Part shown: positions 1 to 42,839 of the stretch, in pieces | Layout of the letters: every line of letters begins with the position of its first letter | How positions within the stretch are numbered: the stretch's first letter is position 1 | From: a virus | Lineage: Duplodnaviria; Heunggongvirae; Uroviricota; Caudoviricetes | Strand: one strand, 5' to 3' | IMG/VR virus record: IMGVR_UViG_2565956731_000005 | Location: 1 to 42,839 of that record | Length of the DNA stretch: 42,839 nucleotides | Program-made: the position numbers and the translations under genes | Notes under the pieces: generated by a model | The model's input: only the letters and a program-made list of their open reading frames with translations | Told to the model about the DNA's origin: nothing | Database searches by the model: none

Positions 1-516
1 ATGAAATTTAAAAAATGTCTTCTGCCTGTGGCAATGTTAGCGTCATTCACTCTGGCAGGATGCCAGTCAAATGCTGATGATCATGCCGCCGATGTTTATC
101 AAACCGATCAACTGAATACCAAACAAGAAACTAAAACCGTTAATATTATTTCCATTCTTCCCGCAAAAGTTGCCGTAGACAACGCCCAAAATAAACGGAA
201 CGCACAAGCCTTCGGCGCGCTTATTGGCGCTGTCGCTGGCGGTGTTATCGGCCACAACGTCGGGTCTGGCAGCAATTCCGGAACGACGGCAGGTGCAGTT
301 GGCGGCGGAGCTGTAGGCGCGGCAGCGGGTTCTATGGTGAATGATAAAACCTTAGTGGAAGGTGTTTCTTTAACATATAAGGAAGGCACCAAAGTGTATA
401 CCTCCACCCAGGTGGGTAAAGAGTGCCAGTTTACGACAGGTTTAGCCGTTGTTATTACCACGACGTATAACGAAACGCGTATTCAGCCAAATACCAAATG
501 TCCTGAAAAGAGCTAA
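1..516 (+). CDS. Glycine-zipper outer-membrane lipoprotein (YcfJ-like)
   Basis: Lipoprotein signal peptide with lipobox LAGC at the N-terminus; Gly-rich GxxxG zipper segment including LIGAVAGGVIGH, as in YcfJ/17-kDa surface-antigen family proteins. Strong RBS-coupled gene follows. May be host or phage cargo. Confidence 0.7.
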   Translation: MKFKKCLLPVAMLASFTLAGCQSNADDHAADVYQTDQLNTKQETKTVNIISILPAKVAVDNAQNKRNAQAFGALIGAVAGGVIGHNVGSGSNSGTTAGAVGGGAVGAAAGSMVNDKTLVEGVSLTYKEGTKVYTSTQVGKECQFTTGLAVVITTTYNETRIQPNTKCPEKS

Positions 517-531
517 TAATCAGGAGGAGTC

Positions 532-1071
532 ATGAAGAAAGTTTTTCTTTGCGCCATCTTAGCCTCCTTAAGCTATCCGGCTATCGCCTCATCATTGCAG
601 GATCAACTATCGGCTGTCGCAGAAGCGGAACAGCAAGGTAAAAACGAAGAGCAAAGGCAGCATGACGAATGGGTCGCGGAGCGCAACAGGGAAATCCAGC
701 AAGAGAAGCAACGTCGCGCAAACGCCCAGGCCGCGGCTAATAAAAGAGCGGCAACGGCAGCAGCGAATAAGAAAGCTCGTCAGGATAAACTGGACGCCGA
801 AGCCACTGCGGACAAAAAACGCGATCAAAGTTATGAAGATGAGCTACGCAGCTTAGAGATTCAGAAACAAAAACTGGCGCTGGCGAAAGAAGAAGCCCGC
901 GTTAAGCGCGAAAACGAATTTATCGATCAGGAACTGAAGCACAAAGCTGCGCAAACCGATGTGGTGCAATCTGAAGCTGACGCAAACAGAAATATGACTG
1001 AAGGCGGTCGCGATCTGATGAAAAGCGTGGGCAAAGCAGAAGAGAATAAATCAGATAGCTGGTTTAATTAA
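532..1071 (+). CDS. Secreted Lys/Ala/Glu-rich coiled-coil protein, function unknown
   Basis: Strong RBS AGGAGG 6 nt upstream of ATG; N-terminal signal peptide (…PAIA/SS); highly charged, low-complexity helical body. Followed by an intrinsic terminator. Confidence 0.6.
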   Translation: MKKVFLCAILASLSYPAIASSLQDQLSAVAEAEQQGKNEEQRQHDEWVAERNREIQQEKQRRANAQAAANKRAATAAANKKARQDKLDAEATADKKRDQSYEDELRSLEIQKQKLALAKEEARVKRENEFIDQELKHKAAQTDVVQSEADANRNMTEGGRDLMKSVGKAEENKSDSWFN

Positions 1072-1115
1072 TCGATGTTAGTAACTTCAATCCTATGATT
1101 CGTGAGTATAAAAAA

Positions 1116-1142
1116 CCCTCTGTAGTAACAGAGGGTTTTGTT
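1116..1142. terminator. Bidirectional rho-independent terminator
   Basis: Hairpin CCCTCTG-TAGTAA-CAGAGGG flanked by an A-run upstream and T-run downstream, so it is followed by a U-tract on either strand. It separates the plus-strand genes from the minus-strand lysis operon. Confidence 0.7.
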
Positions 1143-1288
1143 CATTCATAGTGCAGAGTCAAATCATTCCCACTCAATTATTTACGATAACCATAACCAA
1201 TTGAGTGATAACATTTTTCCAAATCTCAACTTTTCCCGTACCGTTTTATATACCGTCACCGGAAATCAGTACCGTGAAAAATGCCATG

Positions 1289-1771
1289 CTATCTGGTCAG
1301 GGTGTCGTACTGTTTTTCGCAGACTCTTCCGGCTTCGGCTGCCCGGTCAGCATACTCTGCCAGTTGTCTGTTTCTCTCGAGAGATTTGCTGAGCACGTCG
1401 GCAAGCAAAACTCCGGTGTCTGCGGCTGACGTCCCAGCGCCGACAATGGCGTTATACTGCCTGAGCTGCTCACGGATGGCAAAGAGTTGTTGCTGCAACC
1501 TGCCAGCGCGAGCGGCAGCATCAAGAGCATCATTGCGCGCCTGGTCGATCCTCTGCTGAGCTTCACGTTCATTGGTCACTTTCTCCTGTTCGTAGTACTG
1601 ACGAACTTTGTCTTCTTCGGCTTTGCGGTCTTCTTCCGCCTGCGCATACCCGGCATCGTACTGGCGACTGCCGTGTATATTCCAGGCAACCACTCCGACG
1701 ATGAACAGAGCAGCAAGCATCACCACGATAAGCAGTTGTTTCCAATATGCTTTTACGAATTCCCAGATCAT
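1289..1771 (-). CDS. Rz-like i-spanin (inner-membrane spanin)
   Basis: Start overlaps the endolysin stop; N-terminal transmembrane helix followed by a charged coiled-coil periplasmic domain; last gene of the lysis cassette. Confidence 0.65.
1297..1572 (-). CDS. Rz1-like o-spanin lipoprotein, embedded out of frame within Rz
   Basis: Alternate-frame ORF wholly inside the Rz gene; lipoprotein signal [13 protein letters not shown] followed by a Pro/Ser-rich body. True start is probably the internal Met at about 1533. Confidence 0.55.
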   Translation of the reverse strand: MNVKLSRGSTRRAMMLLMLPLALAGCSNNSLPSVSSSGSITPLSALGRQPQTPEFCLPTCSANLSRETDNWQSMLTGQPKPEESAKNSTTP

Positions 1772-2397
1772 ATAGCCAGCACCTTACTGGCAGTGACGTA
1801 CCGCGCGCGCCGGTCGTCGATGCCGTTCCGGCCACCATTGATAATCAGAGTTACACGTGCAATATCACCGGTATACTTCATGCATCCTTTGCTGGCAAAG
1901 AACCACGCCGCGCTACGAGCCGCGTATTCGTCCTGCGCCAGCAGTTCAGGATTCTCCAGCAAGTCCACTTTCAAGCCGTTTCCGCAGTCACGATAGTTAT
2001 TCAAACCGGTAATCTGGATAAGTCCGCGACCTCGGTAATTCCAGCCATCGCCGGGGGCATTGTTCCCCATGCGTTTGCTGTACACCAGATTGGCAATAGC
2101 TCTCTGGCGCTCAGGTGGCAATGGTGGTTCGCCTGCGCGTCGCCCCAATGCGTTGGCCTGTCCCTGAGTGAGACGCCCAGCCCGAACAAAGTTAGCCAGT
2201 CCGCTGACGCTGTAGTTGAAATTCTCCTGCAACCGGGTGAAGCCTCCAGACTCATGCCCGACCTGAGCAATAAACATAGCCTGATCTTCTGGTTTGCTGA
2301 TACCAAACTCTTTCATCGCAGACGTTATATGCGAGAACCAGCGTGCGGACAGTGACTCGCTGATACCAGCAGCTCGCTGGAATTGTTTAATCTCCAT
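1768..2397 (-). CDS. Endolysin, glycoside hydrolase family 19 (chitinase-like lysozyme)
   Basis: Motifs [24 protein letters not shown] and NNYRDCG typical of GH19 phage endolysins of epsilon15/SPN1S-like phages (from memory); sits between the holin genes and Rz. Confidence 0.9.
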
Positions 2398-2698
2398 GTT
2401 TAGACCTCGATACTTTGAAAATCTGAACGACGTTACCGCGCGTTTTAATAACCGCAGCTAGCATGACAGCGTTGATAATGACCTCGGATAAATCCACAGC
2501 CATTGGCGTGCGTAACCAGATTGCATAGACGACACGAACAGGAATACTTGCCGCAGCGACAATCAGGAAATAAGCAAGCCACCCTCCCCATCTCCTGTGT
2601 TGAGAACCGTTACGCTGGAAAGTGACAACGCGAATTGCTATACCAGTACAAATAACTGCATTGGTGATAAGCAAAAAAAGCTCATGAGTTACCATCAT
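2387..2698 (-). CDS. Small membrane protein of the lysis cassette (holin/antiholin-like)
   Basis: 103 aa with 2-3 hydrophobic helices and a charged C-terminus; overlaps both the holin and the endolysin genes. Confidence 0.5.
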
Positions 2699-3098
2699 CT
2701 TTTCTCCCCGGAATTAACTCGCGTGGATTGTCGGAACGGTGGTAGAGCCAGATACCAATTCGCACTGCGACAATTGCTGACACGAATGCGCCAGCAGAGA
2801 AAACAATCCCTTTTTCAAAAGAGTCCTGCGTGATGGTAGGGATCAGGCTGGCTATGCCGATAAGAATTGATGCTGCTGGTTTGTAAAAGAGAAGACCGCA
2901 AAGAAAGCTGAGCATCGACAGGAGCACCCGGCGGCGGATCGGATATTCGACAGCAGAGGTAACAAAAATCACCGCGCCAGCCAAAGCACCGAGCGCCACT
3001 TCTGGCGGAACGCCTACGATAACAGCAGCAAAAGAGCTCATGCTAAGCCATTGATTTAGATGGTCAGTGGTTAGATGAGCTGACATAATGAACACCAT
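2682..3098 (-). CDS. Holin
   Basis: 138 aa with multiple transmembrane segments and a charged C-terminal tail, immediately upstream of the endolysin. Possible dual start MVFIM (GTG at 3098, ATG at 3086). Confidence 0.6.
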   Translation of the reverse strand: MVFIMSAHLTTDHLNQWLSMSSFAAVIVGVPPEVALGALAGAVIFVTSAVEYPIRRRVLLSMLSFLCGLLFYKPAASILIGIASLIPTITQDSFEKGIVFSAGAFVSAIVAVRIGIWLYHRSDNPRELIPGRKDDGNS

Positions 3099-3285
3099 TT
3101 ATTACGCATAACAATCTCCTTACTATTGAAGATGCATACATAATAAACCATTTATGAATAATAGTTACCTCAAAGCACTGTATTTCTACCTTCTACGGCA
3201 ATGAAAATTACGTTTAGAAAATGGTCTAGTGTTCCTCTCAGTGACTATTGAATTAGCTTCACGTACTGTGCAATAAGCAAGCCGA

Positions 3286-5961
3286 CTACTTAGATCCCCC
3301 CTCCGGATTCAGCAAATTATTCAGCTCCGCAAGATGTGACTCTATTTTTTCGATTCTTCTACGCAAATAAGCAGACTCAAGCCATAAGCACTGGTCAGCA
3401 CGAATCCCCCACCTATTTCCAGCTTTGCGTACCAGAATTCGCTCTTCTGTTTCGTATTCTTCTTCCTTCTCAATTTCGACACCATCCACAACTTCAGTAA
3501 TCGTCCTTACCGCCATCACTGGCTCGTATTTATCATCCCATTCATCGTAACAGAGAAGGCCAAATCGGGTTCCATCAACCCCATGCGCGAGGAAAGCGTC
3601 TCTTACCTGTTGTGCTATGACACCAAAATGCCAGCGGGCACCATCTCCCTTTTCCCTGATAGCCTCAAGCCAGCGAAAAGCTACGATCCTGATATCTCCC
3701 CATGCATCCAAAATTACATCACCTTCATAACCAGGGGACATATTCAGACTGAGTTCACTCGTTGTTAGCGGGTCGCTTTTTTCCCTACCATCTGAGGTGT
3801 TTATTGAGCCTGAAACAGCATAAATCTGAGTTGGCCTGTTATCTGGTACACCAACACTGTAAGAATTATCCAGATAAGGATGCCAGTGACCATTTGGACT
3901 TACTTTCCATCTCCAGGTGTCATTACTTCCCAAATGTAAATCAGCTCCATTTGCAGCCATTAAAGCTACATTGGAAGTGCTCATGTACATCTGGAAATAA
4001 CCAACGCCTTTTCTCTGCCATTCATAAAGCAAGCCTGTTCCCTGTTCGTTGTTGAACTTTAATGCTTTTATAGGTGAATTTTCTCCCCATGTTGTATCAC
4101 CTGAATAAATTACATGAGGAACCACCTCTGGATTATCAGAGATACATATTTCTTTAGATGGTAGAGATAGCGTTCTTTTATCTCCTGCACCAAGCGCATA
4201 AATCAGAATGGTGCGTCTGGTTGCCCCCATAACATCAGAATGCTCAGATACTATCGTTACCGATGGATAAAGAACACCATCGTAATCAACAAAATGCATC
4301 CCTTCTGATTCGCGGAATGTAGGGGTAGAGCCAATGATTCGTGGTAAATCCGTATCACCCAAATTAGAAATGGCTTTCTGCACATCATTTCCCAGCAGAT
4401 CGCAACTTGATAAATATTGAGTCTGCCCAAACGTAGTATTCCCACAATACATATACAGATGCGAGCCATCAGAACAAAATCCACTAAGTGATGTGGTTTC
4501 ATCACCACCGACTTGCGAAAGTTGAAGAGTAAACTCATGAGTACACAGGGCTGAATAATCACCTGGTTTATCAAAAATGTCTGTGGAAAATACACGAAAC
4601 GTTTGCTTATTGTAGTCGCCATTGTCGGTGAAACGGATAATCATCCATTTTCCGTCTAATGTAATAGTCGGAGTAGTTGAACTACCCGCTGTACGATTTT
4701 CCTCTACAACCCTAAACATTTCAGGAGAATCTATTTCCCCCTCGGAGTTGCTCCTCCAGGAAAATCTAACCACCCCATGTGAACCACCTACAGAAAAATC
4801 AAAGTCAGTATGGGTAGTAGAGCCTGCCGGTGTATCTGGAGCTGTAGTCCATAACTTAATCGCATTGTCTATATTCTGTACCGCTATTCCCTGATGACCC
4901 AGCCTGTCCTCAGGAAGCATAAAATCAGAAGATGTGTTTTTAATTTTTGAATCAGCAGAATATTTATTCCAGACAGAAACAGTAGTAGGGTTTCCATCTA
5001 TTTCTGTATTGTGATTGGAATAATAAGCTCTGCTTACAGGATCATATGCAAAAGTTTGCAATGTTCTTATTTGTCCGCGACCATTAGCAATTGGTATAAA
5101 CCGTATAGCGGCATTAGACTCATGTCCAATGGAATTAACGTCCCATGCAGGTCGCTTGCTTGTAACTAATTCGCCATTAACAGGAATGACTTTTCCGCCA
5201 ACCAACCATTTCCCGTTAATATAGGTATTCCTGAAAAATGTTCTGGAGGTAAAATAAGTTTTACCCTGCATATCAATAATTCTAGATGAAATAGCAGCCT
5301 CAAGTGATTCAAAAGCTAAAGAATCATTTGTAACACCATCACCTACAGCACCAAAATCTTTAGGGCTAACTGTGTCACGCATCTTATCCTGGAACGTTCT
5401 GTATACTGCTCCAGAACCATACTGAATAAACCAACCAAAACCACCAACAACTCCGGCGATTGCAGCATCAACATAATTACGCATTGAGCGATTATTTACA
5501 GCATCCTGCTCAAGTGATGGATCTGCAAGGTTAGAAATTCTGTTTTGTTTTGCATCGTAATATTTTGCAAGCAGAGAGGGCTTCATCAATGCACGTCTGA
5601 ACCACCCAAAACATTGCTGGATCAGCATCGTCAGGTAGTCAAAGGCATCTTCATGCACTTCGGGGAAAAACTTTCCCTGATTGCGGAGGTCTGTCTCCTG
5701 CACTACATCAAGCACACGATCTATCGTAATTAGCCAGCCAACAGCAAGCGGAGACGGAAGAACCACAGAACCGCCACTATAAGTGCCCGCCCCAGTTACC
5801 GTATAACCGGTATCCAGGACCAATTCTGTTACGTTTCCGTTCAGGTCAGACACCTGAACAACCAGGTCGGATTTTTTGAAAATACGGAAGGTATACGGAA
5901 ATGATGTCGTAACTCCGTTACCGGTGTATTCGTTGTGGTCAACTTCGGTTGAGACCGTCAT
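3286..5961 (-). CDS. Tailspike / tail fibre with depolymerase-type beta-helix and C-terminal intramolecular chaperone (peptidase S74-like)
   Basis: Conserved podovirus tail-fibre N-terminus (MTVSTEVDHNEYTGNGVTTSFPYTF); DFGAVGDGVTNDS pectate-lyase/beta-helix signature; C-terminal region with WHFGVIAQQV resembling the auto-cleaving chaperone domain. RBS GGAGA upstream. Confidence 0.85.
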   Translation of the reverse strand: MTVSTEVDHNEYTGNGVTTSFPYTFRIFKKSDLVVQVSDLNGNVTELVLDTGYTVTGAGTYSGGSVVLPSPLAVGWLITIDRVLDVVQETDLRNQGKFFPEVHEDAFDYLTMLIQQCFGWFRRALMKPSLLAKYYDAKQNRISNLADPSLEQDAVNNRSMRNYVDAAIAGVVGGFGWFIQYGSGAVYRTFQDKMRDTVSPKDFGAVGDGVTNDSLAFESLEAAISSRIIDMQGKTYFTSRTFFRNTYINGKWLVGGKVIPVNGELVTSKRPAWDVNSIGHESNAAIRFIPIANGRGQIRTLQTFAYDPVSRAYYSNHNTEIDGNPTTVSVWNKYSADSKIKNTSSDFMLPEDRLGHQGIAVQNIDNAIKLWTTAPDTPAGSTTHTDFDFSVGGSHGVVRFSWRSNSEGEIDSPEMFRVVEENRTAGSSTTPTITLDGKWMIIRFTDNGDYNKQTFRVFSTDIFDKPGDYSALCTHEFTLQLSQVGGDETTSLSGFCSDGSHLYMYCGNTTFGQTQYLSSCDLLGNDVQKAISNLGDTDLPRIIGSTPTFRESEGMHFVDYDGVLYPSVTIVSEHSDVMGATRRTILIYALGAGDKRTLSLPSKEICISDNPEVVPHVIYSGDTTWGENSPIKALKFNNEQGTGLLYEWQRKGVGYFQMYMSTSNVALMAANGADLHLGSNDTWRWKVSPNGHWHPYLDNSYSVGVPDNRPTQIYAVSGSINTSDGREKSDPLTTSELSLNMSPGYEGDVILDAWGDIRIVAFRWLEAIREKGDGARWHFGVIAQQVRDAFLAHGVDGTRFGLLCYDEWDDKYEPVMAVRTITEVVDGVEIEKEEEYETEERILVRKAGNRWGIRADQCLWLESAYLRRRIEKIESHLAELNNLLNPEGGSK

Positions 5962-6064
5962 GTTAAATCTCCAGATAGTCGCAGCACCCGTTGCGCCGCA
6001 TATCTGGTCATTCTATTACCTAAAAAACCACATATGGATAGAAAGACTGTGAATATGAATAGAT

Positions 6065-6081
6065 ATTACCTTTCAGGTAAT
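6065..6081. promoter_or_regulatory. 17-bp palindromic operator ATTACCTTTCAGGTAAT
   Basis: Perfect inverted repeat ATTACC-N5-GGTAAT; one of 12 copies of the same motif found at promoter regions in this window. Confidence 0.6.
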
Positions 6082-6117
6082 TTGCAAAACGTGCTGGATA
6101 GCAAACAAATTATTTGC

Positions 6118-6137
6118 TACTGTATAAATATACAGTT
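6118..6137. promoter_or_regulatory. LexA (SOS) box TACTGTATAAATATACAGTT
   Basis: CTGT-N8-ACAG with an all-A/T spacer and TA flanks, 18/20 match to the Enterobacterial consensus TACTGTATATATATACAGTA; about 20 bp upstream of the start of the small gene at 6158. Confidence 0.75.
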
Positions 6138-6157
6138 ATTGCATGGAGAAGATTAAG

Positions 6158-6415
6158 ATGCAGCAGTATCACTATCCACTGGAAGACGGATTTACCGAAA
6201 GGATTCACACGCCGGGAGGCGTCAGGTCACTGGTGGAGGGATCGCACTTGATGAAATTACTCCGGGATCTCGATAAGGATGGATTTAATGTCGATGGCCC
6301 ACTTGCCGAACTGACTGCACTGATTAACTACGTCACCAGCTCACAGATGTCTATGCAGGATCTGCAAACACATCTCGACTATTGTGCCGAACAATTACGA
6401 AAACAAACCCGGTAA
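6158..6415 (+). CDS. Small KilAC-like protein, paralogous to the Ant C-terminal domain; candidate SOS-induced antirepressor
   Basis: RBS GGAG 9 nt upstream of the ATG at 6158 (track start 6143 lacks an RBS). Protein aligns with the C-terminus of the Bro-N protein at 7564..8274 (YxxPLxxG…IHxPxGV…LMxLL…DGxxVxGxxAELT…QTH). Confidence 0.5.
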   Translation: MQQYHYPLEDGFTERIHTPGGVRSLVEGSHLMKLLRDLDKDGFNVDGPLAELTALINYVTSSQMSMQDLQTHLDYCAEQLRKQTR

Positions 6416-6421
6416 ATTTAA

Positions 6422-6439
6422 AGGCCGCAAGAGCGGCCT
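6422..6439. terminator. Hairpin between convergent genes (bidirectional terminator candidate)
   Basis: AGGCCGC-AAGA-GCGGCCT stem-loop in the 22-bp gap between convergent genes 6158..6415 and 6438..7166; T-rich on the minus side. Confidence 0.5.
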
Positions 6440-7166
6440 ATCGTTTCGCTTTGTGCTCATCCCAGCACGTTTTGCACCATGCCATTAATCCGTCCGCATT
6501 TTGATTATTAGGGTAAAAGCTGGTTCGTTTTCTGCGGACATTACAAATTGGGCACCACTTCATATGGCGTGTATTCTTTGGGCCATCGAGACACCTTGCA
6601 CACCACTTAGTCAATCCATCTGGATTTTTTGACGATTTCCTGAATTTTTCATATGGTAGGTTTATTCTGCATCGCAAGCACTGCTTGCTACCACTTGAAA
6701 CTCTGTTAGCTGATTCTTCTTTTGGCGGCGATACAGAAGGTATTCTTGCTGGCTCTGATACTGCCTGAGGTGCTTTTTTAGATGACTGAGACGATATGTC
6801 ATCACCAGGGAATCTTCCATGATATGCCGGACGCGTTGACACTCCAGGTGGAAGCTCAGCTGTAAACGGCTTTGGCTGAATCAGTTGCCTCTCTTTTGCT
6901 AACTCCTGCTGTTTATAATATGTCTGGATTACCGCACTATCATAAGCAGGAGGTGCGGAAATATTAGGCGCATTACCTCCAGTTTTTTGAAACTGAGTAG
7001 AGGTGTGTTCTATCACCTGTGTACGATTAATCGTTATCTCCCCATCTTCGGTCTTTATCGTTTTGTTATGATTAACGACCGTACGATCAGAGATCTTAGT
7101 CTTGTTCTGGTTGATAACGTAAATAATCACCGCAACCACACCAACAACTATCCAGAAAACTTCCAT
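6438..7166 (-). CDS. Membrane-anchored protein with tandem C-terminal zinc-ribbon repeats, function unknown
   Basis: N-terminal transmembrane helix (FWIVVGVVAVIIYVI), Pro/Ser-rich linker, then CLRC…DGLTKWCARC…WCPIC…DGLMAWCKTC (two xDGLxxWCxxC repeats plus extra CxxC). RBS GAGGAAAA upstream; operator 20 bp upstream. Confidence 0.6.
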   Translation of the reverse strand: MEVFWIVVGVVAVIIYVINQNKTKISDRTVVNHNKTIKTEDGEITINRTQVIEHTSTQFQKTGGNAPNISAPPAYDSAVIQTYYKQQELAKERQLIQPKPFTAELPPGVSTRPAYHGRFPGDDISSQSSKKAPQAVSEPARIPSVSPPKEESANRVSSGSKQCLRCRINLPYEKFRKSSKNPDGLTKWCARCLDGPKNTRHMKWCPICNVRRKRTSFYPNNQNADGLMAWCKTCWDEHKAKR

Positions 7167-7185
7167 TGCTTTTCCTCACAATAAC

Positions 7186-7202
7186 ATTACCTTAAAGGTA
7201 AT
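7186..7202. promoter_or_regulatory. 17-bp palindromic operator ATTACCTTAAAGGTAAT
   Basis: Perfect inverted repeat in the divergent promoter region between 6438..7166 and ant. Confidence 0.6.
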
Positions 7203-7250
7203 ATCTTGCTTTCAGGTGATCAAGCGTTAAACGCAATCAACCAAATACGG

Positions 7251-7295
7251 TTGATTTTAATATTTCTTCGCGTTTATCATTACCTTTGCGGTAAA
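7251..7295 (+). promoter_or_regulatory. Candidate sigma70 promoter (TTGATT-N18-TATCAT) overlapped by operator ATTACCTTTGCGGTAAA
   Basis: -35/-10-like hexamers with 18-bp spacing; operator copy at 7279..7295 overlaps the -10/+1 region; points toward ant. Confidence 0.4.
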
Positions 7296-7385
7296 TTTAC
7301 ATCGCACTCCTCTTGTGCCATAGTAATCGGGTACTGGCAAAATCCAGTGCCGGGATTGGCGTCCCGAGTTACTAAGTGGCGCATA

Positions 7386-7407
7386 CCACGCCAGACGTGG
7401 TTTTTTT
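7386..7407 (+). terminator. Rho-independent terminator in the ant leader
   Basis: CCACG-CCAGA-CGTGG hairpin followed by TTTTTTT, about 155 bp upstream of the ant start codon. Confidence 0.65.
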
Positions 7408-7563
7408 ATGCGTTAAGCACAGCTATATCCGAATTATGGTGGGCTGGGCAGGGGTCCGAAAGGACGCCGGTACCACTTAGGCCGGTACGCCAACCTTGTC
7501 CAGTTCACCACCAGTAATTGGCGTTGCGGTGGTGATTAAAATCACTAAGTGGAGATAACCACC

Positions 7564-8274
7564 ATGGCTAATGCTCAAACTGCCATCTTCAAATTTGAAT
7601 CTGTTAACCCTATCCGTTCCATCATTATCGATGGCCAACCATGGTTTGTAGCCCAAGACGTTTGTAGTGCGCTGCGTATCCAAAACGTCACCCAAGCACT
7701 TGAAAAACTGGATGATGATGAAAGGTCTATGTTCAACATAGGGCATGAACATCGTGCAATTTTTGACAGCCGAGTAAAAGAGATCAACATCATCTCCGAG
7801 TCAGGCCTCTACACACTGATCCTCCGCTGCCGCGATGCGGTGACACCAGGCACTATCCCCTACCGCTTTCGTAAATGGGTTACAGGTGAGGTTCTTCCTC
7901 AGATCCGCCGCACCGGAAGTTACATTAAAAACTCGCTCCCGCAGGAAGAACGCATAAAGATGGTTGCCGACCAGGTAGCCAACGCCACGGCGTCAGCAGT
8001 AATGCAGGCGATGAAGATAGAGAACAAAACCTACAGTGCCCCACTGAAGCCCGGCTACCGCAGTCTGATTCATTCTCCGTCTGGTGTTCTCGGCCTGACG
8101 GAGAACTCACTGCTGATGAATTTGCTGAACCAGTTACAGGAAGACGGGCACGACGTATCGGGCGCGGCGGCGGAGCTGACCACCATGTTCTGCTACATCG
8201 TCGGTGTGAGTAAATGCCTGCGTGATATCCAGACCCACGCGGAGTACATCAACGACAAGGCAGGGTTCTTCTGA
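7564..8274 (+). CDS. ant: Antirepressor Ant (Bro-N domain plus KilAC-like C-terminal domain)
   Basis: Bro-N signature (AIFKFESVNPIRSIIIDGQPWFVAQDVCSAL…YRFRKWVTGEVLPQIRRTGSY); RBS GGAG 9 nt upstream of the ATG at 7564. Confidence 0.85.
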   Translation: MANAQTAIFKFESVNPIRSIIIDGQPWFVAQDVCSALRIQNVTQALEKLDDDERSMFNIGHEHRAIFDSRVKEINIISESGLYTLILRCRDAVTPGTIPYRFRKWVTGEVLPQIRRTGSYIKNSLPQEERIKMVADQVANATASAVMQAMKIENKTYSAPLKPGYRSLIHSPSGVLGLTENSLLMNLLNQLQEDGHDVSGAAAELTTMFCYIVGVSKCLRDIQTHAEYINDKAGFF

Positions 8275-8343
8275 CGGCGGCGGCACAGGGATGTGCCTTT
8301 AAATAATTCTGTACGATTGCAGACTGTGGGTGAATAGCGTACT

Positions 8344-8360
8344 ATTACCTCAAGGGTAAA
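8344..8360. promoter_or_regulatory. Operator-like palindrome ATTACCTCAAGGGTAAA
   Basis: Motif copy about 60 bp upstream of the small ORF at 8420. Confidence 0.5.
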
Positions 8361-8419
8361 CGGATTGGTTTCATTTTTATTAATCCGTGTAATGAACTTA
8401 TGAGATATGAGGTAATGTC

Positions 8420-8599
8420 ATGCGAAACGAAAAATTGCAGATGCGTAGAGCGCAAGCTGCCGCAAGACGTTCTTTCAATGGAAGCGTAGAGTACGTAAAA
8501 GTTACTATGACAAAAGATCACGCAAGTCGCGTATCCCGCGCTTTCTTTGATTCTCGTAACAATAAGGAAAATTATGAGTTCGTCTGCGTCGCAGAATGA
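8420..8599 (+). CDS. Small basic protein (59 aa), possible ribbon-helix-helix antitoxin/regulator
   Basis: Below the ORF-track size cutoff. RBS GAGG 8 nt upstream; overlaps the start of the downstream gene by 26 bp (operon-coupled). VKVTMTKDHASRVSRAFF is consistent with a beta-strand plus helix DNA-binding fold. Confidence 0.35.
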   Translation: MRNEKLQMRRAQAAARRSFNGSVEYVKVTMTKDHASRVSRAFFDSRNNKENYEFVCVAE

Positions 8600-9119
8600 T
8601 AAAAATCAAATTGTCAGATATAAGGGTCGAGTATTGCATACGCAAAATTTCTCGGCCCTTTGTGCATCTGATCTTGAGCTGAAGAAAGTATCTGATGCCT
8701 TTACCCAGTATTGGAAAACGGGATACCATCCATCTCTTGGTAAAGATGCTGCATTTGCTCGTCCGACAGAAATGCTTAAACTAAATGTCAGGCATACTCA
8801 TGTCGATAACCAAGACTATATTCCAGAAGATAGTGATAAAAAACACACTGGTAAAAAATCATCTTGGGATGCATGGAAAAATATAGCGTCTGTACAAGTA
8901 AAATGCATACCAACAAGTGATTGCTTTTTAGTTTATTCGGTAAATCACAATCGTGATGCGCTGGTTATGTTTTTTGTTGACGCAGATGCCCACAACATAA
9001 CTGAGCAAGAAGAGTTTAAAGAGGCAGCAATCACTATCAGTTATCAATTCTTTGAGAAAACAAAAACAGAACCAATGCCTTTAGAAGAAGATCTTTTTTC
9101 TGATAAATGGAAGGAATAA
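8574..9119 (+). CDS. YafO-like protein (putative toxin / mRNA interferase family), product uncertain
   Basis: RBS AAGGAAA upstream of the ATG at 8574. Central region (GKDAAF…NVRHTHV…TSDCFLVYS…ALVMFFVDADAH) resembles YafO-family toxins as recalled; AT-rich relative to neighbours. Confidence 0.45.
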   Translation: MSSSASQNDKNQIVRYKGRVLHTQNFSALCASDLELKKVSDAFTQYWKTGYHPSLGKDAAFARPTEMLKLNVRHTHVDNQDYIPEDSDKKHTGKKSSWDAWKNIASVQVKCIPTSDCFLVYSVNHNRDALVMFFVDADAHNITEQEEFKEAAITISYQFFEKTKTEPMPLEEDLFSDKWKE

Positions 9120-9140
9120 GCCCGCGTTGCGGGCTTTTTT
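9119..9140 (+). terminator. Rho-independent terminator
   Basis: AGCCCGC-GTT-GCGGGCT followed by TTTTTT, immediately after the stop of 8574..9119. Confidence 0.75.
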
Positions 9141-9205
9141 GTGTCTGCGGATTCCCGCCCGGGTGGCGGTGGCATTCGTTAAAAACAAGGCTGCGAAAGC
9201 GGCCT

Positions 9206-9217
9206 GTGACATGTCAC
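9206..9217. repeat. Perfect 12-bp palindrome GTGACATGTCAC (copy 1 of 3)
   Basis: Identical 12-mer also at 26395..26406 and 30805..30816; flanking sequence is not conserved. Confidence 0.9.
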
Positions 9218-9224
9218 GCTCACG

Positions 9225-9365
9225 TTATGACAAGCCTATGTACCCTGCTACACCAGATAATATCAAAATAACTGCAACAGCAAATTCGCCATCGTCAATG
9301 ATACATTTGCGGTTCATAACGCCAAGTGCAACAAGCGCAAACACAACAAGAATAAAAGCAATCAT
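9225..9365 (-). CDS. Small hydrophobic protein (46 aa), two predicted membrane helices
   Basis: Below the ORF-track cutoff. ATG with RBS AAGGATGAG directly after the stop of the 824-aa virion gene; MIAFILVVFALVALGV…VAVILILSGVAGYIGLS. Confidence 0.3.
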   Translation of the reverse strand: MIAFILVVFALVALGVMNRKCIIDDGEFAVAVILILSGVAGYIGLS

Positions 9366-9374
9366 TTCTCATCC

Positions 9375-11849
9375 TTATTGCGGAGTGACATCCTGTGGTC
9401 GCCACCAGTATGTCTGATTAAACTCTTTCTTCGAACGTTGCTCCATTTTACGCAAATAGCCTGGTGAAAAATACTCCTGCATCTGGTTAAAGATCATATG
9501 ATCGAGAGCCGCCTTTAAGTACCATAGATTCGCACCTGGCATCAAACCTTTCCCCAGCTTCACCAGATCACCACCAGTCTGCTCACTCTTCCCTTCCACA
9601 GCATTTAACGGTATGCCCTGAGCAATCTTCACTACGTCATCAACCAGACCAGCTACCGGGCCAAGCATCGACGCCAGCGCGCCGCTTCCGTACCTAGTGT
9701 GATCTGACAATAAAAAGTCACCGTAAAGGCCAAGGCCACCACCTTTCAGTAAAGCACCAAGCCAGAATTTTGCGGCATCTTCTCCTGTCATCTCTCGAGG
9801 ATTACGACCAGACGCAAGGTCGTTAAGTTGCTGCGACAAAGCGCCAAGAATGGTCGTACTGGCAATAAACGTCGCAATATATGCCGCACGCCCACCAGCA
9901 GACGGCATACCCATAGCGCGTGACCAGTGACGCATAACAACCGAGATAGGAAACGATTTAAACAGGAAAACACTTCTCGTTAATTCACCTTTCCATGTTC
10001 CACGCTGAATACCAGAACCGGTTATCAGTTGCTCACGTGCTCCCGGTGTAATAACAGCCATATCAACTTCTTCAGTTACGGCACCGAGCAGTTTACGCAT
10101 TGCCTCAAATTTCACTCGTTCAGGCTCACCAAGATGTTTAACTGCTGAATCAGGGATACGCATAATGCTTTCCGGTGTCAGCATCGTATTATTGCCGTTC
10201 CCCCAGTCCTCCTGTTGCGCCAGCTTCCATACGCTCCAGTCTGTTTCAGTAATCCCTTTGCTTTTCAGGATACGAAAATCAGAGCCATCGAGGCTACGAA
10301 GGTCTGGTGTCCGTGACACTACTTCTCCCAGGCTTCCCATCATTGTTACGCCATAGGCGCGCTTGTGCGCATCTGACCATGCTGTAAGTCCACTGGCACG
10401 CATTACCGCCATTGCCGCCCAACGAGACACAGACGGCCCCATATTATCCATCGCCCAGCGGTTAACGCTGCCAAGTAGAGATTCCATCGCCAGACCAGCG
10501 CGGCGCGCCCGCGCAAGCTCAGTACGGTTCGTTGGGTCCATAGCTTCAAGCTGGTTGCGGAATAACTGGTTCATTGGAAGGTTGGTAACCTTCGCAGACA
10601 GATACATGGTTCCAAGATCAGAGAACGATGACAGCAACGCGGATCCGAGTCTGCTGGCAACCAGCCAGTTGCGGATATTGTCAGACCATCGCGCGATGTG
10701 CGGATTCGCTACAGGCTGTGTCTTTCCGGAAATAAAGTTGTACAGATTCTCTGTGTTGTTCGCCAGCCGCTCGACTTTACCGGTTTTACTCGGGTTAGCT
10801 GTTGCCGTTTCTGCCTTAACCTGATCAAGAAGGGAGCGGAAAACATGATCGGGGTTTGGGCCATATGTTTCCACCAGTGCAATATCTTTACTGATACCTT
10901 CCAAGTGACCGACCATGATTTCCCATAGAGAGCGATCGCCATAAAGTTGCTGATATTGCAGATAGGAATCTGCATCTTTGAAATGTATCTGTCGTGATGC
11001 ATTACCACGGTTAGCACGTGCGCCGGAAATTCGCATTCCGGTATCAGTAAGCTTATTCAGCCCACCAGTAGCGATCGTGTTATAAGCCTCTCCAAGAAAT
11101 GCAGACAACTCGGCATCGTTCATCAGTTGTCCATCGGCTCGGGTATAATATTTGCGATCCAGCTTACCTATAACATCGCTAACCCATTTATCTTTTGATA
11201 CCGCCCCAACCTTTTCCATAGAATGATGTTGAGGGATCCCCCAGTTTTCGAGATAGCCAATGTCCCCACCAGCATCATTAAACCGGCGGCGGAGTAGATC
11301 TGTCACTTCTCTCCACGCCTTAGCACCTTTTCTTGCTTTAGCATTGCCAGTATTTTGCCCTCGCATTTCATATACCAGGTCACGCACGCCAGCTTCATCT
11401 TCAAACAGGCCAAAAAAGCGAGGATCAACTGCTTCAAATGCCTCCTGCAATTGACTCAATGCATAATCACGAGTGGCTTTTGTTCTGGACTCAACAGAGA
11501 GGAAATTAGATTTGCCGTCTGCATTAAAAGCAATAGTACGGTTAAGAGCGCCAAGTTTTCCATCAGCCCCTTGGTAGCTATTGATAAATTTATCCAATCT
11601 CTGACGTGCGGCTATAGTGAGGGCAACACGACGTTTCTTTAATGCCGCTTCTCGCTGTAATTCTTCAGATGCCAATTGTGCTGCACGATACAGCCGCTCT
11701 GATTCGGAAAGTTGTCGCCACGACATCGGGTCATCACGAGCAATGGAGCGCATATTTCGATAAATGCGGTCTTCAATGTTCTGTATTTCTCGCGCCGTTA
11801 ACGTGCGCTGCGCCGCCTGCTGGACCGCTTGTATACATTCCTGTCTCAT
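9375..11849 (-). CDS. Large internal virion / DNA-ejection protein
   Basis: 824-aa protein, the last of three large genes following the tail-tube genes, in the position of T7 gp14-16-like core proteins; tightly coupled to the upstream gene. Confidence 0.65.
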   Translation of the reverse strand: MRQECIQAVQQAAQRTLTAREIQNIEDRIYRNMRSIARDDPMSWRQLSESERLYRAAQLASEELQREAALKKRRVALTIAARQRLDKFINSYQGADGKLGALNRTIAFNADGKSNFLSVESRTKATRDYALSQLQEAFEAVDPRFFGLFEDEAGVRDLVYEMRGQNTGNAKARKGAKAWREVTDLLRRRFNDAGGDIGYLENWGIPQHHSMEKVGAVSKDKWVSDVIGKLDRKYYTRADGQLMNDAELSAFLGEAYNTIATGGLNKLTDTGMRISGARANRGNASRQIHFKDADSYLQYQQLYGDRSLWEIMVGHLEGISKDIALVETYGPNPDHVFRSLLDQVKAETATANPSKTGKVERLANNTENLYNFISGKTQPVANPHIARWSDNIRNWLVASRLGSALLSSFSDLGTMYLSAKVTNLPMNQLFRNQLEAMDPTNRTELARARRAGLAMESLLGSVNRWAMDNMGPSVSRWAAMAVMRASGLTAWSDAHKRAYGVTMMGSLGEVVSRTPDLRSLDGSDFRILKSKGITETDWSVWKLAQQEDWGNGNNTMLTPESIMRIPDSAVKHLGEPERVKFEAMRKLLGAVTEEVDMAVITPGAREQLITGSGIQRGTWKGELTRSVFLFKSFPISVVMRHWSRAMGMPSAGGRAAYIATFIASTTILGALSQQLNDLASGRNPREMTGEDAAKFWLGALLKGGGLGLYGDFLLSDHTRYGSGALASMLGPVAGLVDDVVKIAQGIPLNAVEGKSEQTGGDLVKLGKGLMPGANLWYLKAALDHMIFNQMQEYFSPGYLRKMEQRSKKEFNQTYWWRPQDVTPQ

Positions 11850-11854
11850 TTAAT

Positions 11855-13657
11855 TTAACCTCTCAAGAAACACGCCACAGCGACATCAAACAGGCTGGAA
11901 TCCTGTATTGCCTGCTCACTTTCCCTGTTCGCTTCATCCAGTACTTCACGCGCGCTGCGCGATTGTGGATTACCATCATCATCCAGCACGGTGATTATCA
12001 TGTCAGGTGATTCAAGCAGCGAGTCTTCAGCTATGCGCAGATCAATATCTCCTGCCTGATCTGCCATCATTTTTTGTTCTGCCTGTTGCAATATTTTATC
12101 AGGCTCAAAAGGAGCTACTTCGTCTGGCGTCCTGACCTCTGCTGTTTTATAGAATGAAACAGCCTGAGCATTAAGTTCACTTTCTGCCTGCTGTCGCCGT
12201 GCCAGTTCTGCCCGAGCTTCAAAAAACTGACCGCCAGGCTCGTGCGGTGCCAACGCGTTACGGGAAAATTCCAGGCGTTCTTGTGCCTGCCGGATTCGTT
12301 GATCAATATCGCGAAGTCTGGCCTGTTTATATGATCGAGCACGAGACAAAGCTTTACCGCTACCGGTTGGCTCTTCTGCAAGAATTTGTGCACGCTGTTC
12401 AGTGAGATTTTCAATAATTCGTTGGCTATTAGCGATTTCAGACTGGTAAACCTGTCTATCTCCACGCGGCAAAAGCTGCGCGGCCTGTTCTTCAAGCAAC
12501 CGATTTTCTATAGCGCGCGCCGTTACTCCATCATCTACAGATGACAGAGCCTCATTAACTGCCTGAGACAGCAGACTCTTGCGCCCAGGAATTTCACTGA
12601 AAGATGCAGACTCAACAATGCTGGCAACGTCTACAGGTCTCCCCTGGCTAACATCAGACATAGCTTTTCGCAGAGCCTGAATGTGAGAATTGCGCGAAAG
12701 CACGTTGATCGGCACGCCGGGCGCAATATCAATTTCAGCATGATGAGCGGCATTCGCCGCCAGTGCAGCATCGATATCAACTGGTGAAAAATTTGGTGCG
12801 TTTGTAGACTCGCCGCGAGAGTTAATAAATCTGCCGACACCACCAAACGCCACCCCAAGAACAGCATCAATAGCAATTGCCTGTCGATCCAACACATCAT
12901 ACTGGTTAGCCATTTCGCTATAGCCACCATCACGAAGCGTTTTTGCAGTAAGCCCACGCTGTGCCATACCGAACGCAATATTTGTACCTGCGGCATAGGC
13001 AATATCTGGCGTTGCACGTACTGCTGTTGCTGCGGCGCGTCGCACTGAACTCTCACCCGTCCGCGCAAGCTGAGCCGCCACACCTTCCGCCAGCGCACCA
13101 CCAGCACGTAACCCGAGGCTCATAGGGATCAGTGTTCCGGCACCAGCAGTAATGCCCTGCACTAATCCCGCTTCCTGCGCCGTCCTGAAATCAACACCCT
13201 GTGCTGTCAGCCGTTCAAACTCAGAAAAACCCTGTAGCGAAGTTACCGCCGCAGCACCTCCGACAGGACCACCGAGCGTTGTACCGACAACAGCCTGCCC
13301 GCCCATATCGAACAACCCATAAAGAACCTGCCCGGCGGTTCCGGTTGTCGCGGCATCAGGCGTCAGCCGCTTAACCTGCTGCTCTGCTAGTTTTCTCTGC
13401 TCGGCAATGTATGAAACTGAAGTATCATTGAGCGAGGTGTTTTCGTTAATAAACTGAGCAATCGGGGATACGATTTTATCCATCCCTGCCCATAGCAACT
13501 GATCTGGCTTTGCCACCAGCCCGGAGTACAAACCAGACAATGCCGCTCCTACAGCATTGTCGAAAAAACCAACATCGCGGTTAAAGCCCGCTGGATTTGA
13601 TGCTGCTTCGTCAAGTTGCTGATTCTGGTTTACTGGATTAAGGCCAAAGTAACTCAT
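11855..13657 (-). CDS. Internal virion / ejection protein
   Basis: 600-aa Ala/Gly-rich protein in the virion operon; start overlaps the upstream stop. Confidence 0.65.
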   Translation of the reverse strand: MSYFGLNPVNQNQQLDEAASNPAGFNRDVGFFDNAVGAALSGLYSGLVAKPDQLLWAGMDKIVSPIAQFINENTSLNDTSVSYIAEQRKLAEQQVKRLTPDAATTGTAGQVLYGLFDMGGQAVVGTTLGGPVGGAAAVTSLQGFSEFERLTAQGVDFRTAQEAGLVQGITAGAGTLIPMSLGLRAGGALAEGVAAQLARTGESSVRRAAATAVRATPDIAYAAGTNIAFGMAQRGLTAKTLRDGGYSEMANQYDVLDRQAIAIDAVLGVAFGGVGRFINSRGESTNAPNFSPVDIDAALAANAAHHAEIDIAPGVPINVLSRNSHIQALRKAMSDVSQGRPVDVASIVESASFSEIPGRKSLLSQAVNEALSSVDDGVTARAIENRLLEEQAAQLLPRGDRQVYQSEIANSQRIIENLTEQRAQILAEEPTGSGKALSRARSYKQARLRDIDQRIRQAQERLEFSRNALAPHEPGGQFFEARAELARRQQAESELNAQAVSFYKTAEVRTPDEVAPFEPDKILQQAEQKMMADQAGDIDLRIAEDSLLESPDMIITVLDDDGNPQSRSAREVLDEANRESEQAIQDSSLFDVAVACFLRG

Positions 13658-16167
13658 TGCGGAATATCTCCGGAGAATCTCTGACGCTTCTGTGTCAGAT
13701 CAAGAACAACAGGAGAACCATCATCTTTCAACAGATAACCAGTACCAAGTTTCACCAGGTACTGACTATCGCCGTAACTTTGCAAACCATACTGACCAGG
13801 CGGTGTTTTTATCCCGGAGCCGACAACTTGTTCATTCCAAGCCTGATTAACCTGCTTATCGAATTGCTCTGCAGACATTCCCCACGGCAAAAGGACATTC
13901 CCCATTCCGTTATAGTCATGCACGCCACCTGTAGCTACGTTAACAGCCTGTTTCCAGACATCATTGTCAATTTCGCCTGATACCACGCCTTTTTTCGCCA
14001 TCACACCAGCGTAATAATCCTTTGCGATCTCGTATGCCATTGATGCCCCCTGAGCGTCACCAGCAAATGCATCCTTCACCATGTCAGAAAACTCAAGGCG
14101 AAGATCAGCATCTTTAGGCATCGGAATACCTTTCGCATCATCAGTACCTTTACGAGCCGCCGCGCCAGCAAGAATTGTCTGCGCAGCGGTTTCAGGAGAC
14201 ACGGAAACATCCGGATTAAACCAGTTTTTTTCTGCCAAAATACCACCAGGCTTATCCATCAGTATCCCGGCAACGGCAGCAGATGGAGCGTTGGCACTGA
14301 TCTGCTGTAGTGCTGACATATACACCTGCCCACCACCAGTGCTCTGCCTGATGGTATCGAGATATGCTGCCTGTTGGGAAACTGGAGCATCACGAAAGAA
14401 AACACCGATCTGATTGGCCTCGTCTTTGGAAAAGAACGTCAGTGGAGTGCCATATGACTTAGCAAGGTCACTGACCTGAGCGGCACGCAAGGCAACGCTC
14501 TGTCCAAAGTTATCCTTATTGCTCATGTCGATAGGCTTTGCCTGTCCGGAGGCAAGAGAGAACTGCACAGGATCCGACTGCCGCTGCTTTATCACCTGAT
14601 TTGCAGCCGAAACAACGTTGTCATAAAGAGCTGCGCGTGCCGCATACCCCTCCCCTGTATCACCAGTATCCGGGCGTAATTGCTCAACATATGCTGTAAT
14701 GCTGCTTGTCGGCATGTTGCGGAAAGAGCCTATATACTGTCCGGCGATCTGCGTATTCTTAAACTCGGTATATCGCAGGTTTCCTTCTCTGACTCCATAA
14801 GCTGCAATAAAATCATCCTCACCAGGTGGGTTAGGAAATTCAACGCCACGCATATACGCAGCCGTCGCATCGCGAACACGGCTGTCGAGCATCGTTTTAT
14901 ATTCAGCCTGCTGTTGTCTGGCTAGTGCATCAGTCTGTCGCAACACGCTGGCCTGATCTGATTCACTTAAAGCATCGAACCAGGCTACACCGGTATAACG
15001 TTTATTTTTTGTCGGTAGCTGAGAAAGCCCCAGCGCGGCACTAACACCAGCAGTTAACTGCTGATCACTGTATGGCTGGCTACCGTTTTCATGATGGATA
15101 ATGGCTGCACAAAGCGCCTTCAGGGTATCCGGATTAGATGCATCGAGAGGTTCATCAGCAGAAACGCCAAGTTGTTCGCACACTGCTTTGATATACGACA
15201 TTGTGTCATTTTTATCAGTGGGCGGTGCCCAGCGATTAATTATCTCGCTGACGGTATCAATACCCTGCCGCTGATACGACATCAGGTTCCGCCCTAATGC
15301 ACGAATACCGTGTTCAGGGGTTTCGAATTTGGCAAAGCGACCATCATCACCAGTCTGCCCAACCCACGGATTAGTTTTGCTGTATTCAAGATTGCCGGGG
15401 TTATTGTTGCGTATACCGCGGGTACGATCGGAAGATCCACTATCTGCTACAGCACGGCGAGATCCAGCAGCAGTATCACTTAACTCGCCGTTTTGCTGTC
15501 TTACCTGAAGATAGTTTGCTCCAATAGCATTTTGAGCAGTTGCTTTTGCTGTTGCTTCTTTAAACTCGATTTTCTTGGCCTGGATTTGCTCGTCACTCCA
15601 GCCATGTGCAATGCCGTAATCCTCAATTTGCTGGAAAGTTTGCTTATTAGCCAATACATATGCGGCGTTGTCGCCATACAATGCTGCGGCATTTTTACCA
15701 TTGTTCAGCAGTGTCGCCTGAAACTGGCCTTCTTCGTAGGCATTTATTTGCCCTATCTCGTGCCGCCCGGCCTGCGTAGTGAACTGAATGCGCTGCTGCT
15801 GCGCCTGCTGCATGAAAGCATTACGAGCCTGTTCATCCGGCAGCGACATAGCCAGTTGTTCGACCTGAGCATCAAACTGCTGCGTATACTCCTGACCTTT
15901 TCCAATAGCATTTTTCCCTTTCAGGTTAAGCAATCCTGTTTCAGGATTATTCAGCAGATCGCTGCTTATCTGACTGAGGTTAAGAGATGCCTCCTGAGCC
16001 AGAGCGATATTGGCACGCTGTTTTGCCTGCCCCAAAACATCAATTGCCTCTGTCCCTGCCCGAACAAAAGCATCACCAATACCTTGCTGAGAAAACGTCT
16101 GCAAGCCTGCTGACTGAACTCCACGACTCTCAACCTGACGTCCGGATACTGTTGGTACGACTGGCAT
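13654..16167 (-). CDS. Internal virion protein with possible peptidoglycan-hydrolase motif
   Basis: Track ORF extends to 16242, but the Met at about 16167 overlaps the upstream stop, so the start is probably there. Contains GIRNNNPGNL…FETPEHGIRA; domain family not verified. Confidence 0.6.
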   Translation of the reverse strand: MPVVPTVSGRQVESRGVQSAGLQTFSQQGIGDAFVRAGTEAIDVLGQAKQRANIALAQEASLNLSQISSDLLNNPETGLLNLKGKNAIGKGQEYTQQFDAQVEQLAMSLPDEQARNAFMQQAQQQRIQFTTQAGRHEIGQINAYEEGQFQATLLNNGKNAAALYGDNAAYVLANKQTFQQIEDYGIAHGWSDEQIQAKKIEFKEATAKATAQNAIGANYLQVRQQNGELSDTAAGSRRAVADSGSSDRTRGIRNNNPGNLEYSKTNPWVGQTGDDGRFAKFETPEHGIRALGRNLMSYQRQGIDTVSEIINRWAPPTDKNDTMSYIKAVCEQLGVSADEPLDASNPDTLKALCAAIIHHENGSQPYSDQQLTAGVSAALGLSQLPTKNKRYTGVAWFDALSESDQASVLRQTDALARQQQAEYKTMLDSRVRDATAAYMRGVEFPNPPGEDDFIAAYGVREGNLRYTEFKNTQIAGQYIGSFRNMPTSSITAYVEQLRPDTGDTGEGYAARAALYDNVVSAANQVIKQRQSDPVQFSLASGQAKPIDMSNKDNFGQSVALRAAQVSDLAKSYGTPLTFFSKDEANQIGVFFRDAPVSQQAAYLDTIRQSTGGGQVYMSALQQISANAPSAAVAGILMDKPGGILAEKNWFNPDVSVSPETAAQTILAGAAARKGTDDAKGIPMPKDADLRLEFSDMVKDAFAGDAQGASMAYEIAKDYYAGVMAKKGVVSGEIDNDVWKQAVNVATGGVHDYNGMGNVLLPWGMSAEQFDKQVNQAWNEQVVGSGIKTPPGQYGLQSYGDSQYLVKLGTGYLLKDDGSPVVLDLTQKRQRFSGDIPQ

Positions 16168-16712
16168 TATAATCCTCCGGGTAATCTGGTTCCTGCTGCT
16201 GCCCCGATTGGCGCAGGAGTGCTTTGAGTAAACGGACTCCACGTCCCACCAAACATCTGGTACGCACCGTATGCCTTCAGAGGCGCAGTGAGTAAAGTTG
16301 TTGCTGCTCCCACATTCCCCTGTTTACGGGCTGAACTGGCTTCTGCTTTATAGTTGGCAGCCTGAACCTGATAACCGTAAGCCTCGCGTTGCGCGTTATT
16401 CACCGTCGTCAGCGCATCAAGAGCGCCAAACTGAGCAGTGTCACCAAATATATCCAGCGCGTTACCTGTAGATAAATCAGCGCCGGTAGCCCCCATTGTC
16501 GCCGCCTGTGTACCAAGCCGCTGTCGGGTCTCTCTGCGTCGTTGCTCAGCTTCAGCGTTACCTCTGTTTATTGCATCATTTGCCTGAGCTGTGGCTATAT
16601 CTGCGTTCGCTTCTGCAACCTTCGAGGCATACTTTCCCTGTTGGTACTGGGTGTATGCCTGAATGCCACTCATGGCGAGCATTGCGCCACCAGCAATAAC
16701 CGGATCGCACAT
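16167..16712 (-). CDS. Virion structural protein (internal core-like)
   Basis: 181-aa Ala/Gln-rich protein in the tightly coupled virion operon. Confidence 0.55.
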   Translation of the reverse strand: MCDPVIAGGAMLAMSGIQAYTQYQQGKYASKVAEANADIATAQANDAINRGNAEAEQRRRETRQRLGTQAATMGATGADLSTGNALDIFGDTAQFGALDALTTVNNAQREAYGYQVQAANYKAEASSARKQGNVGAATTLLTAPLKAYGAYQMFGGTWSPFTQSTPAPIGAAAGTRLPGGL

Positions 16713-17176
16713 TATTTTCTCTCCATGTGAAATCTGTGGAAATTAAGACCAAGAGCACCATAAGGCGCGGCTTCTTCAAGCCTGAATCCAAGCCAGTGCA
16801 GCCATGCTTTGGCAACATGGTTTCGCTCGTCGACGTAGTTTTCCAGGCGCGGATAAACTGCCAGCATCTGCTGCAATACAGGGCGGCAGTGGCGCAGAAA
16901 TGTCTTCTGATATTTTTCAATACGGCTGGTTCCTACCAGCCAGGGCGTACCATTGCCACCGATCATTGACGCCGGAGATACACCAAACATGGTTACCAGT
17001 TCTCCGTTCGCGAACCCTGACCAGGCCATAGTCGCAGTGCGAAGACCAACGCGCAGCGCATCTTCGGTAGTCATCAGCGATACCGCATACAGTTCGTCAA
17101 TATCAGCCTGACGAACATCCGGCAAAATCATCTGAAGATGCTCTTCGGTAGCGGGAATAATTTGAACATCGATCAT
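16712..17176 (-). CDS. Virion-associated protein
   Basis: 154-aa ORF translationally coupled between the tail-tube B gene and the core genes. Confidence 0.55.
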   Translation of the reverse strand: MIDVQIIPATEEHLQMILPDVRQADIDELYAVSLMTTEDALRVGLRTATMAWSGFANGELVTMFGVSPASMIGGNGTPWLVGTSRIEKYQKTFLRHCRPVLQQMLAVYPRLENYVDERNHVAKAWLHWLGFRLEEAAPYGALGLNFHRFHMERK

Positions 17177-19647
17177 CAGAATCCCCCAACAGTAAGGCGA
17201 GGAATAACGGCAAGAACAGACAGCGGCAACGGATCAAGCTGACGGATTTTTACACGTCCGTTTTTGCCCCAGTTACTGTCCAGTTTCACTTCTACTTTTC
17301 CGGTAGCGTCATCAACAGGATCATCGTAGAACTCGAATTCACGCTGTGGATATTCGTACCATTTACCGCCGGGCGTAGTCGCCCAGATGCCGCGACTGGC
17401 ATTCACAACCAGAGTAACGGAGGGGATCACCTGTTTTTTGTCCAGCAGCGTTTCCTGTCCGTTAATGTTGATATCCAGTGTTTCGAATTCAGCAGTTATT
17501 GGCAGGCCGATGTGCACTACAGCCCCCGGAGATTCCAGCGTGACGGCACCTCCGGAAACCACTTTCTGTGGTTCCACGTTCGCATCAGAGAGAATGTTTA
17601 CGGTCTGGCCTTCAAGATGAGACAGGCCTCCAAATGTCCGGCGCGCCATCTGCCAGTTCGTGGTGGCCGCATTCCTGAGGGATGGCGGGACGTTCCTGTT
17701 GGCACGAACCACTACAGCGATATTGCTGGTTACAGAAATAATGTCGCAACGTAATTCTTGTGACACTTCATCGCCAGTATCAGGATCAGTTCCGGCATAA
17801 GGGAACTGTAGTTGCGCACCGACATCACTACTGGTGAAGTACGCACCACCAGAAACACTGATTGTATATTCCGCTCGGTAATCCCATTCACCAGAACCAC
17901 CAGTGATGGTCATCGTTCTGTCAGACGTATTTCTTCCATCATAGCTAAGGCCAGAATCAACAAAGAAAGCATCTTCATCGCTGGTAAATAAACGGCTGGA
18001 CAGTCGCTCTATGTATCTCACTGTTTGCCCGTTAACGGTTCGGTTAACGACGAAATACACCGCATCTTCATTGCCTTCGCTGATACTGCATGTGCTTTCA
18101 TATTTCCCGGTACTGGATTGTGGTGCCCATGCAAAAACCTGCTGATCACGCAAATAGGTCATCACCAGTAATTTACCGTCATCACGAATGCAGAAGGCGC
18201 TGGAGTAAGGGACAATAGAGAAGCACCAGTCAACAATGCTGTGCTTCTGAAAAAGATGATTGGCAAGGATGGTCAGGTCGTTCCCCTGATAGCCGTCAAC
18301 ATCGAATGAGTAGGCCAGATCACGGACAACGCTGCCTTTCTCCTGGACGAACAGAGCAATATTCGCCACGGCAATTGGCGGGACGTTGCTTGAGCCATTT
18401 GATCCCTGAGAGCTGAATGCAAATGATGATGGGGTTAACACTTTGTTCTGGTCGCCGGTGATGACGTACTCACCTCCGGAAGTCAGCGCCACCAGCGAAC
18501 CAACATCAATCAGGTGACGGATCTCATTAACCTGACGCCCGGCATAGGTGTAGATAATTCTGTCGTCATCCTGCGTAGGATTGCTTTTGCCAAAATCCTT
18601 ATAATCCCCGGTACGGCTGGCCCAGATAGTCTGAGGGAACGCAGTCGATGCGGCGAAGTAAAGACGTTGTTGATAATAAACAACAGTGCCAGGATAACCA
18701 TTAACACTGTTCCAGGCATATTTAGCCCATTTATAGCTGGCATTATCCTCGCCAACGACCTGCGAAGGGATATAGGAAATCACCTCAGCAGTTGCAGTAG
18801 TGCCATTTGCAGCAGTGATACGGGCAATGCCAAAACCACTGTGCAGATACTCCCACTCAATGCCAGTATCATCATCACCGGATCCGCCCCAGCCATCCCA
18901 TGATGTGCCTTCTGTATGCGAAGGGCGCAAAGTGCCTGTTTTGCCTGCTGTAACGGCGCGATAGTAGTTACTGTCTGCACGGCGAATATCGCCAATCGAC
19001 GTACTCTTACTGGTTTCCCATACCGGCACTGAATCCACTGCAGGCTGTTCCAGATAGAATAATTTGCCTACCTGCTCCGCGCCAAAAATAGAGGCGCTTG
19101 CCGTTAACGTAATTGTCCCGGTGCTGGCGCTGGCATAAACCGTCACTGACTCGTCAATATTGATATCTTCAAATGGCCCGTTCTTCGTTACCACATCAAC
19201 CAGTTGCCAGTTGTCATGCGCATAGCGACGCAACTCTTTCGGCGGGTATGCCGGATGAACCAGCGTAAGCACGTCTGCGCTTTGCGTGAATTTAATTCGG
19301 AACAGATCGGCTTCAGTATATGGCGTGGCAATTTCATAAATAACATTGCTGCTGTTCAGCACCAACGCACCATCTTTGATAACGCGCATGTACTGGTGTC
19401 CGAACTCCAGAGCATAAGTCTGAACCGTCGAGAACTGGAACGGGATCAGACGGCATTTCCGATTTGGGTATTTGGCGGCACCGACAAAACGCGTACCAGG
19501 TCGATTCTCAACGCCGCCATACTGCCGCACGATAAAATTATCGCACTTGCGCAATGCCACCTGGTACTTCGCCATGTCGATACGTCCGTACAACGACGGT
19601 CCAATCTCACCACCAGCAAAGCTGGGCTGGATCCAACTGATAGCCAT
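17176..19647 (-). CDS. Tail tubular protein B-like (nozzle)
   Basis: 823 aa, by size and position equivalent to T7 gp12; follows the tube-A-like gene. Confidence 0.6.
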   Translation of the reverse strand: MAISWIQPSFAGGEIGPSLYGRIDMAKYQVALRKCDNFIVRQYGGVENRPGTRFVGAAKYPNRKCRLIPFQFSTVQTYALEFGHQYMRVIKDGALVLNSSNVIYEIATPYTEADLFRIKFTQSADVLTLVHPAYPPKELRRYAHDNWQLVDVVTKNGPFEDINIDESVTVYASASTGTITLTASASIFGAEQVGKLFYLEQPAVDSVPVWETSKSTSIGDIRRADSNYYRAVTAGKTGTLRPSHTEGTSWDGWGGSGDDDTGIEWEYLHSGFGIARITAANGTTATAEVISYIPSQVVGEDNASYKWAKYAWNSVNGYPGTVVYYQQRLYFAASTAFPQTIWASRTGDYKDFGKSNPTQDDDRIIYTYAGRQVNEIRHLIDVGSLVALTSGGEYVITGDQNKVLTPSSFAFSSQGSNGSSNVPPIAVANIALFVQEKGSVVRDLAYSFDVDGYQGNDLTILANHLFQKHSIVDWCFSIVPYSSAFCIRDDGKLLVMTYLRDQQVFAWAPQSSTGKYESTCSISEGNEDAVYFVVNRTVNGQTVRYIERLSSRLFTSDEDAFFVDSGLSYDGRNTSDRTMTITGGSGEWDYRAEYTISVSGGAYFTSSDVGAQLQFPYAGTDPDTGDEVSQELRCDIISVTSNIAVVVRANRNVPPSLRNAATTNWQMARRTFGGLSHLEGQTVNILSDANVEPQKVVSGGAVTLESPGAVVHIGLPITAEFETLDININGQETLLDKKQVIPSVTLVVNASRGIWATTPGGKWYEYPQREFEFYDDPVDDATGKVEVKLDSNWGKNGRVKIRQLDPLPLSVLAVIPRLTVGGF

Positions 19648-20252
19648 CAGGACAACCTCGCAATGGTAAACTCATCAACCGGTGGCTGTGGTTCCTGTGA
19701 TTCATTCTGGCTATGCGAGCCAGCACTAAGAATCACGCGATTGTACATATTGAGGGCAAACGTACCGAGGTCTGCATTCCCAGTCAGCGCCATGTTAATA
19801 GCTGCCGCAAGACGCCAGGCCAGCGCCTCCATAAAAATGGCATCAAACATGTTCACATCTGTAACGCGAGAGACATACTTGAGCCATGCCTGCGGCTGGT
19901 CTGTGTAGATCAATTTTCCTGTTCCGTTGGTGTCTGCACCAACTTCGTACTGAACGCGCATTGCTGCTGTTGGATTACGTACACCAGGAAGCATAATTTC
20001 AGTAATGCGCAGACAATCGGACGGGTACTGGTACGCATATTCCCAGTCAGGCGGTGGATTGCTCGTATCTGCAAGCGCCACGCGTTTGGTAGCAAAGTTC
20101 CAGTCAAAATCAGAAAGAACAGCATCACGGCAGGCCTCAAAGTGCAGCGAACATTCCCCCGCTTCCTTGCTGGCTTCCGTCAGGCTGTTAATGCTGCGGC
20201 TGTTGCCAATATTGGACAGCGCACGATTGCAGATCTCTACTATAGAGGCCAT
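19647..20252 (-). CDS. Tail tubular protein A-like (adaptor)
   Basis: 201 aa, by size and position equivalent to T7 gp11. Confidence 0.5.
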   Translation of the reverse strand: MASIVEICNRALSNIGNSRSINSLTEASKEAGECSLHFEACRDAVLSDFDWNFATKRVALADTSNPPPDWEYAYQYPSDCLRITEIMLPGVRNPTAAMRVQYEVGADTNGTGKLIYTDQPQAWLKYVSRVTDVNMFDAIFMEALAWRLAAAINMALTGNADLGTFALNMYNRVILSAGSHSQNESQEPQPPVDEFTIARLS

Positions 20253-20581
20253 TGCTCACCCCCATTGCCGTACAGGGTTTCAGCCGCTGATTTTTCTACA
20301 TTCCCGGAAACAGGAGCGATCGCCATATCAGTGATCTGCAGATCGGCGCTGCGATTAACACCATCGTCAGTTTCTCTGGCAGACAGGCCTCGAATAACAG
20401 CTTTTGCAGTTATCATCACTTCTGTTCCGACGCCCTGAGGTTGCGCCTTCAGCTTATTCAATGTGTCGTTATTAAGAGTGATGCACAGCCCCCACGGGTA
20501 TTCATCGCGAGTTCTGGTTTCTCCGCTCTCATCCTGGTAGCTGTCAGTGCCGGTTTTGAGGTTTACGAGTTCCATATACAC
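20240..20581 (-). CDS. Hypothetical virion-module protein
   Basis: 113-aa ORF within the co-oriented structural operon. Confidence 0.45.
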   Translation of the reverse strand: MYMELVNLKTGTDSYQDESGETRTRDEYPWGLCITLNNDTLNKLKAQPQGVGTEVMITAKAVIRGLSARETDDGVNRSADLQITDMAIAPVSGNVEKSAAETLYGNGGEQWPL

Positions 20582-20625
20582 TCCTGCAATAAAGGGGCCG
20601 AAGCCCCTTGTCTGATCCGCGAGGC

Positions 20626-20970
20626 TTACACGCCCAGTTCTTTACGCTTATCTGCGATCTTCTCGCGGAGCGTTTCGGCTTTGGCGTTATGGTGTGGCTT
20701 CTCGTTAAAGAGCAATTCGTACTCTTCACGGAGCTTATCCAGTTCACCATCATCTGACACATCGTTGATGATTTTGGTGCTGGTTGTTGCCATTGACACC
20801 TTTCCTGCAACTTTTGCTTTTGCCTGTCTGGCTGCATCGTTAACAGGTTCCAGTGCGCTACCAGGCTCACCTTCGTATTCGATTTCTGCCCCCTCCGGCC
20901 ACAGAGTGTTATGGATATGAGAGAGGCGCAGAACGCGGTATCTTGGTTTCTCACCAGACATCGATATCAC
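20626..20970 (-). CDS. Hypothetical virion-module protein
   Basis: 114-aa ORF; a hairpin follows on the minus strand (GGGGC-CGAA-GCCCC plus T-rich stretch, about 20586..20610). Confidence 0.45.
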   Translation of the reverse strand: MISMSGEKPRYRVLRLSHIHNTLWPEGAEIEYEGEPGSALEPVNDAARQAKAKVAGKVSMATTSTKIINDVSDDGELDKLREEYELLFNEKPHHNAKAETLREKIADKRKELGV

Positions 20971-20971
20971 C

Positions 20972-21409
20972 TTAACCAGTTACTTTTGAGCGGATCGGAT
21001 ACGGCGTATTGGCATCAACATCAAGACTGATACCAGCAGTGAATTTGCCGGCCGTTAGTGGGCCAGTTGCGACGGAGTAGTTAACACGCAGATATCGCTG
21101 AACACCGGCAGGCACCTTTGCAGAAACAACACGTTTACCTGCAGTCATGGTGGCCTTTGCCAACGCACCACTATCATAAATAGTGGTCCAAGAGCTGTTA
21201 TTCTCACTCGTCTGCAACTGGATGTTTACAGTTGCCTCACCACTTGCCGTGGCGGCTTCGTTAACCAGCGCCCAAAACTCAAGCGGGTAACCCACGCCGA
21301 TATCGCGACGATTTCCATCAATTGGACCAAGATCGATTACGTCAGTAGAAGCCGCGGTATCAGTTACCGCCTGTGCTTCGGAGAACATCAACAGTTTGTC
21401 GGTGATCAT
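20972..21409 (-). CDS. Hypothetical capsid-associated protein (decoration-like)
   Basis: 145-aa ORF directly after the major capsid gene; beta-rich composition. Confidence 0.45.
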   Translation of the reverse strand: MITDKLLMFSEAQAVTDTAASTDVIDLGPIDGNRRDIGVGYPLEFWALVNEAATASGEATVNIQLQTSENNSSWTTIYDSGALAKATMTAGKRVVSAKVPAGVQRYLRVNYSVATGPLTAGKFTAGISLDVDANTPYPIRSKVTG

Positions 21410-21460
21410 CTTCTTTCTCCATTAGTGGGTCTGTTACGACCCACTGGTTAATAACAGGCG

Positions 21461-22453
21461 TTACACCACACGGGCTTCTGTTTCCAGAAGCGCATCAGTT
21501 TCACGGATTGGTACACCACGGAATGAAGTCCACCACTCGCCTTCTGTCTCTTTTACGCTGATCGCCAGAGATGTTTTCTCCAGAGATTGCAGATCAAGAG
21601 CCTGGCCTACAGTGCGGTTCATGTAGAACACCGGGCGACCCATTCCACGGTTTGGAATGCGATGCAGTGCTTTAACCATCAACTTCGCAATATTTGTGGC
21701 AGAGGAAGGTTCTGAAAGATTGCTGACATCGATGTTTGCAATGCGAACAACATAACGCCAGTCACGCAGAGCAAGTCCGTTGTCCCATTTGTAATGGGTG
21801 CGATAGCCTTCGTACTTGCCGCCATTAGCATCTTCCAGTGTCACCTGGCCTTTATCTTCCATCTGGATGCCAGCCTTCTGCCCTTTCGGGAAGATGCCAT
21901 GCACGGTGTTTTCGCCCCACACCACTAACCAGATTGAGGTGTTATCTGTACCCGTGCCACCAGCATCAATGATGTTCTGAGCATTACCCGCAGACAGGCT
22001 GGAATAGCGGGAGGACAGTCCCATAAACTGCTGAGGGTTAACGCTGGAATCACCATAAAACAGCGTCTGCGCCATCTGCTGATTCATCGCTTCAATAAAT
22101 GCGCGGTCTTCAGACAGGCGGAATTCAGCGGTATTGCCGTTCAGATCAGCCAGTGACTTATCGACTTCAGCATAGGTTTCCAGCATGCCAATGGAATCAG
22201 TGACCTGCACCGTTGTTGATTTGCTCGGTTGTACGCCATAGTTCAGCAAACGCCAGGTAGCGGAAGGTAAACCAGAACGAATGGTGGTTCGGTGTCCGGT
22301 AGGAAGGTTTCCTTCAACAAAAGGCATATCCTGAAGGATTGGGTTAGTTTGACTGAGAAGCTCGATAATCTTATCGACTTTCCCGTTTGGATCGACGCGC
22401 TTACCCCAGTCAGCCAGCGTTAGCGCAGTTAAGCCTTTAACAGCCATTGTCAT
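21461..22453 (-). CDS. Major capsid protein
   Basis: 330 aa, directly downstream of an acidic scaffold-like gene; a stem-loop follows the gene, as after T7 gene 10. Confidence 0.7.
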   Translation of the reverse strand: MTMAVKGLTALTLADWGKRVDPNGKVDKIIELLSQTNPILQDMPFVEGNLPTGHRTTIRSGLPSATWRLLNYGVQPSKSTTVQVTDSIGMLETYAEVDKSLADLNGNTAEFRLSEDRAFIEAMNQQMAQTLFYGDSSVNPQQFMGLSSRYSSLSAGNAQNIIDAGGTGTDNTSIWLVVWGENTVHGIFPKGQKAGIQMEDKGQVTLEDANGGKYEGYRTHYKWDNGLALRDWRYVVRIANIDVSNLSEPSSATNIAKLMVKALHRIPNRGMGRPVFYMNRTVGQALDLQSLEKTSLAISVKETEGEWWTSFRGVPIRETDALLETEARVV

Positions 22454-22461
22454 TTCCTCTC

Positions 22462-23163
22462 TTATTTGCCATAGAGCACTTCGGCCGCACTACGCTGGCC
22501 TTCATTACCACCGGTGACCATGCCATCTTCAGACATCGCCTTTCCGATTTTCACGAACGTTTTGACCAGATCAGGGTGATTACCCAGCCCGGTGGTGTTC
22601 AGATATTCTTTGAGTTCAGGTGTCCCGAACTGGTCAAGCGCACGCTGTGCGGCGCTAAGGTTAGAAATCAACTTGTCGCCACCGATTTCTTTGTCAGCTT
22701 TTACATCCGCAGCCCACTGCTCGGTTGTTTTCTGCCAGGCTTCTGCCTGGCGCTGCTGAACACCTGCCAGAATCTTCGGATAAGCATCAACCAGCTTTTG
22801 CGCTTGCTCGTTGGTCAGGTTAAGTTCTCGCGCCACCGGCTCGAATTCCTTCAACGCTTCTGTATCCAGCTCTACGCCTTCGGCAGCCTGAAACTCGTAC
22901 TTCTCAGGCGCACCCTCTGGTTTATCGCCGTCCTTTTTTTCATCCTGCTTATCGTTTTCAGGCTTTTTGTCATCAGCAGGTTTATCGCCATCAGCAACAG
23001 GTTGTGGCTTATCACCTTCCTGTTGTGATGGATCACCAACTGGAGCAGGGTTATCACCTGCAGGCGCTGACGGTTCTGACGCAGCCGGAGCTGCTCCACC
23101 ATCGACTGGTTGCTCATTGCAAAGACGGCGATACAGCAAACGCTCAAATAAATTCATGATCAC
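22462..23163 (-). CDS. Scaffolding protein
   Basis: Highly acidic, Pro/Asp/Lys-rich low-complexity N-terminal half with a helical C-terminal half, between portal and capsid. Confidence 0.65.
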   Translation of the reverse strand: MIMNLFERLLYRRLCNEQPVDGGAAPAASEPSAPAGDNPAPVGDPSQQEGDKPQPVADGDKPADDKKPENDKQDEKKDGDKPEGAPEKYEFQAAEGVELDTEALKEFEPVARELNLTNEQAQKLVDAYPKILAGVQQRQAEAWQKTTEQWAADVKADKEIGGDKLISNLSAAQRALDQFGTPELKEYLNTTGLGNHPDLVKTFVKIGKAMSEDGMVTGGNEGQRSAAEVLYGK

Positions 23164-23456
23164 TCCTGTTCACTGGCCTCTTTGGCCATCTTCAAATACT
23201 GTTCAGGGCAATGCGCCATAACGCGCTGAAACAGTTCCAGCGCCAGATTGCGTTGCCCCTCATTAAATGCCATTGCCATAGCGTCCATCGGTGAGATAGC
23301 GGAAAACACACGGCCTTTCTCCAGCACCGACCAGACAACGCGACGCCCCTGTTCACTGCTCATGACAAAGCGAATGTCATCAATTTCACGCTGCGCCATG
23401 TCACGTTGCTTACGGGCGTTTTCTTCTTTCAGTTGATCGTCTTCGTAATCTGTCAT
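23160..23456 (-). CDS. Hypothetical head-module protein
   Basis: 98-aa ORF translationally coupled between the portal and scaffold genes. Confidence 0.5.
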   Translation of the reverse strand: MTDYEDDQLKEENARKQRDMAQREIDDIRFVMSSEQGRRVVWSVLEKGRVFSAISPMDAMAMAFNEGQRNLALELFQRVMAHCPEQYLKMAKEASEQE

Positions 23457-25132
23457 TGTGATTGCCCACCCTGACCACTAACTGCATTCGCCATAGCTGA
23501 CAAAACACTCGGATCCGAAGTTTTAGCTTCGCTTAGCGTCTTGGCACCCTGTGCCGCCGCCATCCCCATCGCCATCATTTGTTGCTGCTGTTGTTGCTGT
23601 GCCCGTTGCTGGCGAGCCTGCTCAACCTGTTCCTGCGGAACAATGACGGTTGGAGACACTCCTGACATATCAGCGAATGCATCGATCGCCTGATCAACGT
23701 TGAGTTTGTCGAGAGCTTCTGGTTTCGCTTGCGCAAGTTGACCAATGAAGTTGACCGTAGACGCCAGACTGGACAGGCCGATAGACTTCTGCGCCTGAGC
23801 CATGACGGAAATGTATTCGACCTTCAGGGGCATACCTTCCATCGCGTCAGGCGGTGGCGGCAGCATGTTTTTACGCACCATCATCGAGAAAGCGCGGTCA
23901 ATGAGAGGATTAAGACATTCGTCGTTCAGACGCTCCAGAACCGGCCCCAACATCAGAAGTTTTTCTTCTTTCATTTCGATCACTGCTTCAACAGGCATCG
24001 AGCGGGTATTGATGTTCTGCAACATCATGAACAGATCGACAAAGTAGGCGCTGTTAATGATTTGACGAGTGTCCTGAATGTCTGCTACCAGATCTGCTGT
24101 ACTGGGGTTAACCAGATAAGCAGGCCTGAAGCCATCCTGACCAGTAATCTGATCGATATACGTGATGTCGCCAGGAAGAAGGGAGGCGCGCTGATTCTTG
24201 AGGGAAGTCGGAGCAACCATCGGCGGATTGGTGGCTTTATCAATCAACTGCGACTTGCGCTTCTGGAGAAGTTGCAATGCCTTAACAGGTCCAAGCGCCA
24301 GCATACCCGGGCATGATGATCCATAAACATCTTCGCCATTAACTTCCCAGCGCGGAGCCATAATTGGAAACTCATCAAATCCGGACTCACGCAACAACTT
24401 GTCGTTATCGCCACCAACCTCGTAATAAACCGATTTGAATGGCTTGTTCTTGCTATCCAGCTTCGATGTATCGCGGTCAATGTTCGGGTAAACCGAATGC
24501 ATCACTTCAATCCACTTCTCGTAGGTGCCGCTTTCCCACATGCTTTTTACGGATTCGCTGACGTTATTTAGTCCGAACTCCTGAACAAGCTGACGAACAG
24601 TCATAGAGAACTTGCGAAAACAGGTGTCCACATTGCCACGAGGTGAGTTAGCCAGGTAGTAACTTCCTATCGGGAATGGCATTGTACGAATGATGTCCTC
24701 GTCATCCTCCAGCACCGCCATTGCGCCAGTGCTGTATGTGCCGAGGCTTCCGTATAACTGCGGCAGCGACTGATAGAGATTCGACTTATTGAACATATCG
24801 TTCATGCGGTTCTGCACCGCCTCAAGCCACAACTTAACAGGGCCATAATCCATCATTTCAGGATCTGGCGTAGCCAGGCGAAACCACGGACGCGCGGGGC
24901 TTGTGATGCCTGACATCATGCCGCTGGCGAGAGTGCGCGCCGCCATAGTCCCGGTCGAATCAATAATGCGTGTATTGCGTCGATCGTTACGGTTGACCTC
25001 AGAAGTCAGAAAGCGGGAACCACGCGGGTTGATGTAATCACTCAACTCGCGCCAGTGCGGCTCGAACGACTGACGCTCGCTTTCAAGTTGTGCGAACTGT
25101 TTGTTCAATCGCTCTTTAGTTGTTTCCGCCAT
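23453..25132 (-). CDS. Portal (head-to-tail connector) protein
   Basis: 559 aa, the size and position of a T7 gp8-like portal; Gln/Met-rich C-terminus. Confidence 0.75.
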   Translation of the reverse strand: MAETTKERLNKQFAQLESERQSFEPHWRELSDYINPRGSRFLTSEVNRNDRRNTRIIDSTGTMAARTLASGMMSGITSPARPWFRLATPDPEMMDYGPVKLWLEAVQNRMNDMFNKSNLYQSLPQLYGSLGTYSTGAMAVLEDDEDIIRTMPFPIGSYYLANSPRGNVDTCFRKFSMTVRQLVQEFGLNNVSESVKSMWESGTYEKWIEVMHSVYPNIDRDTSKLDSKNKPFKSVYYEVGGDNDKLLRESGFDEFPIMAPRWEVNGEDVYGSSCPGMLALGPVKALQLLQKRKSQLIDKATNPPMVAPTSLKNQRASLLPGDITYIDQITGQDGFRPAYLVNPSTADLVADIQDTRQIINSAYFVDLFMMLQNINTRSMPVEAVIEMKEEKLLMLGPVLERLNDECLNPLIDRAFSMMVRKNMLPPPPDAMEGMPLKVEYISVMAQAQKSIGLSSLASTVNFIGQLAQAKPEALDKLNVDQAIDAFADMSGVSPTVIVPQEQVEQARQQRAQQQQQQQMMAMGMAAAQGAKTLSEAKTSDPSVLSAMANAVSGQGGQSQ

Positions 25133-25146
25133 TTCAATGACTCCGG

Positions 25147-25353
25147 TTACTGACCAAGCAGCGTTTTACCGCTGGTATTAGCGGTTGATGTGTCGCCCTG
25201 AGAACCGGTAAGCAGCGTAGAACTACGACCAGCAGCAGCGCGACGGCGACGAGTTTCTTCGTCGCGGGCATCAACAACGGCGGCATCCTGCTCCTGTGGT
25301 GCTGCCTGAACTTCTGGTGTTGCAGGCACTGACGGTGAGCTACCCATGCACAT
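25147..25353 (-). CDS. Small Ala/Thr-rich protein upstream of portal
   Basis: RBS GGAG 8 nt upstream of the ATG; ends 15 bp before the portal start. Low complexity, so uncertain. Confidence 0.4.
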   Translation of the reverse strand: MCMGSSPSVPATPEVQAAPQEQDAAVVDARDEETRRRRAAAGRSSTLLTGSQGDTSTANTSGKTLLGQ

Positions 25354-25442
25354 ATCAATGACTCCGTACGCAATTTAATTATTACCAATTTAACCACATA
25401 TGATTTATTTATCGTAGATAGTTGACATTTAACGCACGAATT

Positions 25443-25459
25443 ATTACCTTCCAGGTAAG
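25443..25459. promoter_or_regulatory. Operator-like palindrome ATTACCTTCCAGGTAAG, with TTGACA at 25422..25427
   Basis: Motif copy downstream of a consensus -35 hexamer; points rightward toward the tRNA. Confidence 0.45.
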
Positions 25460-25780
25460 TAAATGGTTCATTCCGGTTATTAACCTGACTGGCTTGTCGT
25501 TAAATTGAACAGGTGGAGTGAGCTTTTATTTTGAGCAGTACGGCGTATGGCACATGCGCCGATAGCGGTCTGGATACGTTTAAGGGGCCCCCTCCCTTGC
25601 TCGGGCAAACGAACCAGGTAGCCGGAATGTGCAAGTCGAGCGGTTTTATTCCGCGCACGGGGATTCACCATCCCGGCGATTCGGTGTGACGCCTCGGAAG
25701 AGACGAGGGTACAACGATGAGAGCATTTATGGAGCCGCGACAAAGTGTGGCGCCTTAACAGGCTAAGTGCTCTCAGCGTT

Positions 25781-25857
25781 GTGGCATTAGCTCAGTTGGA
25801 CAGAGCAACCGCCTTCTAAGCGGTTGGTCGCAGGTTCGAATCCTGCATGCCACGCCA
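25781..25857 (+). tRNA. tRNA-Arg (anticodon UCU), CCA end encoded
   Basis: Cloverleaf folded by hand: acceptor GTGGCAT/ATGCCAC, D-arm GCTC-AGTTGGACA-GAGC, anticodon stem ACCGC/GCGGT with loop CTTCTAA, T-arm GCAGG-TTCGAAT-CCTGC, discriminator G then CCA. Resembles argU. Confidence 0.9.
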
Positions 25858-25900
25858 GAATCACGCCTAAGGACCGTGATGCCAGAAGTTCCAGGGGCTT

Positions 25901-25942
25901 GGCGGTGATGGTTTCCCTTGAAGGGCTATCACCGCCCTTTTT
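25901..25942 (+). terminator. Rho-independent terminator T1 downstream of the tRNA
   Basis: Long hairpin GGCGGTGAT…ATCACCGCC followed by CTTTTT. Confidence 0.7.
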
Positions 25943-26020
25943 ACAGCAGGACGCCATTGCGATGACTTCATGCTGTAAACCAGTACAGCCACGGAAGGCA
26001 TAACTCATTGCTTCCAGTTC

Positions 26021-26045
26021 GCCCGGTTCGTCCGGGCATTTTTTT
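26021..26045 (+). terminator. Rho-independent terminator T2
   Basis: GCCCGG-TTCGT-CCGGGC followed by ATTTTTTT; the T-run abuts the RBS of the next ORF. Confidence 0.7.
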
Positions 26046-26057
26046 AAGGTGAAAATC

Positions 26058-26390
26058 ATGAAAGAGAAGACTGCAGCTGAGCGCTATGCCGCAGCTATCA
26101 ATGCCGCGATGGCGATTGTAAACCTGCGTGAAGAGATTAAAGATCTCCTTGCAATTATCCATAACAACCTGACATGTACAGAGTTGCTTGGCGGTCAGTA
26201 CAACGGTGAGGCGGTGAAGGAGGCATTTAAAAATGCCGAGGTAGGAATAATTCCAGCAAACTATGTCAAGGCTGAATGTGTGCTCCTAAAGGCACGAGTG
26301 AGTCTGCATGAAGATCCTGGTAATCTCGGTCGAACTGCAATGCGTTACGTGATAGACGAGTCGAATGCCAAACACAATCTACCGAAATAA
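26058..26390 (+). CDS. Hypothetical protein (moron, antisense to the late operon)
   Basis: RBS AAGG 8 nt upstream of the ATG at 26058 (the track GTG start is 26049); followed by the palindrome and a terminator. Confidence 0.5.
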   Translation: MKEKTAAERYAAAINAAMAIVNLREEIKDLLAIIHNNLTCTELLGGQYNGEAVKEAFKNAEVGIIPANYVKAECVLLKARVSLHEDPGNLGRTAMRYVIDESNAKHNLPK

Positions 26391-26394
26391 CACC

Positions 26395-26406
26395 GTGACA
26401 TGTCAC
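26395..26406. repeat. Perfect 12-bp palindrome GTGACATGTCAC (copy 2 of 3)
   Basis: Begins 5 bp after the stop of 26058..26390. Confidence 0.9.
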
Positions 26407-26410
26407 AAAC

Positions 26411-26437
26411 AGCCAGCCTATGAGCTGGCTTTGTTTT
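26411..26437 (+). terminator. Rho-independent terminator
   Basis: AGCCAGC-CTATG-AGCTGGCT followed by TTGTTTT. Confidence 0.65.
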
Positions 26438-26480
26438 ATCCTCACCAGAGGATATCAACGACATTATCCCCACCAGCGGA

Positions 26481-29126
<2,646 letters not shown>

Positions 29127-29915
29127 GAAGTCGCTGTCTTCCCCGTAGTCATCAACCCATTTCTGCAACTGCTGTTTGTTAGTGCCTTCCACCGTCCGGC
29201 TGTCAATCTGCGCAGTTTTCCAGCGGTGTTTATATTTGCGGAAACATTCGCGGAAACGCCCGGTGTTACGTGTAGGGTTTCCGAACGCCACCCAGATAAT
29301 CTCAGTGTCTTCGTCCGTAAGCGCACCCTCAGCAACTTCCCACACCAGATCCGCAATGTTCGACGCTTCATCGAATACCACGATGATGCGTTTGCGCTCG
29401 TTGTGTAGTCCTGCGAATGCCTCAGTGTTGTGCTCAGACCAGGGGATTGCGTCAGCCCGCCACCGCTTGTCGTGCCCAGGATCATTGCTGTACATCGCGG
29501 TAGCGGTACAGGTAAACCAGTCTTTCGTGATAGCAAGGTTCGACCACTTGATAATTTCCGGCCAGGTCTTCGTTCGTAGCTGGTTGTCGGTGTTGGCGGT
29601 CACCACGACCTTACAATCCTCGCAAGTGGACATGCCCCAGTTGATCAGCATTGAGATGAATGCGGATTTACCAATACCGTGACCAGAAGCGCGTGCCAGC
29701 ATAAGCGGCTGATAGCGCGTCTCTGGATTCTGCAGGTGATCACGTATCTCTCGGAACGCATCAGCCTGCCACTGACGTGGGCCGGTGGCATGTGCCAGTT
29801 CAGTCCCCTCTTCCCCCCATGGGAACGCATAGAGGGCATAGCCAAGCGGATCGTGAGTGAACCCTGCAATATCCTCGATTAACTGCTCTTCAGGAGATAA
29901 CGCTGTATCTGTCAC
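29127..29915 (-). pseudogene. Terminase large subunit, N-terminal (ATPase) fragment
   Basis: Walker A-like ASGHGIGKS; start overlaps the terS stop. The track ORF's last residues ([18 protein letters not shown]) are translated from the IS end, not from terminase. Confidence 0.8.
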
Positions 29916-30586
29916 TGATTACCATCCTGACGTTCTTTGAGTCGCTTCCTGGCTGCTGCTATGCGATCAGCAATTGTCACATTCACATTAACATCCAGAC
30001 GTTCTTTGAACGCGTTGACATCAACATGCTTACCAATCAGCTCAAGGTTCTTCACCTTGTCAGGCCATTTAATTTTTTTGAGGATTGTCTCTATCGAATC
30101 CTCGTTCATGTTCATGATGGTCGATGACAGATCAAAGCCACTAAGCGTAGTGCGCCAGATTTTCGGCCACTCGCGGATTGGCTTAAGGCTCCCATCGTCG
30201 TTGAGGATGTCGATCACGTCCATCTGGTCGATCTCCACCAGGCGCATGAGAACGTAATCAGCACTGACGCGCATTCGTTTGTTGCGCTCTTCCATCAGCT
30301 CGGCAATCCGTTTCTGAATGCGTTCATCGCGCATCATGACACTGGCTTTAACTGCCGCTGTATTTGGGGAGAATCCTGCGTTAATCGCAGCCTGAGTCTG
30401 ATTTTCAGGCGTTTTGATGTATGACTGGCAATAAGCCTCCTGCATTGCTGTTAGTGGCTTAAATTGCGTTGATTTGCGTTTATAGGTTTTAGGTTCAGCA
30501 GGCATCATAACCACCGTGGTAATAGTTACCGTTGTGGTAATAGTACCATGCAAAATAAAGCCGCCATAGTTGGCGGCAGTATTCAA
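29912..30586 (-). CDS. Terminase small subunit
   Basis: Terminase_2-like small-subunit features (…MQEAYCQSYIKTPENQTQAAINAGFSPNTAAVKASVMMRDERIQKRI…), directly upstream of and overlapping terL. Start may be the internal Met near 30508. Confidence 0.65.
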   Translation of the reverse strand: MNTAANYGGFILHGTITTTVTITTVVMMPAEPKTYKRKSTQFKPLTAMQEAYCQSYIKTPENQTQAAINAGFSPNTAAVKASVMMRDERIQKRIAELMEERNKRMRVSADYVLMRLVEIDQMDVIDILNDDGSLKPIREWPKIWRTTLSGFDLSSTIMNMNEDSIETILKKIKWPDKVKNLELIGKHVDVNAFKERLDVNVNVTIADRIAAARKRLKERQDGNQ

Positions 30587-30816
30587 AGTCCATCAAATTC
30601 ATCGTAAAAACTCTCGTCAAGATACCCTTCCCATTTACCGCGAATGAAAATTACATCCTCGCCGCAAGGGTGCTGACTGTCGATAACTATATCCCTCCTG
30701 GCGCAACCATACTTATGCATGAGAAATTTAACCTCTTTCGGAAAATTTGCTGAGTTATCTCTCATATCTTCAAGGTCGTAGCGTATTTTTGGCATAACAC
30801 CTTCGTGACATGTCAC
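30583..30816 (-). CDS. Hypothetical protein upstream of terS
   Basis: Track start is a GTG inside the palindrome; an alternative ATG lies at about 30795. Coupled to terS. Confidence 0.4.
   Translation of the reverse strand: MTCHEGVMPKIRYDLEDMRDNSANFPKEVKFLMHKYGCARRDIVIDSQHPCGEDVIFIRGKWEGYLDESFYDEFDGL
30805..30816. repeat. Perfect 12-bp palindrome GTGACATGTCAC (copy 3 of 3)
   Basis: Lies at the junction of genes 30813..31154 and 30583..30816, just upstream of the packaging genes. Confidence 0.9.
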
Positions 30817-31154
30817 ACTATTAATTTCGTTTCATGCCAGCCTTTGGTCACCCAGCATTGCGAGTCACCATTACACGGGCATGAATTCACAGGAACTCTC
30901 TCGCCGCACTTACCGCAACGTTTTCTGCTGATCGATTTTATACGCCCGCGCACGCGTGCATCATCCTGGCGGATCAGTAACGCTATATACTCACCAAATT
31001 CGTAAGGCGCACGCCCGGGGCGACGCGTGGCACAGTTACTCTCCAGCATTTCAATTTCCTGAGCATCAAGCACAATTTCCAGCTTACGCACACCAGATGC
31101 AGCTTGTCTGGCTCTCTGAGCGGCTTTGCGCTCTGCTGCTGATTTAGCCATCAA
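30813..31154 (-). CDS. Basic protein with C-terminal Cys-rich zinc ribbon; candidate regulator
   Basis: N-terminal Lys/Arg/Ala-rich helix; C-terminal CGKCG…CPCNGDSQC. Last gene before the packaging genes. Confidence 0.5.
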   Translation of the reverse strand: MMAKSAAERKAAQRARQAASGVRKLEIVLDAQEIEMLESNCATRRPGRAPYEFGEYIALLIRQDDARVRGRIKSISRKRCGKCGERVPVNSCPCNGDSQCWVTKGWHETKLIV

Positions 31155-31425
31155 TATTCACCTTTATCGCGAACACATTTACCGGTTTATCGCCGAAGTG
31201 CGGATGTGTGATTGTCTTGATTTCATATCCGTCATACGGGACGTCAATTCTGCGGCTGGAATCGTCGCGCTTCGGATATCCCTTTGTGATAATCAGGCGG
31301 TCATACTCCCGGAACATAATTCGCTTATTCCAGTAGTCATTACACAGGCGATACTCTTCCGTTTTCTCCCCGCGAATCATGGCATCGAAGTATTCACCTT
31401 TGACGGCAAGTTGCAGGTTAGCCAC
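31144..31425 (-). CDS. ASCH-domain-like protein
   Basis: LAVKGEYFDAMIRGEKTEEYR resembles ASCH/PUA-like phage proteins. Confidence 0.55.
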   Translation of the reverse strand: MANLQLAVKGEYFDAMIRGEKTEEYRLCNDYWNKRIMFREYDRLIITKGYPKRDDSSRRIDVPYDGYEIKTITHPHFGDKPVNVFAIKVNIDG

Positions 31426-32107
31426 GGTTAACCTCCTGCGGCGGTTCCGGTAGCGGCATCCAATTGATTACATCGCATTCAGGGATGCTGATATCATCAC
31501 CAAGCCACCCTTGACCTTCAGACCAGCATTGCACGTAATACCCGTATTTTGTGTTCACTACGCACCACTGCGCGTCGTTCGGCGTCCGCTCACTACAGCT
31601 TATCCAACTATCCGGAGTTACCGGATAGTTGCCATTTACATCGAAGTTTGGCTCTGCGTCCTGAACCAGGAGGATGTAACCATTCTTGGCTGTATCAAGT
31701 TCTAACGCTTCGGTGACGGTGCCGAAATAGCGATTACCTAAATCAGCATCACAAGTGCTTATATCAATGGAAACTTCCATGCCTTCGATTAATTCTGGCA
31801 AGTTGTAAGTTTGGCTTACAGGTTGGCTACCATGAAGCATGGCGGCGCGGTGACACCAGATAATCCAGCCAAGCGCCATATCCCATGCCATGTATTCTCT
31901 ATCGCCATTTTTTGCCCTACGGCGATCTACAGATTCCCCGAAACGCTTCTCCATAAATAATTCATAGGCTGCTCGTTCATCCGATACTACTGCCAGTGAT
32001 GCCAGAGCAATTTCATAAGCCCGGCGCTCAATATTGTCTCGCACGTCCAGGCTGCCTATGCGTTCTTTGATTTCTTTAATCATTTCTTTGTCGGTTAAAG
32101 TTGTCAT
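31418..32107 (-). CDS. DUF551-like phage protein
   Basis: C-terminal WMPLPEPP motif typical of DUF551-family proteins of lambdoid nin regions (from memory). Confidence 0.55.
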   Translation of the reverse strand: MTTLTDKEMIKEIKERIGSLDVRDNIERRAYEIALASLAVVSDERAAYELFMEKRFGESVDRRRAKNGDREYMAWDMALGWIIWCHRAAMLHGSQPVSQTYNLPELIEGMEVSIDISTCDADLGNRYFGTVTEALELDTAKNGYILLVQDAEPNFDVNGNYPVTPDSWISCSERTPNDAQWCVVNTKYGYYVQCWSEGQGWLGDDISIPECDVINWMPLPEPPQEVNRG

Positions 32108-32619
32108 GCCGCGTTTCCTTCTTTCTTATTAACAATTACACCGTCATATATTTCATTAAGGTGTCCTCTTAGCTCCATGCGCCTTAATGCAGATAACATG
32201 TAATCGCATTCAACCTGCTTATTCCCAGTAAATGGCTTATCGTCAGGATTACCCCAACAGCAATTCCCCTTGGGCCACCCATGTACTTTCCGTACTCTTC
32301 CGTTAACAACGTGAAGTAATCCCCAGCCAGGTGGTAAATCCTCAATTGAAATAATTCCCGGCTCACTAATAAAGAATCGCCAGTCGCCCATTCCAAGAGA
32401 CGGATTTTTACGAAAACGCTTTTTTCTATCTGCCAACAAGTCAGCACGAGAACATTTCGCCTCTATCAGGCATGATGCTGAATTTCTGAATCCCATAGCA
32501 TCTGGCTGTTCTCCGGTACTGGTTACAGCTATAAAGCGGTCATGAAAACAAACCTTGAACCCGTTGCGCTTAAGGAACTTGTACGCAATCTGACAGAGTT
32601 CGCGGTGTGTTAACGCCAT
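32104..32619 (-). CDS. Putative PD-(D/E)xK nuclease (MmcB-like)
   Basis: Start reassigned to the internal ATG with a strong RBS AAAGGAG (track ORF runs to 32781); motif PDAMGF…LIEAKCS fits PD-(D/E)xK. Confidence 0.5.
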   Translation of the reverse strand: MALTHRELCQIAYKFLKRNGFKVCFHDRFIAVTSTGEQPDAMGFRNSASCLIEAKCSRADLLADRKKRFRKNPSLGMGDWRFFISEPGIISIEDLPPGWGLLHVVNGRVRKVHGWPKGNCCWGNPDDKPFTGNKQVECDYMLSALRRMELRGHLNEIYDGVIVNKKEGNAA

Positions 32620-32620
32620 A

Positions 32621-33187
32621 TCACTCTCCTTTGATGCGAATGCCAGCAGCGCGCTCGGCTTCACTTTGTTCCCAAAACCACTTGTGAAGCTCCATAAGCT
32701 TTTCGTCAATCGGTGCATATTTGCGATTAAAGTAGGCCTGAGCATCTTTCTCAGATTCGTCCGGTAATTCGCCAGGGCCAAACAGTGTGTTATAAATCCA
32801 TGCCAGTCCGCTCTTAGCGTCGCCAGTTGCCTGCCATTCGATAATGGCAGCCTGCATGACCAGAATGTTTTTCCCGATTAACAGGTCCAGTTCTTTGAAC
32901 CGGTTGCGGATGTATGCATTCTCGCTTTGTAATTTTGCGTTGCGCTTCTCTGCGGCTTCCAGCTCAACACGCAGCTTCCCTACCGTTAGCGCAATTTCCT
33001 CGTTCTCCTGGTCACGGCGTTTGATGTATTGCTTGTTTCTTTCCCGTTCATCCAGCAGTTCCAGCACGGTTTCTGGTCCGGTCAGAAATTTGAAGGCGTT
33101 GAGCGCATCAATATCCACACCGTAATCTTTAAGTTCCTGTTCACTTAACAAATCATCATCAGCTGGCAACATTAACAGGCGTTCCAT
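32621..33187 (-). CDS. Hypothetical coiled-coil protein
   Basis: Track ORF 32621..33436 overlaps the Lar gene in another frame; the likely start is the internal Met near 33187. Start uncertain. Confidence 0.45.
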   Translation of the reverse strand: MERLLMLPADDDLLSEQELKDYGVDIDALNAFKFLTGPETVLELLDERERNKQYIKRRDQENEEIALTVGKLRVELEAAEKRNAKLQSENAYIRNRFKELDLLIGKNILVMQAAIIEWQATGDAKSGLAWIYNTLFGPGELPDESEKDAQAYFNRKYAPIDEKLMELHKWFWEQSEAERAAGIRIKGE

Positions 33188-33230
33188 TGCTGGAATTGCA
33201 CGTTCCGCCACCTCACGCAGTTCCTGGTAA

Positions 33231-33464
33231 TTAATTTCGCTCACTGGTTGCCTCCTTTGCTCGCTGATTCCACTCGGCTCTAACCTCTGAATAAAAAATC
33301 GCGCAGTCATTTCCAGGCGCTGCATATTTGCTACCAGATTGAGCGCGACACGTACCGCATCGAACGAAATAGAATCGACCGCCAGAGCCATATTCAGGGT
33401 GATCTGCTTCGCTGGCAACGTGCGCTGCACCGCCACAGAATGGACATGGTAGTAGGTTGCTCAT
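33231..33464 (-). CDS. Lar-family restriction alleviation protein (zinc ribbon)
   Basis: LLPCPFCGG…VRCGTCRA…EWNQR pattern of Lar-like proteins; ATG overlaps the stop of the upstream gene. Confidence 0.6.
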   Translation of the reverse strand: MSNLLPCPFCGGAAHVASEADHPEYGSGGRFYFVRCGTCRAQSGSKYAAPGNDCAIFYSEVRAEWNQRAKEATSERN

Positions 33465-34051
33465 GAATGCACTCCCTTGTGAAGCTGTTCCGCACAATGC
33501 AGCAGGGCGTCAGTCGCCTCTTTCACCGTAACGCAGTCGCCATCGTCCAGCCCGGACACCGACGCGTGCTTAACGAACGCCGCGCAAAGGTCATCAAACG
33601 CCTTAGCCCGGACTTCAGCCAGGAAAGCATCGGTGGCTGGGGTGTCTGATTGCATAGACTTTGCGCGATAGTCATTCCACCCTCTTGCATACATGGGATT
33701 AACTTGCACTCCATCTTTTACGCAATATGCCTGCCCTCCACGGTTGATAACCTTGATTTCGTCCATAGCGCCAGACTTCAGCCCCGCATTCTCCGCCGCC
33801 AGCGCCGAAAACTTCTCGTGTGCCAACTTAACAGCCGCATCAGCCTGCTTAATTGACTCAATCGCGCTCTGGTGGTCTTCGGCCAGCGCATTAGCACGCA
33901 CCAGTTGCACTTCCAGTTGCACTTCCAGTTGCGTTGCCAAATCGCTGATCAGCTTTGCCACACTGCGCATATCAACGGCACCACATTCAGCTTTCAGTTC
34001 CGAAGCCATCTCATGCCCGGCGGCAACTAACCCTTTGATATTACTTTCCAT
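33461..34051 (-). CDS. Hypothetical protein with in-frame tandem repeat
   Basis: 196-aa ORF; contains LEVQLEVQL encoded by 2.6 copies of a 12-bp tandem repeat at 33902..33933. Confidence 0.5.
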   Translation of the reverse strand: MESNIKGLVAAGHEMASELKAECGAVDMRSVAKLISDLATQLEVQLEVQLVRANALAEDHQSAIESIKQADAAVKLAHEKFSALAAENAGLKSGAMDEIKVINRGGQAYCVKDGVQVNPMYARGWNDYRAKSMQSDTPATDAFLAEVRAKAFDDLCAAFVKHASVSGLDDGDCVTVKEATDALLHCAEQLHKGVHS

Positions 34052-34112
34052 CTTTACCCTCGTTTATCCACATAACTTATTGATTACATTGATAACTAAA
34101 AAGATCGTCGAT

Positions 34113-34457
34113 TCAGAACTCTTCGATGTTCCAGCCACCACCTGCTTTCTTTGGTTTAACCGTTACCCCGATGATTCGGAACGGATATTGATCTGCGGCG
34201 ACTTTGGTTTTCACCCTGGCGTCGTCGGTCCAGAAACCTTTCACTTCGTGCAGTTCCATCTCGCCGGTGGCGAGCATCACAGCAAAATCGGGCGTATAGA
34301 ACGTGTTGTCAGCTAACCGCAGCTTGATACCCTCGAATCGATACCAGGCGATTTCCCCTGCACGTTTACGCTGCTCAAGGTGCTGGCAATACGCAGATTC
34401 TGTTTTGTTCATCTGGCCTGTTTTGAGTCGACCAAGAGCCTGTATCTGTTTTCTCAT
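34113..34457 (-). CDS. Small putative PD-(D/E)xK endonuclease
   Basis: Motif YTPDF…ELHEVKG fits the PD-(E)xK fold; RBS GAGG upstream. Confidence 0.45.
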   Translation of the reverse strand: MRKQIQALGRLKTGQMNKTESAYCQHLEQRKRAGEIAWYRFEGIKLRLADNTFYTPDFAVMLATGEMELHEVKGFWTDDARVKTKVAADQYPFRIIGVTVKPKKAGGGWNIEEF

Positions 34458-34459
34458 GA

Positions 34460-34476
34460 TTTACCTCTGAGGTAAT
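34460..34476. promoter_or_regulatory. Operator-like palindrome TTTACCTCTGAGGTAAT
   Basis: Motif copy immediately upstream of gene 34113..34457; overlaps its RBS on the minus strand. Confidence 0.5.
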
Positions 34477-34521
34477 TAAAAACCACATAAGACACGAAAT
34501 CAATAGATTTTAGAATATTTT

Positions 34522-34538
34522 ATTACCCAGCAGGTAAT
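34522..34538. promoter_or_regulatory. 17-bp palindromic operator ATTACCCAGCAGGTAAT
   Basis: Perfect inverted repeat, 45 bp from the previous site, in the intergenic region after the P-like gene. Confidence 0.6.
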
Positions 34539-34574
34539 CATCGAGACGTAAAAAAATGCGCTATCGCGCTGGTA

Positions 34575-35375
34575 TTACTTGATAAATCCTGCCGCCTTTC
34601 CCCGCCTGTATTCCTCCATCAGCCACTGCGCCGGTGTTATTCCCCCAAGGGTGGCAGCGTTAGGCATGCACCCGAAACTTCGTCCTGGTGGATGGTAAAC
34701 GTCTCTCCCTGTGTCCGGAGGCGTACTCATGGGCTCTGGCTTTGCCTGTATGCTGATCACCGGATCGGGTATCTGCTGTCCGGAAGCCACCTTTTTCGCC
34801 CAATCATCGAGCAGCCTGCGTGCGTGTTTCTCAACCTCAATCTCGCTAAGCTGGCGCTGATACATTGCACGGCGGGTATCACATACGACCCAGTACATAA
34901 CCGGATGTCGCCACGGGAATCTTTCGGGACCACCAGGATATAAACTTTTTTCCTTGCTGTACCGGTGAAACTCCGCCATCACATCGTCAATGGTGACGCC
35001 AAGAACCATCTTGCTGTCTTTGCACCACTTGATAAATTGCCCTGGAGACGGCCAGAACGGAGATTCACTGGCGCGGGCGTGGCGCATACCAGCAGAAACC
35101 TGTTCACGGGTTCGGATCCCCCCTTCGGCAAACGCAGCAATCCACTGCTGTTTTGCAGCAACTTCCTGCTCTGGCGTCTTCAGGTTGGTTACCACTGCCG
35201 CCGGAAACAGTTGTTTCAGCTGTTTAAAAAGGGCATCAACAAGCCTCTCTGCTGACATGTTCACCACATTGTCATTGTTGACGTACTGATGCTCATAACC
35301 TGACATGCGAGAAAGGGCTTCTCCGTCACGGTTTTGTATCGCGGTAAAAACGTTGTTCACAAGAAATCCTTCCAT
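34575..35375 (-). CDS. Replication protein P-like (DnaB helicase loader)
   Basis: N-terminal region aligns with lambda P as recalled (…EQVSAGMRHARASESPFWPSPGQFIKWC… versus lambda …EQVNAGMRVARRQNRPFLPSPGQFVAWC…). Confidence 0.8.
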   Translation of the reverse strand: MEGFLVNNVFTAIQNRDGEALSRMSGYEHQYVNNDNVVNMSAERLVDALFKQLKQLFPAAVVTNLKTPEQEVAAKQQWIAAFAEGGIRTREQVSAGMRHARASESPFWPSPGQFIKWCKDSKMVLGVTIDDVMAEFHRYSKEKSLYPGGPERFPWRHPVMYWVVCDTRRAMYQRQLSEIEVEKHARRLLDDWAKKVASGQQIPDPVISIQAKPEPMSTPPDTGRDVYHPPGRSFGCMPNAATLGGITPAQWLMEEYRRGKAAGFIK

Positions 35376-36172
35376 GCTTCAGGGCTGTTCCAGTGCGGAA
35401 CGTTGTTATCAGGTAATGTTGATTGCTTCTGTCTGCTAATCTGCAGCCGCCTTGCCAGCTTCTGCTCCCACTGTGCCTGATGGTATGCCTTACCCTCAGC
35501 CATCCAGTAAATTCTGAACTCTACAAGTTCCTGTGCCGTTGGCAGACTGTCCAGGTAGATCCCCTGCAATGAGCTTTTCCGAAGAAAGTCATCTGATGGC
35601 TGCCATTGTTCATGCATGACAAATTTGCCTAATTGCCCTGGCCCACCAGGAGGAACAAAGTTATTCATCACGGCGTTGTTTGCGCCGGGGTCATGAGGCA
35701 CAGAATCCCCGCTTTTTGTCCTGCTCTCCCTCTCTTGGTTAAATGACTGGTTATATGACTGGTTCTGGATCCCGTTTTTGGGATCATTCAACATCCCGTT
35801 TTTGGGATCATTCAACATCCCGTTTTTGGGTATATTCCCGTTTTCGGGAACATTACCGTTTTCGGGTTCATTGCCCCCCTCCCGGTTGCCTTTAATGTTC
35901 CCGTTTTTGGTTATATTAAGAGAGAAAACCCGCACTCTTTTTGTCGCTCCCTTTCTCTCTCCGGTATCTGAAATAAGCCCCATTTTCATGAGCGATATAA
36001 GCCCGGCCTGCACGGTTTTTTTATTCAGGCAAGTGTCTTTAACGAGGCGTTCTATGCTGGGGTAGCAGAGGTTATATTCATCGGCTCTGTCAGCCATCGA
36101 GAGCAGTATGAGCTTTAATGATGAGCTACCTGGATCTGTCTCCCAGGCCCAATCTGTTGCATGTCTGCTCAT
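35357..36172 (-). CDS. Replication initiator (O-like) with ori iterons inside the coding sequence
   Basis: N-terminal DNA-binding-like domain; central repeats (PENGNVPENGNIPKNGMLNDPKNGMLNDPKNG) are encoded by the iteron array, as the lambda origin lies inside O. Confidence 0.7.
   Translation of the reverse strand: MSRHATDWAWETDPGSSSLKLILLSMADRADEYNLCYPSIERLVKDTCLNKKTVQAGLISLMKMGLISDTGERKGATKRVRVFSLNITKNGNIKGNREGGNEPENGNVPENGNIPKNGMLNDPKNGMLNDPKNGIQNQSYNQSFNQERESRTKSGDSVPHDPGANNAVMNNFVPPGGPGQLGKFVMHEQWQPSDDFLRKSSLQGIYLDSLPTAQELVEFRIYWMAEGKAYHQAQWEQKLARRLQISRQKQSTLPDNNVPHWNSPEAWKDFL
35769..35917. repeat. Replication-origin iteron array
   Basis: Two perfect 24-bp direct repeats ATCCCGTTTTTGGGATCATTCAAC (35769..35792 and 35793..35816) plus at least four degenerate copies of CCCGTTTT(T/C)GGG, followed by an A+T-rich stretch. 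Confidence 0.8.
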
Positions 36173-36187
36173 GATTAATCTCCGCTA

Positions 36188-36388
36188 TCAGCTTGAGTGT
36201 TGTGGGGAGGAATTAATCATGATCTGCTTAATCTCTGCCCTTATGCGACGGTTTGATTCCATGGTGCACTCAACACAGTGTCCGTTGTAAACCCAGCGTT
36301 CACTGTCATGTCCATGCTTACATGGTTTTCCGGTGTAGTAGCGTTTAAGTCCGCGCTTTGCGGCATCAATACGTGTAATGATTTCCAT
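36188..36388 (-). CDS. Small Cys/His-rich protein at the cII position
   Basis: Likely start is the ATG at about 36388 (track ORF runs to 36451). Contains GKPCKHGH…NGHCVEC, a putative zinc finger; sits between the Cro-like and O-like genes. Confidence 0.4.
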   Translation of the reverse strand: MEIITRIDAAKRGLKRYYTGKPCKHGHDSERWVYNGHCVECTMESNRRIRAEIKQIMINSSPQHSS

Positions 36389-36466
36389 GGTAAGCCCTGT
36401 TATTAGTATTGGGATTACGGTCATTTTGTGCTGACACAAAAAAAAGATCAACCAGATTTGGTTTTT

Positions 36467-36483
36467 TATTACCTTTGAGGTAC
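36467..36483. promoter_or_regulatory. Operator-like site ATTACCTTTGAGGTACG (degenerate right half)
   Basis: Motif copy between the cII-position gene and the terminator after the Cro-like gene. Confidence 0.4.
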
Positions 36484-36490
36484 GAATAGA

Positions 36491-36515
36491 TATGAAAAGA
36501 CCGCCGGGTGGCGGT
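36491..36515 (-). terminator. Rho-independent terminator downstream of the Cro-like gene (tR1-like)
   Basis: On the minus strand: GACCGCC-ACCC-GGCGGTC followed by TTTTCAT, 24 bp after the Cro-like stop. Confidence 0.6.
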
Positions 36516-36538
36516 CTACAGAGGGTTGTGGCTGAATA

Positions 36539-36769
36539 TCATGAGTAGAAGAAGTATGCCAGTTCTGCTTTTGAGCGCAGCCATTGTCTTGATTTACAGG
36601 CTTTAAAAAGCCCATCCATCAATACCTTACCTGGCATTTTGCGCTTACCTGTTAAGTGAGTCTGGATATAGTGACTCGTCGTTCCGGCTTCCTGTGCGAA
36701 GGCTTCACGCTCATCCGGAGTAAGTGCAAGCCAGTGCTTTTTGAAATCGAAATGTCCGTTATCGCTCAT
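36539..36769 (-). CDS. Cro-like HTH regulator
   Basis: 76 aa with an HTH-like segment (EAFAQEAGTTSHYIQTHLTGKRK); divergent from the repressor gene, with operators between them. Confidence 0.55.
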   Translation of the reverse strand: MSDNGHFDFKKHWLALTPDEREAFAQEAGTTSHYIQTHLTGKRKMPGKVLMDGLFKACKSRQWLRSKAELAYFFYS

Positions 36770-36804
36770 AGCTATTGCCTGATATTTATTTCAGATAATA
36801 AATA

Positions 36805-36869
36805 TTCACCTATAAGGTAACAAAAATCAAGGATAGTTACCCATGAGGTGCATTTACCTGTTGGGTAAT
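36805..36869. promoter_or_regulatory. Immunity-region operator cluster
   Basis: Motif copies TTCACCTATAAGGTAAC (36805..36821), a weak GTTACCCATGAGGTGCA (36836..36852) and TTTACCTGTTGGGTAAT (36853..36869) in the 154-bp divergent region between the Cro-like and repressor genes, reminiscent of a three-site OR arrangement. Confidence 0.55.
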
Positions 36870-36923
36870 ATTGCTTTAAATTGAATCATCTTCTGATTCA
36901 GATATGAGGCGATTTTCCAGAAA

Positions 36924-37508
36924 ATGAAAAGTATCCAGGACGTCCGCAGGCAAAATCTCAACGACTTGATCGACCGTGAATTCAATGGTGTTCAGACGCG
37001 GATGGCTGAAAAACTTGGAACTCAGGCAAATCTGGTAAACCGCTGGGCTCTTGGCAAGAAGGTTATCGGCGACCAGGTTGCACGAAAAATTGAAGCTGCC
37101 GCCAATAAACCCCGTAACTGGCTTGATATCGATCGCTCGCTTTCTCAGGAAGGTTTTCAGCCTGTCGGCCCAAGCGACATTGGCCAGCTGGCGGCTCACA
37201 ACCTGGAACGCTGGATGAGCGAAAGCCGCGACCTTTCAACACAGGGAAAACTTCACCGCGCATCCGGCGTAGCCCAGGTGACAATCAGCCGCCTGTTAAA
37301 CAATGAGGTCAGCGTTTCCATTTCCACCCTGGAGAATGTTGCATCCGCATTCGGGCGTCACGGCTATGAATTACTGATTCACCCGCACGACCCTGCGACC
37401 ATCAACTATGACCGCTCGCGCTACGCATTGTTACCCGAAACCGAGAAAGCAAAGATCGAAAGTTACATTGAATTTGTCATCAACCAGAACGAAAAAAACA
37501 AACAATAA
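36924..37508 (+). CDS. Prophage repressor, tandem HTH (XRE-type), no S24 peptidase domain
   Basis: Two HTH-like segments (QTRMAEKLGTQANLVNRWALGKK and LHRASGVAQVTISRLLNN); C-terminus shows no Ser/Lys autocleavage motif; divergent from the Cro-like gene; followed by a terminator. Confidence 0.7.
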   Translation: MKSIQDVRRQNLNDLIDREFNGVQTRMAEKLGTQANLVNRWALGKKVIGDQVARKIEAAANKPRNWLDIDRSLSQEGFQPVGPSDIGQLAAHNLERWMSESRDLSTQGKLHRASGVAQVTISRLLNNEVSVSISTLENVASAFGRHGYELLIHPHDPATINYDRSRYALLPETEKAKIESYIEFVINQNEKNKQ

Positions 37509-37530
37509 AATCATACTTTTCAGTAAGTAA

Positions 37531-37552
37531 GCCGCCTTCTGGCGGCTTTTTT
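37531..37552 (+). terminator. Rho-independent terminator after the repressor gene
   Basis: GCCGCC-TTCT-GGCGGC followed by TTTTTT. Confidence 0.75.
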
Positions 37553-37564
37553 ATTGCCTATACT

Positions 37565-37643
37565 ATTACCTAATGGGTAATTTTTTTAACTCATATCTAT
37601 TGACATCAAACCAAATACGCATAATTATTACCTCAACGGTAAC
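37565..37643 (+). promoter_or_regulatory. Rightward early promoter (TTGACA at 37600..37605) flanked by two operators
   Basis: ATTACCTAATGGGTAAT (37565..37581, perfect) upstream of the -35 hexamer and ATTACCTCAACGGTAAC (37627..37643) over the -10/+1 region; drives the recombination operon. Confidence 0.55.
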
Positions 37644-37661
37644 AGACCGAGGTAACAAGTT

Positions 37662-37814
37662 ATGCAGTGGAAAATCATCAACGGTTGGTACTGCGTTACT
37701 GCATGCGGATTCATGAGCTGGAAGTTCCGCACCTTACAGGAAGGCATTAAGTGGGCTTTCGTCAGCAAAGAAGCTCGCGATGTGGCCAACGATAACGAGA
37801 TATGGGAGGGCTGA
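37662..37814 (+). CDS. Small protein (50 aa), first gene of the rightward early operon
   Basis: Below the ORF-track cutoff. RBS GAGG upstream; MQWKIINGWYCVTACGF…; function unknown. Confidence 0.3.
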   Translation: MQWKIINGWYCVTACGFMSWKFRTLQEGIKWAFVSKEARDVANDNEIWEG

Positions 37815-37816
37815 TA

Positions 37817-38116
37817 ATGAACGTTAATCAGCAGAAAAATCTTCAAAAAATCATGCTGGCATTCGACAAGGACTACCGCCTGTCAGAACAGCTATATGAC
37901 CGACAAGTTGAACTGATTGAGAGTATCCGGCTTCATCAACTGGCATCAACTTTCGACGTTGTAACAGTTAAAGGCGTTCGCCAGGAAGTACTGGAGGCCG
38001 CTAAAGACAGCCCTGAGTTCGAAGAACTAATGGATGCCTACCGGCGCGAGGCAATGGCAATTATAGCGCGCTGGGATCTGGCGGATCAGCTTGATGGGCA
38101 GAGGGACGCGGCATGA
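37817..38116 (+). CDS. Hypothetical early protein
   Basis: RBS GGGAGGG 6 nt upstream of the ATG at 37817 (track start 37802); stop overlaps the exonuclease start. Confidence 0.5.
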   Translation: MNVNQQKNLQKIMLAFDKDYRLSEQLYDRQVELIESIRLHQLASTFDVVTVKGVRQEVLEAAKDSPEFEELMDAYRREAMAIIARWDLADQLDGQRDAA

Positions 38117-39012
38117 TGCGGAACGCTGGAATCATGGATAGAACAAAATACATCGGAGGAAGCGATGTTGCAGGGATTCTTGGAATTAGCCCATGGCGCA
38201 CCCCGCTTGAGGTTTATCTGGATAAGGTCCAGCCACGTGTCAAACCAGTAGACCCAAGCAAGCAGAAAGTTTTCACGCGTGGCCAGCGTATGGAGCCATA
38301 CGTAATAGACCTGCTTTCTGAGGAAACAGGGATGGAAATCGTTCATCGCGGAAACCGCTATATCCACCGTGATTACGATTTTATTGCAGCTGAGATCGAT
38401 GCAGAAGCAGCGTCAGGCGAGAACATTGAGATCAAAACAGTTAGTCCGTTCAAAGCCAAAGAATGGGGAGAAATCCAGACAGATGCAATTCCTGTGCATT
38501 ACACGGCCCAGGCCATGCACGGGTTGATGGTTACAAACAAACAGGTATGCGTTTTCGGTGTGCTTATCGGTGGCGACGACTTCCGAATCTATCGGGTTGA
38601 GCGTGATGAAGAAACTATCCAGGCGATCTTAGAAAAAGAAATCGCTTTCTGGGACCGAGTGAAAAATCTTAACCCGCCGGAAGCTACCAGCGTAAGCGAT
38701 GTATCGCTGATGTTTGAGAAAGATGCCGGGACAAGTATCGAGGCTGACGGAAAGGCACTCGCACTATTCAACGATCTACGAGACATGAAATCACGCAGAA
38801 AATCACTGGAAGAAGAAATAGCTATATCAGAAGAGAAGCTGAAGATGTACATGCAAGAGCACTCAGTCCTGACCCTGGACGGAAAGCCGCTCTGCACATG
38901 GAAATCTCAGATCAGCAACAGATTCGACCAGAAGCTATTCCAGTCAGTACACCCTGAGTTATTCGAAAAATTCAAAACAACAACGACACAACGCGTCTTC
39001 AGAATGAAGTAA
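38113..39012 (+). CDS. YqaJ-like viral recombinase exonuclease
   Basis: N-terminal GGSDVAGILGISPWRTPLEVY signature of the YqaJ/lambda-exonuclease family; immediately upstream of RecT. Confidence 0.8.
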   Translation: MMRNAGIMDRTKYIGGSDVAGILGISPWRTPLEVYLDKVQPRVKPVDPSKQKVFTRGQRMEPYVIDLLSEETGMEIVHRGNRYIHRDYDFIAAEIDAEAASGENIEIKTVSPFKAKEWGEIQTDAIPVHYTAQAMHGLMVTNKQVCVFGVLIGGDDFRIYRVERDEETIQAILEKEIAFWDRVKNLNPPEATSVSDVSLMFEKDAGTSIEADGKALALFNDLRDMKSRRKSLEEEIAISEEKLKMYMQEHSVLTLDGKPLCTWKSQISNRFDQKLFQSVHPELFEKFKTTTTQRVFRMK

Positions 39013-39021
39013 GGAGAAAAA

Positions 39022-40044
39022 ATGTCTATCAATGCACTTAAGGCAGCGGCTACCGGTAACCAAGTTGCACATCATAATGAGAAACCAACAACTCTGGCCG
39101 GACTTCTGGCAGACCCAAAAATTAAAGCTCAGATGGCTTTGGCACTTCCAAAGCACATGACAGCAGACCGTCTGGCGCGCATAGCAACCACAGAGATCAG
39201 AAAGGTTCCAAAACTTGCATCATGCGACCAAGCCAGCTTCCTGGGGGCAATTATGCAATGTGCCCAATTGGGTCTTGAACCAGGCGGAGCTCTTGGACAC
39301 GCTTACCTGATACCGTTCGACAAACGCCAGAAAGTAAATGGAAGATGGGAAACCGTATCTACAGAAGCACAGCTGATTATCGGCTATCGCGGAATGATTG
39401 ACCTTGCCCGCCGCTCTGGGCAGATCCTGAGTATCTCGGCTCGTACCGTACATACAAACGACAAATTCAGCTACTCATACGGCCTGGAAGAAACGCTCGA
39501 GCATTTACCTTGCGAAACAGGTGACCGCGGAGAATTAACGCACGTTTACGCCGTTGCACGACTGAAAGATGGCGGAGTCCAATTTGAAGTTATGAGCCGG
39601 GCAGACGTTGAGAAAGTTCGTGCACTGAGCAAAGCCGGTAGCAGTGGCCCATGGGTTGATCACTTCGATGAGATGGCTAAAAAAACAGTAATTCGCCGAC
39701 TGTTCAAATATCTTCCTGTTTCTATTGAAATGCAGAAGGCTGTTGTTATGGATGAGCGCGCTGAAGCTGGACTTAGCCAAGATAACGCAGCTGTTATCAC
39801 TGGTGAATATTCCGTAGTTGACGATGAGCGTCAACACCTGTCGCCAATTTCAGATTCAGAACGAGAAGAAGCTCGAGAATATATCATCGCGATACTTAAT
39901 AGCCTGGATCCATCTGCTGAAGATGCAAAAACGATGTTCAAGCGCGCTGAAAATGAAATTAACACCATGGCTGAAAAGCTCGGTGATGAATATCACCAAA
40001 AATTCATGATGACGCTTAACGATATGCGTCCAGAATTCGAGTAA
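39022..40044 (+). CDS. recT: RecT-family single-strand annealing recombinase
   Basis: RecT-like sequence and length; RBS AAGGAG; paired with the YqaJ exonuclease. Confidence 0.8.
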   Translation: MSINALKAAATGNQVAHHNEKPTTLAGLLADPKIKAQMALALPKHMTADRLARIATTEIRKVPKLASCDQASFLGAIMQCAQLGLEPGGALGHAYLIPFDKRQKVNGRWETVSTEAQLIIGYRGMIDLARRSGQILSISARTVHTNDKFSYSYGLEETLEHLPCETGDRGELTHVYAVARLKDGGVQFEVMSRADVEKVRALSKAGSSGPWVDHFDEMAKKTVIRRLFKYLPVSIEMQKAVVMDERAEAGLSQDNAAVITGEYSVVDDERQHLSPISDSEREEAREYIIAILNSLDPSAEDAKTMFKRAENEINTMAEKLGDEYHQKFMMTLNDMRPEFE

Positions 40045-40093
40045 CCACCACCGCGGCGCCACGTGCGCCGCACTGCAACCAAGAGAGGTATTC

Positions 40094-40342
40094 ATGAAAG
40101 GTGCATTAGGTAAGAAAGAACTCCTGGCGGTGGTGCCACTGTCATGGAGCACTATCGACCGTATGGAGCGCGCAGGGGAATTTCCTAAACGCTGGTATAT
40201 CACCGATAAACGCTGCGCATGGAACCGTGATGAAGTTGAGCGTTGGCTTGATGAACGTCAGGCAGCAAGCCCGGCAGAGTTCCAGGGTAAAAAGCCTCCT
40301 GTTCAGCAACGTGTATATCGTCCTGTGAGCAACGCGGCATGA
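40094..40342 (+). CDS. AlpA-family regulator / excisionase-like protein
   Basis: WSTIDRMERAGEFPKRWYITDKRCAWNRDEVERWL fits the AlpA/Xis HTH pattern; near the integrase. Confidence 0.65.
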   Translation: MKGALGKKELLAVVPLSWSTIDRMERAGEFPKRWYITDKRCAWNRDEVERWLDERQAASPAEFQGKKPPVQQRVYRPVSNAA

Positions 40343-40451
40343 GTGTGCTGCTAAGGCACTGGAGCAAATGGTCAGGATGGTACTTATTCCTGGCCTCTGT
40401 TTCAGCATGGCTTTATCTGCTGGCATTAATTTTCAGAGAGGGTTGGATTAA

Positions 40452-40751
40452 GTGAGAAAGTTAAGCCGACTTGAAAAATATCACATGAACAAGGTTTCAA
40501 TGCGCAGCCCTTCAAAGGTTGTTGCCGTTACTCCTGCGGCGATAGAGATCGAAAAACGCGCGATTGAAAGAGAGAAAAAAGGGCAGTTCCGCATTGCCGC
40601 CCACCTTTGGCTTCAGTGTATGGATGTTGCTTCTGGTGATGTTGAACGTGCAAGGATCGCGGTTCGCAGGGACCAATGTATCACAAAAGGTAACGGCCTT
40701 CGCCGTGGCGACTATAGCGGCATAGGATGTTGTGGGGTGGTTTATGACTAA
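40452..40751 (+). CDS. PerC-family transcriptional regulator-like protein
   Basis: AIEREKKGQFRIAAHLWLQCMD…ERARIAVRRDQCI resembles the PerC signature as recalled; start uncertain. Confidence 0.5.
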   Translation: MRKLSRLEKYHMNKVSMRSPSKVVAVTPAAIEIEKRAIEREKKGQFRIAAHLWLQCMDVASGDVERARIAVRRDQCITKGNGLRRGDYSGIGCCGVVYD

Positions 40752-41394
40752 GAAATACACACTAATCTATGCAGATCCACCCTGGGTATACCGGGACAAA
40801 GCCGCAGATGGTAATCGCGGTGCCGGTTTCAAATATCCGGTTATGAGTGTGCTGGATATCTGCCGCCTTCCTGTGTGGGATTTGGCCGATGAAAACTGTC
40901 TGTTGGCCATGTGGTGGGTGCCAACACAACCACTCGAAGCACTAAAAGTTGTTGAAGCCTGGGGATTCCGTCTGATGACGATGAAGGGCTTCACGTGGAT
41001 AAAATGTGGTAGTCGACAACAAGATAAACTGGTTATGGGTATGGGACACATGACTCGCGCCAATAGTGAAGATTGCCTGTTTGCGGTAAAGGGAAAACTA
41101 CCTACGCGCATTAATGCAGGGATCGTTCAGTCATTTACCGCACCGCGGCTTGAGCATTCAAGAAAGCCAGATATCGTTCGTGAAAAACTTGTGCAATTAT
41201 TAGGCGATGTTTCTCGCATTGAACTGTTCGCCCGCCAGACGTCTCATGGCTTCGATGTTTGGGGTAATCAGTGCGAAGACCCGGCAGTGCAACTACACCC
41301 TGGATACGCGTTGGATATTGGCGGATTAACAAATGCATTCAGCAATGCTCCGCTGTCACCAACAGACAACCAGGGGCGGGAGCGTGCTGCATGA
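40744..41394 (+). CDS. MT-A70-family N6-adenine DNA methyltransferase
   Basis: Catalytic DPPW motif in IYADPPWVY; likely start is the ATG at about 40744 (track start 40732). Confidence 0.8.
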   Translation: MTKKYTLIYADPPWVYRDKAADGNRGAGFKYPVMSVLDICRLPVWDLADENCLLAMWWVPTQPLEALKVVEAWGFRLMTMKGFTWIKCGSRQQDKLVMGMGHMTRANSEDCLFAVKGKLPTRINAGIVQSFTAPRLEHSRKPDIVREKLVQLLGDVSRIELFARQTSHGFDVWGNQCEDPAVQLHPGYALDIGGLTNAFSNAPLSPTDNQGRERAA

Positions 41395-41585
41395 ACAGGG
41401 CATCACCAGCAGATTTAAGAAAATGCCTTGAAACTGCAAACATGCTTGCACACAGCGGGATCAGGTTTGTTCCAATTCCCGCTGTCACTGATGCTGAATT
41501 TGCAACACTGTCAGCAATATTCGAAAACAAAATTGAATCACTGGCAGCAGAAGCAGAGATGGAAGAAAATCAGCAGAACTATTAA
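41391..41585 (+). CDS. Small hypothetical protein
   Basis: ATG overlaps the methyltransferase stop (ATGA coupling); ends 4 bp before the integrase stop on the opposite strand. Confidence 0.4.
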   Translation: MNRASPADLRKCLETANMLAHSGIRFVPIPAVTDAEFATLSAIFENKIESLAAEAEMEENQQNY

Positions 41586-41588
41586 ACG

Positions 41589-42839
41589 TTATTCCCCCGC
41601 CATCCACTTCTCAAACTTCGACGGGGAGAACGGAATCAGATCCGTATGCTCCCCGTCAATCCATGAATCAATCATATCGGCCCACTGCTGCAACATGTAG
41701 GCGCGCTGTCTGGCGTATTCCGCTTTGTTATATACGGCGCGCACACCTTTCTGCTCATGTGCCAGAGCCTTTTCAATCCAGTCTGAAGGATAACCAGCCT
41801 CATGCAACAACGTACTGGCTGTACGGCGCATATCATGTACAGTGAAGTCCTGAATATGCTCACCATCTTCATTTATTATTTTCACCGTTCTGTCGATCAG
41901 AGAGTTCAGCGCGGCATTAGATAATGGCTTCCGGAAATTGTAACGACCAGGAACCAGATATTCACTTCCACCAGCGCACATCTGCAACCCGACCAATATA
42001 TCCTGTGCCTGTTTAGGCAGGTAAATAACGTGCGCCCGGCTTCCCTTCATGCGGTCTGGAGGAATTGTCCATGTCCATTTTTTAAAATCTATTTCATCCC
42101 ACGTTGCATTGGTGAATTCGCCCTTACGAACCATAGTGATAAGCACCAGTTTTAAAGCCATTTTCATAGTGCCCATAGCACCAATGGCATCCAGCGTGCG
42201 GAAGAACAGGCCAATTTCTTCTGGTGTCAGTGTTCGCTCTCGTGGTTTAAATATGGCGATAGACGAAGGTTTAATGTCAGCCGCAGGATTAAACAAACCA
42301 TGACCACGGTCATTGGCGTGACGGTATACGCTACTGATGATCTCCCTGGCCTGCACTGCTGTTGCCCGGCCACCGCGTTCGACAATCCGGTCACACAAAT
42401 CACGAACCATCGATGTGGTAATTTCAGCCATCATTTTATTGCCAAGAACCGGAAGTATGTCACGGTCGATCACCGCCTGTTTCATTGCGCGGGTACTGTC
42501 AGCCAGGATGACGTGTTTCATATAACTGTCGGTATGTACCGCAAACGTCTCGGCACCACGAATCTTTTTGATACCGTCACGTTTAGCCGCAGCCGGTGAC
42601 TGGCCTGCTTTAAGCAGCTTCTTTGCAGCAATCAGTTCTTCTCGCGCTTCTGCCAGGCTGATACCGTCACGCCCATACTGCCCGATTACCAGTGTTTCGC
42701 GGCGACCGTTGATACGGTAGTCATAGCGAAACGAGACCGTGCCTGACGTAAGCACAGCTACATACAGCCCGTCACGATCGGAGACCTTGTACAGTTTGTC
42801 CTGCGGCTTGAGGTTTTTTAATTTTGTATCGGTAAGCAC
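41589..42839 (-). CDS. int: Tyrosine integrase (P4-like), N-terminus at the window edge
   Basis: N-terminal arm-binding-like region (LTDTKLKNLKP…); catalytic region with HDMRRT and a C-terminal tyrosine; the start may lie just beyond the window. Confidence 0.9.
   Translation of the reverse strand: MLTDTKLKNLKPQDKLYKVSDRDGLYVAVLTSGTVSFRYDYRINGRRETLVIGQYGRDGISLAEAREELIAAKKLLKAGQSPAAAKRDGIKKIRGAETFAVHTDSYMKHVILADSTRAMKQAVIDRDILPVLGNKMMAEITTSMVRDLCDRIVERGGRATAVQAREIISSVYRHANDRGHGLFNPAADIKPSSIAIFKPRERTLTPEEIGLFFRTLDAIGAMGTMKMALKLVLITMVRKGEFTNATWDEIDFKKWTWTIPPDRMKGSRAHVIYLPKQAQDILVGLQMCAGGSEYLVPGRYNFRKPLSNAALNSLIDRTVKIINEDGEHIQDFTVHDMRRTASTLLHEAGYPSDWIEKALAHEQKGVRAVYNKAEYARQRAYMLQQWADMIDSWIDGEHTDLIPFSPSKFEKWMAGE

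What the first reader, a model, noticed from the sequence alone, without database searches (positions are those of the whole stretch)
3286..5961. Mosaic tailspike: conserved particle-binding N-terminus, AT-rich enzymatic centre, self-cleaving chaperone C-terminus
The N-terminal roughly 150 residues are the conserved podovirus fibre anchor. The central part, which carries the beta-helix/pectate-lyase signature, is visibly more AT-rich than the flanking structural genes. The C-terminus carries an S74-like intramolecular chaperone. This is the usual signature of a horizontally swapped receptor-binding and depolymerase module, and it defines the host surface polysaccharide specificity.
Basis: partly seen in the sequence, partly recalled or inferred. 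Interest (0 to 1): 0.4.

Follow-up and report, generated by a model that had tools for sequence, protein, structure and literature searches.

The report
Mosaic tailspike with a propeller head
This is an intact tailspike gene of an epsilon15-like E. coli prophage whose host-recognition part was swapped in from other phages.

Summary
The ORF (3286-5961, minus strand, 891 aa) is real. It sits in an epsilon15/phiV10-like (Uetakevirus) E. coli prophage.

- Residues 1-165 are the epsilon15-type particle anchor.
- The centre is the most AT-rich 1.5 kb of the window (40.3% GC, GC3 29.5%, against 48.9% overall).
- The C-terminus is a Peptidase_S74 self-cleaving chaperone, with the predicted dyad Ser723/Lys728.

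Horizontal exchange is confirmed. Residues about 206-885 are 95% identical in DNA to a P22-like prophage spike and 82% to gp76 of the N4-like phage Pollock. The crossover lies in the DFGAVGDGVTND motif.

Depolymerase activity is therefore unproven. The overall layout (cap, propeller, stalk, chaperone) resembles the K1F endosialidase.

The propeller DNA occurs in 1 of 5,426 complete E. coli genomes. That strain has an O169-type O-antigen cluster, which gives a circumstantial candidate receptor.

Verdict: new member of a known kind, modest interest.

The parts
3286..5961 (-). Tailspike ORF, 891 aa plus stop codon (3286-3288)
   Evidence: ORF list and translation. PHROG tail-spike and tail-fibre families match at E down to 5e-257. 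The exact protein is on 2 public contigs.
5467..5961 (-). Residues 1-165: epsilon15-type particle-binding anchor (beta-sandwich followed by coiled-coil helices)
   Evidence: 72% aa identity to the epsilon15 tailspike over residues 1-165, and 69% to the phiV10 tail fibre. Dpo31/Carin-1 fibre 28lx/8ck1 match at E 7.7e-42. Foldseek hit to 8ck1_B at 46% identity. D1 of Dpo31 sits at the base of the virion tail (PMC13317679). The structure model is low-confidence here.
5362..5466 (-). Residues 166-200: neck or linker, shared with a subset of E. coli epsilon15-like spikes (phiv142-3, HEMP4, GF43) but not with epsilon15 or phiV10; already AT-rich
   Evidence: phiv142-3 is 91.5% aa identical over residues 1-224. 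epsilon15 and phiV10 similarity stops at residue 165. Residues 166-240 have GC3 of 0.23.
5314..5355 (-). Residues 203-216: crossover zone in the DFGAVGDGVTND motif, where backbone homology ends and module homology begins
   Evidence: The GF43 backbone aligns up to gene nt 610 and phiv142-3 up to nt 647. AST215 aligns from nt 618 and Pollock from nt 616. The weak PF12708 and PF12218 hits both fall on this motif. Many unrelated representatives match only residues 200-260.
5122..5361 (-). Residues 201-280: small cap domain carrying the DFGAxGDG motif (weakly End_N_terminal-like)
   Evidence: PF12218 scores 18.7 bits against a cutoff of 26.3 in the query, but 11 of 15 homologues hit it, best E 1.4e-6. 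Block-mean pLDDT is 79-91 over residues 201-290.
4192..5112 (-). Residues 284-590: five-bladed beta-propeller (20 strands, 5 x 4), the presumed receptor-binding head
3796..4191 (-). Residues 591-722: stalk region, predicted all-beta and probably trimer-intertwined; fold unresolved
   Evidence: Mostly low pLDDT in the monomer model: block means 65 for 591-600, then 26-49 from residue 601. Residues 691-722 give a weak PF12219 End_tail_spike match. The alignment to the stalk end of 3gw6 starts at residue 692.
3289..3795 (-). Residues 723-891: Peptidase_S74 intramolecular chaperone, predicted to be released by cleavage before Ser723
   Evidence: PF13884 scores 41.4 bits against a cutoff of 22. 3gw6 matches at E 6.4e-33. 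Foldseek hits 3gw6.
3778..3795 (-). Residues 723-728 (SDGREK): predicted Ser723/Lys728 catalytic dyad
   Evidence: Ser723 aligns with the residue five positions before the conserved Lys in the K1F chaperone 3gw6. The Lys aligns with Lys728. The S(or C)-D-x-R-x-K motif is conserved in the homologues that carry the domain.
3750..5550 (.). AT-rich stretch (300-nt windows with 38-44% GC)
   Evidence: Composition profile. Codon-position analysis.

Best explanation
The gene encodes the tailspike of an epsilon15/phiV10-like temperate podovirus of E. coli. It is assembled from parts with different histories.

1. Residues 1-165 are the lineage's own anchor, which fixes the trimer to the tail hub.
2. 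After a short neck, a recombination joint lies in the conserved DFGAVGDGVTND motif (residues 203-216).
3. From there to the end of the gene is a cassette also found on P22-like and N4-like phages: a small cap, a five-bladed beta-propeller (284-590), a beta-stalk (591-722) and a Peptidase_S74 chaperone (723-891).

Inferred mechanism:
- The chaperone drives trimerisation of the stalk. It then removes itself by Ser723/Lys728 autoproteolysis, leaving a mature spike of 722 residues.
- Each of the three propellers offers a central pocket ringed by Q302, H356-Q357, S493 and E551/E553. This is the pocket proposed to hold GlcNAc in phi11 Gp45. It recognises a sugar of the host surface polysaccharide, most likely an O-antigen, with O169 as a circumstantial candidate.
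- Whether the pocket only binds or also cleaves or deacetylates is open. I put binding-only at about 55% and catalysis at about 45%.
- The AT-richness reflects acquisition from a low-GC phage pool. Pollock's genome is 36% GC and the module looks native there.

Shown: domain boundaries, fold, homologies, junctions, composition. Inferred: cleavage, pocket function, receptor identity, direction of transfer.
For: Context:
- The window is 96-98% identical in DNA to phiV10, phiv142-3 and HEMP4 over about 77-79% of its first 25 kb. Holin and endolysin genes lie downstream of the spike and structural genes upstream.

Anchor and chaperone:
- Anchor.
- Chaperone and dyad.

Propeller:
- Two models, the second with pLDDT 88.4 and pTM 0.88.
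- Foldseek E about 1e-12.
- Profile against PDB hits 5efv_A at E 3.9e-12.
- PF21311 is hit by 10 of 15 homologues, best E 1.1e-10.

Pocket:
- Family-wide conservation in 124 sequences of Q302 (98%), G355/H356/Q357 (94-98%), D498 (96%), E551 (98%) and E553 (97%).
- The phi11 cavity residues Gln165, Thr211 and Gln330 (PMC4901313) align with Q302, G358 and S493 in the alignment, after the 12-residue tag offset.

Mosaic:
- DNA junctions.
- The same cassette on P22-like, N4-like, PF18668-bearing and anchor-less proteins.

Composition:
-.
- In Pollock the module has 38% GC and GC3 23%, inside a 36.7% GC region of a 36% GC genome.

Receptor lead:
- Only E. coli AST215, of 5,426 complete genomes, carries the propeller DNA.
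- Its O-antigen cluster is annotated O169 wzx and O169/O183 wzy.
- Pollock was isolated on an enterotoxigenic E. coli.
Against: - The query alone scores just below Pfam's threshold for PF21311 (20.2 against 23.7 bits).
- The anchor, the stalk and most of the chaperone are mostly low-confidence in the monomer model, so the trimer architecture is inferred by analogy.
- No biochemical data exist for any member of the propeller cassette.
- The pocket residues are conserved equally in Staphylococcus phage proteins that bind a different glycan, so they do not reveal specificity or catalysis.
- The O169 link rests on one genome, and its O-antigen cluster carries IS insertions.
- The serotype of the window's own host is unknown.
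- The prophage has an IS element inside its terminase gene, so the spike may no longer be used.
Confidence: 0.72

Rival explanations
1. The centre is a right-handed parallel beta-helix of the pectate-lyase type that acts as an O-antigen or capsule depolymerase, as in the P22, Sf6, HK620 or epsilon15 spikes.
For: - The DFGAVGDGVTND motif at residues 201-219 resembles the start of PF12708 (E 0.044).
- Most other spikes that share this anchor do carry PF12708.
- 3 of 15 aligned relatives hit PF12708.
Against: - The PF12708 match covers 19 residues and scores 14 bits against a cutoff of 27.
- Both models give 20 antiparallel strands in five blades.
- The motif lies upstream of the propeller and is also matched by the endosialidase N-terminal extension model.
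Confidence: 0.03
2. The propeller is itself an enzyme: a glycosidase, lyase or deacetylase acting on the O-antigen. On this reading the spike is a true depolymerase of a fold class not yet characterised in coliphages.
For: - Characterised O-antigen-specific podovirus spikes are enzymes (general knowledge: P22, Sf6, HK620, epsilon15, G7C).
- H356, E551 and E553 are near-invariant at the pocket.
- n-bladed propellers make up 18% of depolymerase-like domains in Klebsiella prophages (PMC12491483).
Against: - The solved homologues (phi11 Gp45, 80alpha receptor-binding protein, P68 fibre) are described as binders with no reported activity.
- The same conserved residues occur in them.
- There is no sequence match to any glycoside hydrolase or lyase family.
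- The Klebsiella study itself calls the role of this fold in phages unclear.
Confidence: 0.4
3. It is an endosialidase-type spike (K1F/GH58 family) that degrades a polysialic-acid or similar capsule, as the Pollock annotation 'endosialidase, N-terminal extension domain' hints.
For: - Weak matches to PF12218 (205-239) and PF12219 (691-722), and a strong match to the K1F chaperone.
- The domain order cap, propeller, stalk, chaperone is the same as in K1F.
- The Pollock gp76 annotation note.
Against: - No match to the endosialidase catalytic propeller by sequence.
- Five blades rather than six.
- No Asp-box or RIP motif.
Confidence: 0.03
4. The gene is a relic. Because the prophage is packaging-defective, the spike is no longer under selection for infection and has no current function.
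For: A 1,954-bp IS21-family element splits the terminase large-subunit gene.
Against: - The 891-codon ORF is intact.
- The identical protein is on two independent contigs. A 99.6% identical cluster has 50 member sequences.
- An IS insertion can be recent.
Confidence: 0.15

Closest known systems
Escherichia phage Pollock gp76 (AIX12435, N4-like Pollockvirus) and the P22-like prophage tailspike of E. coli AST215 (WP_276383651)
   Same: They carry the same cap, propeller, stalk and chaperone cassette. Pollock is 83% aa identical over residues 193-865. AST215 is 95% identical in DNA over residues 207-885, and its protein cluster P0002 is 93% aa identical.
   Different: The N-termini are unrelated: a 388-residue N4-like attachment part in Pollock and a P22 head-binding domain (PF09008) in AST215. 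Neither protein has been characterised.
Staphylococcus phage phi11 Gp45, 80alpha gp61 and P68 tail fibre (PF21311 'Phage_RBD_prop')
   Different: Those proteins have a coiled-coil stem and C-terminal tower domains, no S74 chaperone, bind wall teichoic acid GlcNAc, and belong to Gram-positive phages. Sequence identity is only 14-17%.
Coliphage K1F endosialidase (endoNF; chaperone 3gw6)
   Same: Same order of parts: particle-binding N-terminus, cap, propeller head, beta-stalk, self-cleaving chaperone. The chaperone is clearly homologous (E 6.4e-33) and the Ser/Lys dyad aligns.
   Different: The K1F head is a six-bladed sialidase propeller with a nested lectin barrel. Here it is a five-bladed phi11-type propeller with no sialidase motifs.
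Salmonella phage epsilon15 gp20 tailspike and E. coli phage phiV10 tail fibre
   Same: Same anchor (69-72% aa over residues 1-165), same genome position and the same virus lineage.
   Different: Their receptor-binding parts are unrelated beyond residue 165. phiV10 also has an O-acetyltransferase gene downstream of its fibre, which is absent here.
Cobetia phage Carin-1 Dpo31 (PDB 28lx, 8ck1)
   Same: The N-terminal beta-sandwich plus coiled coil is homologous (E 7.7e-42 over residues 1-212). Dpo31 also sheds an 18-kDa C-terminal domain.
   Different: Different central domain; marine host.

Membership tests
Peptidase_S74 / endosialidase-type intramolecular chaperone (PF13884) | Sequence match above the curated threshold | tested here: met
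   41.4 bits against a cutoff of 22 over residues 738-794. 3gw6 matches at E 6.4e-33 over residues 692-880.
Peptidase_S74 / endosialidase-type intramolecular chaperone (PF13884) | Ser-Lys dyad with five-residue spacing at the cleavage site | tested here: met
   Ser723 and Lys728 (SDGREK) align with the corresponding K1F positions in 3gw6. They are conserved in homologues, with Cys in place of Ser in three of them.
Peptidase_S74 / endosialidase-type intramolecular chaperone (PF13884) | Autoproteolytic release after trimer folding | not testable with these tools
   Needs expression and SDS-PAGE or mass spectrometry of wild type against S723A.
Pectate-lyase-like right-handed beta-helix tailspikes (PF12708/PF13229) | Sequence match above threshold across the helix | tested here: not met
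   The match covers residues 201-219 only, at 14 bits against a cutoff of 27 and E 0.044.
Pectate-lyase-like right-handed beta-helix tailspikes (PF12708/PF13229) | Parallel beta-helix fold in the central domain | tested here: not met
Phage five-bladed propeller receptor-binding platform (PF21311, phi11 Gp45 type) | Sequence homology to the family | tested here: met
   The query alone scores 20.2 bits against a cutoff of 23.7. However, 10 of 15 homologues hit the family, best E 1.1e-10. A profile of 17 family members hits 5efv_A at E 3.9e-12 over the full propeller.
Phage five-bladed propeller receptor-binding platform (PF21311, phi11 Gp45 type) | Five blades of four antiparallel strands | tested here: met
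Phage five-bladed propeller receptor-binding platform (PF21311, phi11 Gp45 type) | Polar central cavity proposed to bind a sugar | tested here: inconclusive
   The aligned positions Q302, G358 and S493 correspond to phi11 Gln165, Thr211 and Gln330. I could not inspect model coordinates, and ligand binding cannot be tested.
Endosialidase (GH58, K1F type) | Six-bladed sialidase propeller with Asp-box motifs | tested here: not met
   No hit to the catalytic propeller model. The model has five blades. There is no Asp-box or RIP motif.
Endosialidase (GH58, K1F type) | N-terminal extension (PF12218) and stalk (PF12219) | tested here: inconclusive
   18.7 bits against a cutoff of 26.3, and 17.9 against 25; both are below threshold. 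PF12218 is hit by 11 of 15 homologues, best E 1.4e-6.
Epsilon15-type (Uetakevirus) tailspike | Homologous N-terminal anchor | tested here: met
   72% aa identity to epsilon15 gp20 over residues 1-165.
Epsilon15-type (Uetakevirus) tailspike | Position in an epsilon15-like genome, between structural genes and the lysis cassette | tested here: met
   96-98% DNA identity to phiV10, phiv142-3 and HEMP4. Holins and endolysin lie downstream.

The most novel reading that the evidence does not exclude
The phi11-type five-bladed propeller, mounted on an endosialidase-like frame (cap, propeller, stalk, self-cleaving chaperone), is an uncharacterised class of O-antigen-directed tailspike head in enterobacterial podoviruses. 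It would either use new catalytic chemistry in its conserved H356/E551/E553 pocket, or let a podovirus cross the O-antigen layer without any depolymerase. Here it would be specific for O169-type enterotoxigenic E. coli.
Probability: 0.2. Interest if true: 0.55.

Novelty: new member of a known kind. Interest (0 to 1): 0.3.

Why it matters
- Tailspike heads set phage host range, so they are the parts used in phage typing, engineered host-range switching and anti-biofilm enzymes.
- This case shows that a short conserved motif (DFGAxGDG) at the start of many spike heads is not diagnostic of a beta-helix. It marks the joint at which unrelated heads are exchanged among epsilon15-like, P22-like and N4-like phages.
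- The propeller head has no tested function in any Gram-negative phage. A published survey of Klebsiella prophages calls this fold's role unclear (PMC12491483).
- A rare cassette with a plausible O169 target gives a concrete protein to test for binding against cleavage.
- Otherwise the finding is a routine example of tailspike mosaicism.

Tried and rejected
- The word-index protein search with the centre alone found only 9 relatives and missed known ones. The exhaustive representative search was needed.
- NCBIfam gave no hit for the spike.
- The promoter and terminator scan around the gene showed fewer promoter-like sites than the shuffles and nothing informative.
- The 2026 preprint on the epsilon15 tailspike structure was listed by the search but could not be opened.
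- The papers that mention Pollock give no data on its spikes or host serotype beyond 'ETEC'.
- The E. coli phage-host prediction preprint mentions propellers only for K1 endosialidases.
- The full-length monomer model was unusable for the anchor, the stalk and most of the chaperone (pLDDT mostly below 50), so no statement about the trimer is based on it.
- I could not obtain model coordinates. Pocket residues were placed by sequence alignment to phi11 Gp45 rather than by inspecting the model.
- I considered typing the O-antigen of the window's own host. The look-up returned only a 39-kb contig from SRR958768, with no serotype information.
- The endosialidase and beta-helix readings were tested and rejected (see rival explanations).
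Full report
**The observation**

The coordinates hold one 891-codon ORF on the minus strand, 3286-5961. The first 25 kb of the window are 96-98% identical in DNA to the epsilon15-like (Uetakevirus) coliphages HEMP4, phiv142-3 and phiV10, over about 77-79% of their length. Two holins and an endolysin lie downstream of the ORF. The large virion proteins lie upstream. This is the same layout as in phiV10 and phiv142-3. PHROG tail-spike and tail-fibre families match at E down to 5e-257. The gene is therefore the tailspike of an epsilon15-like prophage of E. coli. The protein cluster is named by NCBI as an E. coli tail fibre domain protein.

**Composition**

- The whole window has 48.9% GC.
- Residues 1-165 of the gene have 46.1% GC (GC3 45.5%).
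- Residues 200-690 have 40.3% GC (GC3 29.5%).
- Residues 740-891 have 46.9% GC (GC3 41.4%).
- None of the 1470-nt windows sampled every 100 nt across the window is lower than the centre (mean 48.9%, sd 2.8%).
- Across 23 other ORFs, GC3 is 0.485 +/- 0.072. Only ORF 8547-9119 is as AT-rich.

The AT-richness is real and unusual. The drop in GC3 begins near residue 120-150, a little before the cassette junction.

**N-terminus**

- Residues 1-165 are 72% identical to the epsilon15 tailspike and 69% to the phiV10 fibre. Similarity then stops.
- A subset of E. coli phages (phiv142-3, EC.W1-9, HEMP4) stays at about 92% identity to residues 203-224.
- Residues 1-212 match the Carin-1 spike Dpo31 at E 7.7e-42. 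Its D1 beta-sandwich and D2 coiled coil sit at the base of the tail in the virion (PMC13317679).
- The Pfam T7 tail-fibre N-terminal model matches only faintly (E 0.039).

It is the epsilon15 type.

**C-terminus**

- Peptidase_S74 scores 41.4 bits against a cutoff of 22.
- Residues 692-880 align to the K1F endosialidase chaperone 3gw6 at E 6.4e-33.
- Ser723 and Lys728 (SDGREK) fall on the positions of the K1F cleavage-site residue and its partner lysine.
- The motif is conserved in the homologues that have the domain. Three of them have Cys in place of Ser.
- Cleavage before Ser723 would give a 722-residue mature spike and a 169-residue fragment. This is inferred, not shown.

**Centre**

- The only match to the pectate-lyase-like model is 19 residues (201-219), at 14 bits against a cutoff of 27. 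The same stretch is also matched by the endosialidase N-terminal-extension model.
- A full-length AlphaFold2 model from 15 homologues gave block-mean pLDDT mostly between 70 and 92 for residues 200-600, with a few lower blocks.
- A propeller-only model (residues 275-600, 17 diverse homologues) gave pLDDT 88.4 and pTM 0.88. It has 20 strands arranged as five four-stranded blades between residues 284 and 590.
- Foldseek gives E about 1e-12 and TM 0.59-0.64 (query-normalised) to phi11, 80alpha and P68 proteins.
- No beta-helix protein appears in any of these lists.
- At sequence level the query alone is just under Pfam's threshold for PF21311 (20.2 against 23.7 bits).
- However, 10 of 15 homologues hit PF21311, best E 1.1e-10.
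- A 17-sequence profile finds phi11 Gp45 at E 3.9e-12 across its whole propeller, residues 168-437 of the tagged chain.

The head is a member of the phi11-type five-bladed propeller family.

**Pocket**

- In 124 family sequences the most conserved positions are Q302, G355-H356-Q357-G358, W371, R399, R456, D468, D498-G499, G524, E551 and E553.
- Several of these (the hhhD turn and the RhF motif) recur blade by blade and look structural.
- Q302, H356/Q357, position 493 and E551/E553 lie at the start of strands within successive blades.
- In the alignment to 5efv_A, after the 12-residue tag offset, the residues that Koc et al. place around the putative GlcNAc cavity of Gp45 (Gln165, Thr211, Gln330; PMC4901313) fall on Q302, G358 and S493.

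The best-supported working part is therefore a central sugar pocket. No enzyme activity is reported for the solved relatives. A survey of Klebsiella prophages lists n-bladed propellers as 18% of depolymerase-like domains but calls their role in phages unclear (PMC12491483). I therefore treat 'depolymerase' as unproven and give catalysis about 45%.

**Stalk**

Residues 591-722 are predicted all-beta with mostly low confidence in the monomer model. Only the last 30 residues resemble the end of the K1F stalk. The fold is unresolved.

**Mosaicism**

At DNA level:
- Backbone homology runs to gene nt 610 (GF43 prophage, 95%) or nt 647 (phiv142-3, 94%).
- Homology to a P22-like prophage spike in E. 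coli AST215 starts at nt 618 and runs to residue 885 (95%).
- Homology to gp76 of N4-like phage Pollock starts at nt 616 and runs to residue 874 (82%).

The joint therefore lies in the codons for DFGAVGDGVTND. Many otherwise unrelated spikes share this motif. In the exhaustive protein search, dozens of representatives match only residues 200-260.

The chaperone travelled with the cassette. It is about 95% identical to AST215 but only 87% to the chaperone of other epsilon15-like spikes.

The same cassette sits behind several different N-termini:
- a P22 head-binding domain (P0002);
- a 388-residue N4-type N-terminus (Pollock gp76, P0003);
- a PF18668 domain (P0004);
- almost no N-terminus (P0005-7).

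Other spikes with this anchor carry beta-helices, GDSL esterases or Peptidase_G2 domains instead.

**Origin of the AT-richness**

Pollock's genome is 36% GC (PMC4319500). In Pollock the cassette has 38% GC and GC3 23%, like its neighbours. A low-GC virulent-phage pool is therefore a plausible source. The direction of transfer is an inference.

**Rarity and receptor**

- The propeller DNA is found in 1 of 5,426 complete E. coli genomes, strain AST215.
- By contrast, 536 genomes match some part of the 3.3-kb region.
- Only 6 of 1.84 billion representative proteins match the centre at E below 1e-30.
- AST215's O-antigen cluster is annotated with an O169 flippase and an O169/O183 polymerase, and it carries IS insertions.
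- Pollock was isolated on an enterotoxigenic E. coli. From my own knowledge, O169 is a common serogroup of such strains.

This makes O169 a candidate receptor, but on circumstantial evidence only. Unlike phiV10, this prophage has no O-antigen-modifying gene next to the spike.

**Comparison and verdict**

In function and layout the closest analogue is the K1F endosialidase: anchor, cap, propeller, stalk, self-cleaving chaperone. It is not a member of that family. It has five blades rather than six, no Asp-box, and no match to the catalytic model. By descent its head belongs with the phi11/80alpha/P68 receptor-binding propellers, its anchor with epsilon15, and its chaperone with S74.

It is a new member of a known kind (a modular tailspike), with a head type that has not been studied in Gram-negative phages. 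Interest is modest.

Noticed in passing
window 27173-29126: A 1,954-bp insertion relative to phiv142-3, with a 5-bp overlap of the flanking homology (a target-site duplication), splits the terminase large-subunit gene. It encodes an IstA-like transposase (27259-28281) and an IstB/DnaC-like protein (28278-29060), so it is an IS21-family element. The prophage is probably unable to package DNA.
   Followed up: yes
window 8547-9119 (+): This 190-aa ORF is as AT-rich as the spike centre (36.8% GC, GC3 29.3%). It gives a borderline YafO-toxin match (PF13957, 25.8 bits against a cutoff of 25). It is probably an acquired accessory gene lying between the anti-repressor and the structural genes.
   Followed up: partly
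window 3099-3285: There is no gene between the spike and the holin-like ORF. phiV10 has an O-acetyltransferase (oac, superinfection immunity) at this position, and phiv142-3 has a 300-nt ORF. The serotype-converting gene was not carried with this cassette.
   Followed up: partly
window 1-516 (+): PHROG labels this ORF 'DNA methyltransferase' (phrog_1277). Pfam instead gives glycine-zipper and TraT-like outer-membrane lipoprotein matches (PF05433, 33 bits). The PHROG label looks wrong, and the ORF may be an exclusion or serum-resistance-type accessory gene.
   Followed up: partly
proteins P0005, P0006, P0007 (homologues, alignment A1): In three relatives the chaperone's nucleophile Ser is replaced by Cys (TCDARLK), with the partner Lys kept. 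This is a possible Cys-Lys variant of the S74 self-cleavage site.
   Followed up: no
window 25781-25857 and 26064-26393: A tRNA-Arg(tct) lies between the portal and terminase genes, as in phiv142-3. Next to it, a 330-bp stretch has no counterpart in phiv142-3.
   Followed up: no
window 6438-7166 (-): This 242-aa ORF belongs to an unknown family (phrog_6762) and has C-terminal zinc-finger-like matches to endonuclease VII and Lar-like models. It sits in the variable region upstream of the spike.
   Followed up: no
L006 33068-36440 (E. coli AST215): The O169-type O-antigen cluster of the only complete genome carrying the propeller cassette is interrupted by ISAs1-family transposase genes and pseudogenes between wzx and cpsG. 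That strain may no longer make the full O-antigen.
   Followed up: no

What the first reader, a model, noticed from the sequence alone, without database searches (positions are those of the whole stretch)
6065..6415. LexA-boxed stand-alone antirepressor-domain gene beside a full-length Bro-N antirepressor, in a prophage whose repressor has no cleavage domain
A near-consensus SOS box (TACTGTATAAATATACAGTT, 6118..6137) sits just upstream of a small ORF (6158..6415). Its product aligns along its whole length with the C-terminal domain of the neighbouring Bro-N protein Ant (7564..8274). The prophage repressor (36924..37508) is a tandem-HTH protein with no visible S24 autocleavage domain. Together this predicts induction by LexA-controlled antirepression rather than RecA-stimulated repressor cleavage, as described for coliphage 186 Tum and Gifsy-type prophages. 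Here the candidate effector is an isolated KilAC-like domain next to a second, full-length antirepressor, which I do not know to be characterised.
Basis: partly seen in the sequence, partly recalled or inferred. Interest (0 to 1): 0.75.

Follow-up and report, generated by a model that had tools for sequence, protein, structure and literature searches.

The report
Known LexA-controlled phage antirepressor, plus RNA-controlled paralog
The small gene behind the SOS box is the E. coli-prophage counterpart of an antirepressor already characterised and crystallised with its repressor in Salmonella phage SPC32H, so the core finding is known; the added point is that the neighbouring Bro-N gene carries a copy of the same domain but is controlled by an antisense-RNA switch, not by LexA.

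Summary
A near-perfect LexA box (6118..6137) is the only one in the window. It precedes an 85-aa gene (6158..6415) whose product matches the C-terminus of the Bro-N protein (7564..8274; 42% identity, E=9e-16). The repressor (36924..37508) has two HTH regions and no S24 domain.

The system is not uncharacterised. The window is an epsilon15/phiV10-like (Uetakevirus) prophage. The small protein is 88% identical to Ant of Salmonella phage SPC32H (PDB 5D50 chain E), and the repressor is a full-length homolog of SPC32H Rep (5D50 chain A). The LexA box aligns with the SPC32H box, whose C-to-A change distinguishes SPC32N.

"KilA-C-like" is not supported: no Pfam ANT/KilA-C match.

It lies behind an isrK sRNA (7331..7407) and a C4 antisense RNA (7432..7515). 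The C4 loops pair with sites in isrK and on the gene's ribosome-binding site, and these pairings co-vary across 11 loci.

The locus therefore holds two antirepressor circuits, SOS and P1-immI-like RNA control, that share one domain. The core is known. The shared-domain pairing is a modest new variant.

The parts
6066..6080 (.). 15-bp palindrome TTACCTTTCAGGTAA, a putative Rep operator, starting 52 nt upstream of the LexA box
   Evidence: TTACC-N5-GGTAA occurs 11 times in the window against 0.09 expected. The same palindrome clusters around rep in SPC32H. It lies 49-52 nt upstream of the LexA box in 10 of 11 loci. The protein that binds it is inferred, not shown.
6118..6137 (.). LexA (SOS) box TACTGTATAAATATACAGTT upstream of ant
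   Evidence: Unique in the window, 0 of 100 shuffles. PWM score 27.8 bits against a next best of 11.4. It aligns with the SPC32H box, and SPC32N differs there by C to A in the CAG half-site.
6158..6415 (+). ant: 85-aa stand-alone antirepressor, ortholog of SPC32H Ant
   Evidence: 88% identity to SPC32H Ant. PDB 5D50_E at E=4e-47. Against SPC32H ant, 33 codons differ synonymously only and 11 change the amino acid. phrog_450 at E=9e-48. No Pfam or NCBIfam family.
6422..6439 (.). GC-rich hairpin between the convergent ant and the 242-aa minus-strand ORF; a likely bidirectional terminator
   Evidence: Terminator-like site.
7280..7294 (.). Palindrome TTACCTTTGCGGTAA (putative Rep operator) abutting the -35 element of the isrK promoter
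   Evidence: The palindrome starts 51 nt before the isrK 5' end in 10 of 11 loci (9 perfect copies, one with a single mismatch); phiV10 has it at 48 nt and L014 has none.
7296..7324 (+). Promoter-like site: TTTACA, 17-nt spacer, (TG)CCATAGT, ending 6 nt before the isrK 5' end
   Evidence: Promoter scan. Both hexamers and their spacing are conserved in the 11 loci.
7331..7407 (+). isrK-type sRNA with an intrinsic terminator (7385..7401 plus a T run). It carries the upstream C4 target copies b1 (7356..7362, TTGGCGT) and a1 (7372..7379, CTAAGTGG).
   Evidence: Rfam RF01394 at 63.5 bits (gathering score 50). RF03163 c4-a1b1 at 43.4 bits, just below its gathering score of 46.7. Complementarity. Terminator.
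7432..7515 (+). C4-type antisense RNA. Loop a' is 7473..7480 (CCACTTAG) and loop b' is 7487..7493 (ACGCCAA).
   Evidence: Rfam RF01695 at 66 bits (gathering score 45). Both loops are complementary to upstream and downstream target copies. The loops and targets co-vary across 11 loci.
7518..7552 (+). Downstream C4 targets b2 (7518..7524) and a2 (7545..7552). a2 overlaps the Shine-Dalgarno GGAG (7551..7554) of the Bro-N gene.
   Evidence: The leader 7331..7580 folds at -102.8 kcal/mol, z = -5.3, with the SD and AUG inside a hairpin.
7564..8274 (+). ant2: 236-aa fusion of a Bro-N domain (residues 17-112, nt 7612..7899) and an SPC32H-Ant-like C-terminal domain (residues 155-231, nt 8026..8256)
   Evidence: Pfam Bro-N at E=1e-19. 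The C-terminus matches PDB 5D50_E at E=1e-13 and phrog_450 at E=4e-36. BLASTP against the small Ant gives E=9e-16.
36924..37508 (+). rep: 194-aa prophage repressor, homolog of SPC32H Rep, with no S24 domain
   Evidence: PDB 5D50_A at E=4e-42 over residues 1-190. 42% identity to SPC32H Rep over the full length. Pfam shows HTH matches only. Rep and Ant homologs occur in the same set of about 35 phage records.
36806..36868 (.). Operator-like palindromes in the rep/cro-like intergenic region: 36806 (1 mismatch) and 36854 (perfect). Further copies lie downstream of rep at 37566 and 37628.
   Evidence: SPC32H has the equivalent clusters on both sides of its rep gene.

Best explanation
The locus is the antirepression region of an epsilon15/phiV10-like temperate podophage. 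It holds two antirepressor genes that share one repressor-binding domain but respond to different signals.

Circuit 1, shown experimentally in the ortholog SPC32H and inferred here by orthology:
- In the lysogen, host LexA occupies the box at 6118..6137 at the ant promoter and keeps ant (6158..6415) silent.
- DNA damage leads to LexA self-cleavage, and Ant is made.
- Ant, a tetramer in SPC32H, binds the non-cleavable tetrameric repressor Rep (36924..37508) and takes it off its operators, which starts the lytic programme.

Circuit 2, inferred from RNA-family matches, base-pairing and covariation:
- The neighbouring gene ant2 (7564..8274) encodes a Bro-N domain fused to an Ant-like domain.
- It is transcribed from the isrK promoter by read-through of the isrK terminator.
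- The C4-type RNA (7432..7515) lies in the leader and is presumably processed out of it.
- Its two loops pair with sites b2 and a2 on the ant2 ribosome-binding site and block translation, as in the immI operon of phages P1 and P7.
- The isrK sRNA carries decoy copies of the same sites (b1 and a1). It can relieve the block, as IsrK does for anrP in the Gifsy-1 prophage.
- Ant2 would therefore deliver the Rep-binding domain in response to superinfection by a phage with a different C4 type, or to SOS-independent cues.
For: Circuit 1:
- Ant is 88% identical to the SPC32H gene annotated 'ant: anti-repressor protein'.
- It matches PDB 5D50 chain E at E=4e-47.
- Rep matches 5D50 chain A over its full length at E=4e-42.
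- The LexA box is unique in the window and of top PWM score.
- The box aligns column for column with the SPC32H box. SPC32N differs from SPC32H there by one C-to-A change.
- Codon differences from SPC32H ant are 33 synonymous-only against 11 amino-acid-changing, which indicates purifying selection.
- Rep and Ant homologs occur in the same set of about 35 phage genomes.

Circuit 2:
- The Rfam isrK and C4 matches are above their gathering scores.
- The C4 loops are complementary to paired sites upstream, in isrK, and downstream, on the SD of ant2.
- Across 11 loci the a' loop takes 4 forms and the b' loop 5 forms. Both target copies change with them wherever exact pairing was found: the b pair in all 11 loci and the a pair in 9.
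- isrK plus C4 precede the fusion gene in all 11 loci that have one, whatever its N-terminal domain. Both RNAs are absent from SPC32H, which has no fusion gene.
- The ant2 C-terminus matches 5D50_E at E=1e-13.
- Published mechanisms: P1 immI, Gifsy-1 IsrK, and N15, which has both an SOS antirepressor and an RNA-controlled anti-immunity operon.
Against: - Nothing was tested experimentally in this phage.
- Rep here is only 42% identical to SPC32H Rep while Ant is 88% identical. Ant binding to this Rep is inferred, not shown.
- The exact ant promoter is not established. The consensus scan finds no promoter-like site at the box.
- For circuit 2, no icd- or orf45-like ORF ends next to the ant2 start. 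The translational coupling used in P1 and Gifsy-1 is therefore not evident.
- The Ant-like domain of Ant2 is only about 40% identical to Ant, so its target could differ.
- I could not read the two primary SPC32H papers.
Confidence: 0.85

Rival explanations
1. Ant2 (7564..8274) does not act on this phage's Rep. Its diverged Ant-like domain targets another repressor, for example one from a co-resident prophage (cross-talk). Alternatively the protein acts through its Bro-N domain as a DNA-binding regulator or growth inhibitor. Only the small Ant would then belong to the lytic switch.
For: The Ant-like domain is only 37-42% identical to Ant. The N-terminal module is freely exchanged among Bro-N, AntA, Rha and ORF6N. 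[quoted passage not shown] Gifsy-1 AnrP acts through antQ and causes growth arrest.
Against: The fusion always sits next to the small ant in phages that carry this Rep family. 22 alignment columns are invariant across 11 Ant and Ant-like sequences that include the fusion domain. The profile family is very small, 60 cluster representatives among 1.84 billion proteins, and in every context I inspected it lies in this tailspike-adjacent neighbourhood. That pattern argues for one shared partner.
Confidence: 0.25
2. One reading: the small protein is an isolated KilA-C domain of an uncharacterised kind, and together with the full-length Bro-N antirepressor it forms a single LexA-driven induction module.
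For: The small protein is homologous to the C-terminal domain of a Bro-N protein. In many phage antirepressors that position is occupied by KilA-C/ANT.
Against: Neither protein matches Pfam ANT/KilA-C at E<=1. The family is characterised and has a crystal structure. The Bro-N gene has no LexA box; the next best PWM score in the window is 11.4, at 39671. The gene has its own promoter and RNA control elements.
Confidence: 0.04
3. The small ORF is a decaying partial duplicate of the 3' end of ant2, with no function of its own, and the palindrome upstream resembles a LexA site by chance.
For: It is short, has no Pfam or NCBIfam family, and is annotated 'hypothetical protein' in RefSeq E. coli genomes.
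Against: It is present as an intact full-length reading frame in 35 phage genomes across four host genera, including phages that have no ant2 such as SPC32H. Synonymous-only codon differences outnumber amino-acid changes 33 to 11. The LexA box is conserved at the same position. The SPC32H protein has been crystallised.
Confidence: 0.01

Closest known systems
SPC32H Ant / Rep / LexA lytic switch (Salmonella phage SPC32H, Uetakevirus; Kim & Ryu 2013 J Virol 87:11775; Kim et al. 2016 PNAS 113:E2480; PDB 5D50 and 5D4Z)
   Same: Same genus-level phage type. Same gene position, between the tailspike gene and the injection/structural genes. Ant is 88% identical. Rep is homologous over its full length and has no S24 domain. 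The LexA box is at the homologous position, and the same TTACC-N5-GGTAA palindrome lies 52 nt upstream.
   Different: Rep is only 42% identical. SPC32H has no isrK, no C4 and no second, fused antirepressor gene. No experiment has been done on this E. coli prophage.
P1/P7 immI operon (c4 antisense RNA, icd, ant1/ant2; Citron & Schuster 1990; Heinrich et al. 1995)
   Same: A C4-family RNA lies in the leader of an antirepressor gene. It has two loop sequences complementary to one target pair upstream and one downstream, and the downstream pair covers a ribosome-binding site. Loop and target types vary between related phages, as between P1 and P7 (description of P1).
   Different: There is no icd gene between C4 and the antirepressor gene, and the a2 target sits directly on the ant2 SD. 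The antirepressor is a Bro-N plus SPC32H-Ant-like fusion, not P1 Ant. The host phage is an integrating podophage rather than a plasmid myophage.
Gifsy-1 isrK-orf45-anrP locus (Hershko-Shalev et al. 2016, PMC4825925)
   Same: An isrK sRNA with its own terminator is followed, on the read-through transcript, by a stable processed RNA and an antirepressor-like gene that is translationally silent unless IsrK acts in trans.
   Different: No orf45-like ORF coupled to the antirepressor start is evident. Homology of Ant2 to AnrP was not tested. The Gifsy-1 paper does not describe its downstream RNA (STnc1160) as a C4 homolog.
N15 antC (SOS-regulon antirepressor) plus the immA anti-immunity operon controlled by a small processed RNA (Mardanov & Ravin 2007; Ravin et al. 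1999)
   Same: One temperate phage carries both a LexA-controlled antirepressor for induction and a separate RNA-controlled antirepressor system. N15 gp30 matches the N-terminal part of Ant2, residues 7-151, at 43% identity.
   Different: In N15 the two systems lie at separate loci. No Ant-family match was found in N15. Here the two genes are adjacent and share a domain.
Coliphage 186 Tum and Gifsy GfoA/GftA LexA-controlled antirepressors (Shearwin et al. 1998; Lemire et al. 2011)
   Same: The logic is the same: a LexA-repressed small protein inactivates a non-cleavable repressor by binding it.
   Different: No detectable sequence relationship. tblastn of Ant finds only the 35 Uetakevirus-like records.

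Membership tests
SPC32H-type Ant/Rep antirepression switch | Small (~86 aa) Ant protein homologous over its full length | tested here: met
   88% identity over 83 residues, E=6e-57. PDB 5D50_E at E=4e-47.
SPC32H-type Ant/Rep antirepression switch | Rep homolog: N-terminal HTH DNA-binding region plus a C-terminal assembly / Ant-binding domain, with no S24 autocleavage domain | tested here: met
   5D50_A at E=4e-42 over residues 1-190, and 5D4Z_A (C-terminal fragment) at E=4e-20. Pfam shows HTH matches only. No S24-like tblastn hit.
SPC32H-type Ant/Rep antirepression switch | LexA box at the ant promoter | tested here: met
   The box aligns with the SPC32H box. The base changed in SPC32N (C to A) is a C here. 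PWM score 27.8 bits, unique in the window. The promoter itself was not mapped.
SPC32H-type Ant/Rep antirepression switch | LexA binding, SOS-dependent Ant synthesis, and Ant-Rep complex formation that releases Rep from DNA | not testable with these tools
   Needs EMSA, induction assays and pull-downs. The Rep divergence (42% identity) makes this the main inferred step.
KilA-C / ANT domain (Pfam PF03374) | Significant match to the ANT/KilA-C profile | tested here: not met
   hmmscan against Pfam at E<=1 lists no ANT match for the small protein or for the Bro-N protein. A fold-level comparison was not run.
Bro-N domain proteins (PF02498) | Match to the Bro-N profile above the gathering score | tested here: met
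   The 7564..8274 product, residues 17-112, scores 71.5 bits against a cut-off of 25.6. The small protein has no Bro-N domain.
P1/P7 immI-type C4 antisense control | C4 RNA (Rfam RF01695) upstream of the antirepressor gene on the same strand | tested here: met
   66 bits against a gathering score of 45, at 7432..7515. Present in all 11 loci that have the fusion gene.
P1/P7 immI-type C4 antisense control | Two C4 loops complementary to an upstream (a1/b1) and a downstream (a2/b2) target pair, with the downstream pair covering a ribosome-binding site | tested here: met
   Exact 8-nt and 7-nt complementarities at 7372/7545 and 7356/7518; a2 overlaps the GGAG. Covariation: 4 a-types and 5 b-types over 11 loci.
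P1/P7 immI-type C4 antisense control | An icd-like ORF between C4 and ant, translationally coupled to ant | tested here: not met
   No plus-strand ORF ends near 7564; the nearest stops are at 7480 and 7517.
P1/P7 immI-type C4 antisense control | Operon promoter under control of the primary repressor (Op51 in P1) | tested here: inconclusive
   A TTACC-N5-GGTAA palindrome abuts the -35 element of the isrK promoter and starts 51 nt before the isrK 5' end in 10 of 11 loci. That Rep binds it is an inference from its clustering around rep.
Gifsy-1 isrK-orf45-anrP locus | isrK sRNA (RF01394) with an intrinsic terminator, upstream of an antirepressor-like gene | tested here: met
   63.5 bits against a gathering score of 50, at 7331..7407. 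Terminator hairpin at 7385..7401 followed by a T run.
Gifsy-1 isrK-orf45-anrP locus | orf45 translationally coupled to the antirepressor gene; the antirepressor homologous to AnrP | not tested
   No coupled ORF is evident. The AnrP sequence was not fetched.
Tum / GfoA / AntC LexA-controlled antirepressors | Sequence homology to Tum, GfoA or AntC | tested here: not met
   tblastn of Ant against 50,697 phage records at E<=1e-3 finds only 35 Uetakevirus-like records. The resemblance is functional only.

The most novel reading that the evidence does not exclude
One repressor-binding domain is wired to two sensors in adjacent genes. A stand-alone copy is under LexA and responds to DNA damage. A second copy is under an isrK/C4 RNA switch whose specificity loops differ between phages that have identical Rep: the window has CCACTTAG and phiV10 has CCTTTTAG. 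The second copy is fused to an interchangeable N-terminal module (Bro-N, AntA, Rha or ORF6N). Ant2 would then be an SOS-independent inducer, or an anti-immunity factor, acting on the same non-cleavable Rep. The Rep-operator-like palindrome at a fixed position upstream of both promoters would give Rep feedback control over both antirepressors. I found no description of this dual wiring of the SPC32H-type domain, but I could not read the primary SPC32H papers.
Probability: 0.4. Interest if true: 0.5.

Novelty: new member of a known kind. Interest (0 to 1): 0.3.

Why it matters
The core finding adds little. It extends a solved Salmonella-phage switch (SPC32H Ant/Rep/LexA) to a common family of E. 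coli prophages: 535 of 5,426 complete E. coli genomes match this region, and 110 of them carry at least 80% of it.

It has some annotation value. The small Ant has no Pfam or NCBIfam model and is labelled 'hypothetical protein' in RefSeq.

The more useful result is the second circuit. These prophages, which include relatives from EHEC strains such as TL-2011b and phiV10, may have an SOS-independent route to induction or anti-immunity. That route would run through an RNA switch that delivers the same repressor-binding domain. This bears on current interest in non-canonical induction cues and on competition between co-resident prophages.

Tried and rejected
- The primary SPC32H papers were not held: the 2013 J Virol paper by DOI and as PMC3807360, and the 2016 PNAS paper as PMC4983836. 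Their content is cited through secondary sources and through my memory of the abstracts, marked as such.
- Pfam and NCBIfam gave no family for the small protein. A weak DUF724 hit (17.6 bits against a cut-off of 38.4) was dismissed.
- The exact consensus LexA 20-mer has no match in the fetched loci. I replaced that search with a PWM scan.
- The generic inverted-repeat finder saw nothing in 5900..9400, and my first palindrome pattern used the wrong spacing. The correct 5-nt spacer came from reading the sequence.
- The sigma-70 scan did not find an ant promoter. Two hand-made candidates remain unresolved. One is -35 TTGCAA at 6082 with -10 ACAAAT at 6105, which puts the box at about +1. The other is -10 TATACA at 6129..6134, inside the box.
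- The word-indexed protein search returned only stand-alone close relatives. The fused forms appeared only with the profile search.
- I considered that the small ORF is a decayed duplicate of the ant2 3' end and rejected this.
- I considered a hidden S24 domain elsewhere in the window and found none. This is a weak test.
Full report
**What is in the sequence**

The region lies between a tailspike gene (3286..5961, minus strand) and the large virion or injection genes (from 9375, minus strand). The 20-mer TACTGTATAAATATACAGTT sits at 6118..6137. It differs from the LexA consensus at 2 positions and is the only match with up to 3 mismatches in 42.8 kb, with none in 100 shuffles.

I built a position weight matrix from 24 E. 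coli SOS boxes recalled from memory of published compilations. With it the site scores 27.8 bits, above every training site. The next best position in the window scores 11.4, and the maximum in 200 shuffles was 19.5.

Twenty nucleotides downstream, after a GGAG, an 85-codon ORF starts at 6158. BLASTP of its product against the product of 7564..8274 gives 42% identity over 74 ungapped residues, E=9e-16. The match falls on residues 155-228 of the larger protein. That protein has a Bro-N domain at residues 17-112.

The repressor candidate (36924..37508) has two HTH_3-type regions and no Peptidase_S24 match. tblastn with LexA and lambda CI finds nothing S24-like anywhere in the window.

**What it is**

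The window is an epsilon15/phiV10-like (Uetakevirus) genome. Its closest relatives are the E. coli phages TL-2011b, HEMP4, ZX5 and phiV10.

tblastn of the small protein finds 35 phage records, all of this group. They include Salmonella phages SPC32H and SPC32N, where the gene is annotated 'ant: anti-repressor protein' and is 88% identical. The protein matches PDB 5D50 chain E ('Anti-repressor protein') at E=4e-47. The window's repressor matches chain A of the same entry ('Repressor') at E=4e-42 over residues 1-190. It also matches the C-terminal fragment 5D4Z.

These entries belong to the SPC32H Rep-Ant work: Kim & Ryu 2013, J Virol 87:11775, and Kim et al. 2016, PNAS 113:E2480. I could not open either paper. 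Secondary sources state two things:
- Ant is made after LexA self-cleavage and inhibits the repressor by binding it (PMC7380047).

An alignment of the ant upstream regions shows that the window's LexA box occupies the same columns as the SPC32H box. SPC32N differs from SPC32H by one C-to-A change in the CAG half-site. From my memory of the 2013 abstract, that is the mutation that makes Ant constitutive. The base is a C here.

Between the window and SPC32H, ant differs at 33 codons synonymously only and at 11 with an amino-acid change. The gene is therefore under purifying selection. Rep homologs occur in the same set of about 35 phage records as Ant homologs.

It is the known SPC32H-type switch, not an uncharacterised one.

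**The 'KilA-C-like' label**

Neither the small protein nor the C-terminus of the Bro-N protein matches Pfam ANT/KilA-C, even at E<=1. No NCBIfam model matches either. PHROGs places both in phrog_450, function unknown.

A profile of the domain, searched against 1.84 billion cluster representatives, finds only 60 proteins. Most are stand-alone proteins of 82-95 aa. The longer ones carry the domain at the C-terminus behind Bro-N, AntA, Phage_pRha or ORF6N domains.

The domain therefore occupies the architectural slot that KilA-C occupies in other antirepressors. Membership of the KilA-C family was tested at the sequence-profile level and not met.

**The second gene is on a different circuit**

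There is no LexA-like site near 7564..8274. Instead, Rfam finds an isrK sRNA at 7331..7407 (63.5 bits, gathering score 50) and a C4 antisense RNA at 7432..7515 (66 bits, gathering score 45). It also finds a just-subthreshold match to the 'a1, b1 targets of C4' family within isrK.

A promoter-like site (TTTACA, 17-nt spacer, TG-CCATAGT) ends 6 nt before the isrK 5' end. isrK ends in a terminator hairpin followed by a T run.

The C4 pairings are as follows:

| C4 loop | Loop coordinates | Upstream copy, in isrK | Downstream copy |
|---|---|---|---|
| a' CCACTTAG | 7473..7480 | CTAAGTGG at 7372..7379 | CTAAGTGG at 7545..7552 |
| b' ACGCCAA | 7487..7493 | TTGGCGT at 7356..7362 | TTGGCGT at 7518..7524 |

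The downstream a copy overlaps the GGAG of the Bro-N gene, whose ATG is at 7564. The whole leader is strongly structured (z = -5.3), with the SD and AUG inside a hairpin.

This is the layout of the P1/P7 immI operon, in which C4 RNA blocks antirepressor synthesis. It is also the layout of the Gifsy-1 isrK-orf45-anrP locus. There, a translationally silent read-through transcript is activated by IsrK acting in trans.

**Comparative support**

I collected 10 further loci that contain a fused Ant-like gene. Five are phage records: phiV10, TL-2011b, Tyrion and two Klebsiella phages. Five are genome or metagenome contigs with AntA, Rha, ORF6N or Bro-N N-termini.

- In every one, isrK and C4 lie immediately upstream of the fusion gene.
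- SPC32H has no fusion gene and has neither RNA.
- The C4 a' loop takes 4 different sequences and the b' loop 5. Wherever exact pairing was found, both the upstream and the downstream target copies carry the matching change. That was the b pair in all 11 loci and the a pair in 9.
- The window and phiV10 encode identical Rep proteins but have different a' loops and targets. This recalls P1 and P7, which, as I recall, share C1 specificity but differ in C4.
- In ten of the eleven loci (all but the Sodalis locus L014) a small ant lies beside the fusion gene, with a single strong LexA-like site just upstream of it. Scores are 15.5-27.8 bits, against at most 8.2 for the next best site in the same locus.

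**Most likely mechanism**

Circuit 1 rests on the experimentally shown SPC32H ortholog and is inferred here. LexA holds ant off, DNA damage releases it, and Ant strips the non-cleavable Rep from its operators.

Circuit 2 is inferred. Transcription from P_isrK mostly stops at the isrK terminator. Read-through RNA carries C4 and ant2. C4 pairs with b2 and a2 and blocks ant2 translation. The block fails in two situations:
- when a superinfecting relative carries a different C4 type, which makes Ant2 an anti-immunity factor;
- when isrK sRNA, which carries decoy copies of the sites, titrates C4, which gives an SOS-independent input.

Because Ant2 ends in an Ant-like domain that matches 5D50_E at E=1e-13, its most economical target is the same Rep.

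N15 is a precedent for one phage having both an SOS-regulon antirepressor (antC) and an RNA-controlled anti-immunity operon. There the two are at separate loci, and no Ant-family match was found in N15.

**Caveats**

- Rep is only 42% identical to SPC32H Rep while Ant is 88% identical. Either Ant recognises conserved features of Rep, or its specificity is broader than one Rep type.
- No icd- or orf45-like coupled ORF precedes ant2.
- The ant promoter is not mapped.
- The main rival concerns Ant2 only: it may target another repressor or act through its N-terminal domain.

**A further pattern**

The palindrome TTACC-N5-GGTAA occurs 11 times in the window against 0.09 expected and 10 times in SPC32H. 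In both genomes it clusters in the rep/cro-like intergenic region and just downstream of rep. This suggests it is the Rep operator; that is an inference.

One copy starts 49-52 nt upstream of the LexA box in 10 of 11 loci. Another starts 51 nt upstream of the isrK 5' end, abutting the -35 hexamer, in 10 of 11 loci. Rep may therefore also control both antirepressor promoters. The direction of that control is open: a site centred near -44 could either occlude the promoter or activate it.

**Verdict**

However, the system is an ortholog of a published and structurally solved switch, and the KilA-C label is unsupported.

What is new relative to what I could find is the adjacent, RNA-controlled paralog that shares the Ant domain, with interchangeable N-terminal modules and co-varying C4 specificity. 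That is a modest variant assembled from known parts.

The region is common: 535 of 5,426 complete E. coli genomes carry a match, and 110 of them cover at least 80% of it. In those genomes the small gene is annotated only as 'hypothetical protein'.

Noticed in passing
window 6066, 7187, 7280, 8345, 25444, 30526, 34461, 34523, 36854, 37566, 37628 (15 bp each): The palindrome TTACC-N5-GGTAA occurs 11 times against 0.09 expected. It clusters around rep and sits at a fixed distance upstream of both antirepressor promoters. SPC32H has 10 copies with the same half-sites, although its Rep is only 42% identical. It is probably the Rep operator; whether Rep represses or activates at the ant and isrK promoters is unknown.
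   Followed up: partly
window 6438..7166 (minus strand): A 242-aa ORF is wedged between the two antirepressor genes. It has an N-terminal hydrophobic segment and a Cys-rich C-terminus with two zinc-ribbon-like repeats. Its matches are phrog_6762, weak endonuclease VII / Lar-like hits, and Stc1 below cut-off. It is absent from phiV10, and TL-2011b annotates the equivalent stretch only as a misc_feature. Its function is unknown.
   Followed up: no
window 8345..9136: Downstream of ant2 there is another operator-like palindrome (8345), two overlapping ORFs of unknown function (8420..8599, phrog_6685; 8547..9119, phrog_1651), and a strong terminator hairpin (9118..9136). It may be a moron or accessory cassette under the same regulator.
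   Followed up: no
window 6158..6415 versus 36924..37508, compared with SPC32H (L008): Ant is far more conserved than its presumed partner: 88% identity for Ant against 42% for Rep between this phage and SPC32H. This suggests that Ant contacts conserved Rep features or is cross-reactive among Rep types.
   Followed up: partly
window 7473..7480 versus phiV10 locus L001 3195..3280: Phages with 100% identical Rep (the window and phiV10) carry different C4 a' loops (CCACTTAG and CCTTTTAG) with matching target changes. This is a P1/P7-like situation that predicts heteroimmunity at the RNA level.
   Followed up: partly
L006 657, L007 1264, L010 2559, L011 4063, L012 2815: In the Klebsiella, Rahnella and metagenome relatives, the LexA-like site upstream of the small ant has one half-site changed from CTGT to ATGT (ATATGTATATATATACAGTA; PWM score 15.5-18). 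It could be a weaker LexA site or a site for a different regulator.
   Followed up: no
L004 (SPC32N) 356..375 versus L003 (SPC32H) 2956..2975: The single C-to-A change in SPC32N destroys the CAG half-site and also turns TATACA into TATAAA, a better -10 hexamer. This hints that the ant -10 element lies inside the LexA box (window 6129..6134).
   Followed up: no
L010 3001..3960 (Rahnella sp. PCH160): The deposited 319-aa 'Rha family transcriptional regulator' call starts inside the isrK/C4 leader (isrK 3003..3080, C4 3103..3189). The real start is probably near 3240. This looks like a gene-calling artefact caused by the structured RNA leader.
   Followed up: no
L002 (TL-2011b) 6971..7038: There is a P22-type sar antisense RNA match (44.8 bits, gathering score 43) a few kb from the ant region of TL-2011b. 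No counterpart reached threshold in the window.
   Followed up: no
window 25781..25854: A tRNA gene (Rfam 73.3 bits) lies inside the phage genome. SPC32H also carries a tRNA-Arg. An operator-like palindrome lies about 340 bp upstream, at 25444.
   Followed up: no
window 5962..8330 versus RefSeq E. coli genomes: 535 of 5,426 complete E. coli genomes match this module, and 110 of them cover at least 80% of it. The small Ant is annotated 'hypothetical protein' throughout and has no Pfam or NCBIfam model. This is an annotation gap for a structurally characterised protein.
   Followed up: partly

What the first reader, a model, noticed from the sequence alone, without database searches (positions are those of the whole stretch)
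6438..7166. Membrane-anchored protein with duplicated DGL-x2-WC-x2-C zinc-ribbon repeats at the P22 sieA/mnt-equivalent position
The protein has a single N-terminal transmembrane helix, a Pro/Ser-rich linker and a C-terminal Cys-rich domain made of two similar repeats (KNPDGLTKWCARC and QNADGLMAWCKTC) plus further CxxC pairs. I do not recognise this architecture as a characterised family. It is divergently transcribed from ant and shares the operator-bearing promoter region. A role in superinfection exclusion or in membrane sequestration of a regulator is plausible but untested.
Basis: partly seen in the sequence, partly recalled or inferred. Interest (0 to 1): 0.55.

Follow-up and report, generated by a model that had tools for sequence, protein, structure and literature searches.

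The report
Membrane-tethered zinc-finger phage accessory protein
An optional prophage gene encodes an inner-membrane-anchored protein that hangs two zinc fingers, of the kind usually attached to DNA-cutting and DNA-unwinding enzymes, into the cytoplasm; the family is real, uncharacterised and sits next to phage immunity genes, so it is most plausibly a phage-exclusion or DNA-tethering factor, but no function has been shown.

Summary
It has one N-terminal transmembrane helix, a conserved beta-hairpin, a disordered Pro/Ser/Gln linker and two Cys4 fingers (CxxC-x22-CxxC).

- **Family:** uncharacterised (phrog_6762, no curated Pfam or NCBIfam family). About 50 clusters at 50% identity keep this architecture.
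- **Topology:** all members are predicted N-out/C-in.
- **Fingers:** Stc1-type (PF12898; Foldseek to PDB 2LUY). This is the accessory module of viral HNH/EndoVII nucleases and of helicases, here without any nuclease motif. Net charge is +14.
- **Phage:** epsilon15/SPC32H-like, not P22-like.
- **Cassette:** the gene is an ~860-bp moron-like insertion with its own terminator and promoter. It lies between the SOS-controlled SPC32H-type ant and an isrK-C4-BRO-N ant module. It occurs in 129 of 324-537 related E. coli prophages.
- **Regulation:** the -10 lies inside a perfect Rep operator, so it is probably silent in the stable lysogen.
- **Distant homologues:** they lie directly downstream of cI-type repressor genes, once followed by a secreted SNase.
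- **Known exclusion proteins:** no similarity to SieA or Mnt.

Best guess (about 0.35): phage-phage interference by capturing nucleic acid at the cytoplasmic face of the inner membrane. The function is untested. Interest is moderate.

The parts
6438..7166 (-). CDS, 242 aa, uncharacterised family (phrog_6762)
   Evidence: ORF list. Full-length phrog_6762 match, E=1e-150. 33 and then 63 homologues. pN/pS 0.03-0.33.
7107..7160 (-). N-terminal transmembrane anchor (residues 3-20), predicted N-out/C-in
   Evidence: AF2 helix 3-20. It is the only hydrophobic segment. All 60 family members of at least 160 aa that were scanned have 0 K/R before it and 2-5 K/R in the next 15 residues.
7005..7088 (-). 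Conserved juxtamembrane beta-hairpin (residues 27-54, TIKTEDGEIxIxRT motif)
   Evidence: AF2 strands 27-39 and 42-54, pLDDT about 75. T39, G42 and E43 are invariant or nearly invariant.
6693..7004 (-). Variable, mostly disordered Pro/Ser/Gln-rich linker (residues 55-158), with one predicted helix at 77-93
   Evidence: pLDDT below 50 for 53-73, 112-138 and 148-153. In-frame indels between homologues. Composition.
6582..6686 (-). Zinc finger 1 (residues 161-195; C163, C166, C189, C192)
   Evidence: pLDDT above 93. Invariant Cys. Matches endonuclease VII phrog_1035 at 142-192, Stc1 at 161-193 and the PacI N-terminus.
6453..6560 (-). Zinc finger 2 (residues 203-238; C205, C208, C231, C234)
   Evidence: pLDDT above 93. 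Matches phrog_2633, phrog_5558 and phrog_2255 at 197-242. 33% identical to finger 1.
6422..6439 (.). GC-rich hairpin terminator between the convergent target and small ant genes; it overlaps the target stop codon
   Evidence: Terminator scan: 7-bp stem, 6 GC pairs, T-rich tail on the minus strand. Sequence.
7173..7177 (-). Shine-Dalgarno GAGGA, 6 nt upstream of the ATG
   Evidence: Read from the sequence.
7195..7223 (-). Putative sigma-70 promoter: -35 TTGATC (7223-7218), 17-nt spacer, -10 TACCTT (7200-7195)
   Evidence: Read from the sequence; it falls below the scanner's threshold. The same TTGAnC-N17-TACCTT geometry is kept in Serratia, Citrobacter-type and L073 loci despite divergent spacers, and as TTGAAC-N17-TAACCT in Providencia. 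It also occurs at the window 25443 operator and leftward of epsilon15 site 2931. The stretch is nearly invariant in 38 E. coli variants.
7186..7202 (.). Operator O1, perfect palindrome ATTACCTTAAAGGTAAT, overlapping the -10
   Evidence: 15 sites in the window against 1.2 expected. The same motif is annotated as repressor binding sites in the epsilon15 record. The repressor gene 36924..37508 matches SPC32H Rep, PDB 5D50_A.
6416..7278 (.). Extent of the moron-like cassette (terminator + CDS + promoter/O1), absent from related prophages
   Evidence: E. coli ECONIH2 prophage has the small ant stop, 35 nt, operator O2 and then isrK, with nothing in between. In the sampled listing, most matches to the isrK-C4-ant module in other E. 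coli genomes begin at window ~7270-7280.

Best explanation
**Shown by sequence or tools**
- The gene is an optional, self-contained cassette with its own promoter, operator and terminator. It sits in the accessory immunity island of an epsilon15/SPC32H-like prophage.
- It encodes a single-pass inner-membrane protein.
- Its C-terminus is a confidently folded, strongly basic (net +14) pair of Cys4 Stc1-type zinc fingers. This module is otherwise attached to viral HNH/EndoVII nucleases and to helicases. Here it carries no catalytic motif.

**Inferred**
- The N-terminus faces the periplasm. The hairpin, the roughly 100-residue flexible linker and the fingers are cytoplasmic.
- The fingers bind zinc, and they bind nucleic acid or a DNA-bound protein.
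- Transcription comes from a sigma-70 promoter whose -10 lies inside a Rep operator. In this phage the protein would then be made when Rep is absent or inactivated (fresh infection or induction). In lambdoid relatives it would be made with cI.

**Proposed mechanism (hypothesis)**
- The protein acts as a membrane-tethered 'fishing line'. It captures DNA of a competing phage, or the cytoplasmic end of its entry machinery, at the inner face of the membrane and so interferes with superinfection.
- This would be exclusion, possibly followed by degradation where a periplasmic nuclease is co-encoded.
For: **Architecture and topology:**

**Finger identity**
- Pfam Stc1: 21 bits for this protein, below the 24.8-bit cut-off; the relative P0041 reaches 25.0, and multi-finger relatives reach 34-61 bits.
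- Foldseek to Stc1 structure 2LUY: E=5e-3, probability 0.87.
- 36 BFVD matches at E<=1e-3, many of them named HNH, beta-beta-alpha-Me or EndoVII endonucleases.
- PHROG endonuclease VII and HNH families.
- Fusions to ResIII/DEAD and SF1 helicases.
- Net charge +14.

**Accessory, moron-like nature**
- Present in 129 E. coli genomes, against 324 with the adjacent ejection-protein gene and 537 with the same repressor.
- Clean indel relative to ECONIH2.
- Absent from epsilon15.
- Own terminator.

**Immunity-region linkage across lineages**
- Beside ant and isrK-C4 modules in the window, in the Serratia loci and in 7 of 12 other diverse loci.
- Directly downstream of cI-type repressor genes in Aeromonas phiARM81mr, Acinetobacter and the P0046 and P0049 lineages (S24-type where domains were scored). 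Convergent with one in the P0047 lineage.
- In the P0049 lineage, a signal-peptide SNase+Excalibur gene overlaps the 3' end of the homologue.
- Neighbouring slots in many loci hold apparent lipoproteins or small membrane proteins, judged by eye from N-terminal sequences.

**Precedent:** SieA-type exclusion acts at the inner membrane, and sieA occupies the equivalent slot in P22-like phages (PMC10883804).
Against: - No experiment exists, and no homology to any characterised exclusion or defence protein was found (PADLOC: none; SieA: none).
- In this phage the operator overlaps the -10. The gene should therefore be repressed in the lysogen, unlike classical prophage exclusion genes.
- A cytoplasm-facing domain cannot directly block periplasmic steps of DNA entry.
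- Stc1's own tandem finger is a protein-binding module (my own knowledge of the 2LUY work). The ligand could therefore be a protein rather than DNA.
- The SNase association occurs in only one lineage.
- Topology and zinc binding are predictions.
Confidence: 0.35

Rival explanations
1. Early lytic-cycle helper. The protein tethers the phage's own DNA (incoming, replicating or packaging substrate) to the inner membrane, as phi29 p16.7 does, or protects DNA ends there.
For: - The Rep operator over the -10 puts the gene in the same regulatory class as the other Rep-controlled lytic units, with the same promoter geometry as at window 25443 and epsilon15 site 2931.
- The tandem finger is basic and of the type attached to nucleic-acid enzymes.
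- The TM + spacer + DNA-binding-domain layout resembles p16.7 (my own knowledge).
Against: - The gene is dispensable. It is absent from epsilon15, from all other phage records except TL-2011b, YeP4-6 and phiARM81mr, and from about 60% of closely related E. coli prophages.
- In lambdoid relatives it lies in the cI operon and is therefore probably lysogen-expressed.
Confidence: 0.15
2. Abortive-infection sensor-effector in one polypeptide. Finger binding to foreign DNA or replication intermediates clusters the TM helices and hairpins and damages the membrane. This would be a Rex-like logic without a separate channel protein.
For: - The position downstream of cI matches that of lambda rexAB (rexAB position from my own knowledge).
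- The conserved juxtamembrane hairpin could mediate oligomerisation.
- The neighbourhood holds toxin-type genes: YafO-like in the window and PIN in L096.
Against: - A single TM helix with a 2-residue periplasmic end is a poor pore former.
- There is no PADLOC match.
- Nothing here separates this reading from simple exclusion.
Confidence: 0.12
3. Immunity-switch modulator. The protein sequesters or presents a regulator (Ant, Rep/CI, LexA/RecA or an RNA) at the membrane and so tunes induction or the lysis-lysogeny decision.
For: - The gene is always next to ant or repressor genes. In the window it is wedged between two ant genes and shares the operator-bearing spacer.
- O1 and O2 are 93 bp apart centre to centre, about 9 helical turns, so the cassette may also add a cooperative operator to the ant promoter (inference).
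- Stc1-type fingers can be protein-binding (my own knowledge).
Against: - The partner regulators differ between lineages: SPC32H-type Rep with small, BRO-N or KilA-N Ants in some, S24 CI in others. A conserved protein partner is therefore unlikely.
- The gene is absent from most phages that use the same Rep/Ant switch.
Confidence: 0.12
4. Membrane-bound nuclease: a cryptic HNH / beta-beta-alpha-Me enzyme that cuts DNA at the membrane.
Against: - The matches cover only the non-catalytic Cys4 modules.
- There is no Pfam HNH or Endonuclease_7 hit.
- No His/Asn catalytic pattern is conserved. H201 is only nearly invariant among the close homologues and is missing in the Acinetobacter and P0032 homologues.
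Confidence: 0.03

Closest known systems
Stc1-type tandem zinc finger (Pfam PF12898; PDB 2LUY) as found in viral HNH / EndoVII / beta-beta-alpha-Me endonucleases and helicases
   Same: - Two consecutive Cys4 units with the pattern CxxC-(~22)-DG-x3-WCxxC.
- Best PDB fold match and 36 BFVD matches.
- Stc1 HMM hits above threshold in relatives and in multi-finger proteins.
   Different: - No enzyme domain is attached.
- The module is hung on a membrane anchor through a long disordered linker.
- The window protein itself scores 21 bits, below the 24.8-bit Pfam cut-off.
P22 SieA (inner-membrane superinfection exclusion protein)
   Same: - Inner-membrane protein encoded by an optional gene with its own promoter.
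- Located in the accessory island between the ejection-protein genes and the tailspike gene, beside ant (PMC10883804).
   Different: - SieA is 162-164 aa with three TM segments and the motif FxRYPxEAxxFNK, and it is prophage-expressed.
- The target has one TM, no such motif, zinc fingers and no sequence similarity.
- The target's promoter carries a repressor operator.
phi29 p16.7 (membrane-anchored DNA-binding protein organising phage replication); comparison from my own knowledge
   Same: N-terminal membrane anchor, spacer, C-terminal nucleic-acid-binding domain; an early phage gene.
   Different: - Different fold: p16.7 has a helical dimeric domain rather than zinc fingers.
- Gram-positive phage.
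- p16.7 aids replication, whereas the target is an optional accessory gene. Sequence relationship was not tested here.
ZipA-like bitopic topology (N-out anchor, charged segment, P/Q-rich tether, cytoplasmic globular domain)
   Same: The overall layout is the same. One homologue (P0045) carries the automatic JGI name 'FtsZ-interacting cell division protein ZipA'.
   Different: There is no ZipA C-terminal domain (no Pfam hit). The resemblance is architectural only.
Genes carried in cI operons of lambdoid phages (e.g. lambda rexAB); comparison from my own knowledge
   Same: Distant homologues lie 18-54 nt downstream of cI-type repressor genes on the same strand.
   Different: There is no sequence relationship. 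In the window's phage the gene is not in the repressor operon and appears to be repressor-controlled.

Membership tests
phrog_6762 (uncharacterised phage protein family) | Full-length HMM match | tested here: met
   E=1.1e-150, residues 1-242 on profile positions 1-242 of 242.
Stc1 domain (Pfam PF12898) | HMM score at or above the gathering cut-off (24.8 bits) | tested here: inconclusive
   The window protein scores 21 bits, E=5e-4, below the cut-off. Homologue P0041 scores 25.0, P0036 scores 24.7, and multi-finger relatives score 34-61 bits.
Stc1 domain (Pfam PF12898) | Tandem Cys4 zinc-finger fold as in PDB 2LUY | tested here: met
   Top Foldseek PDB hit is 2LUY, E=5.2e-3, probability 0.87. 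The C-terminal domain is modelled at pLDDT above 90. The score is modest.
HNH / Endonuclease VII (beta-beta-alpha-Me nucleases) | Catalytic His-Asn-His/Asn motif and a match to the nuclease HMM | tested here: not met
   No Pfam HNH or Endonuclease_7 hit at E<=10. PHROG, PacI and Hpy99I matches cover only the Cys4 modules. No conserved catalytic His/Asn pattern in the alignment.
P22 SieA superinfection exclusion family | About 160-200 aa with three or four TM segments | tested here: not met
   One hydrophobic segment only. SieA features are taken from PMC10883804.
P22 SieA superinfection exclusion family | Conserved motif FxRYPxEAxxFNK and sequence similarity to SieA types A-C | tested here: not met
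   Motif absent. BLASTP against P22 SieA finds no meaningful alignment; the best local match is 7 residues, E=0.23. Types B and C were not compared.
P22 Mnt / Arc-type ribbon-helix-helix repressors | Sequence similarity to Mnt | tested here: not met
   BLASTP E=0.07, 19% identity over a low-complexity stretch.
Moron (independent accessory transcription unit in a prophage) | Own promoter and terminator, with presence/absence polymorphism that has clean boundaries among related phages | tested here: met
   Terminator. Conserved promoter geometry. Indel relative to ECONIH2 and to epsilon15. Present in 129 of 324-537 related prophages. Classical morons are lysogen-expressed; that is doubtful here because of operator O1.
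Known anti-phage defence systems (PADLOC-DB v2) | Match to any defence-protein HMM | tested here: not met
   No family at E<=1.
Zinc-binding protein | Stoichiometric zinc bound by the eight Cys | not testable with these tools
   Only the invariant CxxC pairs and the fold prediction are available.
Rep-regulated gene of epsilon15/SPC32H-type phages | Rep operator (ATTACC-N5-GGTAAT) overlapping the core promoter | tested here: met
   A perfect site at 7186-7202 overlaps the putative -10. The motif equals the epsilon15 record's annotated repressor sites. Actual binding and repression were not tested.

The most novel reading that the evidence does not exclude
A previously undescribed class of single-polypeptide phage-interference factor. 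The proposal is an inner-membrane anchor carrying a nuclease-less, homing-endonuclease-type tandem zinc finger on a flexible tether. It would seize incoming foreign DNA, or the cytoplasmic tip of the injection conduit, at the inner face of the membrane. It would be deployed by podoviruses during lytic growth and by lambdoid phages from the cI operon. In some phages it would work with a secreted nuclease that destroys the stalled DNA.
Probability: 0.2. Interest if true: 0.7.

Novelty: new variant of a known kind. Interest (0 to 1): 0.42.

Why it matters
If the protein does interfere with other phages, it would add a mechanistically distinct exclusion or defence module: a DNA-enzyme accessory zinc finger repurposed as a membrane-tethered trap. 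No current defence-system model recognises it. It is present in about 2% of complete E. coli genomes (129 of 5426) and in prophages of several other Enterobacterales genera, Aeromonas and Acinetobacter.

If instead it is an early lytic helper or a switch modulator, it would add a new component to the SPC32H-type Rep/Ant circuit.

Either way the gene is small, self-contained and easy to test. The regulatory contrast is a concrete question: it appears Rep-repressed here but co-transcribed with cI elsewhere.

Tried and rejected
**Searches that led nowhere or failed**
- Pfam, NCBIfam and PADLOC scans gave no family above threshold.
- A PDB sequence search gave only a weak PacI N-terminal match, E=0.11.
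- Foldseek against afdb50 was not available.
- Full-text searches for the operator string, for 'Stc1 domain' with phage, and for zinc-ribbon exclusion proteins found nothing. TL-2011b papers say nothing about this gene.
- The SPC32H and epsilon15 primary papers are not held. Their content is cited through the PDB hits, the epsilon15 record and review PMC7380047.
- A search with only the N-terminal TM+hairpin module found only truncated copies of the same family, so no other C-terminal domains are seen on this anchor.

**Ideas tested and rejected**
- A P22-like identity for the phage. The virion genes and the Rep/Ant pair are epsilon15/SPC32H-type.
- SieA or Mnt homology.
- A nuclease function, because no catalytic motif is present.
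- A LexA box at the target promoter. The only convincing LexA box, judged by sequence and position, is at the small ant gene.
- An activator (PRM-like) geometry for O1. The operator centre is only 28 nt from the ATG, so it cannot lie at -41.5 of any promoter that serves this ORF.

**Left unresolved**
- 'Faint' precomputed PF27269 (YonG_N) hits on distant homologues could not be evaluated. That model is not in the local Pfam copy.
Full report
**1.

The window has an ATG-initiated ORF at exactly 6438..7166 on the minus strand, 242 aa. It is preceded by GAGGA 6 nt upstream of the ATG. It ends in a GC-rich hairpin (6422-6439) that it shares with the convergent upstream gene.

- **Anchor.** A single hydrophobic helix spans residues 3-20.
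- **Hairpin.** A conserved beta-hairpin spans 27-54.
- **Linker.** A variable, largely disordered linker runs from about 55 to 158. The stretch 61-158 has 14 Pro and 13 Ser in 98 residues.
- **Cys-rich C-terminus.** An 84-residue C-terminus holds eight Cys arranged as two CxxC-x22-CxxC units that end in DGLTKWCARC and DGLMAWCKTC. The two units are 33% identical to each other.

The gene is under purifying selection: pN/pS is 0.03-0.33 among 37 E. coli alleles. Between genera the two ends are conserved while the linker changes by in-frame indels.

**2. What the protein is**

- **No curated family covers it.** It matches phrog_6762 ('unknown function') end to end. Pfam gives only a sub-threshold Stc1 hit. 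NCBIfam and PADLOC give nothing. RefSeq calls it 'hypothetical protein'.
- **The C-terminal domain folds with confidence.** AlphaFold2 with the family alignment models it at pLDDT above 90 as two small strand-plus-helix zinc-finger units.
- **Fold and sequence neighbours.** Its best PDB fold match is the tandem zinc finger of S. pombe Stc1 (2LUY, E=5e-3, probability 0.87). Against predicted viral structures it has 36 matches at E<=1e-3. Many of these are named HNH, beta-beta-alpha-Me or EndoVII endonucleases, or are unnamed Zn-finger proteins. This agrees with the PHROG hits and with a weak PacI N-terminus hit.
- **Wider distribution of the finger.** An exhaustive profile search of 1.84 billion representatives found 1681 proteins at E<=1e-3. 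About 50 clusters of 165-240 aa match over the full length. The rest carry 2-10 copies of the finger. Those that were scanned score 34-61 bits on Pfam Stc1 or are fused to ResIII/DEAD or SF1 helicase domains.
- **Probably not an enzyme.** The finger is a recurrent accessory module of nucleic-acid enzymes. Here no HNH or Endonuclease_7 model matches and no catalytic His/Asn pattern is conserved.
- **Charge.** The domain has net charge +14.
- **Topology.** All 60 scanned members have no Lys or Arg before the helix and 2-5 in the 15 residues after it. By the positive-inside rule the fingers are cytoplasmic, as expected for Cys4 zinc sites.
- **Overall picture.** The protein is a nuclease-less, strongly basic tandem finger held at the cytoplasmic face of the inner membrane by a flexible tether. 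The architecture and fold are predictions with good support. Zinc binding, nucleic-acid binding and topology are inferred.

**3. Where it sits**

The element is not P22-like.
- **Relatives.** The nearest phage is TL-2011b (97.8% identity).
- **Virion genes.** The gene order follows epsilon15, and RefSeq annotates a T7 gp14-family core protein among the virion genes.
- **Repressor.** The repressor (36924..37508, HTH_3, no S24 domain) matches SPC32H Rep (PDB 5D50_A, E=4e-42).
- **Small antirepressor.** The 90-aa ORF at 6143..6415, convergent with the target, is the SPC32H antirepressor (5D50_E, E=4e-47) and is 84% identical to epsilon15 gp19. It has a canonical LexA box at 6119-6138. Review PMC7380047 states that in this phage type Ant is made on LexA cleavage and inactivates the repressor.
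- **Second antirepressor.** It is preceded by Rfam isrK (7331-7407) and C4 antisense RNA (7432-7515). By my own knowledge this resembles the P1 immI layout.

The target is therefore wedged between two antirepressor units.

**4. The gene is a discrete, optional cassette**

- It is in 129 of 5426 complete E. coli genomes. The adjacent ejection-protein gene is in 324 and the same repressor is in 537.
- In prophages without it, the small ant stop codon is followed after 35 nt by operator O2 and isrK. ECONIH2 is the example examined.
- In the sampled listing, most matches of the isrK-C4-ant module in other genomes start at window ~7270-7280.
- About 860 bp (6416-7278: terminator, CDS, promoter and operator) thus behave as one indel.
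- Epsilon15 lacks the whole island.

**5. Regulation**

- **The operator motif.** The palindrome ATTACC-N5-GGTAAT occurs 15 times in the window (<=2 mismatches; 1.2 expected). It is the motif that the epsilon15 record annotates as repressor binding sites.
- **Site O1.** A perfect copy (7186-7202) lies 20-36 nt upstream of the ATG.
- **The promoter.** On the coding strand the sequence reads TTGATC-N17-TACCTT, with the -10 inside the operator.
- **Conservation of the geometry.** It recurs, with divergent spacers, in Serratia (TTGAAC-N17-TACCTT), in Citrobacter/Enterobacter-type loci (TTGACC-N17-TACCTT) and in L073. In Providencia-type loci both the -10 and the palindrome change together (TAACCT within ATTAACC-N5-GGTTAAT), and that palindrome recurs elsewhere in the locus.
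- **Same design elsewhere in these phages.** It is seen at window site 25443 and leftward of epsilon15 site 2931.
- **Constraint.** Across 38 E. coli upstream variants the -35-to-ATG stretch is almost invariant while the sequence further upstream varies.

I infer a Rep-repressed promoter: off in the stable lysogen, on after infection or induction. The site and its conservation are shown. Binding and repression are not.

**6. Context in distant relatives**

- Homologues at 26-36% identity keep the architecture.
- They lie immediately downstream of cI-type repressor genes on the same strand in several lineages: Aeromonas phiARM81mr (18-nt gap), an Acinetobacter prophage (54 nt, containing a hairpin), the P0046 lineage (34 nt) and the P0049 lineage (18 nt with a Shine-Dalgarno sequence). 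In the P0047 lineage they are tail-to-tail with an S24 repressor gene.
- In the P0049 lineage the next gene overlaps the 3' end of the homologue and encodes an SNase+Excalibur nuclease whose N-terminus reads as a signal peptide.
- In the P0060 lineage the homologue has one finger only. It is flanked by a small secreted Excalibur-like protein and a polytopic membrane protein, followed by KilA-N and PIN genes.
- In epsilon15-like loci the gene accompanies ant modules. An isrK-C4 module lies within about 2.5 kb in the window, in the Serratia loci and in 7 of 12 further diverse loci. Adjacent slots often hold apparent lipoproteins or small membrane proteins, judged by eye from their N-terminal sequences.

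**7. Interpretation**

- **What the data point to.** The accessory nature, the immunity-region linkage, the envelope-protein neighbours and the one nuclease partner all point to phage-phage interference. That is also the role of sieA, which occupies the equivalent slot of P22-like phages and acts at the inner membrane (PMC10883804).
- **It is not a SieA.** It has one TM rather than three, lacks the FxRYPxEAxxFNK motif, and shows no similarity to SieA or Mnt.
- **Proposed mechanism.** The cytoplasmic, basic, DNA-enzyme-type fingers on a long tether suggest capture of nucleic acid, or of a DNA-associated protein, at the inner face of the membrane.
- **The weak point.** The Rep operator implies expression during lytic growth rather than in the lysogen. 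Exclusion by early lytic genes has precedent (T4 imm, my own knowledge), but this equally fits a lytic helper that tethers the phage's own DNA, in the manner of phi29 p16.7.
- **Confidence.** Interference is about 0.35. Rivals are a lytic DNA tether (0.15), an abortive-infection sensor-effector (0.12), an immunity-switch modulator (0.12) and a cryptic nuclease (0.03). The remainder is 'something else'.

**8. Novelty and score**

The finger is a known kind of module. Tethering it to the membrane without an enzyme, in an immunity-linked moron, has no description that I could find in the curated libraries or the literature searched. I rate it a new variant of a known kind.

The gene is a good and cheap experimental target. 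It is also one of very many uncharacterised phage accessory proteins, and nothing here is strongly surprising. Interest is 0.42.

Noticed in passing
window 6143-6415 (+), with 6065-6081 and 6119-6138: The small ORF convergent with the target is the SPC32H-type antirepressor (PDB 5D50_E, E=4e-47; 84% identical to epsilon15 gp19). A perfect Rep operator (6065) and a canonical LexA box (TACTGTATAAATATACAGTT) lie upstream of it. This, and not the BRO-N gene, is the SOS-linked ant of this phage type.
   Followed up: yes
window 7331-7407 and 7432-7515 (+): Rfam isrK (63.5 bits) and C4 antisense RNA (66 bits) lie in tandem directly upstream of the BRO-N antirepressor gene, in a P1 immI-like arrangement. 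The same isrK-C4-ant module occurs in Serratia, Citrobacter-type, Providencia-type and Morganella-type loci.
   Followed up: partly
window 7549-8274 (+): The C-terminal ~80 residues of the BRO-N protein are 42% identical to the small SPC32H-type Ant. It looks like a BRO-N fusion of the antirepressor domain, which would give the prophage two differently controlled antirepressors.
   Followed up: partly
window, 15 sites (e.g. 6065, 7186, 7279, 8344, 25443, 30507, 30525, 34460, 34522, 36853, 37565, 37627): The Rep operator ATTACC-N5-GGTAAT is dispersed over the genome at many transcription units, as in the epsilon15 record. O1 (7186) and O2 (7279) are 93 bp apart centre to centre, so the target cassette may add a cooperative or looping operator next to the isrK-ant promoter.
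   Followed up: partly
window 8547-9119 (+): A YafO-toxin-like ORF (Pfam 25.8 bits against a 25-bit cut-off) follows the BRO-N gene, with a Rep operator at 8344. No antitoxin partner was looked for.
   Followed up: no
window 7224-7256: Two further small palindromes lie between O1 and O2, just upstream of the target's -35: GCGTTTAACGC and AATCAACC-N6-GGTTGATT. Citrobacter-type loci (L066-L071) instead carry TGTGACATGTCACA at the same place. These may be sites for a second regulator.
   Followed up: no
L093-L095, 7654-8307: In one lambdoid lineage the homologue is followed, with overlapping ends, by an SNase + Excalibur nuclease gene whose product has an apparent signal peptide. The order is S24 cI, then the target homologue, then the nuclease.
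   Followed up: partly
L003 1987-2634 (Yersinia phage YeP5): The YeP5 homologue has a (TK)8 dipeptide repeat directly after the membrane anchor, so the juxtamembrane basic segment can be expanded.
   Followed up: no
proteins P0089, P0098, P0101, P0103, P0110, P0137: The same finger occurs in arrays of up to 10 copies in long proteins. Some of these are fused to ResIII/DEAD or SF1 helicase domains or to HEAT repeats. This is a large, essentially unstudied class of prokaryotic or viral poly-Stc1-finger proteins.
   Followed up: partly
window 25781-25857 (+): A tRNA-Arg(TCT) gene lies inside the prophage. It is downstream of a TTGACA-N17-TACCTT promoter whose -10 is embedded in the Rep operator at 25443.
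   Followed up: no
L001 (TL-2011b record JQ011317) 7641-8729: The TL-2011b GenBank record marks this gene only as a 1089-nt misc_feature 'similar to hypothetical protein', not as a CDS, although the 242-codon ORF is intact there.
   Followed up: partly

What the first reader, a model, noticed from the sequence alone, without database searches (positions are those of the whole stretch)
7251..7563. Long structured leader with intrinsic terminator and repeated ACTAAGTGG motifs upstream of ant
Between the operator-overlapped promoter at about 7251..7295 and the ant start lie roughly 270 bp with no plausible ORF. This stretch contains a strong rho-independent terminator (7386..7407), three copies of ACTAAGTGG in both orientations (7371, 7476, 7544) and a GCCGGTAC direct repeat. 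This suggests either a small RNA of about 120 nt ending at the terminator or an attenuation or antitermination switch controlling antirepressor expression, functionally comparable to sar/Arc/Mnt control of P22 ant but with a different architecture.
Basis: partly seen in the sequence, partly recalled or inferred. Interest (0 to 1): 0.5.

Follow-up and report, generated by a model that had tools for sequence, protein, structure and literature searches.

The report
P1-type c4 antisense RNA switch
The "structured leader" in front of this E. coli prophage's antirepressor gene is an ordinary, unannotated copy of the phage P1 / Gifsy-1 RNA switch: a short terminated RNA (IsrK type) plus a c4 antisense RNA whose loops match the repeated motifs, one of which covers the gene's ribosome-binding site.

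Summary
The terminator (7385-7407), the three ACTAAGTGG-type copies and the GCCGGTAC repeat are all present, and the arrangement is far beyond chance.

The region matches two curated RNA families in tandem:
- isrK (7331-7407, 63.5 bits, threshold 50). This is the same element as Rfam c4-a1b1.
- C4 antisense RNA (7432-7515, 66 bits, threshold 45).

The motif copies are the b sites of the P1 immI scheme:
- b1 at 7372-79, in the IsrK-like RNA.
- b' at 7473-80, in the C4 hairpin loop.
- b2 at 7545-52, overlapping the ant Shine-Dalgarno GGAG (7551-54). The ant ATG is at 7564.

The "direct repeat" is simply the two arms of C4 hairpin 2.

P1 and Gifsy-1 leaders give the same Rfam hits in the same order. 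Across more than 100 phage contigs, and four specificity types among close relatives, a'/a1/a2 and b'/b1/b2 change together.

The most likely mechanism is that C4 blocks ant translation at its ribosome-binding site, and the terminated IsrK-like RNA carries decoy sites that relieve this.

Verdict: a new member of a known kind, of low interest.

The parts
7187..7201 (.). Palindrome TTACCTTAAAGGTAA, a candidate repressor operator between the divergent 242-aa ORF (start 7166, - strand) and the ant leader
   Evidence: One of 14 TTACC-N5-GGTAA sites in the window, against 0.69 expected. Two more lie between the double-HTH repressor-like ORF and its divergent partner. Operator function is inferred.
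7251..7280 (+). Upstream promoter-like site TTGATT-18-TATCAT.
   Evidence: Consensus scan only, 9/12 matches. Not supported by homology, so uncertain.
7280..7294 (.). Palindrome TTACCTTTGCGGTAA, a candidate operator abutting the -35 of the leader promoter
   Evidence: The position is analogous to the C1 operator Op51 at the P1 c4 promoters. Inferred.
7296..7324 (+). Promoter TTTACA - 17 bp - (TG)cCATAGT, with a start near 7331
   Evidence: Found by the scan. The -10 aligns, through the c4-a1b1 model, with the annotated -10 TATAGT of P1 P51b and with TATATT of Gifsy-1 PisrK. Conserved in all close relatives.
7331..7407 (+). IsrK-like small RNA, the same element as c4-a1b1: two 5' hairpins, a single-stranded linker and an intrinsic terminator
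   Evidence: Rfam isrK 63.5 bits (threshold 50). c4-a1b1 scores 43.4 bits at 7318-7370, just under its threshold of 46.7. Fold.
7356..7362 (+). a1 site UUGGCGU, in the loop and 3' arm of IsrK hairpin 2. It is complementary to a'.
   Evidence: It co-varies with a' and a2 in relatives. It corresponds to Gifsy-1 IsrK nt 26-32, which include G28 and G31, shown experimentally to pair with C162 and C159 (indexing).
   Evidence: It co-varies with b' and b2.
7385..7407 (+). Intrinsic terminator of the IsrK-like RNA: 6-bp stem, loop CCAGA, seven U
   Evidence: -7.6 kcal/mol. A run of at least five T lies 5-75 nt upstream of C4 in 109 of 128 distinct related loci.
7432..7515 (+). C4-type antisense RNA: long stem 7437-7510 enclosing hairpin 1 (GAAA loop) and hairpin 2 (GCCGG/CCGGU), followed by a 3' CCA at 7511-7513
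   Evidence: Rfam C4 66 bits, threshold 45. Folding energy -43.6 kcal/mol, z = -5.0 on the + strand against z = -1.2 on the - strand. 17 of 20 consensus pairs show compensatory changes in 71 sequences.
It is complementary to b1 and b2.
   Evidence: Each 8-bp duplex is -12.6 kcal/mol.
7487..7493 (+). a' = ACGCCAA in the single-stranded junction of C4. It is complementary to a1 and a2.
   Evidence: At least 15 different a' words occur in relatives, each matched in both flanks.
7518..7524 (+). a2 site UUGGCGU, 3 nt after the C4 element
   Evidence: The position relative to C4 is the same as the annotated a2 of P1.
   Evidence: In related loci b2 usually ends in GGA(G), with the start codon 6-11 nt further on. 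The annotated P1 b2 sits 11 nt before the icd ATG.
7564..8274 (+). ant: a 236-aa Bro-N antirepressor-type protein, the regulated gene
   Evidence: Pfam Bro-N, E = 9.6e-20. The antirepressor at the same locus of Uetakevirus phage ZX5 (also Bro-N, but only 39% identical to that of phiV10) pushes the phage towards lysis when overexpressed (PMC9782041).

Best explanation
The window is an epsilon15/phiV10-like (Uetakevirus) E. coli prophage. The roughly 233-nt leader of its Bro-N antirepressor gene is a phage P1-type immI RNA module.

Proposed sequence of events:
1. Transcription starts near 7331 from TTTACA-17-CATAGT. This promoter is probably under the prophage repressor, through the adjoining TTACC-N5-GGTAA palindrome.
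2. Many transcripts stop at the modest intrinsic terminator. This gives a 77-nt IsrK-like RNA that displays sites a1 and b1.
3. Read-through transcripts contain the C4 RNA. In P1 this RNA is cut out by RNase P.
4. The C4 hairpin-2 loop (b') and junction (a') pair with b2 and a2 in the ant leader. Because b2 overlaps the ant Shine-Dalgarno sequence, C4 blocks ant translation and keeps the antirepressor silent in the lysogen.
5. The a1/b1 sites, in cis or on the free IsrK-like RNA, compete for the same C4 surfaces and so relieve repression. This is what IsrK does in trans for anrP in Gifsy-1.
6. The particular a and b words set the specificity, meaning which phage's C4 silences which ant.

Shown here: the family matches, the fold, the geometry, and the three-way co-variation. 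Inferred from P1 and Gifsy-1: the direction of regulation, the processing, the decoy role and the operator control.
For: Family matches and layout:
- Rfam isrK and C4 both score above threshold, in tandem on the + strand. C4 folds far better than shuffles on the + strand only.
- P1 immI, with annotated a1, b1, c4, a2, b2 and icd, gives the same three Rfam hits in the same order with near-identical spacings. So does the Gifsy-1 isrK locus, where the 'orf45'/STnc1160 region is a 69-bit C4 hit.

Link to experiment:
- The experimentally proven Gifsy-1 pairs G28:C162 and G31:C159 are exactly a1:a' (with my indexing of the sequence).
- IsrK supplied in trans raised anrP translation more than 100-fold.
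- An RNA of about 80 nt is processed from the read-through transcript.

Co-variation:
- In 82 non-redundant loci, a word of 7 nt or more complementary to the locus's own loop is found downstream in 59 and upstream in 48. Mismatched locus pairs give about 3-4%.
- The layout is stereotyped, with b2 ending in GGA(G) 6-11 nt before the ATG.
- Close relatives fall into four specificity types in which a'/a1/a2 or b'/b1/b2 change together.
- 61 of 71 distinct C4 sequences have a word whose complement lies in both flanks, against 11.3 of 71 for mismatched pairs.
- 17 of 20 C4 pairs show compensatory changes.

Chance and target gene:
- The window's arrangement arose by chance in at most 1 of 20,000 shuffles.
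- The downstream gene is a Bro-N protein. Across 63 distinct modules the first ORF is Bro-N (13), Rha (9), ORF6C (4), P22_AR (2), KilA-N (2), or a small ORF or protein with no Pfam match.
Against: - There are no transcript or protein data for this phage.
- The c4-a1b1 model scores 43.4 bits, just under its threshold of 46.7.
- P1 uses an intervening ORF (icd) and Rho polarity, and Gifsy-1 was interpreted through 'orf45' translational coupling. The window has neither: the ORF at the C4 5' end is 14 codons with its stop inside b', and it has no Shine-Dalgarno sequence. The exact step controlled may therefore differ.
- The core duplexes are short (8 and 7 bp; -12.6 and about -10 kcal/mol).
- The free ant leader is predicted to sequester its own start codon and a2 in a -22 kcal/mol hairpin. 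Repression could therefore be partly structural and independent of C4.
- In Gifsy-1, over-expressing STnc1160 did not counteract IsrK. This does not fit a simple repressor/decoy picture.
Confidence: 0.8

Rival explanations
1. Termination control, as in satellite phage P4 (CI RNA with seqA/seqC) and. C4 pairing with a1/b1 on the nascent transcript, 5 nt before the terminator stem, decides whether RNA polymerase stops at 7407 or reads into C4 and ant. Pairing at a2/b2 triggers premature (Rho-dependent) termination rather than a translation block.
For: - b1 ends 5 nt before the terminator stem.
- A larger alternative stem, GGCGCAU/AUGCGUU, brackets the terminator.
- The terminator hairpin is weak (-7.6 kcal/mol), which suits a tunable stop.
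- The Gifsy-1 authors raised the same P4 analogy.
- In P1, ant transcription does depend on Rho polarity (established knowledge: Biere et al. 1992, from memory).
Against: - b2 overlaps the Shine-Dalgarno sequence in the window and in most relatives, which points to translation as the primary target.
- In Gifsy-1, transcription of anrP rose 8-fold while translation rose 139-fold with IsrK.
- Constitutive STnc1160 did not reduce the IsrK effect.
- This mechanism can coexist with the main explanation rather than replace it.
Confidence: 0.13
2. The 77-nt terminated RNA is mainly a trans-acting, Hfq-dependent sRNA that regulates host genes or other prophage genes. Its sequence matches with the downstream leader are secondary.
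For: - The Rfam family is named 'isrK Hfq binding RNA'.
- IsrK levels respond to stress conditions in Salmonella.
- An extra ACTAAGTGG lies in a neighbouring gene at 6603.
Against: - The a1 and b1 words change together with a'/b' and a2/b2 from phage to phage. This is not expected if the targets were conserved host genes.
- The 6603 copy does not co-vary with b' and is absent from most relatives of the same type.
Confidence: 0.05
3. Nothing functional is present: the repeats are chance, or the stretch belongs to the mechanical 103-aa TTG ORF (7206-7517).
For: the ORF listing reports the ORF. Nine-mers do recur by chance in 43 kb (7 matches with up to one mismatch, against 6.7 expected).
Against: - Two Rfam hits above threshold.
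- Shuffle test: at most 1 in 20,000.
- Compensatory changes in stems and three-way co-variation of the motifs.
- Relatives differ by insertions and deletions in this stretch that would shift any reading frame.
Confidence: 0.01

Closest known systems
Phage P1/P7 immI operon: c4 antisense RNA with a1, b1, a2 and b2 sites, controlling icd-ant (Rfam C4 RF01695 and c4-a1b1 RF03163)
   Same: - Same order: promoter, a1, b1, terminator-like hairpin, C4 (b' in the hairpin-2 loop, a' in the junction), a2, b2 over a ribosome-binding site, then the gene.
- Spacings agree within a few nt: a2 lies 3-4 nt after C4, a2 to b2 is 27 against 29 nt, and b2 to ATG is 11-12 nt.
- The C4 model scores are similar (66 against 68.8 bits).
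- An operator for the main repressor sits at the promoter.
   Different: - The recognition words differ: window a = UUGGCGU and b = CUAAGUGG; P1 a = UUGACAG and b = GUUAGUG. Cross-reaction is therefore not expected.
- There is no icd-like ORF. b2 covers the ribosome-binding site of the Bro-N ant gene itself, so control is direct rather than through translational coupling and Rho polarity.
- The Ant protein is a Bro-N protein. Its relationship to P1 Ant1/2 was not tested here.
- The host phage is an integrated podovirus, not a plasmid prophage.
Salmonella Gifsy-1 isrK-orf45-anrP locus (IsrK sRNA, STnc1160; Hershko-Shalev et al. 2016, PMC4825925)
   Same: - The a word and a' are identical (UUGGCGU / ACGCCAA).
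- Same isrK fold and terminator, and same C4 element (69 bits).
- b2 lies next to GGAGG of the antirepressor gene.
- The experimentally proven helix 'b-I' equals a1:a'.
- A short terminated RNA and a read-through mRNA come from one promoter.
   Different: - The b word differs (AUCACCG(G) against CUAAGUGG).
- The 45-codon 'orf45' that the authors place over the C4 region is not present in the window: 14 codons, stop inside b'.
- The Gifsy-1 locus sits next to the late antiterminator gene antQ, whereas the window's locus sits between tail-fibre and virion genes.
- The published model does not mention c4 or P1.
Satellite phage P4 immunity: CI RNA with seqA and seqC
   Same: A small RNA is processed from the leader of the operon it controls, and it pairs with one complementary site upstream and one downstream of itself. 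The Gifsy-1 authors call IsrK a structural homologue of SeqA.
   Different: P4 CI acts by causing premature transcription termination of replication genes, not by covering the ribosome-binding site of an antirepressor gene. No P4 family was reported in the Rfam scan of the leader at E up to 1.
Phage P22 immI: sar antisense RNA plus the Mnt and Arc repressors controlling ant
   Same: An antirepressor gene located among late/tail genes is kept silent in the lysogen, and an RNA pairs with its ribosome-binding region.
   Different: - sar is transcribed from the opposite strand across the arc-ant junction. Here the regulator is encoded in the same strand upstream and acts through short loop complementarity.
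- No ORF of 25 aa or more lies wholly between the leader promoter and ant, so there is no arc-like gene there. Nearby ORFs were not compared with Arc or Mnt.
- The nearest - strand promoter-like site is at 6943-6915, not near the ant start.

Membership tests
C4 antisense RNA (Rfam RF01695; P1/P7 c4) | Covariance-model score at or above the curated gathering threshold | tested here: met
   66.0 bits against a threshold of 45, full-length match 1-87 at 7432-7515 on the + strand.
C4 antisense RNA (Rfam RF01695; P1/P7 c4) | Long closing stem enclosing two hairpins, strand-specific and supported by compensatory changes | tested here: met
   The minimum-energy fold equals the Rfam consensus: -43.6 kcal/mol, z = -5.0 on the + strand against -1.2 on the - strand. 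17 of 20 consensus pairs have double compensatory changes among 71 sequences. Hairpin 2 was not recovered by RNAalifold, but it is GCCGG/CCGGU here and GCUGG/CCAGU in P1.
C4 antisense RNA (Rfam RF01695; P1/P7 c4) | Two unpaired segments (a', b') complementary to a pair of sites upstream (a1, b1) and a pair downstream (a2, b2), in antiparallel order | tested here: met
   Sites: b' 7473-80, a' 7487-93, a1 7356-62, b1 7372-79, a2 7518-24, b2 7545-52. Chance at most 1 in 20,000. Three-way co-variation in relatives.
C4 antisense RNA (Rfam RF01695; P1/P7 c4) | b2 overlaps the ribosome-binding site of the first downstream ORF | tested here: met
   b2 at 7545-7552 overlaps GGAG at 7551-7554; the ATG is at 7564. 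The same holds in most related loci.
C4 antisense RNA (Rfam RF01695; P1/P7 c4) | Mature RNA of about 77 nt, cut from the leader transcript by RNase P, that represses antirepressor synthesis | not testable with these tools
   Only indirect support: a 3' CCA follows directly after the closing stem (7511-7513), and an about 80-nt processed species is seen in Gifsy-1.
P1 immI operon (c4-icd-ant) | A small ORF (icd) between b2 and ant, whose translation is required for ant transcription | tested here: not met
   The first ORF after b2 is the 236-aa Bro-N gene itself. The module therefore works like P1 immI but is not an icd-ant operon.
isrK (Rfam RF01394) / c4-a1b1 (RF03163) | Covariance-model score at or above threshold | tested here: met
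   isrK scores 63.5 bits against 50 at 7331-7407. The overlapping c4-a1b1 model scores 43.4 against 46.7, just below threshold. Both models also hit the P1 and Gifsy-1 leaders.
isrK (Rfam RF01394) / c4-a1b1 (RF03163) | Two 5' hairpins (GCAAAAUC loop; a1 in the second loop), a linker carrying b1, a Rho-independent terminator, and a position directly upstream of a C4 RNA | tested here: met
   Fold, terminator, C4 25 nt downstream.
isrK (Rfam RF01394) / c4-a1b1 (RF03163) | Hfq binding and trans-activation of antirepressor translation | not testable with these tools
   Known only for Gifsy-1.
Gifsy-1 isrK-orf45-anrP model | A translated 45-codon ORF spanning the C4 region and translationally coupled to the antirepressor gene | tested here: not met
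   In the window the ATG at 7435 opens only 14 codons, stops at TAG inside b', and has no Shine-Dalgarno sequence. In 51 related loci the equivalent ORF varies from 4 to more than 100 codons.
P22 immI (sar, arc, mnt) | Antisense RNA transcribed from the opposite strand across the ant ribosome-binding site, together with arc and mnt repressor genes | tested here: not met
   No Rfam or promoter signal on the - strand at the ant start, and the - strand folds no better than shuffles. No ORF of 25 aa or more lies wholly between the leader promoter and ant, so there is no arc-like gene there. Nearby ORFs were not compared with Arc or Mnt.

The most novel reading that the evidence does not exclude
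The IsrK-type RNA and the c4 RNA are two halves of one self-contained RNA toggle. The terminated 5' RNA acts as a decoy (sponge) for the antisense RNA made from read-through of the same promoter, so terminator efficiency sets the antirepressor threshold.

On this reading, the Gifsy-1 'orf45' is really the c4 RNA, and the P1 and Gifsy-1 literatures describe the same device.

The freely recombining a and b words would then define immI immunity classes. There are four classes among phiV10-like prophages alone, and this leader family is present in about 8% of complete E. coli genomes. These classes would decide which co-resident or superinfecting phage can be induced.
Probability: 0.45. Interest if true: 0.4.

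Novelty: new member of a known kind. Interest (0 to 1): 0.2.

Why it matters
For annotation: this leader family occurs in 455 of 5,426 complete E. coli genomes. In the eight RefSeq records listed, only the Bro-N gene is annotated under the match. phiV10 itself carries only a 'terminator' feature there. Uetakevirus papers discuss repressor and antirepressor without the RNAs.

Recognising the module explains how the antirepressor is kept silent, and it predicts immunity classes among otherwise near-identical prophages.

It also links two separately studied systems. Mapping the Gifsy-1 mutations onto a1:a' shows that they are the same device as P1 c4.

None of this changes the field's picture of how such switches work.

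Tried and rejected
- The fourth ACTAAGTGG, at 6603 on the - strand inside the 242-aa ORF, was considered as an extra C4 target. It was rejected: the same sequence is present in relatives whose b' differs, and most relatives of the window's own type lack the site.
- The 103-aa TTG ORF (7206-7517) and an 'orf45' equivalent were considered as coding. Both were rejected. The ORF-length survey in relatives was itself inconclusive, with a broad spread.
- RNAduplex on the full-length RNAs gave energies no better than shuffles because of huge interior loops. Only the short-site energies were used.
- The search for related loci with the Ant protein returned only near-identical prophages. These were useful for specificity types but not for diversity. 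The second brought in about seven non-C4 false positives, visible.
- RNAalifold did not recover hairpin 2, because the variable loop is aligned with gaps.
- Two paper searches, two protein look-ups, one paper look-up and one script failed on formal grounds or timed out and were repeated.
Full report
**What the window is.** About 77-79% of the first 25 kb matches Escherichia phages HEMP4, phiv142-3 and phiV10 at 96-98% identity. These are epsilon15-like podoviruses of the genus Uetakevirus. The finding lies between the tail-fibre gene (3286-5961, - strand) and a virion protein gene (9375-11849, - strand), upstream of a 236-aa ORF (ATG 7564, stop at 8274). That ORF carries a Bro-N domain (Pfam E = 9.6e-20). 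In phiV10 the homologous stretch is annotated only with a 'terminator' and a 'putative anti-immunity protein'.

**Checking the observation.**
- The terminator has a 6-bp stem at 7385-7401 followed by seven T. Its hairpin is only -7.6 kcal/mol, so it is canonical but not strong.
- ACTAAGTGG is exact at 7371 and 7544. The inverted copy is at 7473-7481 and matches 8 of 9 bases.
- GCCGGTAC occurs at 7466 and 7481.
- A fourth exact copy at 6603 (- strand) and a second motif trio were not noticed: TTGGCGT at 7356 and 7518, and its complement ACGCCAA at 7487.
- In 20,000 shuffles of the flanks, two separate words of 7 nt or more from the central segment had complements in both flanks only once, and an 8-mer never did.

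**What it is.** A gathering-threshold Rfam scan of the whole window gives two RNA genes in tandem on the + strand.
- isrK at 7331-7407 (63.5 bits, threshold 50).
- C4 antisense RNA at 7432-7515 (66 bits, threshold 45).
- A permissive scan adds c4-a1b1, 'a1, b1 targets of C4 antisense RNA', at 7318-7370. It scores 43.4 bits, just under its threshold of 46.7. isrK and c4-a1b1 therefore model the same element.
- C4 folds into the family's consensus shape at -43.6 kcal/mol. The z-score is -5.0 on the + strand and -1.2 on the - strand.

- The inverted motif copy CCACUUAG (7473-7480) is the loop of C4 hairpin 2.
- The 'GCCGGTAC direct repeat' is that hairpin's two arms (GCCGG / CCGGU).
- ACGCCAA (7487-7493) is the single-stranded junction.

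In P1 nomenclature these are b' and a'. Their complements are as follows.
- a1 (7356-62) lies in the loop of IsrK hairpin 2.
- b1 (7372-79) lies in the IsrK linker.
- a2 (7518-24) lies 3 nt after C4.
- b2 (7545-52) overlaps the ant Shine-Dalgarno GGAG (7551-54).

**Comparison with the two studied systems.** The annotated P1 record lists a1, b1, c4, a2, b2 and icd in this order, with near-identical spacings. Its leader gives the same three Rfam hits. It also has a terminator-like hairpin with a T run between b1 and c4.

The Gifsy-1 isrK locus likewise contains isrK (79 bits), c4-a1b1 (48 bits) and a C4 hit of 69 bits. That C4 hit covers what Hershko-Shalev et al. called orf45/STnc1160.

I checked their numbering against the sequence: A107 and AUG119-121 fall on the two ATGs. 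On that numbering, their compensatory pairs G28:C162 and G31:C159 are exactly the a1:a' duplex U26-U32 / A158-A164. They showed several relevant things.
- The locus makes a short terminated RNA and a read-through mRNA.
- The read-through mRNA is translationally silent.
- IsrK in trans raises anrP translation more than 100-fold.
- An RNA of about 80 nt is processed from the read-through transcript.

That paper does not mention P1 or c4.

**Evidence that the motifs function as pairing partners.** A pattern scan of viral contigs that fixed only the hairpin-2 stem and a' returned 120 loci with 88 different loops.
- In 82 non-redundant loci, a word of 7 nt or more complementary to the locus's own loop occurred downstream in 59 and upstream in 48. 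Mismatched locus pairings gave about 3-4%.
- The layout is stereotyped: a1, b1 about 14 nt later, a T run, C4, a2 at +21 to +24, b2 at +48 to +57 usually ending in GGA(G), and the start codon 6-11 nt beyond.
- A T run precedes C4 in 109 of 128 distinct loci.
- A second scan that fixed only the ends of the long stem showed at least 15 different a' words. In 61 of 71 distinct C4 sequences a word had its complement in both flanks, against 11.3 of 71 for mismatched pairs.

Among close relatives of the window's own phage group there are four specificity types.
- The window type: a = UUGGCGU, b = CUAAGUGG.
- A type with b = CUACAAAGG, where b1 keeps pairing through a G.U.
- The phiV10 / TL-2011b type, with b = CUAAAAGG.
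- A type in which a', a1 and a2 have all changed to the GUGCAAA / UUUGCAC pair.

The C4 stems show compensatory changes at 17 of 20 consensus pairs in 71 sequences. The 6603 copy does not co-vary and is absent from most same-type relatives, so it is a chance match.

**How it most likely works.**

*Shown:* the two RNA elements, their fold, the geometry of six short complementary sites, the overlap of b2 with the ant ribosome-binding site, and the co-evolution of the sites.

*Inferred from P1 and Gifsy-1:*
- Transcription starts near 7331 from TTTACA-17-CATAGT. The -10 aligns with the annotated P1 P51b -10 and with Gifsy-1 PisrK through the c4-a1b1 model.
- Part of the transcripts end at 7407 as a 77-nt RNA.
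- Read-through yields C4, which is probably excised. A CCA follows the closing stem directly, as suits RNase P.
- C4 pairs through b' and a' with b2 and a2 and blocks ant translation.
- a1/b1, in cis or on the free short RNA, compete for the same C4 surfaces and relieve the block.

*Differences from the models:* there is no icd-like ORF. The 'orf45' frame is only 14 codons, with its stop inside b'. The ant ribosome-binding site itself is therefore the target.

*Caveats:* the free leader is predicted to sequester a2 and the start codon in a -22 kcal/mol hairpin. Four GGUGG/CCACC segments (7438-43, 7506-12, 7528-34, 7558-63) allow alternative pairings. Part of the silencing may therefore be structural. 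A P4-like effect on termination at 7407 remains possible as a second layer.

**What the module controls elsewhere.** In 63 distinct modules the first ORF after b2 is as follows:
- Bro-N: 13
- Rha: 9
- ORF6C: 4
- P22-type antirepressor: 2
- KilA-N: 2
- otherwise a small ORF or a protein with no Pfam match

Direct control of a Bro-N gene is thus a common variant. In the related phage ZX5, overexpressing the antirepressor at this locus (also Bro-N, but only 39% identical to that of phiV10) reduced lysogeny (PMC9782041). APSE phages were reported to carry c4 and isrK RNAs, with the c4 antisense regions matching the non-coding region upstream of the adjacent BRO-N gene (PMC7313666).

**Novelty and verdict.** The kind is well known: Citron and Schuster 1990 for P1/P7, the Rfam families from Weinberg et al. 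2010, and Gifsy-1 in 2016. The instance is typical. It is unannotated here, although leaders of this family occur in 455 of 5,426 complete E. coli genomes, and the eight RefSeq records listed show only the Bro-N gene under the match.

I rate it a new member of a known kind with low interest.

The only mildly new points are these:
- the explicit identification of Gifsy-1 helix b-I with a1:a', and of 'orf45' with C4;
- the four immI specificity types among phiV10-like prophages;
- direct targeting of the ant ribosome-binding site.

Noticed in passing
window 6066, 7187, 7280, 8345, 25444, 30508, 30526, 34461, 34523, 36469, 36806, 36854, 37566, 37628 (15 bp each): The palindrome TTACC-N5-GGTAA occurs 14 times (at most one mismatch), against 0.69 expected and a maximum of 4 in 100 shuffles. 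At least seven sites lie in gaps between the listed ORFs; the others were not placed. This looks like a dispersed operator set for the prophage repressor, reminiscent of the scattered C1 operators of P1.
   Followed up: partly
window 36924-37508 (+), with 36539-36769 (-): A 194-aa ORF with HTH_3 / Cro-C1-type domains (a weaker second HTH-like match lies near the N-terminus) sits divergent from a 76-aa ORF. Two of the palindromes (36806, 36854) lie between them. It is probably the main repressor with a Cro-like partner and an OR-type region.
   Followed up: partly
window 6438-7166 (-): A 242-aa ORF divergent from the ant leader has a hydrophobic N-terminus and Cys-rich C-terminal repeats (weak Stc1 match, E = 5e-4). 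It is present in only some relatives of each immI type. Function unknown.
   Followed up: no
window 8547-9119 (+), with palindrome at 8345-8359: A 190-aa ORF just downstream of ant has a borderline YafO-toxin match (25.8 bits, threshold 25) and is preceded by one of the operator-like palindromes. It may be a repressor-controlled accessory (moron) gene.
   Followed up: no
window 25781-25857 (+): A tRNA-Arg (anticodon UCU) lies in the middle of the prophage, about 320 bp downstream of another operator-like palindrome (25444).
   Followed up: no
L236 (IMGVR_UViG_2671181028_000005) 9712-9794, 10368-10450, 11024-11106 (-): One viral contig carries three C4-type elements spaced 656 bp apart, at least two of them with different loop words. 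This may be a tandem array of immI modules or an assembly repeat.
   Followed up: no
window 7438-7443, 7506-7512, 7528-7534, 7558-7563 (+): Four mutually complementary GGUGG/CCACC segments allow alternative pairings. Either the C4 closing stem forms together with a hairpin holding b2 and the Shine-Dalgarno sequence in its loop, or a hairpin forms that presents a2. P1 has matching CCUGCCACC / GGUAGCAGG segments at the same place. This may correspond to the 'structure A / structure B' switch described for Gifsy-1.
   Followed up: partly
L203 (Gifsy-1, NC_010392) 34131-34214 (-): The region published as 'orf45'/STnc1160 is a full-length C4 antisense RNA match (69 bits). Its start codon is the conserved AUGG at the base of the C4 stem. 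The Gifsy-1 paper does not cite c4 or P1.
   Followed up: yes

Follow-up and report, generated by a model that had tools for sequence, protein, structure and literature searches.

A putative toxin-antitoxin-like pair of a long-form YafO protein and a small basic partner, with a candidate repressor-operated promoter, in a phiV10-like phage

Layout of the locus and its genomic setting

The stretch of DNA analysed here (the window, 42,839 nucleotides) comes from a temperate podophage or prophage of E. coli of the phiV10 type (Uetakevirus). Over the first 20 kb, about 71% of the sequence aligns with phiV10 at approximately 95.5% identity, and an integrase is encoded at 41589-42839. Between the antirepressor gene (ant) and the virion-gene block lies a small module with the following features:

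8282-8300, plus strand: terminator-like hairpin after ant, GGCAC-AGGGAT-GTGCC followed by TTT
8317-8345, plus strand: sigma-70-like promoter, -35 TTGCAG (8317-8322), 17-nt spacer, -10 TACTAT (8340-8345)
8345-8359, no strand assigned: palindromic putative operator TTACCTCAAGGGTAA, overlapping the final base of the -10 element and spanning the predicted transcription start near 8352
8409-8413, plus strand: Shine-Dalgarno site GAGGT of the small ORF, 6 nt before its ATG
8420-8599, plus strand: small ORF, ATG start, 59 aa, pI 10.0, putative cognate antitoxin, phrog_6685 (function unknown)
8564-8568, plus strand: Shine-Dalgarno site AAGGA of the putative toxin gene, 5 nt before its ATG and within the small ORF
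8574-9119, plus strand: long-form YafO-family protein, ATG start, 181 aa, pI 6.0, putative endoribonuclease toxin, phrog_1651
9118-9146, plus strand: rho-independent terminator, AAGCCCGC-GTT-GCGGGCTT then TTTTTGTGT, between convergent genes

The two reading frames share 26 nt (8574-8599) and both have a Shine-Dalgarno site, in agreement with the initial annotation, which had described a 59-residue frame with a good ribosome-binding site overlapping a 181-residue one by this length. Since the Shine-Dalgarno site of the second gene lies inside the first, the two are presumably translationally coupled. Around GAGGT, the block TATGAGGTGATGTCATG is kept in phiV10-like related loci. An alternative TTG start of the larger frame at 8547 (190 aa) was dropped in favour of the ATG at 8574, which has the Shine-Dalgarno site and the conserved N-terminus MSSSASQ.

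Both ends of the module are marked by hairpins. The one after ant reads GGCGC...GCGCC in related loci, a compensatory change from A:T to G:C; its T-run is interrupted, which is why the terminator scan missed it. As a predicted terminator, it would shield the module from transcription entering from upstream. At the other end, the strong terminator is formed by a stem of 8 pairs (9118-9136) followed by TTTTTTGTGT, and phiV10 has an annotated terminator at the equivalent site. A conserved 46-aa ORF on the minus strand (9225-9365, phrog_7892) closes the virion-gene block and converges on this terminator; it is a homologue of phiV10 p21, annotated there as integral to the membrane, with two transmembrane helices predicted.

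The view that the module is AT-rich compared with the structural genes, and acquired cargo, is borne out. GC content is 37.4% in the toxin ORF and 39.1% in the module, versus 51.4% in ant and 50.5% in the structural (virion-gene) block. The counterpart slot of phiV10, from the Bro-N antirepressor gene to the convergent terminator, holds just a 29-aa ORF, and tblastn at E <= 1 matched neither gene of the pair in phiV10; hence the pair appears to be inserted. Of 5426 complete E. coli genomes, 61 carry the pair, while 353 have a hit to all or some of the 921-nt query, chiefly in its flanks. Among 50,697 phage records, TL-2011b is the only carrier, and EC.W1-9 has a paralogue of 31% identity. A search for related loci found no relative in the GTDB representative genomes. 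Identity with a known defence system was rejected, as PADLOC gave no match for the pair or the neighbouring genes and NCBIfam returned noise only.

Two other regions near ant may be described here. Upstream of the antirepressor gene, Rfam models on the plus strand (7318-7515) identify an isrK Hfq-binding RNA (7331-7407, 63.5 bits), a C4 antisense RNA (7432-7515, 66 bits) and an a1/b1 target element (7318-7370, 43.4 bits, slightly under the gathering score). This set corresponds to the P1/P7-type immI antisense control of ant, here in a phiV10-like phage. The minus strand carries, at 6438-7166, a 242-aa ORF of unknown function (phrog_6762). Its N-terminus includes a hydrophobic stretch, and Cys-rich repeats at its C-terminal end weakly match Stc1, endonuclease VII and Lar-like profiles; a copy of the palindrome discussed below stands 21 nt upstream of the ORF start. 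In two related loci (L008 and L039) this slot is occupied by a divergent second long-form YafO with a 151-aa partner, which suggests that the slot is a hotspot for cargo.

The 181-residue protein as a distant relative of YafO

The sole Pfam match of the 181-residue protein is PF13957 (YafO_toxin), over residues 46-148. The match is marginal (25.9 bits where the cutoff is 25, E 1.1e-5); it does carry the resemblance to YafO-family toxins noted in the initial annotation past the threshold of the family profile. PHROGs lists phrog_1651 as of unknown function, neither NCBIfam nor PADLOC has a model that matches either protein of the pair, and pairwise BLASTP against K-12 YafO gave nothing significant.

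Profile comparisons place the protein more firmly. A full-library profile search returned 70 representative clusters, mostly of 150-200 aa, with short forms of 131-135 aa at the weak end. PF13957 is matched by 29 of 49 long-form relatives, and strongly by 14 of 15 short forms. When the 49 long forms were aligned with the 15 short forms by hhalign, homology was assigned at 99.9% (E 1.9e-34, 142 columns); with K-12 YafO alone the corresponding value was 94.1% (E 1.3e-7). Residues G56, P64, H74/H76, S115, Y121 and H140 occupy invariant or near-invariant columns of the long-form alignments, and these columns align with G40, P48, H58/H60, S83, Y89 and the AH motif of the short forms.

In size the protein is unlike the compact single-domain YafO of about 130 aa. 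It is extended at the N-terminus, has about 35 residues inserted at 77-113, W98/W101 among them being conserved, and has a conserved, acidic tail of 18 aa (PMPLEEDLFSDKW). Its pI of 6.0 compares with 8.6-9.3 for short YafOs. The AF2 model is of moderate quality (pLDDT 62, with residues 54-62 and 75-116 poor). The fold is of the RelE-type alpha/beta kind; a fold search returned RelE/HigB toxins, and Foldseek against BFVD found nothing significant. Because profile comparisons, retained residues and fold agree, membership in the YafO family and the RelE/BECR superfamily is supported, and so is the placement of the protein in a distinct long-form YafO subfamily, distant and enlarged.

YafO associates with ribosomes and cleaves mRNA 11-13 nt downstream of the start codon, a mechanism that within the YafO family is established for K-12 YafO only (PMC7781912). 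Pfam places YafO among the BECR-fold toxins, with the gene order antitoxin before toxin (PMC11980606), which is also the order found here. By homology, the 181-residue protein may act like YafO, as an RNase and a toxin.

Promoter, palindrome and the timing of expression

The promoter of the module scores 7/12 against the consensus, below the threshold of the consensus promoter scan, which reported no plus-strand promoter. Alignment of nine diverged loci displays conservation of TTGnnn and TAnnAT, separated by a spacer of 17-18 nt of free sequence. Directly after the -10 element, every pair-bearing phiV10-like locus carries the palindrome TTACC-N5-GGTAA, the half-sites of which are invariant while the N5 spacer varies. 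In the promoter of the window and of the compared loci, no conserved repeat was found besides this palindrome.

The palindrome is distributed over the whole phage. The window contains 11 perfect copies (at 6066, 7187, 7280, 8345, 25444, 30526, 34461, 34523, 36854, 37566 and 37628), compared with 0.69 expected, and 3 more with one mismatch (30508, 36469 and 36806). Copies cluster at the immunity region, around the gene (36924-37508) of a 194-aa regulator with two HTH motifs, and at accessory-gene promoters. Those at 36806 and 36854 lie in the divergent region between this regulator and a Cro-like 76-aa gene; those at 37566 and 37628 lie past the terminator of the regulator, at a perfect TTGACA promoter. 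phiV10 has 8 copies in equivalent places, though it lacks the pair. For these reasons (a phage-wide distribution, and presence in phiV10 without the pair) the palindrome was rejected as a private operator of an antitoxin and is probably an operator on which the prophage repressor, and also Cro, acts. The initial annotation had assigned the pair an operator-bearing promoter region and a terminator of its own; promoter and terminator stand, whereas the operator is common to the phage.

The 194-aa protein matches regulator and repressor families of PHROGs and is 100% identical to phiV10 p40. A homologous repressor of Uetakevirus vB_EcoP_ZX5 blocks lytic growth upon overexpression (PMC9782041). 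A keyword literature search found no defined operator of a Uetakevirus repressor. The palindromes are probably a set of candidate operators for the repressor/Cro pair of Uetakevirus. From their distribution only, we infer that the repressor binds at 8345-8359. As the palindrome covers the transcription start of the pair, the pair is predicted to stay silent in the lysogen and to be expressed upon infection or induction, and its expression in the lysogen appears doubtful. Roles in superinfection defence or prophage maintenance are thereby weakened, since both need expression in the lysogen. Altogether, we consider it reasonably probable that the promoter of the module is wired to the immunity circuit of the phage, with the timing of expression as predicted from the position of the palindrome.

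Control by an mRNA hairpin hiding the ribosome-binding site was considered and set aside. It would pair ATTACCTCA (8344-8352) with TGAGGTAAT (8408-8416) around an inner stem (8357-66/8382-91), and its fold z-score is only -1.6. Its 5' arm lies in the region of the -10 element and the start, so that this arm would be largely untranscribed from the module promoter. The segment between the arms shows indels of 20-40 nt in relatives, and a single base pair is disrupted in each of two compared loci (L031 and L035).

The wiring also bears on what the pair may be for. It could be a lytic-phase effector and not a module that protects the lysogen, namely an RNase deliberately switched on at infection or induction that degrades the mRNA of the host or of a competitor, with the small protein as timer or inhibitor; the outcome would be host shut-off, anti-defence or exclusion of a co-infecting phage, while the small protein would limit the damage to translation of the phage itself. 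An immunity-type operator overlaps the promoter start, and the silence in the lysogen that this predicts is consistent with such a role. So is the presence of the palindrome at other accessory promoters, including the region upstream of the antirepressor, a gene that must be off in the lysogen. A homologous pair in siphophages sits within a tail-gene cluster, and PADLOC has no matching defence model. On the other hand, a single operator copy may give only weak repression, and a separate promoter and terminator are the classic layout of a moron expressed in the lysogen. Moreover, the pair seems dispensable for lytic growth, because it is found in only 61 of the 353 complete E. coli genomes with a match to part of the query. 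Weighing both sides, we regard such a lytic-phase role, the main rival of the reading we favour, as rather unlikely.

The 59-residue protein, the pair and its known relatives

The small ORF is a genuine gene. All 42 viral loci with a toxin at least 57% identical to that of the window keep it intact, as do two relatives (L044 and L049) with toxin identities of 44-49%. Pooled pN/pS over the codons outside the overlap is 0.42 for the actual frame, versus 1.05 and 0.91 for the two alternative ones. The family comprises 34 clusters, all from Enterobacterales, and has neither a Pfam domain nor a name; PGAP mostly leaves the ORF uncalled, and annotations otherwise label it "hypothetical".

The protein combines a strongly basic N-terminal helix (RRAQAAARR; pI 11.3 for residues 1-44) with a better conserved C-terminal half, VKVTMTKEHA.RVSRAFYD...NYEFVCVAE. 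AF2 models it (pLDDT 71) as a helix at 4-20, an extended stretch at 21-31, a second helix at 32-44 and a coil at 45-59. The initial annotation had called the ORF RHH-like, a proposal that none of the profile searches supports: in 33 family members no RHH family was matched at E <= 0.1, the nearest match of antitoxin type being ParD_like in 2 of the 33 (E >= 0.11). A profile search of the PDB with the family gave no match, and RHH identity was thus rejected on Pfam, PDB-profile and family-profile searches. Identity with YafN or Phd/YefM was likewise rejected, with an hhalign probability of 0.06% against K-12 YafN and no Pfam match.

Linkage of the two genes is conserved beyond the window. Small ORF and toxin have neighbouring locus tags in Pectobacterium and share one contig in Kosakonia, so that the pair has what type II toxin-antitoxin systems generally display, namely a coupled small gene upstream with conserved linkage. 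Damaged copies occur as well. In L042 (3001-3535) the toxin is frameshifted and the small ORF intact, while in P0040 (an NCBI entry, 86 aa) the small ORF is frameshifted after residue 32 and runs into a truncated or broken toxin frame. The charge pattern is reversed compared with classic pairs, with a pI of 6.0 for the toxin and 10.0 for the partner.

More distant relatives show what varies in front of the toxin. L044 (1630-2594) encodes a 71-aa ORF, a 55-aa ORF and a 186-aa long-form YafO; the 71-aa ORF, a second upstream gene, repeats the C-terminal half of the small protein (hhalign E 4.8e-6). As both ORFs have this C-terminal motif in common, the partner gene appears to have been duplicated in tandem. 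The second YafO of L008 and L039 is preceded by an ORF of 151-152 aa that ends in about 30 residues of the form M-[ST]-x-E-x4-[VI]-S-x2-[MF]...AE-stop. Comparison of the small ORF with these 151-aa ORFs by hhalign was not significant; in an iterated HMM search among 858 ORF segments they were the top two sub-threshold matches (E 0.25 and 0.44). The likeness is no more than suggestive. In a siphophage clade (L046-L048, 2251-3037), a long-form YafO of 45-48% identity follows an unrelated basic ORF of 63 aa that overlaps it by 8 nt, and this pair, with its own promoter-like site and terminator, is inserted among tail genes (DUF6246 and the tape-measure region). No homology was detected between the 63-aa ORF of L046 and the small ORF. 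Partner exchange is known in toxin-antitoxin systems.

This evidence, indirect throughout, suggests that the 59-residue protein is probably the neutraliser of the toxin. That the pair constitutes a type II toxin-antitoxin-like moron, with neutralisation deduced from gene order, linkage and conservation, is the reading we lean towards. The toxin-antitoxin-like operon put forward in the initial annotation is retained in so far as a YafO toxin and a linked, real small gene are concerned; it is given up as to an RHH antitoxin with a private operator.

A bolder proposal sees in the pair an undescribed, phage-associated long-form YafO system. The pair would be a repressor-gated RNase weapon of the lytic phase, not a device for defence or addiction in the lysogen, and neutralisation would reside in some 30 C-terminal residues (M-[ST]-x-[ED]-x4-[VI]-S-x2-[FM]...AE-stop) that are portable as a peptide. 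Such a peptide would stand behind varied N-termini: in the window a bare basic helix, in L044 a duplicated unit, and in the paralogous pair a domain of 120 aa. We hold this combination to be unlikely.

It is also conceivable that the small ORF encodes a nucleic-acid-binding regulator, or serves simply as a coupling leader required for translation of the downstream gene, and is not an antitoxin, the large protein being non-toxic or repurposed. The arginine-rich RRAQAAARR in the basic helix 4-20 would suit a regulator, no antitoxin family is detectable in the small ORF, PGAP mostly leaves it uncalled, and the toxin is atypical in its acidic pI, its insertion and its added tail. However, purifying selection acts at the protein level across the entire non-overlapping part of the small ORF, and its C-terminal half recurs in the second upstream ORF of L044, with a similar 30-residue C-terminal motif, at sub-threshold E-values, in the 151-aa ORFs before the YafO paralogue. 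In addition, the large protein retains every conserved residue of the YafO family. This explanation appears improbable to us. That the small ORF is a chance frame and the YafO match a borderline false positive, as a Pfam score 0.9 bit over the cutoff, the non-significant BLASTP against K-12 YafO and the frequent omission of the ORF by PGAP might suggest, is already refuted by the hhalign result at 99.9%, by the RelE/HigB toxins in the fold search, and by the small ORF itself, which has a coding signature and whose linkage is conserved.

Based on this dataset, we hypothesize, with somewhat more than even confidence, a phage moron that encodes a type II toxin-antitoxin-like pair under a repressor-wired promoter. 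A self-contained unit of promoter, two genes and terminator would have been inserted between the antirepressor gene and the virion block. The 59-residue protein would be translated first, coupled to the toxin through the overlapping frame, and would neutralise it, most likely via its conserved C-terminal half. By homology, the 181-residue protein would cut mRNA in association with the ribosome and so shut down translation. With the start of the sigma-70-type promoter covered by one copy of the palindrome common to the immunity region, the prophage repressor would hold the pair off, and the pair would come on at infection or induction along with other accessory genes that have the same site.

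The toxin is already named in RefSeq, and the family of its partner has not been described. Should the small protein indeed be a neutraliser of the toxin, it would represent a new and apparently minimal antitoxin family in the RelE/YafO world, and phrog_1651, phrog_6685 and a gene that PGAP usually omits would gain a function. If the promoter is under the prophage repressor, expression of a toxin-antitoxin pair would follow the lysis-lysogeny switch and not autoregulation, which bears on the purpose of phage-borne toxin-antitoxin systems, be it in the lysogen (defence, maintenance) or in the lytic programme. On present evidence, the module is fairly ordinary prophage cargo with an unusual partner and unusual wiring.

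The closest known counterparts are gp45/gp44 of Escherichia phage TL-2011b and prophage copies of E. coli in RefSeq, whose DNA is 99% identical to the pair of the window. The annotation of TL-2011b gp44, "type II toxin-antitoxin system YafO family toxin", names the toxin alone. Among the keyword literature search results consulted, no study of the pair was found.

With K-12 YafN-YafO (dinB-yafN-yafO-yafP), the pair has in common the toxin motifs FGKD..RP, RHxHV, TSD..LVY and AH, the RelE-type fold, and an antitoxin gene that precedes and overlaps or abuts the toxin gene. Both also appear to be wired to a repressor that responds to stress or induction: dinB-yafNO is under LexA (PMC7781912), and the pair of the window probably under the phage repressor. 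In contrast, K-12 YafO has 132 aa and a pI of about 9, as compared with 181 aa and 6.0; it lacks the N-terminal extension, the insertion of about 35 residues and the acidic tail, and identity is too low for BLASTP. The K-12 partner YafN belongs to Phd/YefM, unlike that of the window, and the K-12 pair is chromosomal whereas the one described here is phage-borne. The mRNA interferases RelE, HigB, YoeB and YafQ (BECR fold) are 4-16% identical to the toxin of the window and have no counterpart of its insertion and tail.

The setting resembles the immI regions of P22 and P1, in that the module adjoins an antirepressor gene preceded by isrK and C4 RNA and occupies a variable accessory region. It differs from them in that the YafO pair lies outside the known immI circuits, as an added moron.

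Follow-up and report, generated by a model that had tools for sequence, protein, structure and literature searches.

The window analysed here is the whole 42,839-nt stretch of IMG/VR record IMGVR_UViG_2565956731_000005, a virus of the class Caudoviricetes. Between its terL and portal genes lies a plus-strand unit that a sequence-only reading had described as a tRNA-Arg(UCU) island with a leader, and all of the features listed in that reading (promoter and operator, ORF-free stretch, tRNA, terminators T1-T3, ORF and palindrome) were found at the coordinates collected in Table 1. It is plausible that late transcripts from the flanking genes read through the unit in the antisense direction. The terL gene of the window is split by an IS21 element.

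The operator-tagged, promoter-like region proposed at the head of the unit is borne out by its sequence, by conservation of the promoter in all six aligned Uetakevirus relatives (alignment A3), and by over-representation of the operator, which occurs in the window as 11 exact and three one-mismatch copies where 0.69 would be expected, a count reached by none of 100 shuffles. The operator is the same site that is annotated in epsilon15 as the binding site of the lysogeny “repressor”. The promoter is not called by a generic scan because its −10 element is weak; transcription is predicted to start at about 25457.

The call of a complete tRNA-Arg(UCU) was confirmed, with ARAGORN assigning the anticodon TCT and the Rfam model RF00005 scoring 73.3 bits against a gathering score of 29. 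The suggested role of this tRNA as an AGA decoder is plausible from the share of AGA in phage ORFs, where it makes up 12.4% of arginine codons (7.4 per 1000), against roughly 2 per 1000 on average in the genome of E. coli. AGA codons cluster in the tail and early genes, whose decoding the tRNA-Arg may support, and head genes have none. The two terminators behind the tRNA, the 110-aa ORF, the palindrome and the closing terminator were each recovered by scans or matches. T1 and T2 are kept in relatives with covarying stems (alignment A5), and T2 and the Shine-Dalgarno (SD) sequence stay conserved while the ORF behind them varies between phages. The ORF of the window has no Pfam, NCBIfam or PDB match. 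The palindrome GTGACATGTCAC occurs in two more exact copies, at 9206 and 30805. The RNA block before T2 bears a weak likeness to the small RNA (sRNA) RyhB; the Rfam RyhB model gives only 22 bits (E 0.25) and the likeness is absent from Klebsiella versions.

The description of the unit as a tRNA island with a leader inverts its emphasis, because the RNA encoded in the leader is found without the tRNA in the Uetakeviruses Tyrion and PAT1, which have no tRNA within 1 kb of it, and also in unrelated phages, with a different tRNA (P1) or with none (lambdoid phages). The promoter and the structured RNA are the conserved, ancestral features of the region, and the tRNA and the ORF are exchangeable cargo.

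Table 1. Features of the plus-strand unit and its flanks (positions in the window)
Feature	Position	Strand	Basis or remark
Promoter	−35 TTGACA 25422-25427; 17-nt spacer; −10 TACCTT 25445-25450	+	sequence reading
Palindromic operator TTACCTTCCAGGTAA (TTACC-N5-GGTAA)	25444-25458	+	overlaps promoter
5' extension (…CAGGUGGAGUGAGCUUU…)	25493-25539	+	conserved only among Uetakevirus copies
Structured RNA core	25540-25708	+	
P1 hairpin	25541-25561	+	alignments A1, A2
PK1, candidate pseudoknot	25550-25555 / 25627-25632	+	invariant
P2, closes variable insert	25565-25572 / 25615-25622	+	alignments A1, A2
Invariant 19-mer GGUAGCCGGAAUGUGCAAG	25617-25635	+	
P4 hairpin	25660-25674	+	
PK2 pseudoknot	25666-25669 / 25683-25686	+	
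P5, boxB-like hairpin CCUCG-GAAGAGA-CGAGG	25692-25708	+	
Structured RNA 3' domain, hairpin P6	25710-25783	+	
P6a	25710-25715 / 25778-25783	+	long hairpin P6
P6b, around variable apical insert	25718-25727 / 25765-25775	+	long hairpin P6
tRNA-Arg(UCU), encoded CCA	25781-25857	+	ARAGORN; Rfam tRNA
tRNA trailer hairpin AUCACG…CGUGAU	25860-25880	+	
Intrinsic terminator T1	stem 25901-25936 plus U-tract	+	terminator scan
Inter-terminator RNA block, ends in T2	25943-26045	+	strongly conserved; alignment A5
Terminator T2	stem 26021-26037 plus U7	+	terminator scan
Shine-Dalgarno AAGGUGA, directly 3' of T2 U-tract	from 26046	+	conserved
110-aa cargo ORF	26058-26390	+	phrog_27507, E 3.5e-75; function unknown
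12-bp palindrome GTGACATGTCAC	26395-26406	+	exact
Terminator T3, closes the unit	stem 26411-26430	+	terminator scan
Flank: gp3 and portal		−	Pfam Head-tail_con
Flank: terL		−	

Structure and distribution of the leader RNA

The stretch 25460-25780, described as free of credible ORFs, indeed holds only short, non-conserved ones. Within the leader and reaching just into the tRNA, window positions 25540-25783 encode an RNA of ~245 nt in which six helices and at least one pseudoknot covary. The core comprises 31 pairs in six helices, and 98.1% of alignment cells are paired, compared with 25-50% when the pairing is slid along the alignment. Compensatory changes are seen at 12 pairs, and the covariation score of 0.225 (0.107 for shuffled alignments) was reached by none of 500 shuffles. 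In the 3' domain, P6a is paired in 99.4% and P6b in 91.9% of cells, six pairs show double changes, and none of 500 shuffles did as well. P6 is supported by a helix search in 141 of 144 loci, and 119 of 160 loci have a GTTGTGG tail, whether a tRNA follows or not; in the window, nucleotides 1-3 of the tRNA also belong to the 3' strand of P6a (GUUGUG). PK1 would pair the loop GCACAU with AUGUGC; one C-to-U change gives a G-U pair and two singleton variants break the pairing. It remains a candidate because both of its strands are invariant. Some 70 invariant nucleotides lie in the joining regions, which, together with the two pseudoknots, suggests a compact globular fold.

Many of the pairs are G-U, and the structure is therefore specific to the plus strand. 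By a script count, P5-like hairpins recur on the same strand in 185 cases versus 4. Coding capacity does not account for the conservation: across the core, the best reading frame is open in only 14 of 33 homologues, and the spacings between invariant blocks fall into all three classes modulo 3. Frame analysis likewise rejected small ORFs on both strands, among them the annotated mEp460_037 and PhiV10p04, which is antisense. These data show that the leader is a real, strand-specific, non-coding structure. A covariance model matches the window once (163.9 bits, E 7.6e-52), and no second, divergent (putR-like) copy was found with such a model in the window or in 35 loci.

In blastn searches, matches to Tyrion, PAT1 and epsilon15 begin at the 5' extension, and homologues in unrelated phages are conserved at 70-83% identity without the tRNA-Arg. 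The family is present in 737 of 5426 complete E. coli genomes (~14%) and annotated in none of them, in at least 120 viral contigs of IMG/VR, and in 24 species-level genomes, all but two of them Enterobacterales. Carriers include P1, P7 and D6, Stx2 and SfV-like lambdoid phages, Uetakeviruses and Lastavirus, with phiV10, SPN1S, cdtI, mEp460 and mEp390 among the named phages. A copy in a phage labelled as Stenotrophomonas is nearly identical to Klebsiella copies. A wider range was rejected, since matches to a 17-base pattern in soil and compost metagenomes are due to chance and lack the rest of the element.

Whether the leader corresponds to a known element was a point raised by the sequence-only reading. 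It does match a widespread element, and that element is undescribed in Rfam 15 and in the searchable literature. The leader (25460-25780) gave no match to Rfam 15 even at E<=10 with permissive filters, nor did the homologous loci, and the whole window at Rfam gathering thresholds yielded only the tRNA, plus C4 and isrK elsewhere. No description of the RNA was found in the searchable literature on put, Pas sRNAs, viral csRNAs, ncRNAs of 50 genomes, lambda PreS, mEp phages or ROOL and GOLLD. The structured RNA is thus a previously unannotated family carried by many temperate phages of Enterobacterales. It is large and well supported, and it occurs in textbook phages (P1, D6, Stx2-converting phages, phiV10, SPN1S and the mEp collection).

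Genomic position and possible mode of action

The element is always co-directional with, and lies within, an early or accessory operon controlled by a phage repressor. Lambdoid phages carry it 50-125 nt behind a pL-like promoter, at the position of nutL and putL. In cdtI, the cI stop codon is followed by a terminator (2394-2411), a promoter (TTGACA-16-CATAAT, 2421-2448) overlapped by operator repeats, and the element at ~2499; the same order is found in three further loci (L014, L015 and L020). An S24 cI-type repressor is encoded directly upstream on the same strand in 62 of 127 loci, and the −10 element ends 49-56 nt upstream of the element in ~28 loci and 8-9 nt upstream in a few. In Uetakeviruses the element lies downstream of the conserved, operator-overlapped promoter, whether or not a tRNA follows. 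In P1 it is found between trnI and ban, inside the C1-controlled ban operon. Behind the element typically comes untranslated cargo (tRNAs or sRNA-like modules) and then terminators that directly abut the RBS of swappable ORFs. Locus L014 has an RprA-like sRNA terminator between the element and the early genes, the P1 ban operon also holds a DicF-like region and tRNAs, and downstream cargo elsewhere includes Tad2-like anti-defence genes. A tRNA-like fold 3' of the element in cdtI is a four-way junction at minimum free energy; it was rejected, with a z-score of −0.58 and no Rfam tRNA match.

We tentatively favour a model in which the element is a cis-acting elongation or antitermination leader. 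According to this model, the RNA would fold co-transcriptionally and act in cis on the RNA polymerase that made it, either alone, like the HK022 put RNA, or with host Nus factors, like the rrn and nut leaders, and the modified polymerase would resist Rho and intrinsic terminators. Transcription from about 25457 would then pass the tRNA-Arg, the inter-terminator RNA, T1 and T2 into the 110-aa ORF. T1 and T2 would still form small-RNA 3' ends from the terminating fraction of transcripts, and RNase P would cut the leader RNA off the tRNA at 25780/25781. Some form of read-through appears to be needed because the U-tract of T2 abuts the conserved SD, with no promoter-like site in between, because of the sRNA terminator in L014, and because lambdoid carriers have untranslated leaders of 600 nt. 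Moreover, no copy of the element has a terminator of its own; it is always read into downstream sequence.

Evidence on partner proteins is negative for a phage factor. No N-like protein was found by Pfam among the first genes, none is annotated in the early-left operon of mEp460, and none of 103 loci has an adjacent ORF with an arginine-rich motif (ARM); one ARM-like ORF lies about 3 kb downstream, in one class only. Yet mEp460 and mEp390 belong to a set of phages chosen because they depend on the Nus factors of the host (PMC11893012), although this dependence could stem from the Q-like proteins of the mEp phages. Several findings argue against antitermination. About half of the loci, including cdtI, have no strict intrinsic terminator within 600 nt downstream; each genome carries a single copy, where putL and nutL have the counterparts putR and nutR on the pR side; the P1 copy is not 5'-terminal but 2.3 kb away from the promoter; a convincing boxA is missing; and epsilon15 keeps the promoter, T2 and the ORF while its element is degenerate (48 bits). 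In the window, the unit is short and convergent with terL, and processive antitermination would produce antisense RNA of terL unless T3 works.

The main rival, which we consider rather unlikely, is that the element is a stable, trans-acting ncRNA cut from the early transcript. Alone or in an RNP, the freed RNA would engage a conserved host component (the ribosome, a nuclease or a defence protein, for example), in a way reminiscent of ROOL, GOLLD and the T4 stable RNAs. Release would occur by RNase P at the tRNA 5' end in the window and by tRNA 3' processing in P1. Consistent with this, 48 of 136 loci adjoin a same-strand tRNA, and the junctions are fixed, with either tRNA-Arg following 72-137 nt downstream or a tRNA with a CAU anticodon lying 17-19 nt upstream. 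The 3' helix, moreover, stops precisely where RNase P cuts the tRNA. The clustering with other small-RNA genes (the RprA-like module, and the DicF-like region and tRNAs of P1) and the globular fold suggested by the invariant joining nucleotides and pseudoknots point the same way, as does the precedent of ROOL and GOLLD, phage RNAs that are often near tRNA islands (PMC12286853). However, the other 88 of the 136 copies are flanked on neither side by a tRNA or another obvious signal for processing, the lack of an own terminator holds for every copy, and none of the neighbouring genes encodes a conserved partner protein. In 62 loci the element directly follows pL, as cis-acting leaders typically do.

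It is improbable, in our estimate, that the element is a riboswitch-like sensor of the early leader, through which a metabolite or alarmone would tune early-left expression and hence the lysis-lysogeny decision or the anti-defence cargo. Its site in the 5' leader, the highly conserved unpaired nucleotides set between covarying helices and pseudoknots, and the Tad2-like genes downstream would fit such a sensor, and so would two sets of alternative pairings (the P1 hairpin versus PK1, and the 5' flank GUUGU versus the 3' tail GUUGUG for CAAC). There is no recognisable expression platform, though, as the 3' end is overlapped neither by a terminator nor by a helix that would sequester the SD. The genes behind a riboswitch are as a rule functionally coherent, whereas those downstream of the element are heterogeneous and often encode RNAs, and the P1 copy lies mid-operon, after a tRNA.

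An element acting as DNA or single-stranded DNA, for instance in priming (ssi), recombination or protein binding, is very improbable. While the P1 copy lies immediately upstream of the replicative helicase gene ban, and compensatory changes would also keep a single-stranded-DNA fold, outside P1 the element is not linked to replication genes, its helices tolerate G-U (G-T) pairs in abundance as well as U-G to C-G exchanges, and the orientation always matches the transcription unit, with a promoter just upstream. Least credible of all is a functionless tRNA 5' precursor or small-ORF leader removed by RNase P, which fits the window, where the leader precedes the tRNA and RNase P must cut its 3' end, but is contradicted by the 70-83% identity in unrelated phages that lack that tRNA, by the strong covariation and by the absence of a conserved frame. 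The sequence-only reading had allowed for either a processed precursor or a separate non-coding RNA; the latter was the right guess, and covariation and the copies without a tRNA speak against the former.

If the element does modify RNA polymerase, it would explain how lambdoid phages without N express long early operons, and enterobacteria would then have a second natural case of antitermination by RNA alone (or with help from Nus factors), one directly testable in E. coli. A more speculative extension, which we regard as doubtful, is that the element represents a third class of RNA-based processive antiterminator or anti-Rho element, after HK022 put and Bacillus EAR. It would be the early device missing from N-less lambdoid phages (those like SfV, cdtI and mEp460, and some Stx2 phages), co-opted by P1 and Uetakeviruses for untranslated or anti-defence cargo and working perhaps via Nus factors without a phage protein. 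Should the element turn out to be a free RNA, ROOL and GOLLD would have an equivalent in proteobacteria, in a genetically tractable host. Either way, it heads a cassette in which phages swap tRNAs, RprA-like sRNA mimics and Tad2-like anti-defence genes, and it is useful as a cassette marker for prophage annotation and for finding new cargo.

Comparison with known systems

The closest parallels are with put of HK022, likewise a structured RNA just downstream of pL at the head of a long early operon in an N-less lambdoid phage. put needs no protein of the phage to work (PMC9378689), and the element described here likewise has no co-occurring phage protein. Termination is suppressed by put in cis, through binding to the zinc-binding domain of RNAP beta'. 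The two RNAs differ in size and architecture, the element having ~245 nt with six helices plus pseudoknots and put ~74 nt with two stems. They differ also in number, as put occurs as a pair (putL and putR) whereas the element is found once per genome, with a single covariance-model match per locus and none on the pR side of cdtI and mEp460. The element is further carried by the non-lambdoid P1, Uetakeviruses and Lastavirus, and some of its carriers come from the Nus-dependent collection. Homology to put was rejected: blastn of 111 element variants against the HK022 immunity region gave only a 14-17-nt chance match inside nun, and covariance model R1 found no match in that region (L137).

The lambda nut and rrn leaders share the leader position with the element, which, as in rrn operons, is followed by untranslated RNA genes. 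Lambda boxB is GCCCU-GAAGA-AGGGC, and P5 resembles it as a 5-bp GC stem with the purine loop GAAGAGA. The only boxA-like (GCUCUUUA-like) string is UGCUCU, which varies and forms one strand of the covarying helix P6b. Unlike the case of lambda nut, no N-like ARM protein was found for the element, whose conserved structure greatly exceeds a nut site in size.

ROOL and GOLLD are, like the element, multi-pseudoknotted RNAs of phages and prophages that often lie by tRNA genes and have no partner protein (PMC12286853). They are much longer, at 600-800 nt compared with ~245 nt, and their Rfam models give no match to the element at E<=10. The element is distinguished from them also by its occurrence in Enterobacterales and its fixed place behind repressor-controlled promoters.

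EAR of Bacillus subtilis is a structured RNA within an operon that, as Irnov and Winkler reportedly described in 2010, promotes processive antitermination. Its mid-operon placement resembles that of the P1 copy, whereas its sequence and host are unrelated and the element has no Rfam match. The stable RNAs of T4 (species 1 and 2) share a transcript with the tRNA cluster of that phage, from which the enzymes of tRNA processing release them. They, too, are small RNAs embedded in a phage tRNA transcription unit, whereas most copies of the element lie away from tRNAs; similarity between the two is not expected.

The plus-strand unit and its prophage

The window is an epsilon15/phiV10-type (Uetakevirus) prophage whose 25350-26480 region is 97-98% identical, across shared parts, to phiV10, TL-2011b and related phages. 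The sequence-only reading had described a plus-strand unit here (25398-26480), opposed to its neighbours terL and portal; every feature it listed is found in the window, including a complete tRNA-Arg(UCU), and the flanking gp3/portal (Pfam Head-tail_con) and terL genes both lie on the minus strand. Late minus-strand transcripts may cross the unit. The terL gene is broken by an IS21 element, with residues 1-270 of phiV10 TerL matching 29915-29106 and residues 254-491 matching 27200-26484. Given this split, the prophage would probably be unable to package DNA.

Features of the window and of homologous loci (L-numbers; coordinates within each locus)
Feature	Location	Strand	Remark
Promoter-like site	-35 TTGACA 25422-25427; -10 TACCTT 25445-25450	+	17-nt spacer; from sequence
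Palindromic operator TTACCTTCCAGGTAA	25444-25458		overlaps promoter-like site
Element (structured RNA)	~25540-25783	+	163.9 bits, covariance model
tRNA-Arg(TCT)	25781-25857	+	ARAGORN; Rfam 73.3 bits
T1, intrinsic-terminator-like hairpin	25901-25936	+	
T2, intrinsic-terminator-like hairpin	26021-26037	+	
110-aa ORF	26058-26390	+	phrog_27507 member, function unknown
12-bp palindrome GTGACATGTCAC	9206-9217; 26395-26406; 30805-30816		three exact window copies
T3, intrinsic-terminator-like hairpin	26411-26430	+	
terL, split by IS21-family insertion	26484-29915		istA 27259-28281; istB 28278-29060
Exact operator copies	6066, 7187, 7280, 8345, 25444, 30526, 34461, 34523, 36854, 37566, 37628		plus three one-mismatch sites
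isrK	7331-7407	+	63.5 bits
C4 antisense RNA	7432-7515	+	66 bits
boxB-like repeats	L014 1376-1395, 1428-1441, 1882-1895, 1932-1947; L015 1786-1801; L140/L160 +362, +438		L140/L160 counted from the 19-mer
RprA-like module	L014 1631-1750; also L015, L020, L044, L045, L053, L060, L070, L127		3' of element

The promoter-operator block is almost unchanged in six Uetakeviruses with E. coli, Salmonella, Klebsiella and Enterobacter hosts. Its operator, at the position annotated in epsilon15 as the lysogeny repressor-binding site, is of the type TTACC-N5-GGTAA, with 14 copies in the window versus 0.69 expected. These copies map the phage repressor regulon, one pair lying in or near terS (30508, 30526). 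About 0.003 copies would be expected of a given 12-mer such as the palindrome; each of its copies marks the end of a transcription unit, directly before or after a terminator-like site, and it may be the site of a second regulator or a piece of bidirectional terminators. The isrK and C4 pair is an immI (c4-ant) immunity module of the phage P1/P7 type, and the pair also occurs upstream of the antirepressor in cdtI (L002 277-465).

A conserved, pseudoknotted, non-coding RNA

The approximately 320 bp before the tRNA (25460-25780), earlier said to hold no credible ORF, contain the element. A blastn search with 25440-25785 matched 86 phage records, with a core of 165-245 nt at 70-83% identity in phages unrelated to the phiV10 group. 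Carriers include P1-like phages (P1, P7, D6, SJ46, RCS47), lambdoid phages (cdtI, mEp460, mEp390, Ayreon, 2H10 and Stx2a, Stx2c and Stx2k converting phages), Klebsiella phages such as the Lastavirus SopranoGao, and a phage labelled as Stenotrophomonas-infecting. Length and sequence vary between the invariant alignment blocks CGGCGUAUGGCACAUGCGCCG, AGCGGUC, GGUAGCCGGAAUGUGCAAG, GGCGAU.CGGUGUGAC and GGAAGAG. At least 120 IMG/VR contigs contain the exact 19-mer GGTAGCCGGAATGTGCAAG, as do 24 species-level genomes, all Enterobacterales bar two MAG contigs. By megablast, 737 of 5426 complete E. coli genomes carry a 198-nt core (519 chromosomal and 274 plasmid places), with no annotated feature under it in any of the 737. 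When metagenomes were scanned with two further blocks, about 90 of 120 matches proved to be true members, some with 1-2 substitutions in the 19-mer; matches from soil and compost metagenomes were chance matches.

A manual structure comprising helices P1, P2, P4 and P5 and two pseudoknots (PK1, PK2) was tested on A2, an alignment of 37 representatives with pairwise identity below 85%. Of the cells in the core, 98.1% are paired, and sliding the 3' partners lowers this to 25-50%; both sides change in 12 pairs, and the covariation score is 0.225 versus 0.107 shuffled (0/500). Position 5:17 of helix P1 changes from G-C (15) to A-U (21), P2 from C-G to U-A, and P4 among A-U, U-G, C-G and U-A, while P5 passes from CCUCG/CGAGG to GCCGG/CCGGC to CCUGG/CCAGG. 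The PK2 loop CACC with GGUG becomes AACC with GGUU; the candidate PK1 (loop GCACAU with AUGUGC) is unproven because it is invariant. The 3' domain, P6, is a long hairpin in which P6a (…CAAC/GUUGUG) is 99.4% paired and P6b (UGAGAGCAUU/AGUGCUCUCA) 91.9%, with changes on both sides in six pairs (for example GAGCGCAC/GUGCGCUC and GAUGGCUUUCU/AGAGAGUCAUC) and an apical insert of 27 to ~190 nt. A GUUGUGG tail follows in 119 of 160 loci, with or without a tRNA after it, and many copies lacking the tRNA have an extra covarying hairpin, GCGCA-GGCUGA-UGCGC, 3' of the tail. On this basis the element runs from about 25540 to 25783 in the window, and tRNA nucleotides 1-3 are shared with the 3' strand of P6a. 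A covariance model built from A2 finds no further copy in the window.

With so many G-U pairs, the fold is plus-strand specific. The element keeps no reading frame across its homologues: the best is open in 14 of 33 sequences, and the spacing between blocks takes every residue class modulo 3. The single-sequence minimum free energy is not separable from that of shuffles (z = -0.17), so the evidence for structure is comparative, not thermodynamic. On sequence comparison, these data establish the element as a conserved, strand-specific, pseudoknotted, non-coding structured RNA.

Hairpins of the P5 type (a GC stem with a G-C closing pair and a GAAAGA or GAAGAGA loop) number 185 on the element's strand versus 4 on the opposite strand; 123 of the 185 are P5 itself, and the stems covary. 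In some pL leaders up to five such boxB-like hairpins, also with covarying stems, surround the element, and some may lie inside small annotated ORFs. Deposited "hypothetical protein" coding sequences overlie the element or tRNA on either strand (mEp460_037, L003 2443-2811; PhiV10p04, L001 2938-3189; mEp390_036, L015 1511-1753); given the lack of a conserved frame, they are probably mis-annotations.

The leader, flagged earlier as a possible separate non-coding RNA, had zero matches in Rfam 15 even at E<=10. No prior description was found in Rfam, phage-record annotation or the full-text literature; most subscription journals lay outside that search, and an earlier description is possible. In general kind, the element belongs with phage leader or structured RNAs.

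Genomic context and exchangeable cargo

The element always points the same way as the repressor-controlled early or accessory operon around it, has no terminator of its own and is usually promoter-proximal. For lambdoid phages, 62 of 127 loci have a same-strand S24 cI-type repressor gene directly upstream. In cdtI the cI stop is followed by an intrinsic terminator (2394-2411), a near-consensus promoter (2421-2448; TTGACA-16-CATAAT) under operator-like repeats common to the cI-cro region, and the element from ~2499; this order is repeated in L014, L015 and L020. The distance from the -10 end to the element is 49-56 nt in about 28 loci and 8-9 nt in a few. This order and spacing place the element in the pL leader, and the first ORF begins only after another 300-400 untranslated nt.

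In P1-like phages the element begins 17-19 nt after a CAU-anticodon tRNA (Ile2 in the phage P1 annotation), upstream of ban. The C1-controlled ban operon of phage P1 (AF234173 68332-70976, with three tRNAs) runs Pban/Op72, dicF-like region, tRNA-Asn, tRNA-Thr, tciABC, trnI, element, ban, and by analogy with the unit in the window it can be read as an "RNA operon". A sub-threshold Rfam STnc100 match lies between upl and tciA of phage P1 (L004 1058-1177).

The Uetakevirus copies lie 3' of the conserved promoter with its overlapping operator. A tRNA-Arg comes next in the phiV10 and SPN1S copies and in the Klebsiella ones; in Tyrion and PAT1 there is no tRNA within 1 kb of the element. In the type phage epsilon15 a degenerate, internally deleted remnant (L005 1531-1671, 48 bits) is accompanied by the promoter, operator, T2 and ORF and by no tRNA; its depositors annotated an "RNaseIII" processing site over the remnant on the opposite strand. 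Across 136 loci, a same-strand tRNA adjoins the element in 48 and is absent in 88. In this locus the tRNA counts as optional cargo; what is conserved is the promoter-operator together with the structured RNA.

In E. coli AGA averages about 2 per 1000 codons. In 27 phage ORFs its share of Arg codons is 12.4% (7.4 per 1000), with most of it in tail-fibre, tail and early genes and none in head genes, which makes the rare-decoder role suggested earlier for the tRNA plausible. AGA, AGG and AUA are all absent or nearly so from the head-morphogenesis genes (20972-25353) and frequent in tail, tail-spike and early genes, a skew suggesting that the modules differ in evolutionary or expression history.

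Other cargo also lies 3' of the element. An RprA-like module, scored in L014 at 50 bits (Rfam RprA, E 6.6e-4, below the gathering score) with the string AAUUGCUGUGUGUAGUCUU and a terminator, occurs in the mEp390 class of lambdoid phages and in many lambdoid prophages, where it lies in the pL leader; this module possibly imitates the host's rpoS-activating sRNA. The T1-T2 block (25943-26045) is nearly invariant across E. coli, Klebsiella and Salmonella relatives and contains neither an ORF nor a promoter-like site. Its match to RyhB is weak (22 bits) and absent from Klebsiella versions; only in E. coli copies does the 3' part agree with the RyhB seed consensus AUUGCUUCCAGU over 12 nt. The block may be an sRNA made by read-through of T1.

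ORFs are swapped among otherwise homologous units. The cargo ORF of D6 encodes a Tad2-like protein (Pfam PF11195; L007 1941-2516), that of Klebsiella phage ST512-KPC3phi13.3 is annotated DUF2829, and the 110-aa ORF has zero matches in Pfam, NCBIfam and PDB. In the window and its relatives the T2 U-tract runs straight into a conserved Shine-Dalgarno (GCAUUUUUUUAAGGUGA…AUG), after which the ORFs diverge; the exchange falls exactly there in the window (26038-26060), L001, L011, L012, L032 and L107, which makes this a defined cassette junction at which morons are swapped. A scan found no promoter-like site between the upstream promoter and the 110-aa ORF, whose expression therefore requires transcription to continue past T1 and T2. 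The neighbour survey found no protein family co-occurring consistently with the element.

Possible functions of the element

The reading we tentatively favour is that the element RNA would act in cis on the transcribing polymerase, through processive antitermination or by shielding it from Rho. The element stands where nutL/putL would, in phages with no detected N: Pfam found no N protein among the first genes, no ARM ORF adjoins the element in 103 loci, and the mEp460 early-left operon has no N annotation, only a Q-like late regulator. Downstream of the element come long untranslated stretches and RNA genes, both natural targets for Rho, and the intrinsic terminators 3' of it need read-through for ORFs with conserved ribosome-binding sites to be expressed. 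The phages mEp460 and mEp390 come from a collection whose members were selected because they depend on host Nus factors (PMC11893012), and HK022 put provides a precedent in which RNA alone does the antitermination job at the same position (PMC9378689). However, neither blastn nor the covariance model found homology to put, each genome has one copy, roughly one locus in two has no strict terminator within 600 nt, and the phage P1 copy lies mid-operon. The retention of the unit in epsilon15 with only a degenerate element, and the shortness of the window unit and its convergence with terL, also count against action in cis.

The main rival, that the element is a processed, trans-acting stable RNA, is somewhat unlikely, although the precise tRNA junctions, the compact fold and the way it clusters with other small-RNA genes all speak for it. 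The stable RNAs of T4 are one parallel. ROOL and GOLLD, phage RNAs of unknown function that are "often near tRNA islands" (PMC12286853), are another. A riboswitch-like sensor is improbable, given that an expression platform is absent and the downstream genes are not coherent. That the element works as DNA or single-stranded DNA is very improbable in view of the G-U pairs and the constant orientation behind promoters.

Should the element turn out to be an RNA-based antiterminator or a new ribonucleoprotein, it would be a new class. In lambdoid phages the element sits in the same place, the pL leader, as nutL of lambda and putL of HK022.
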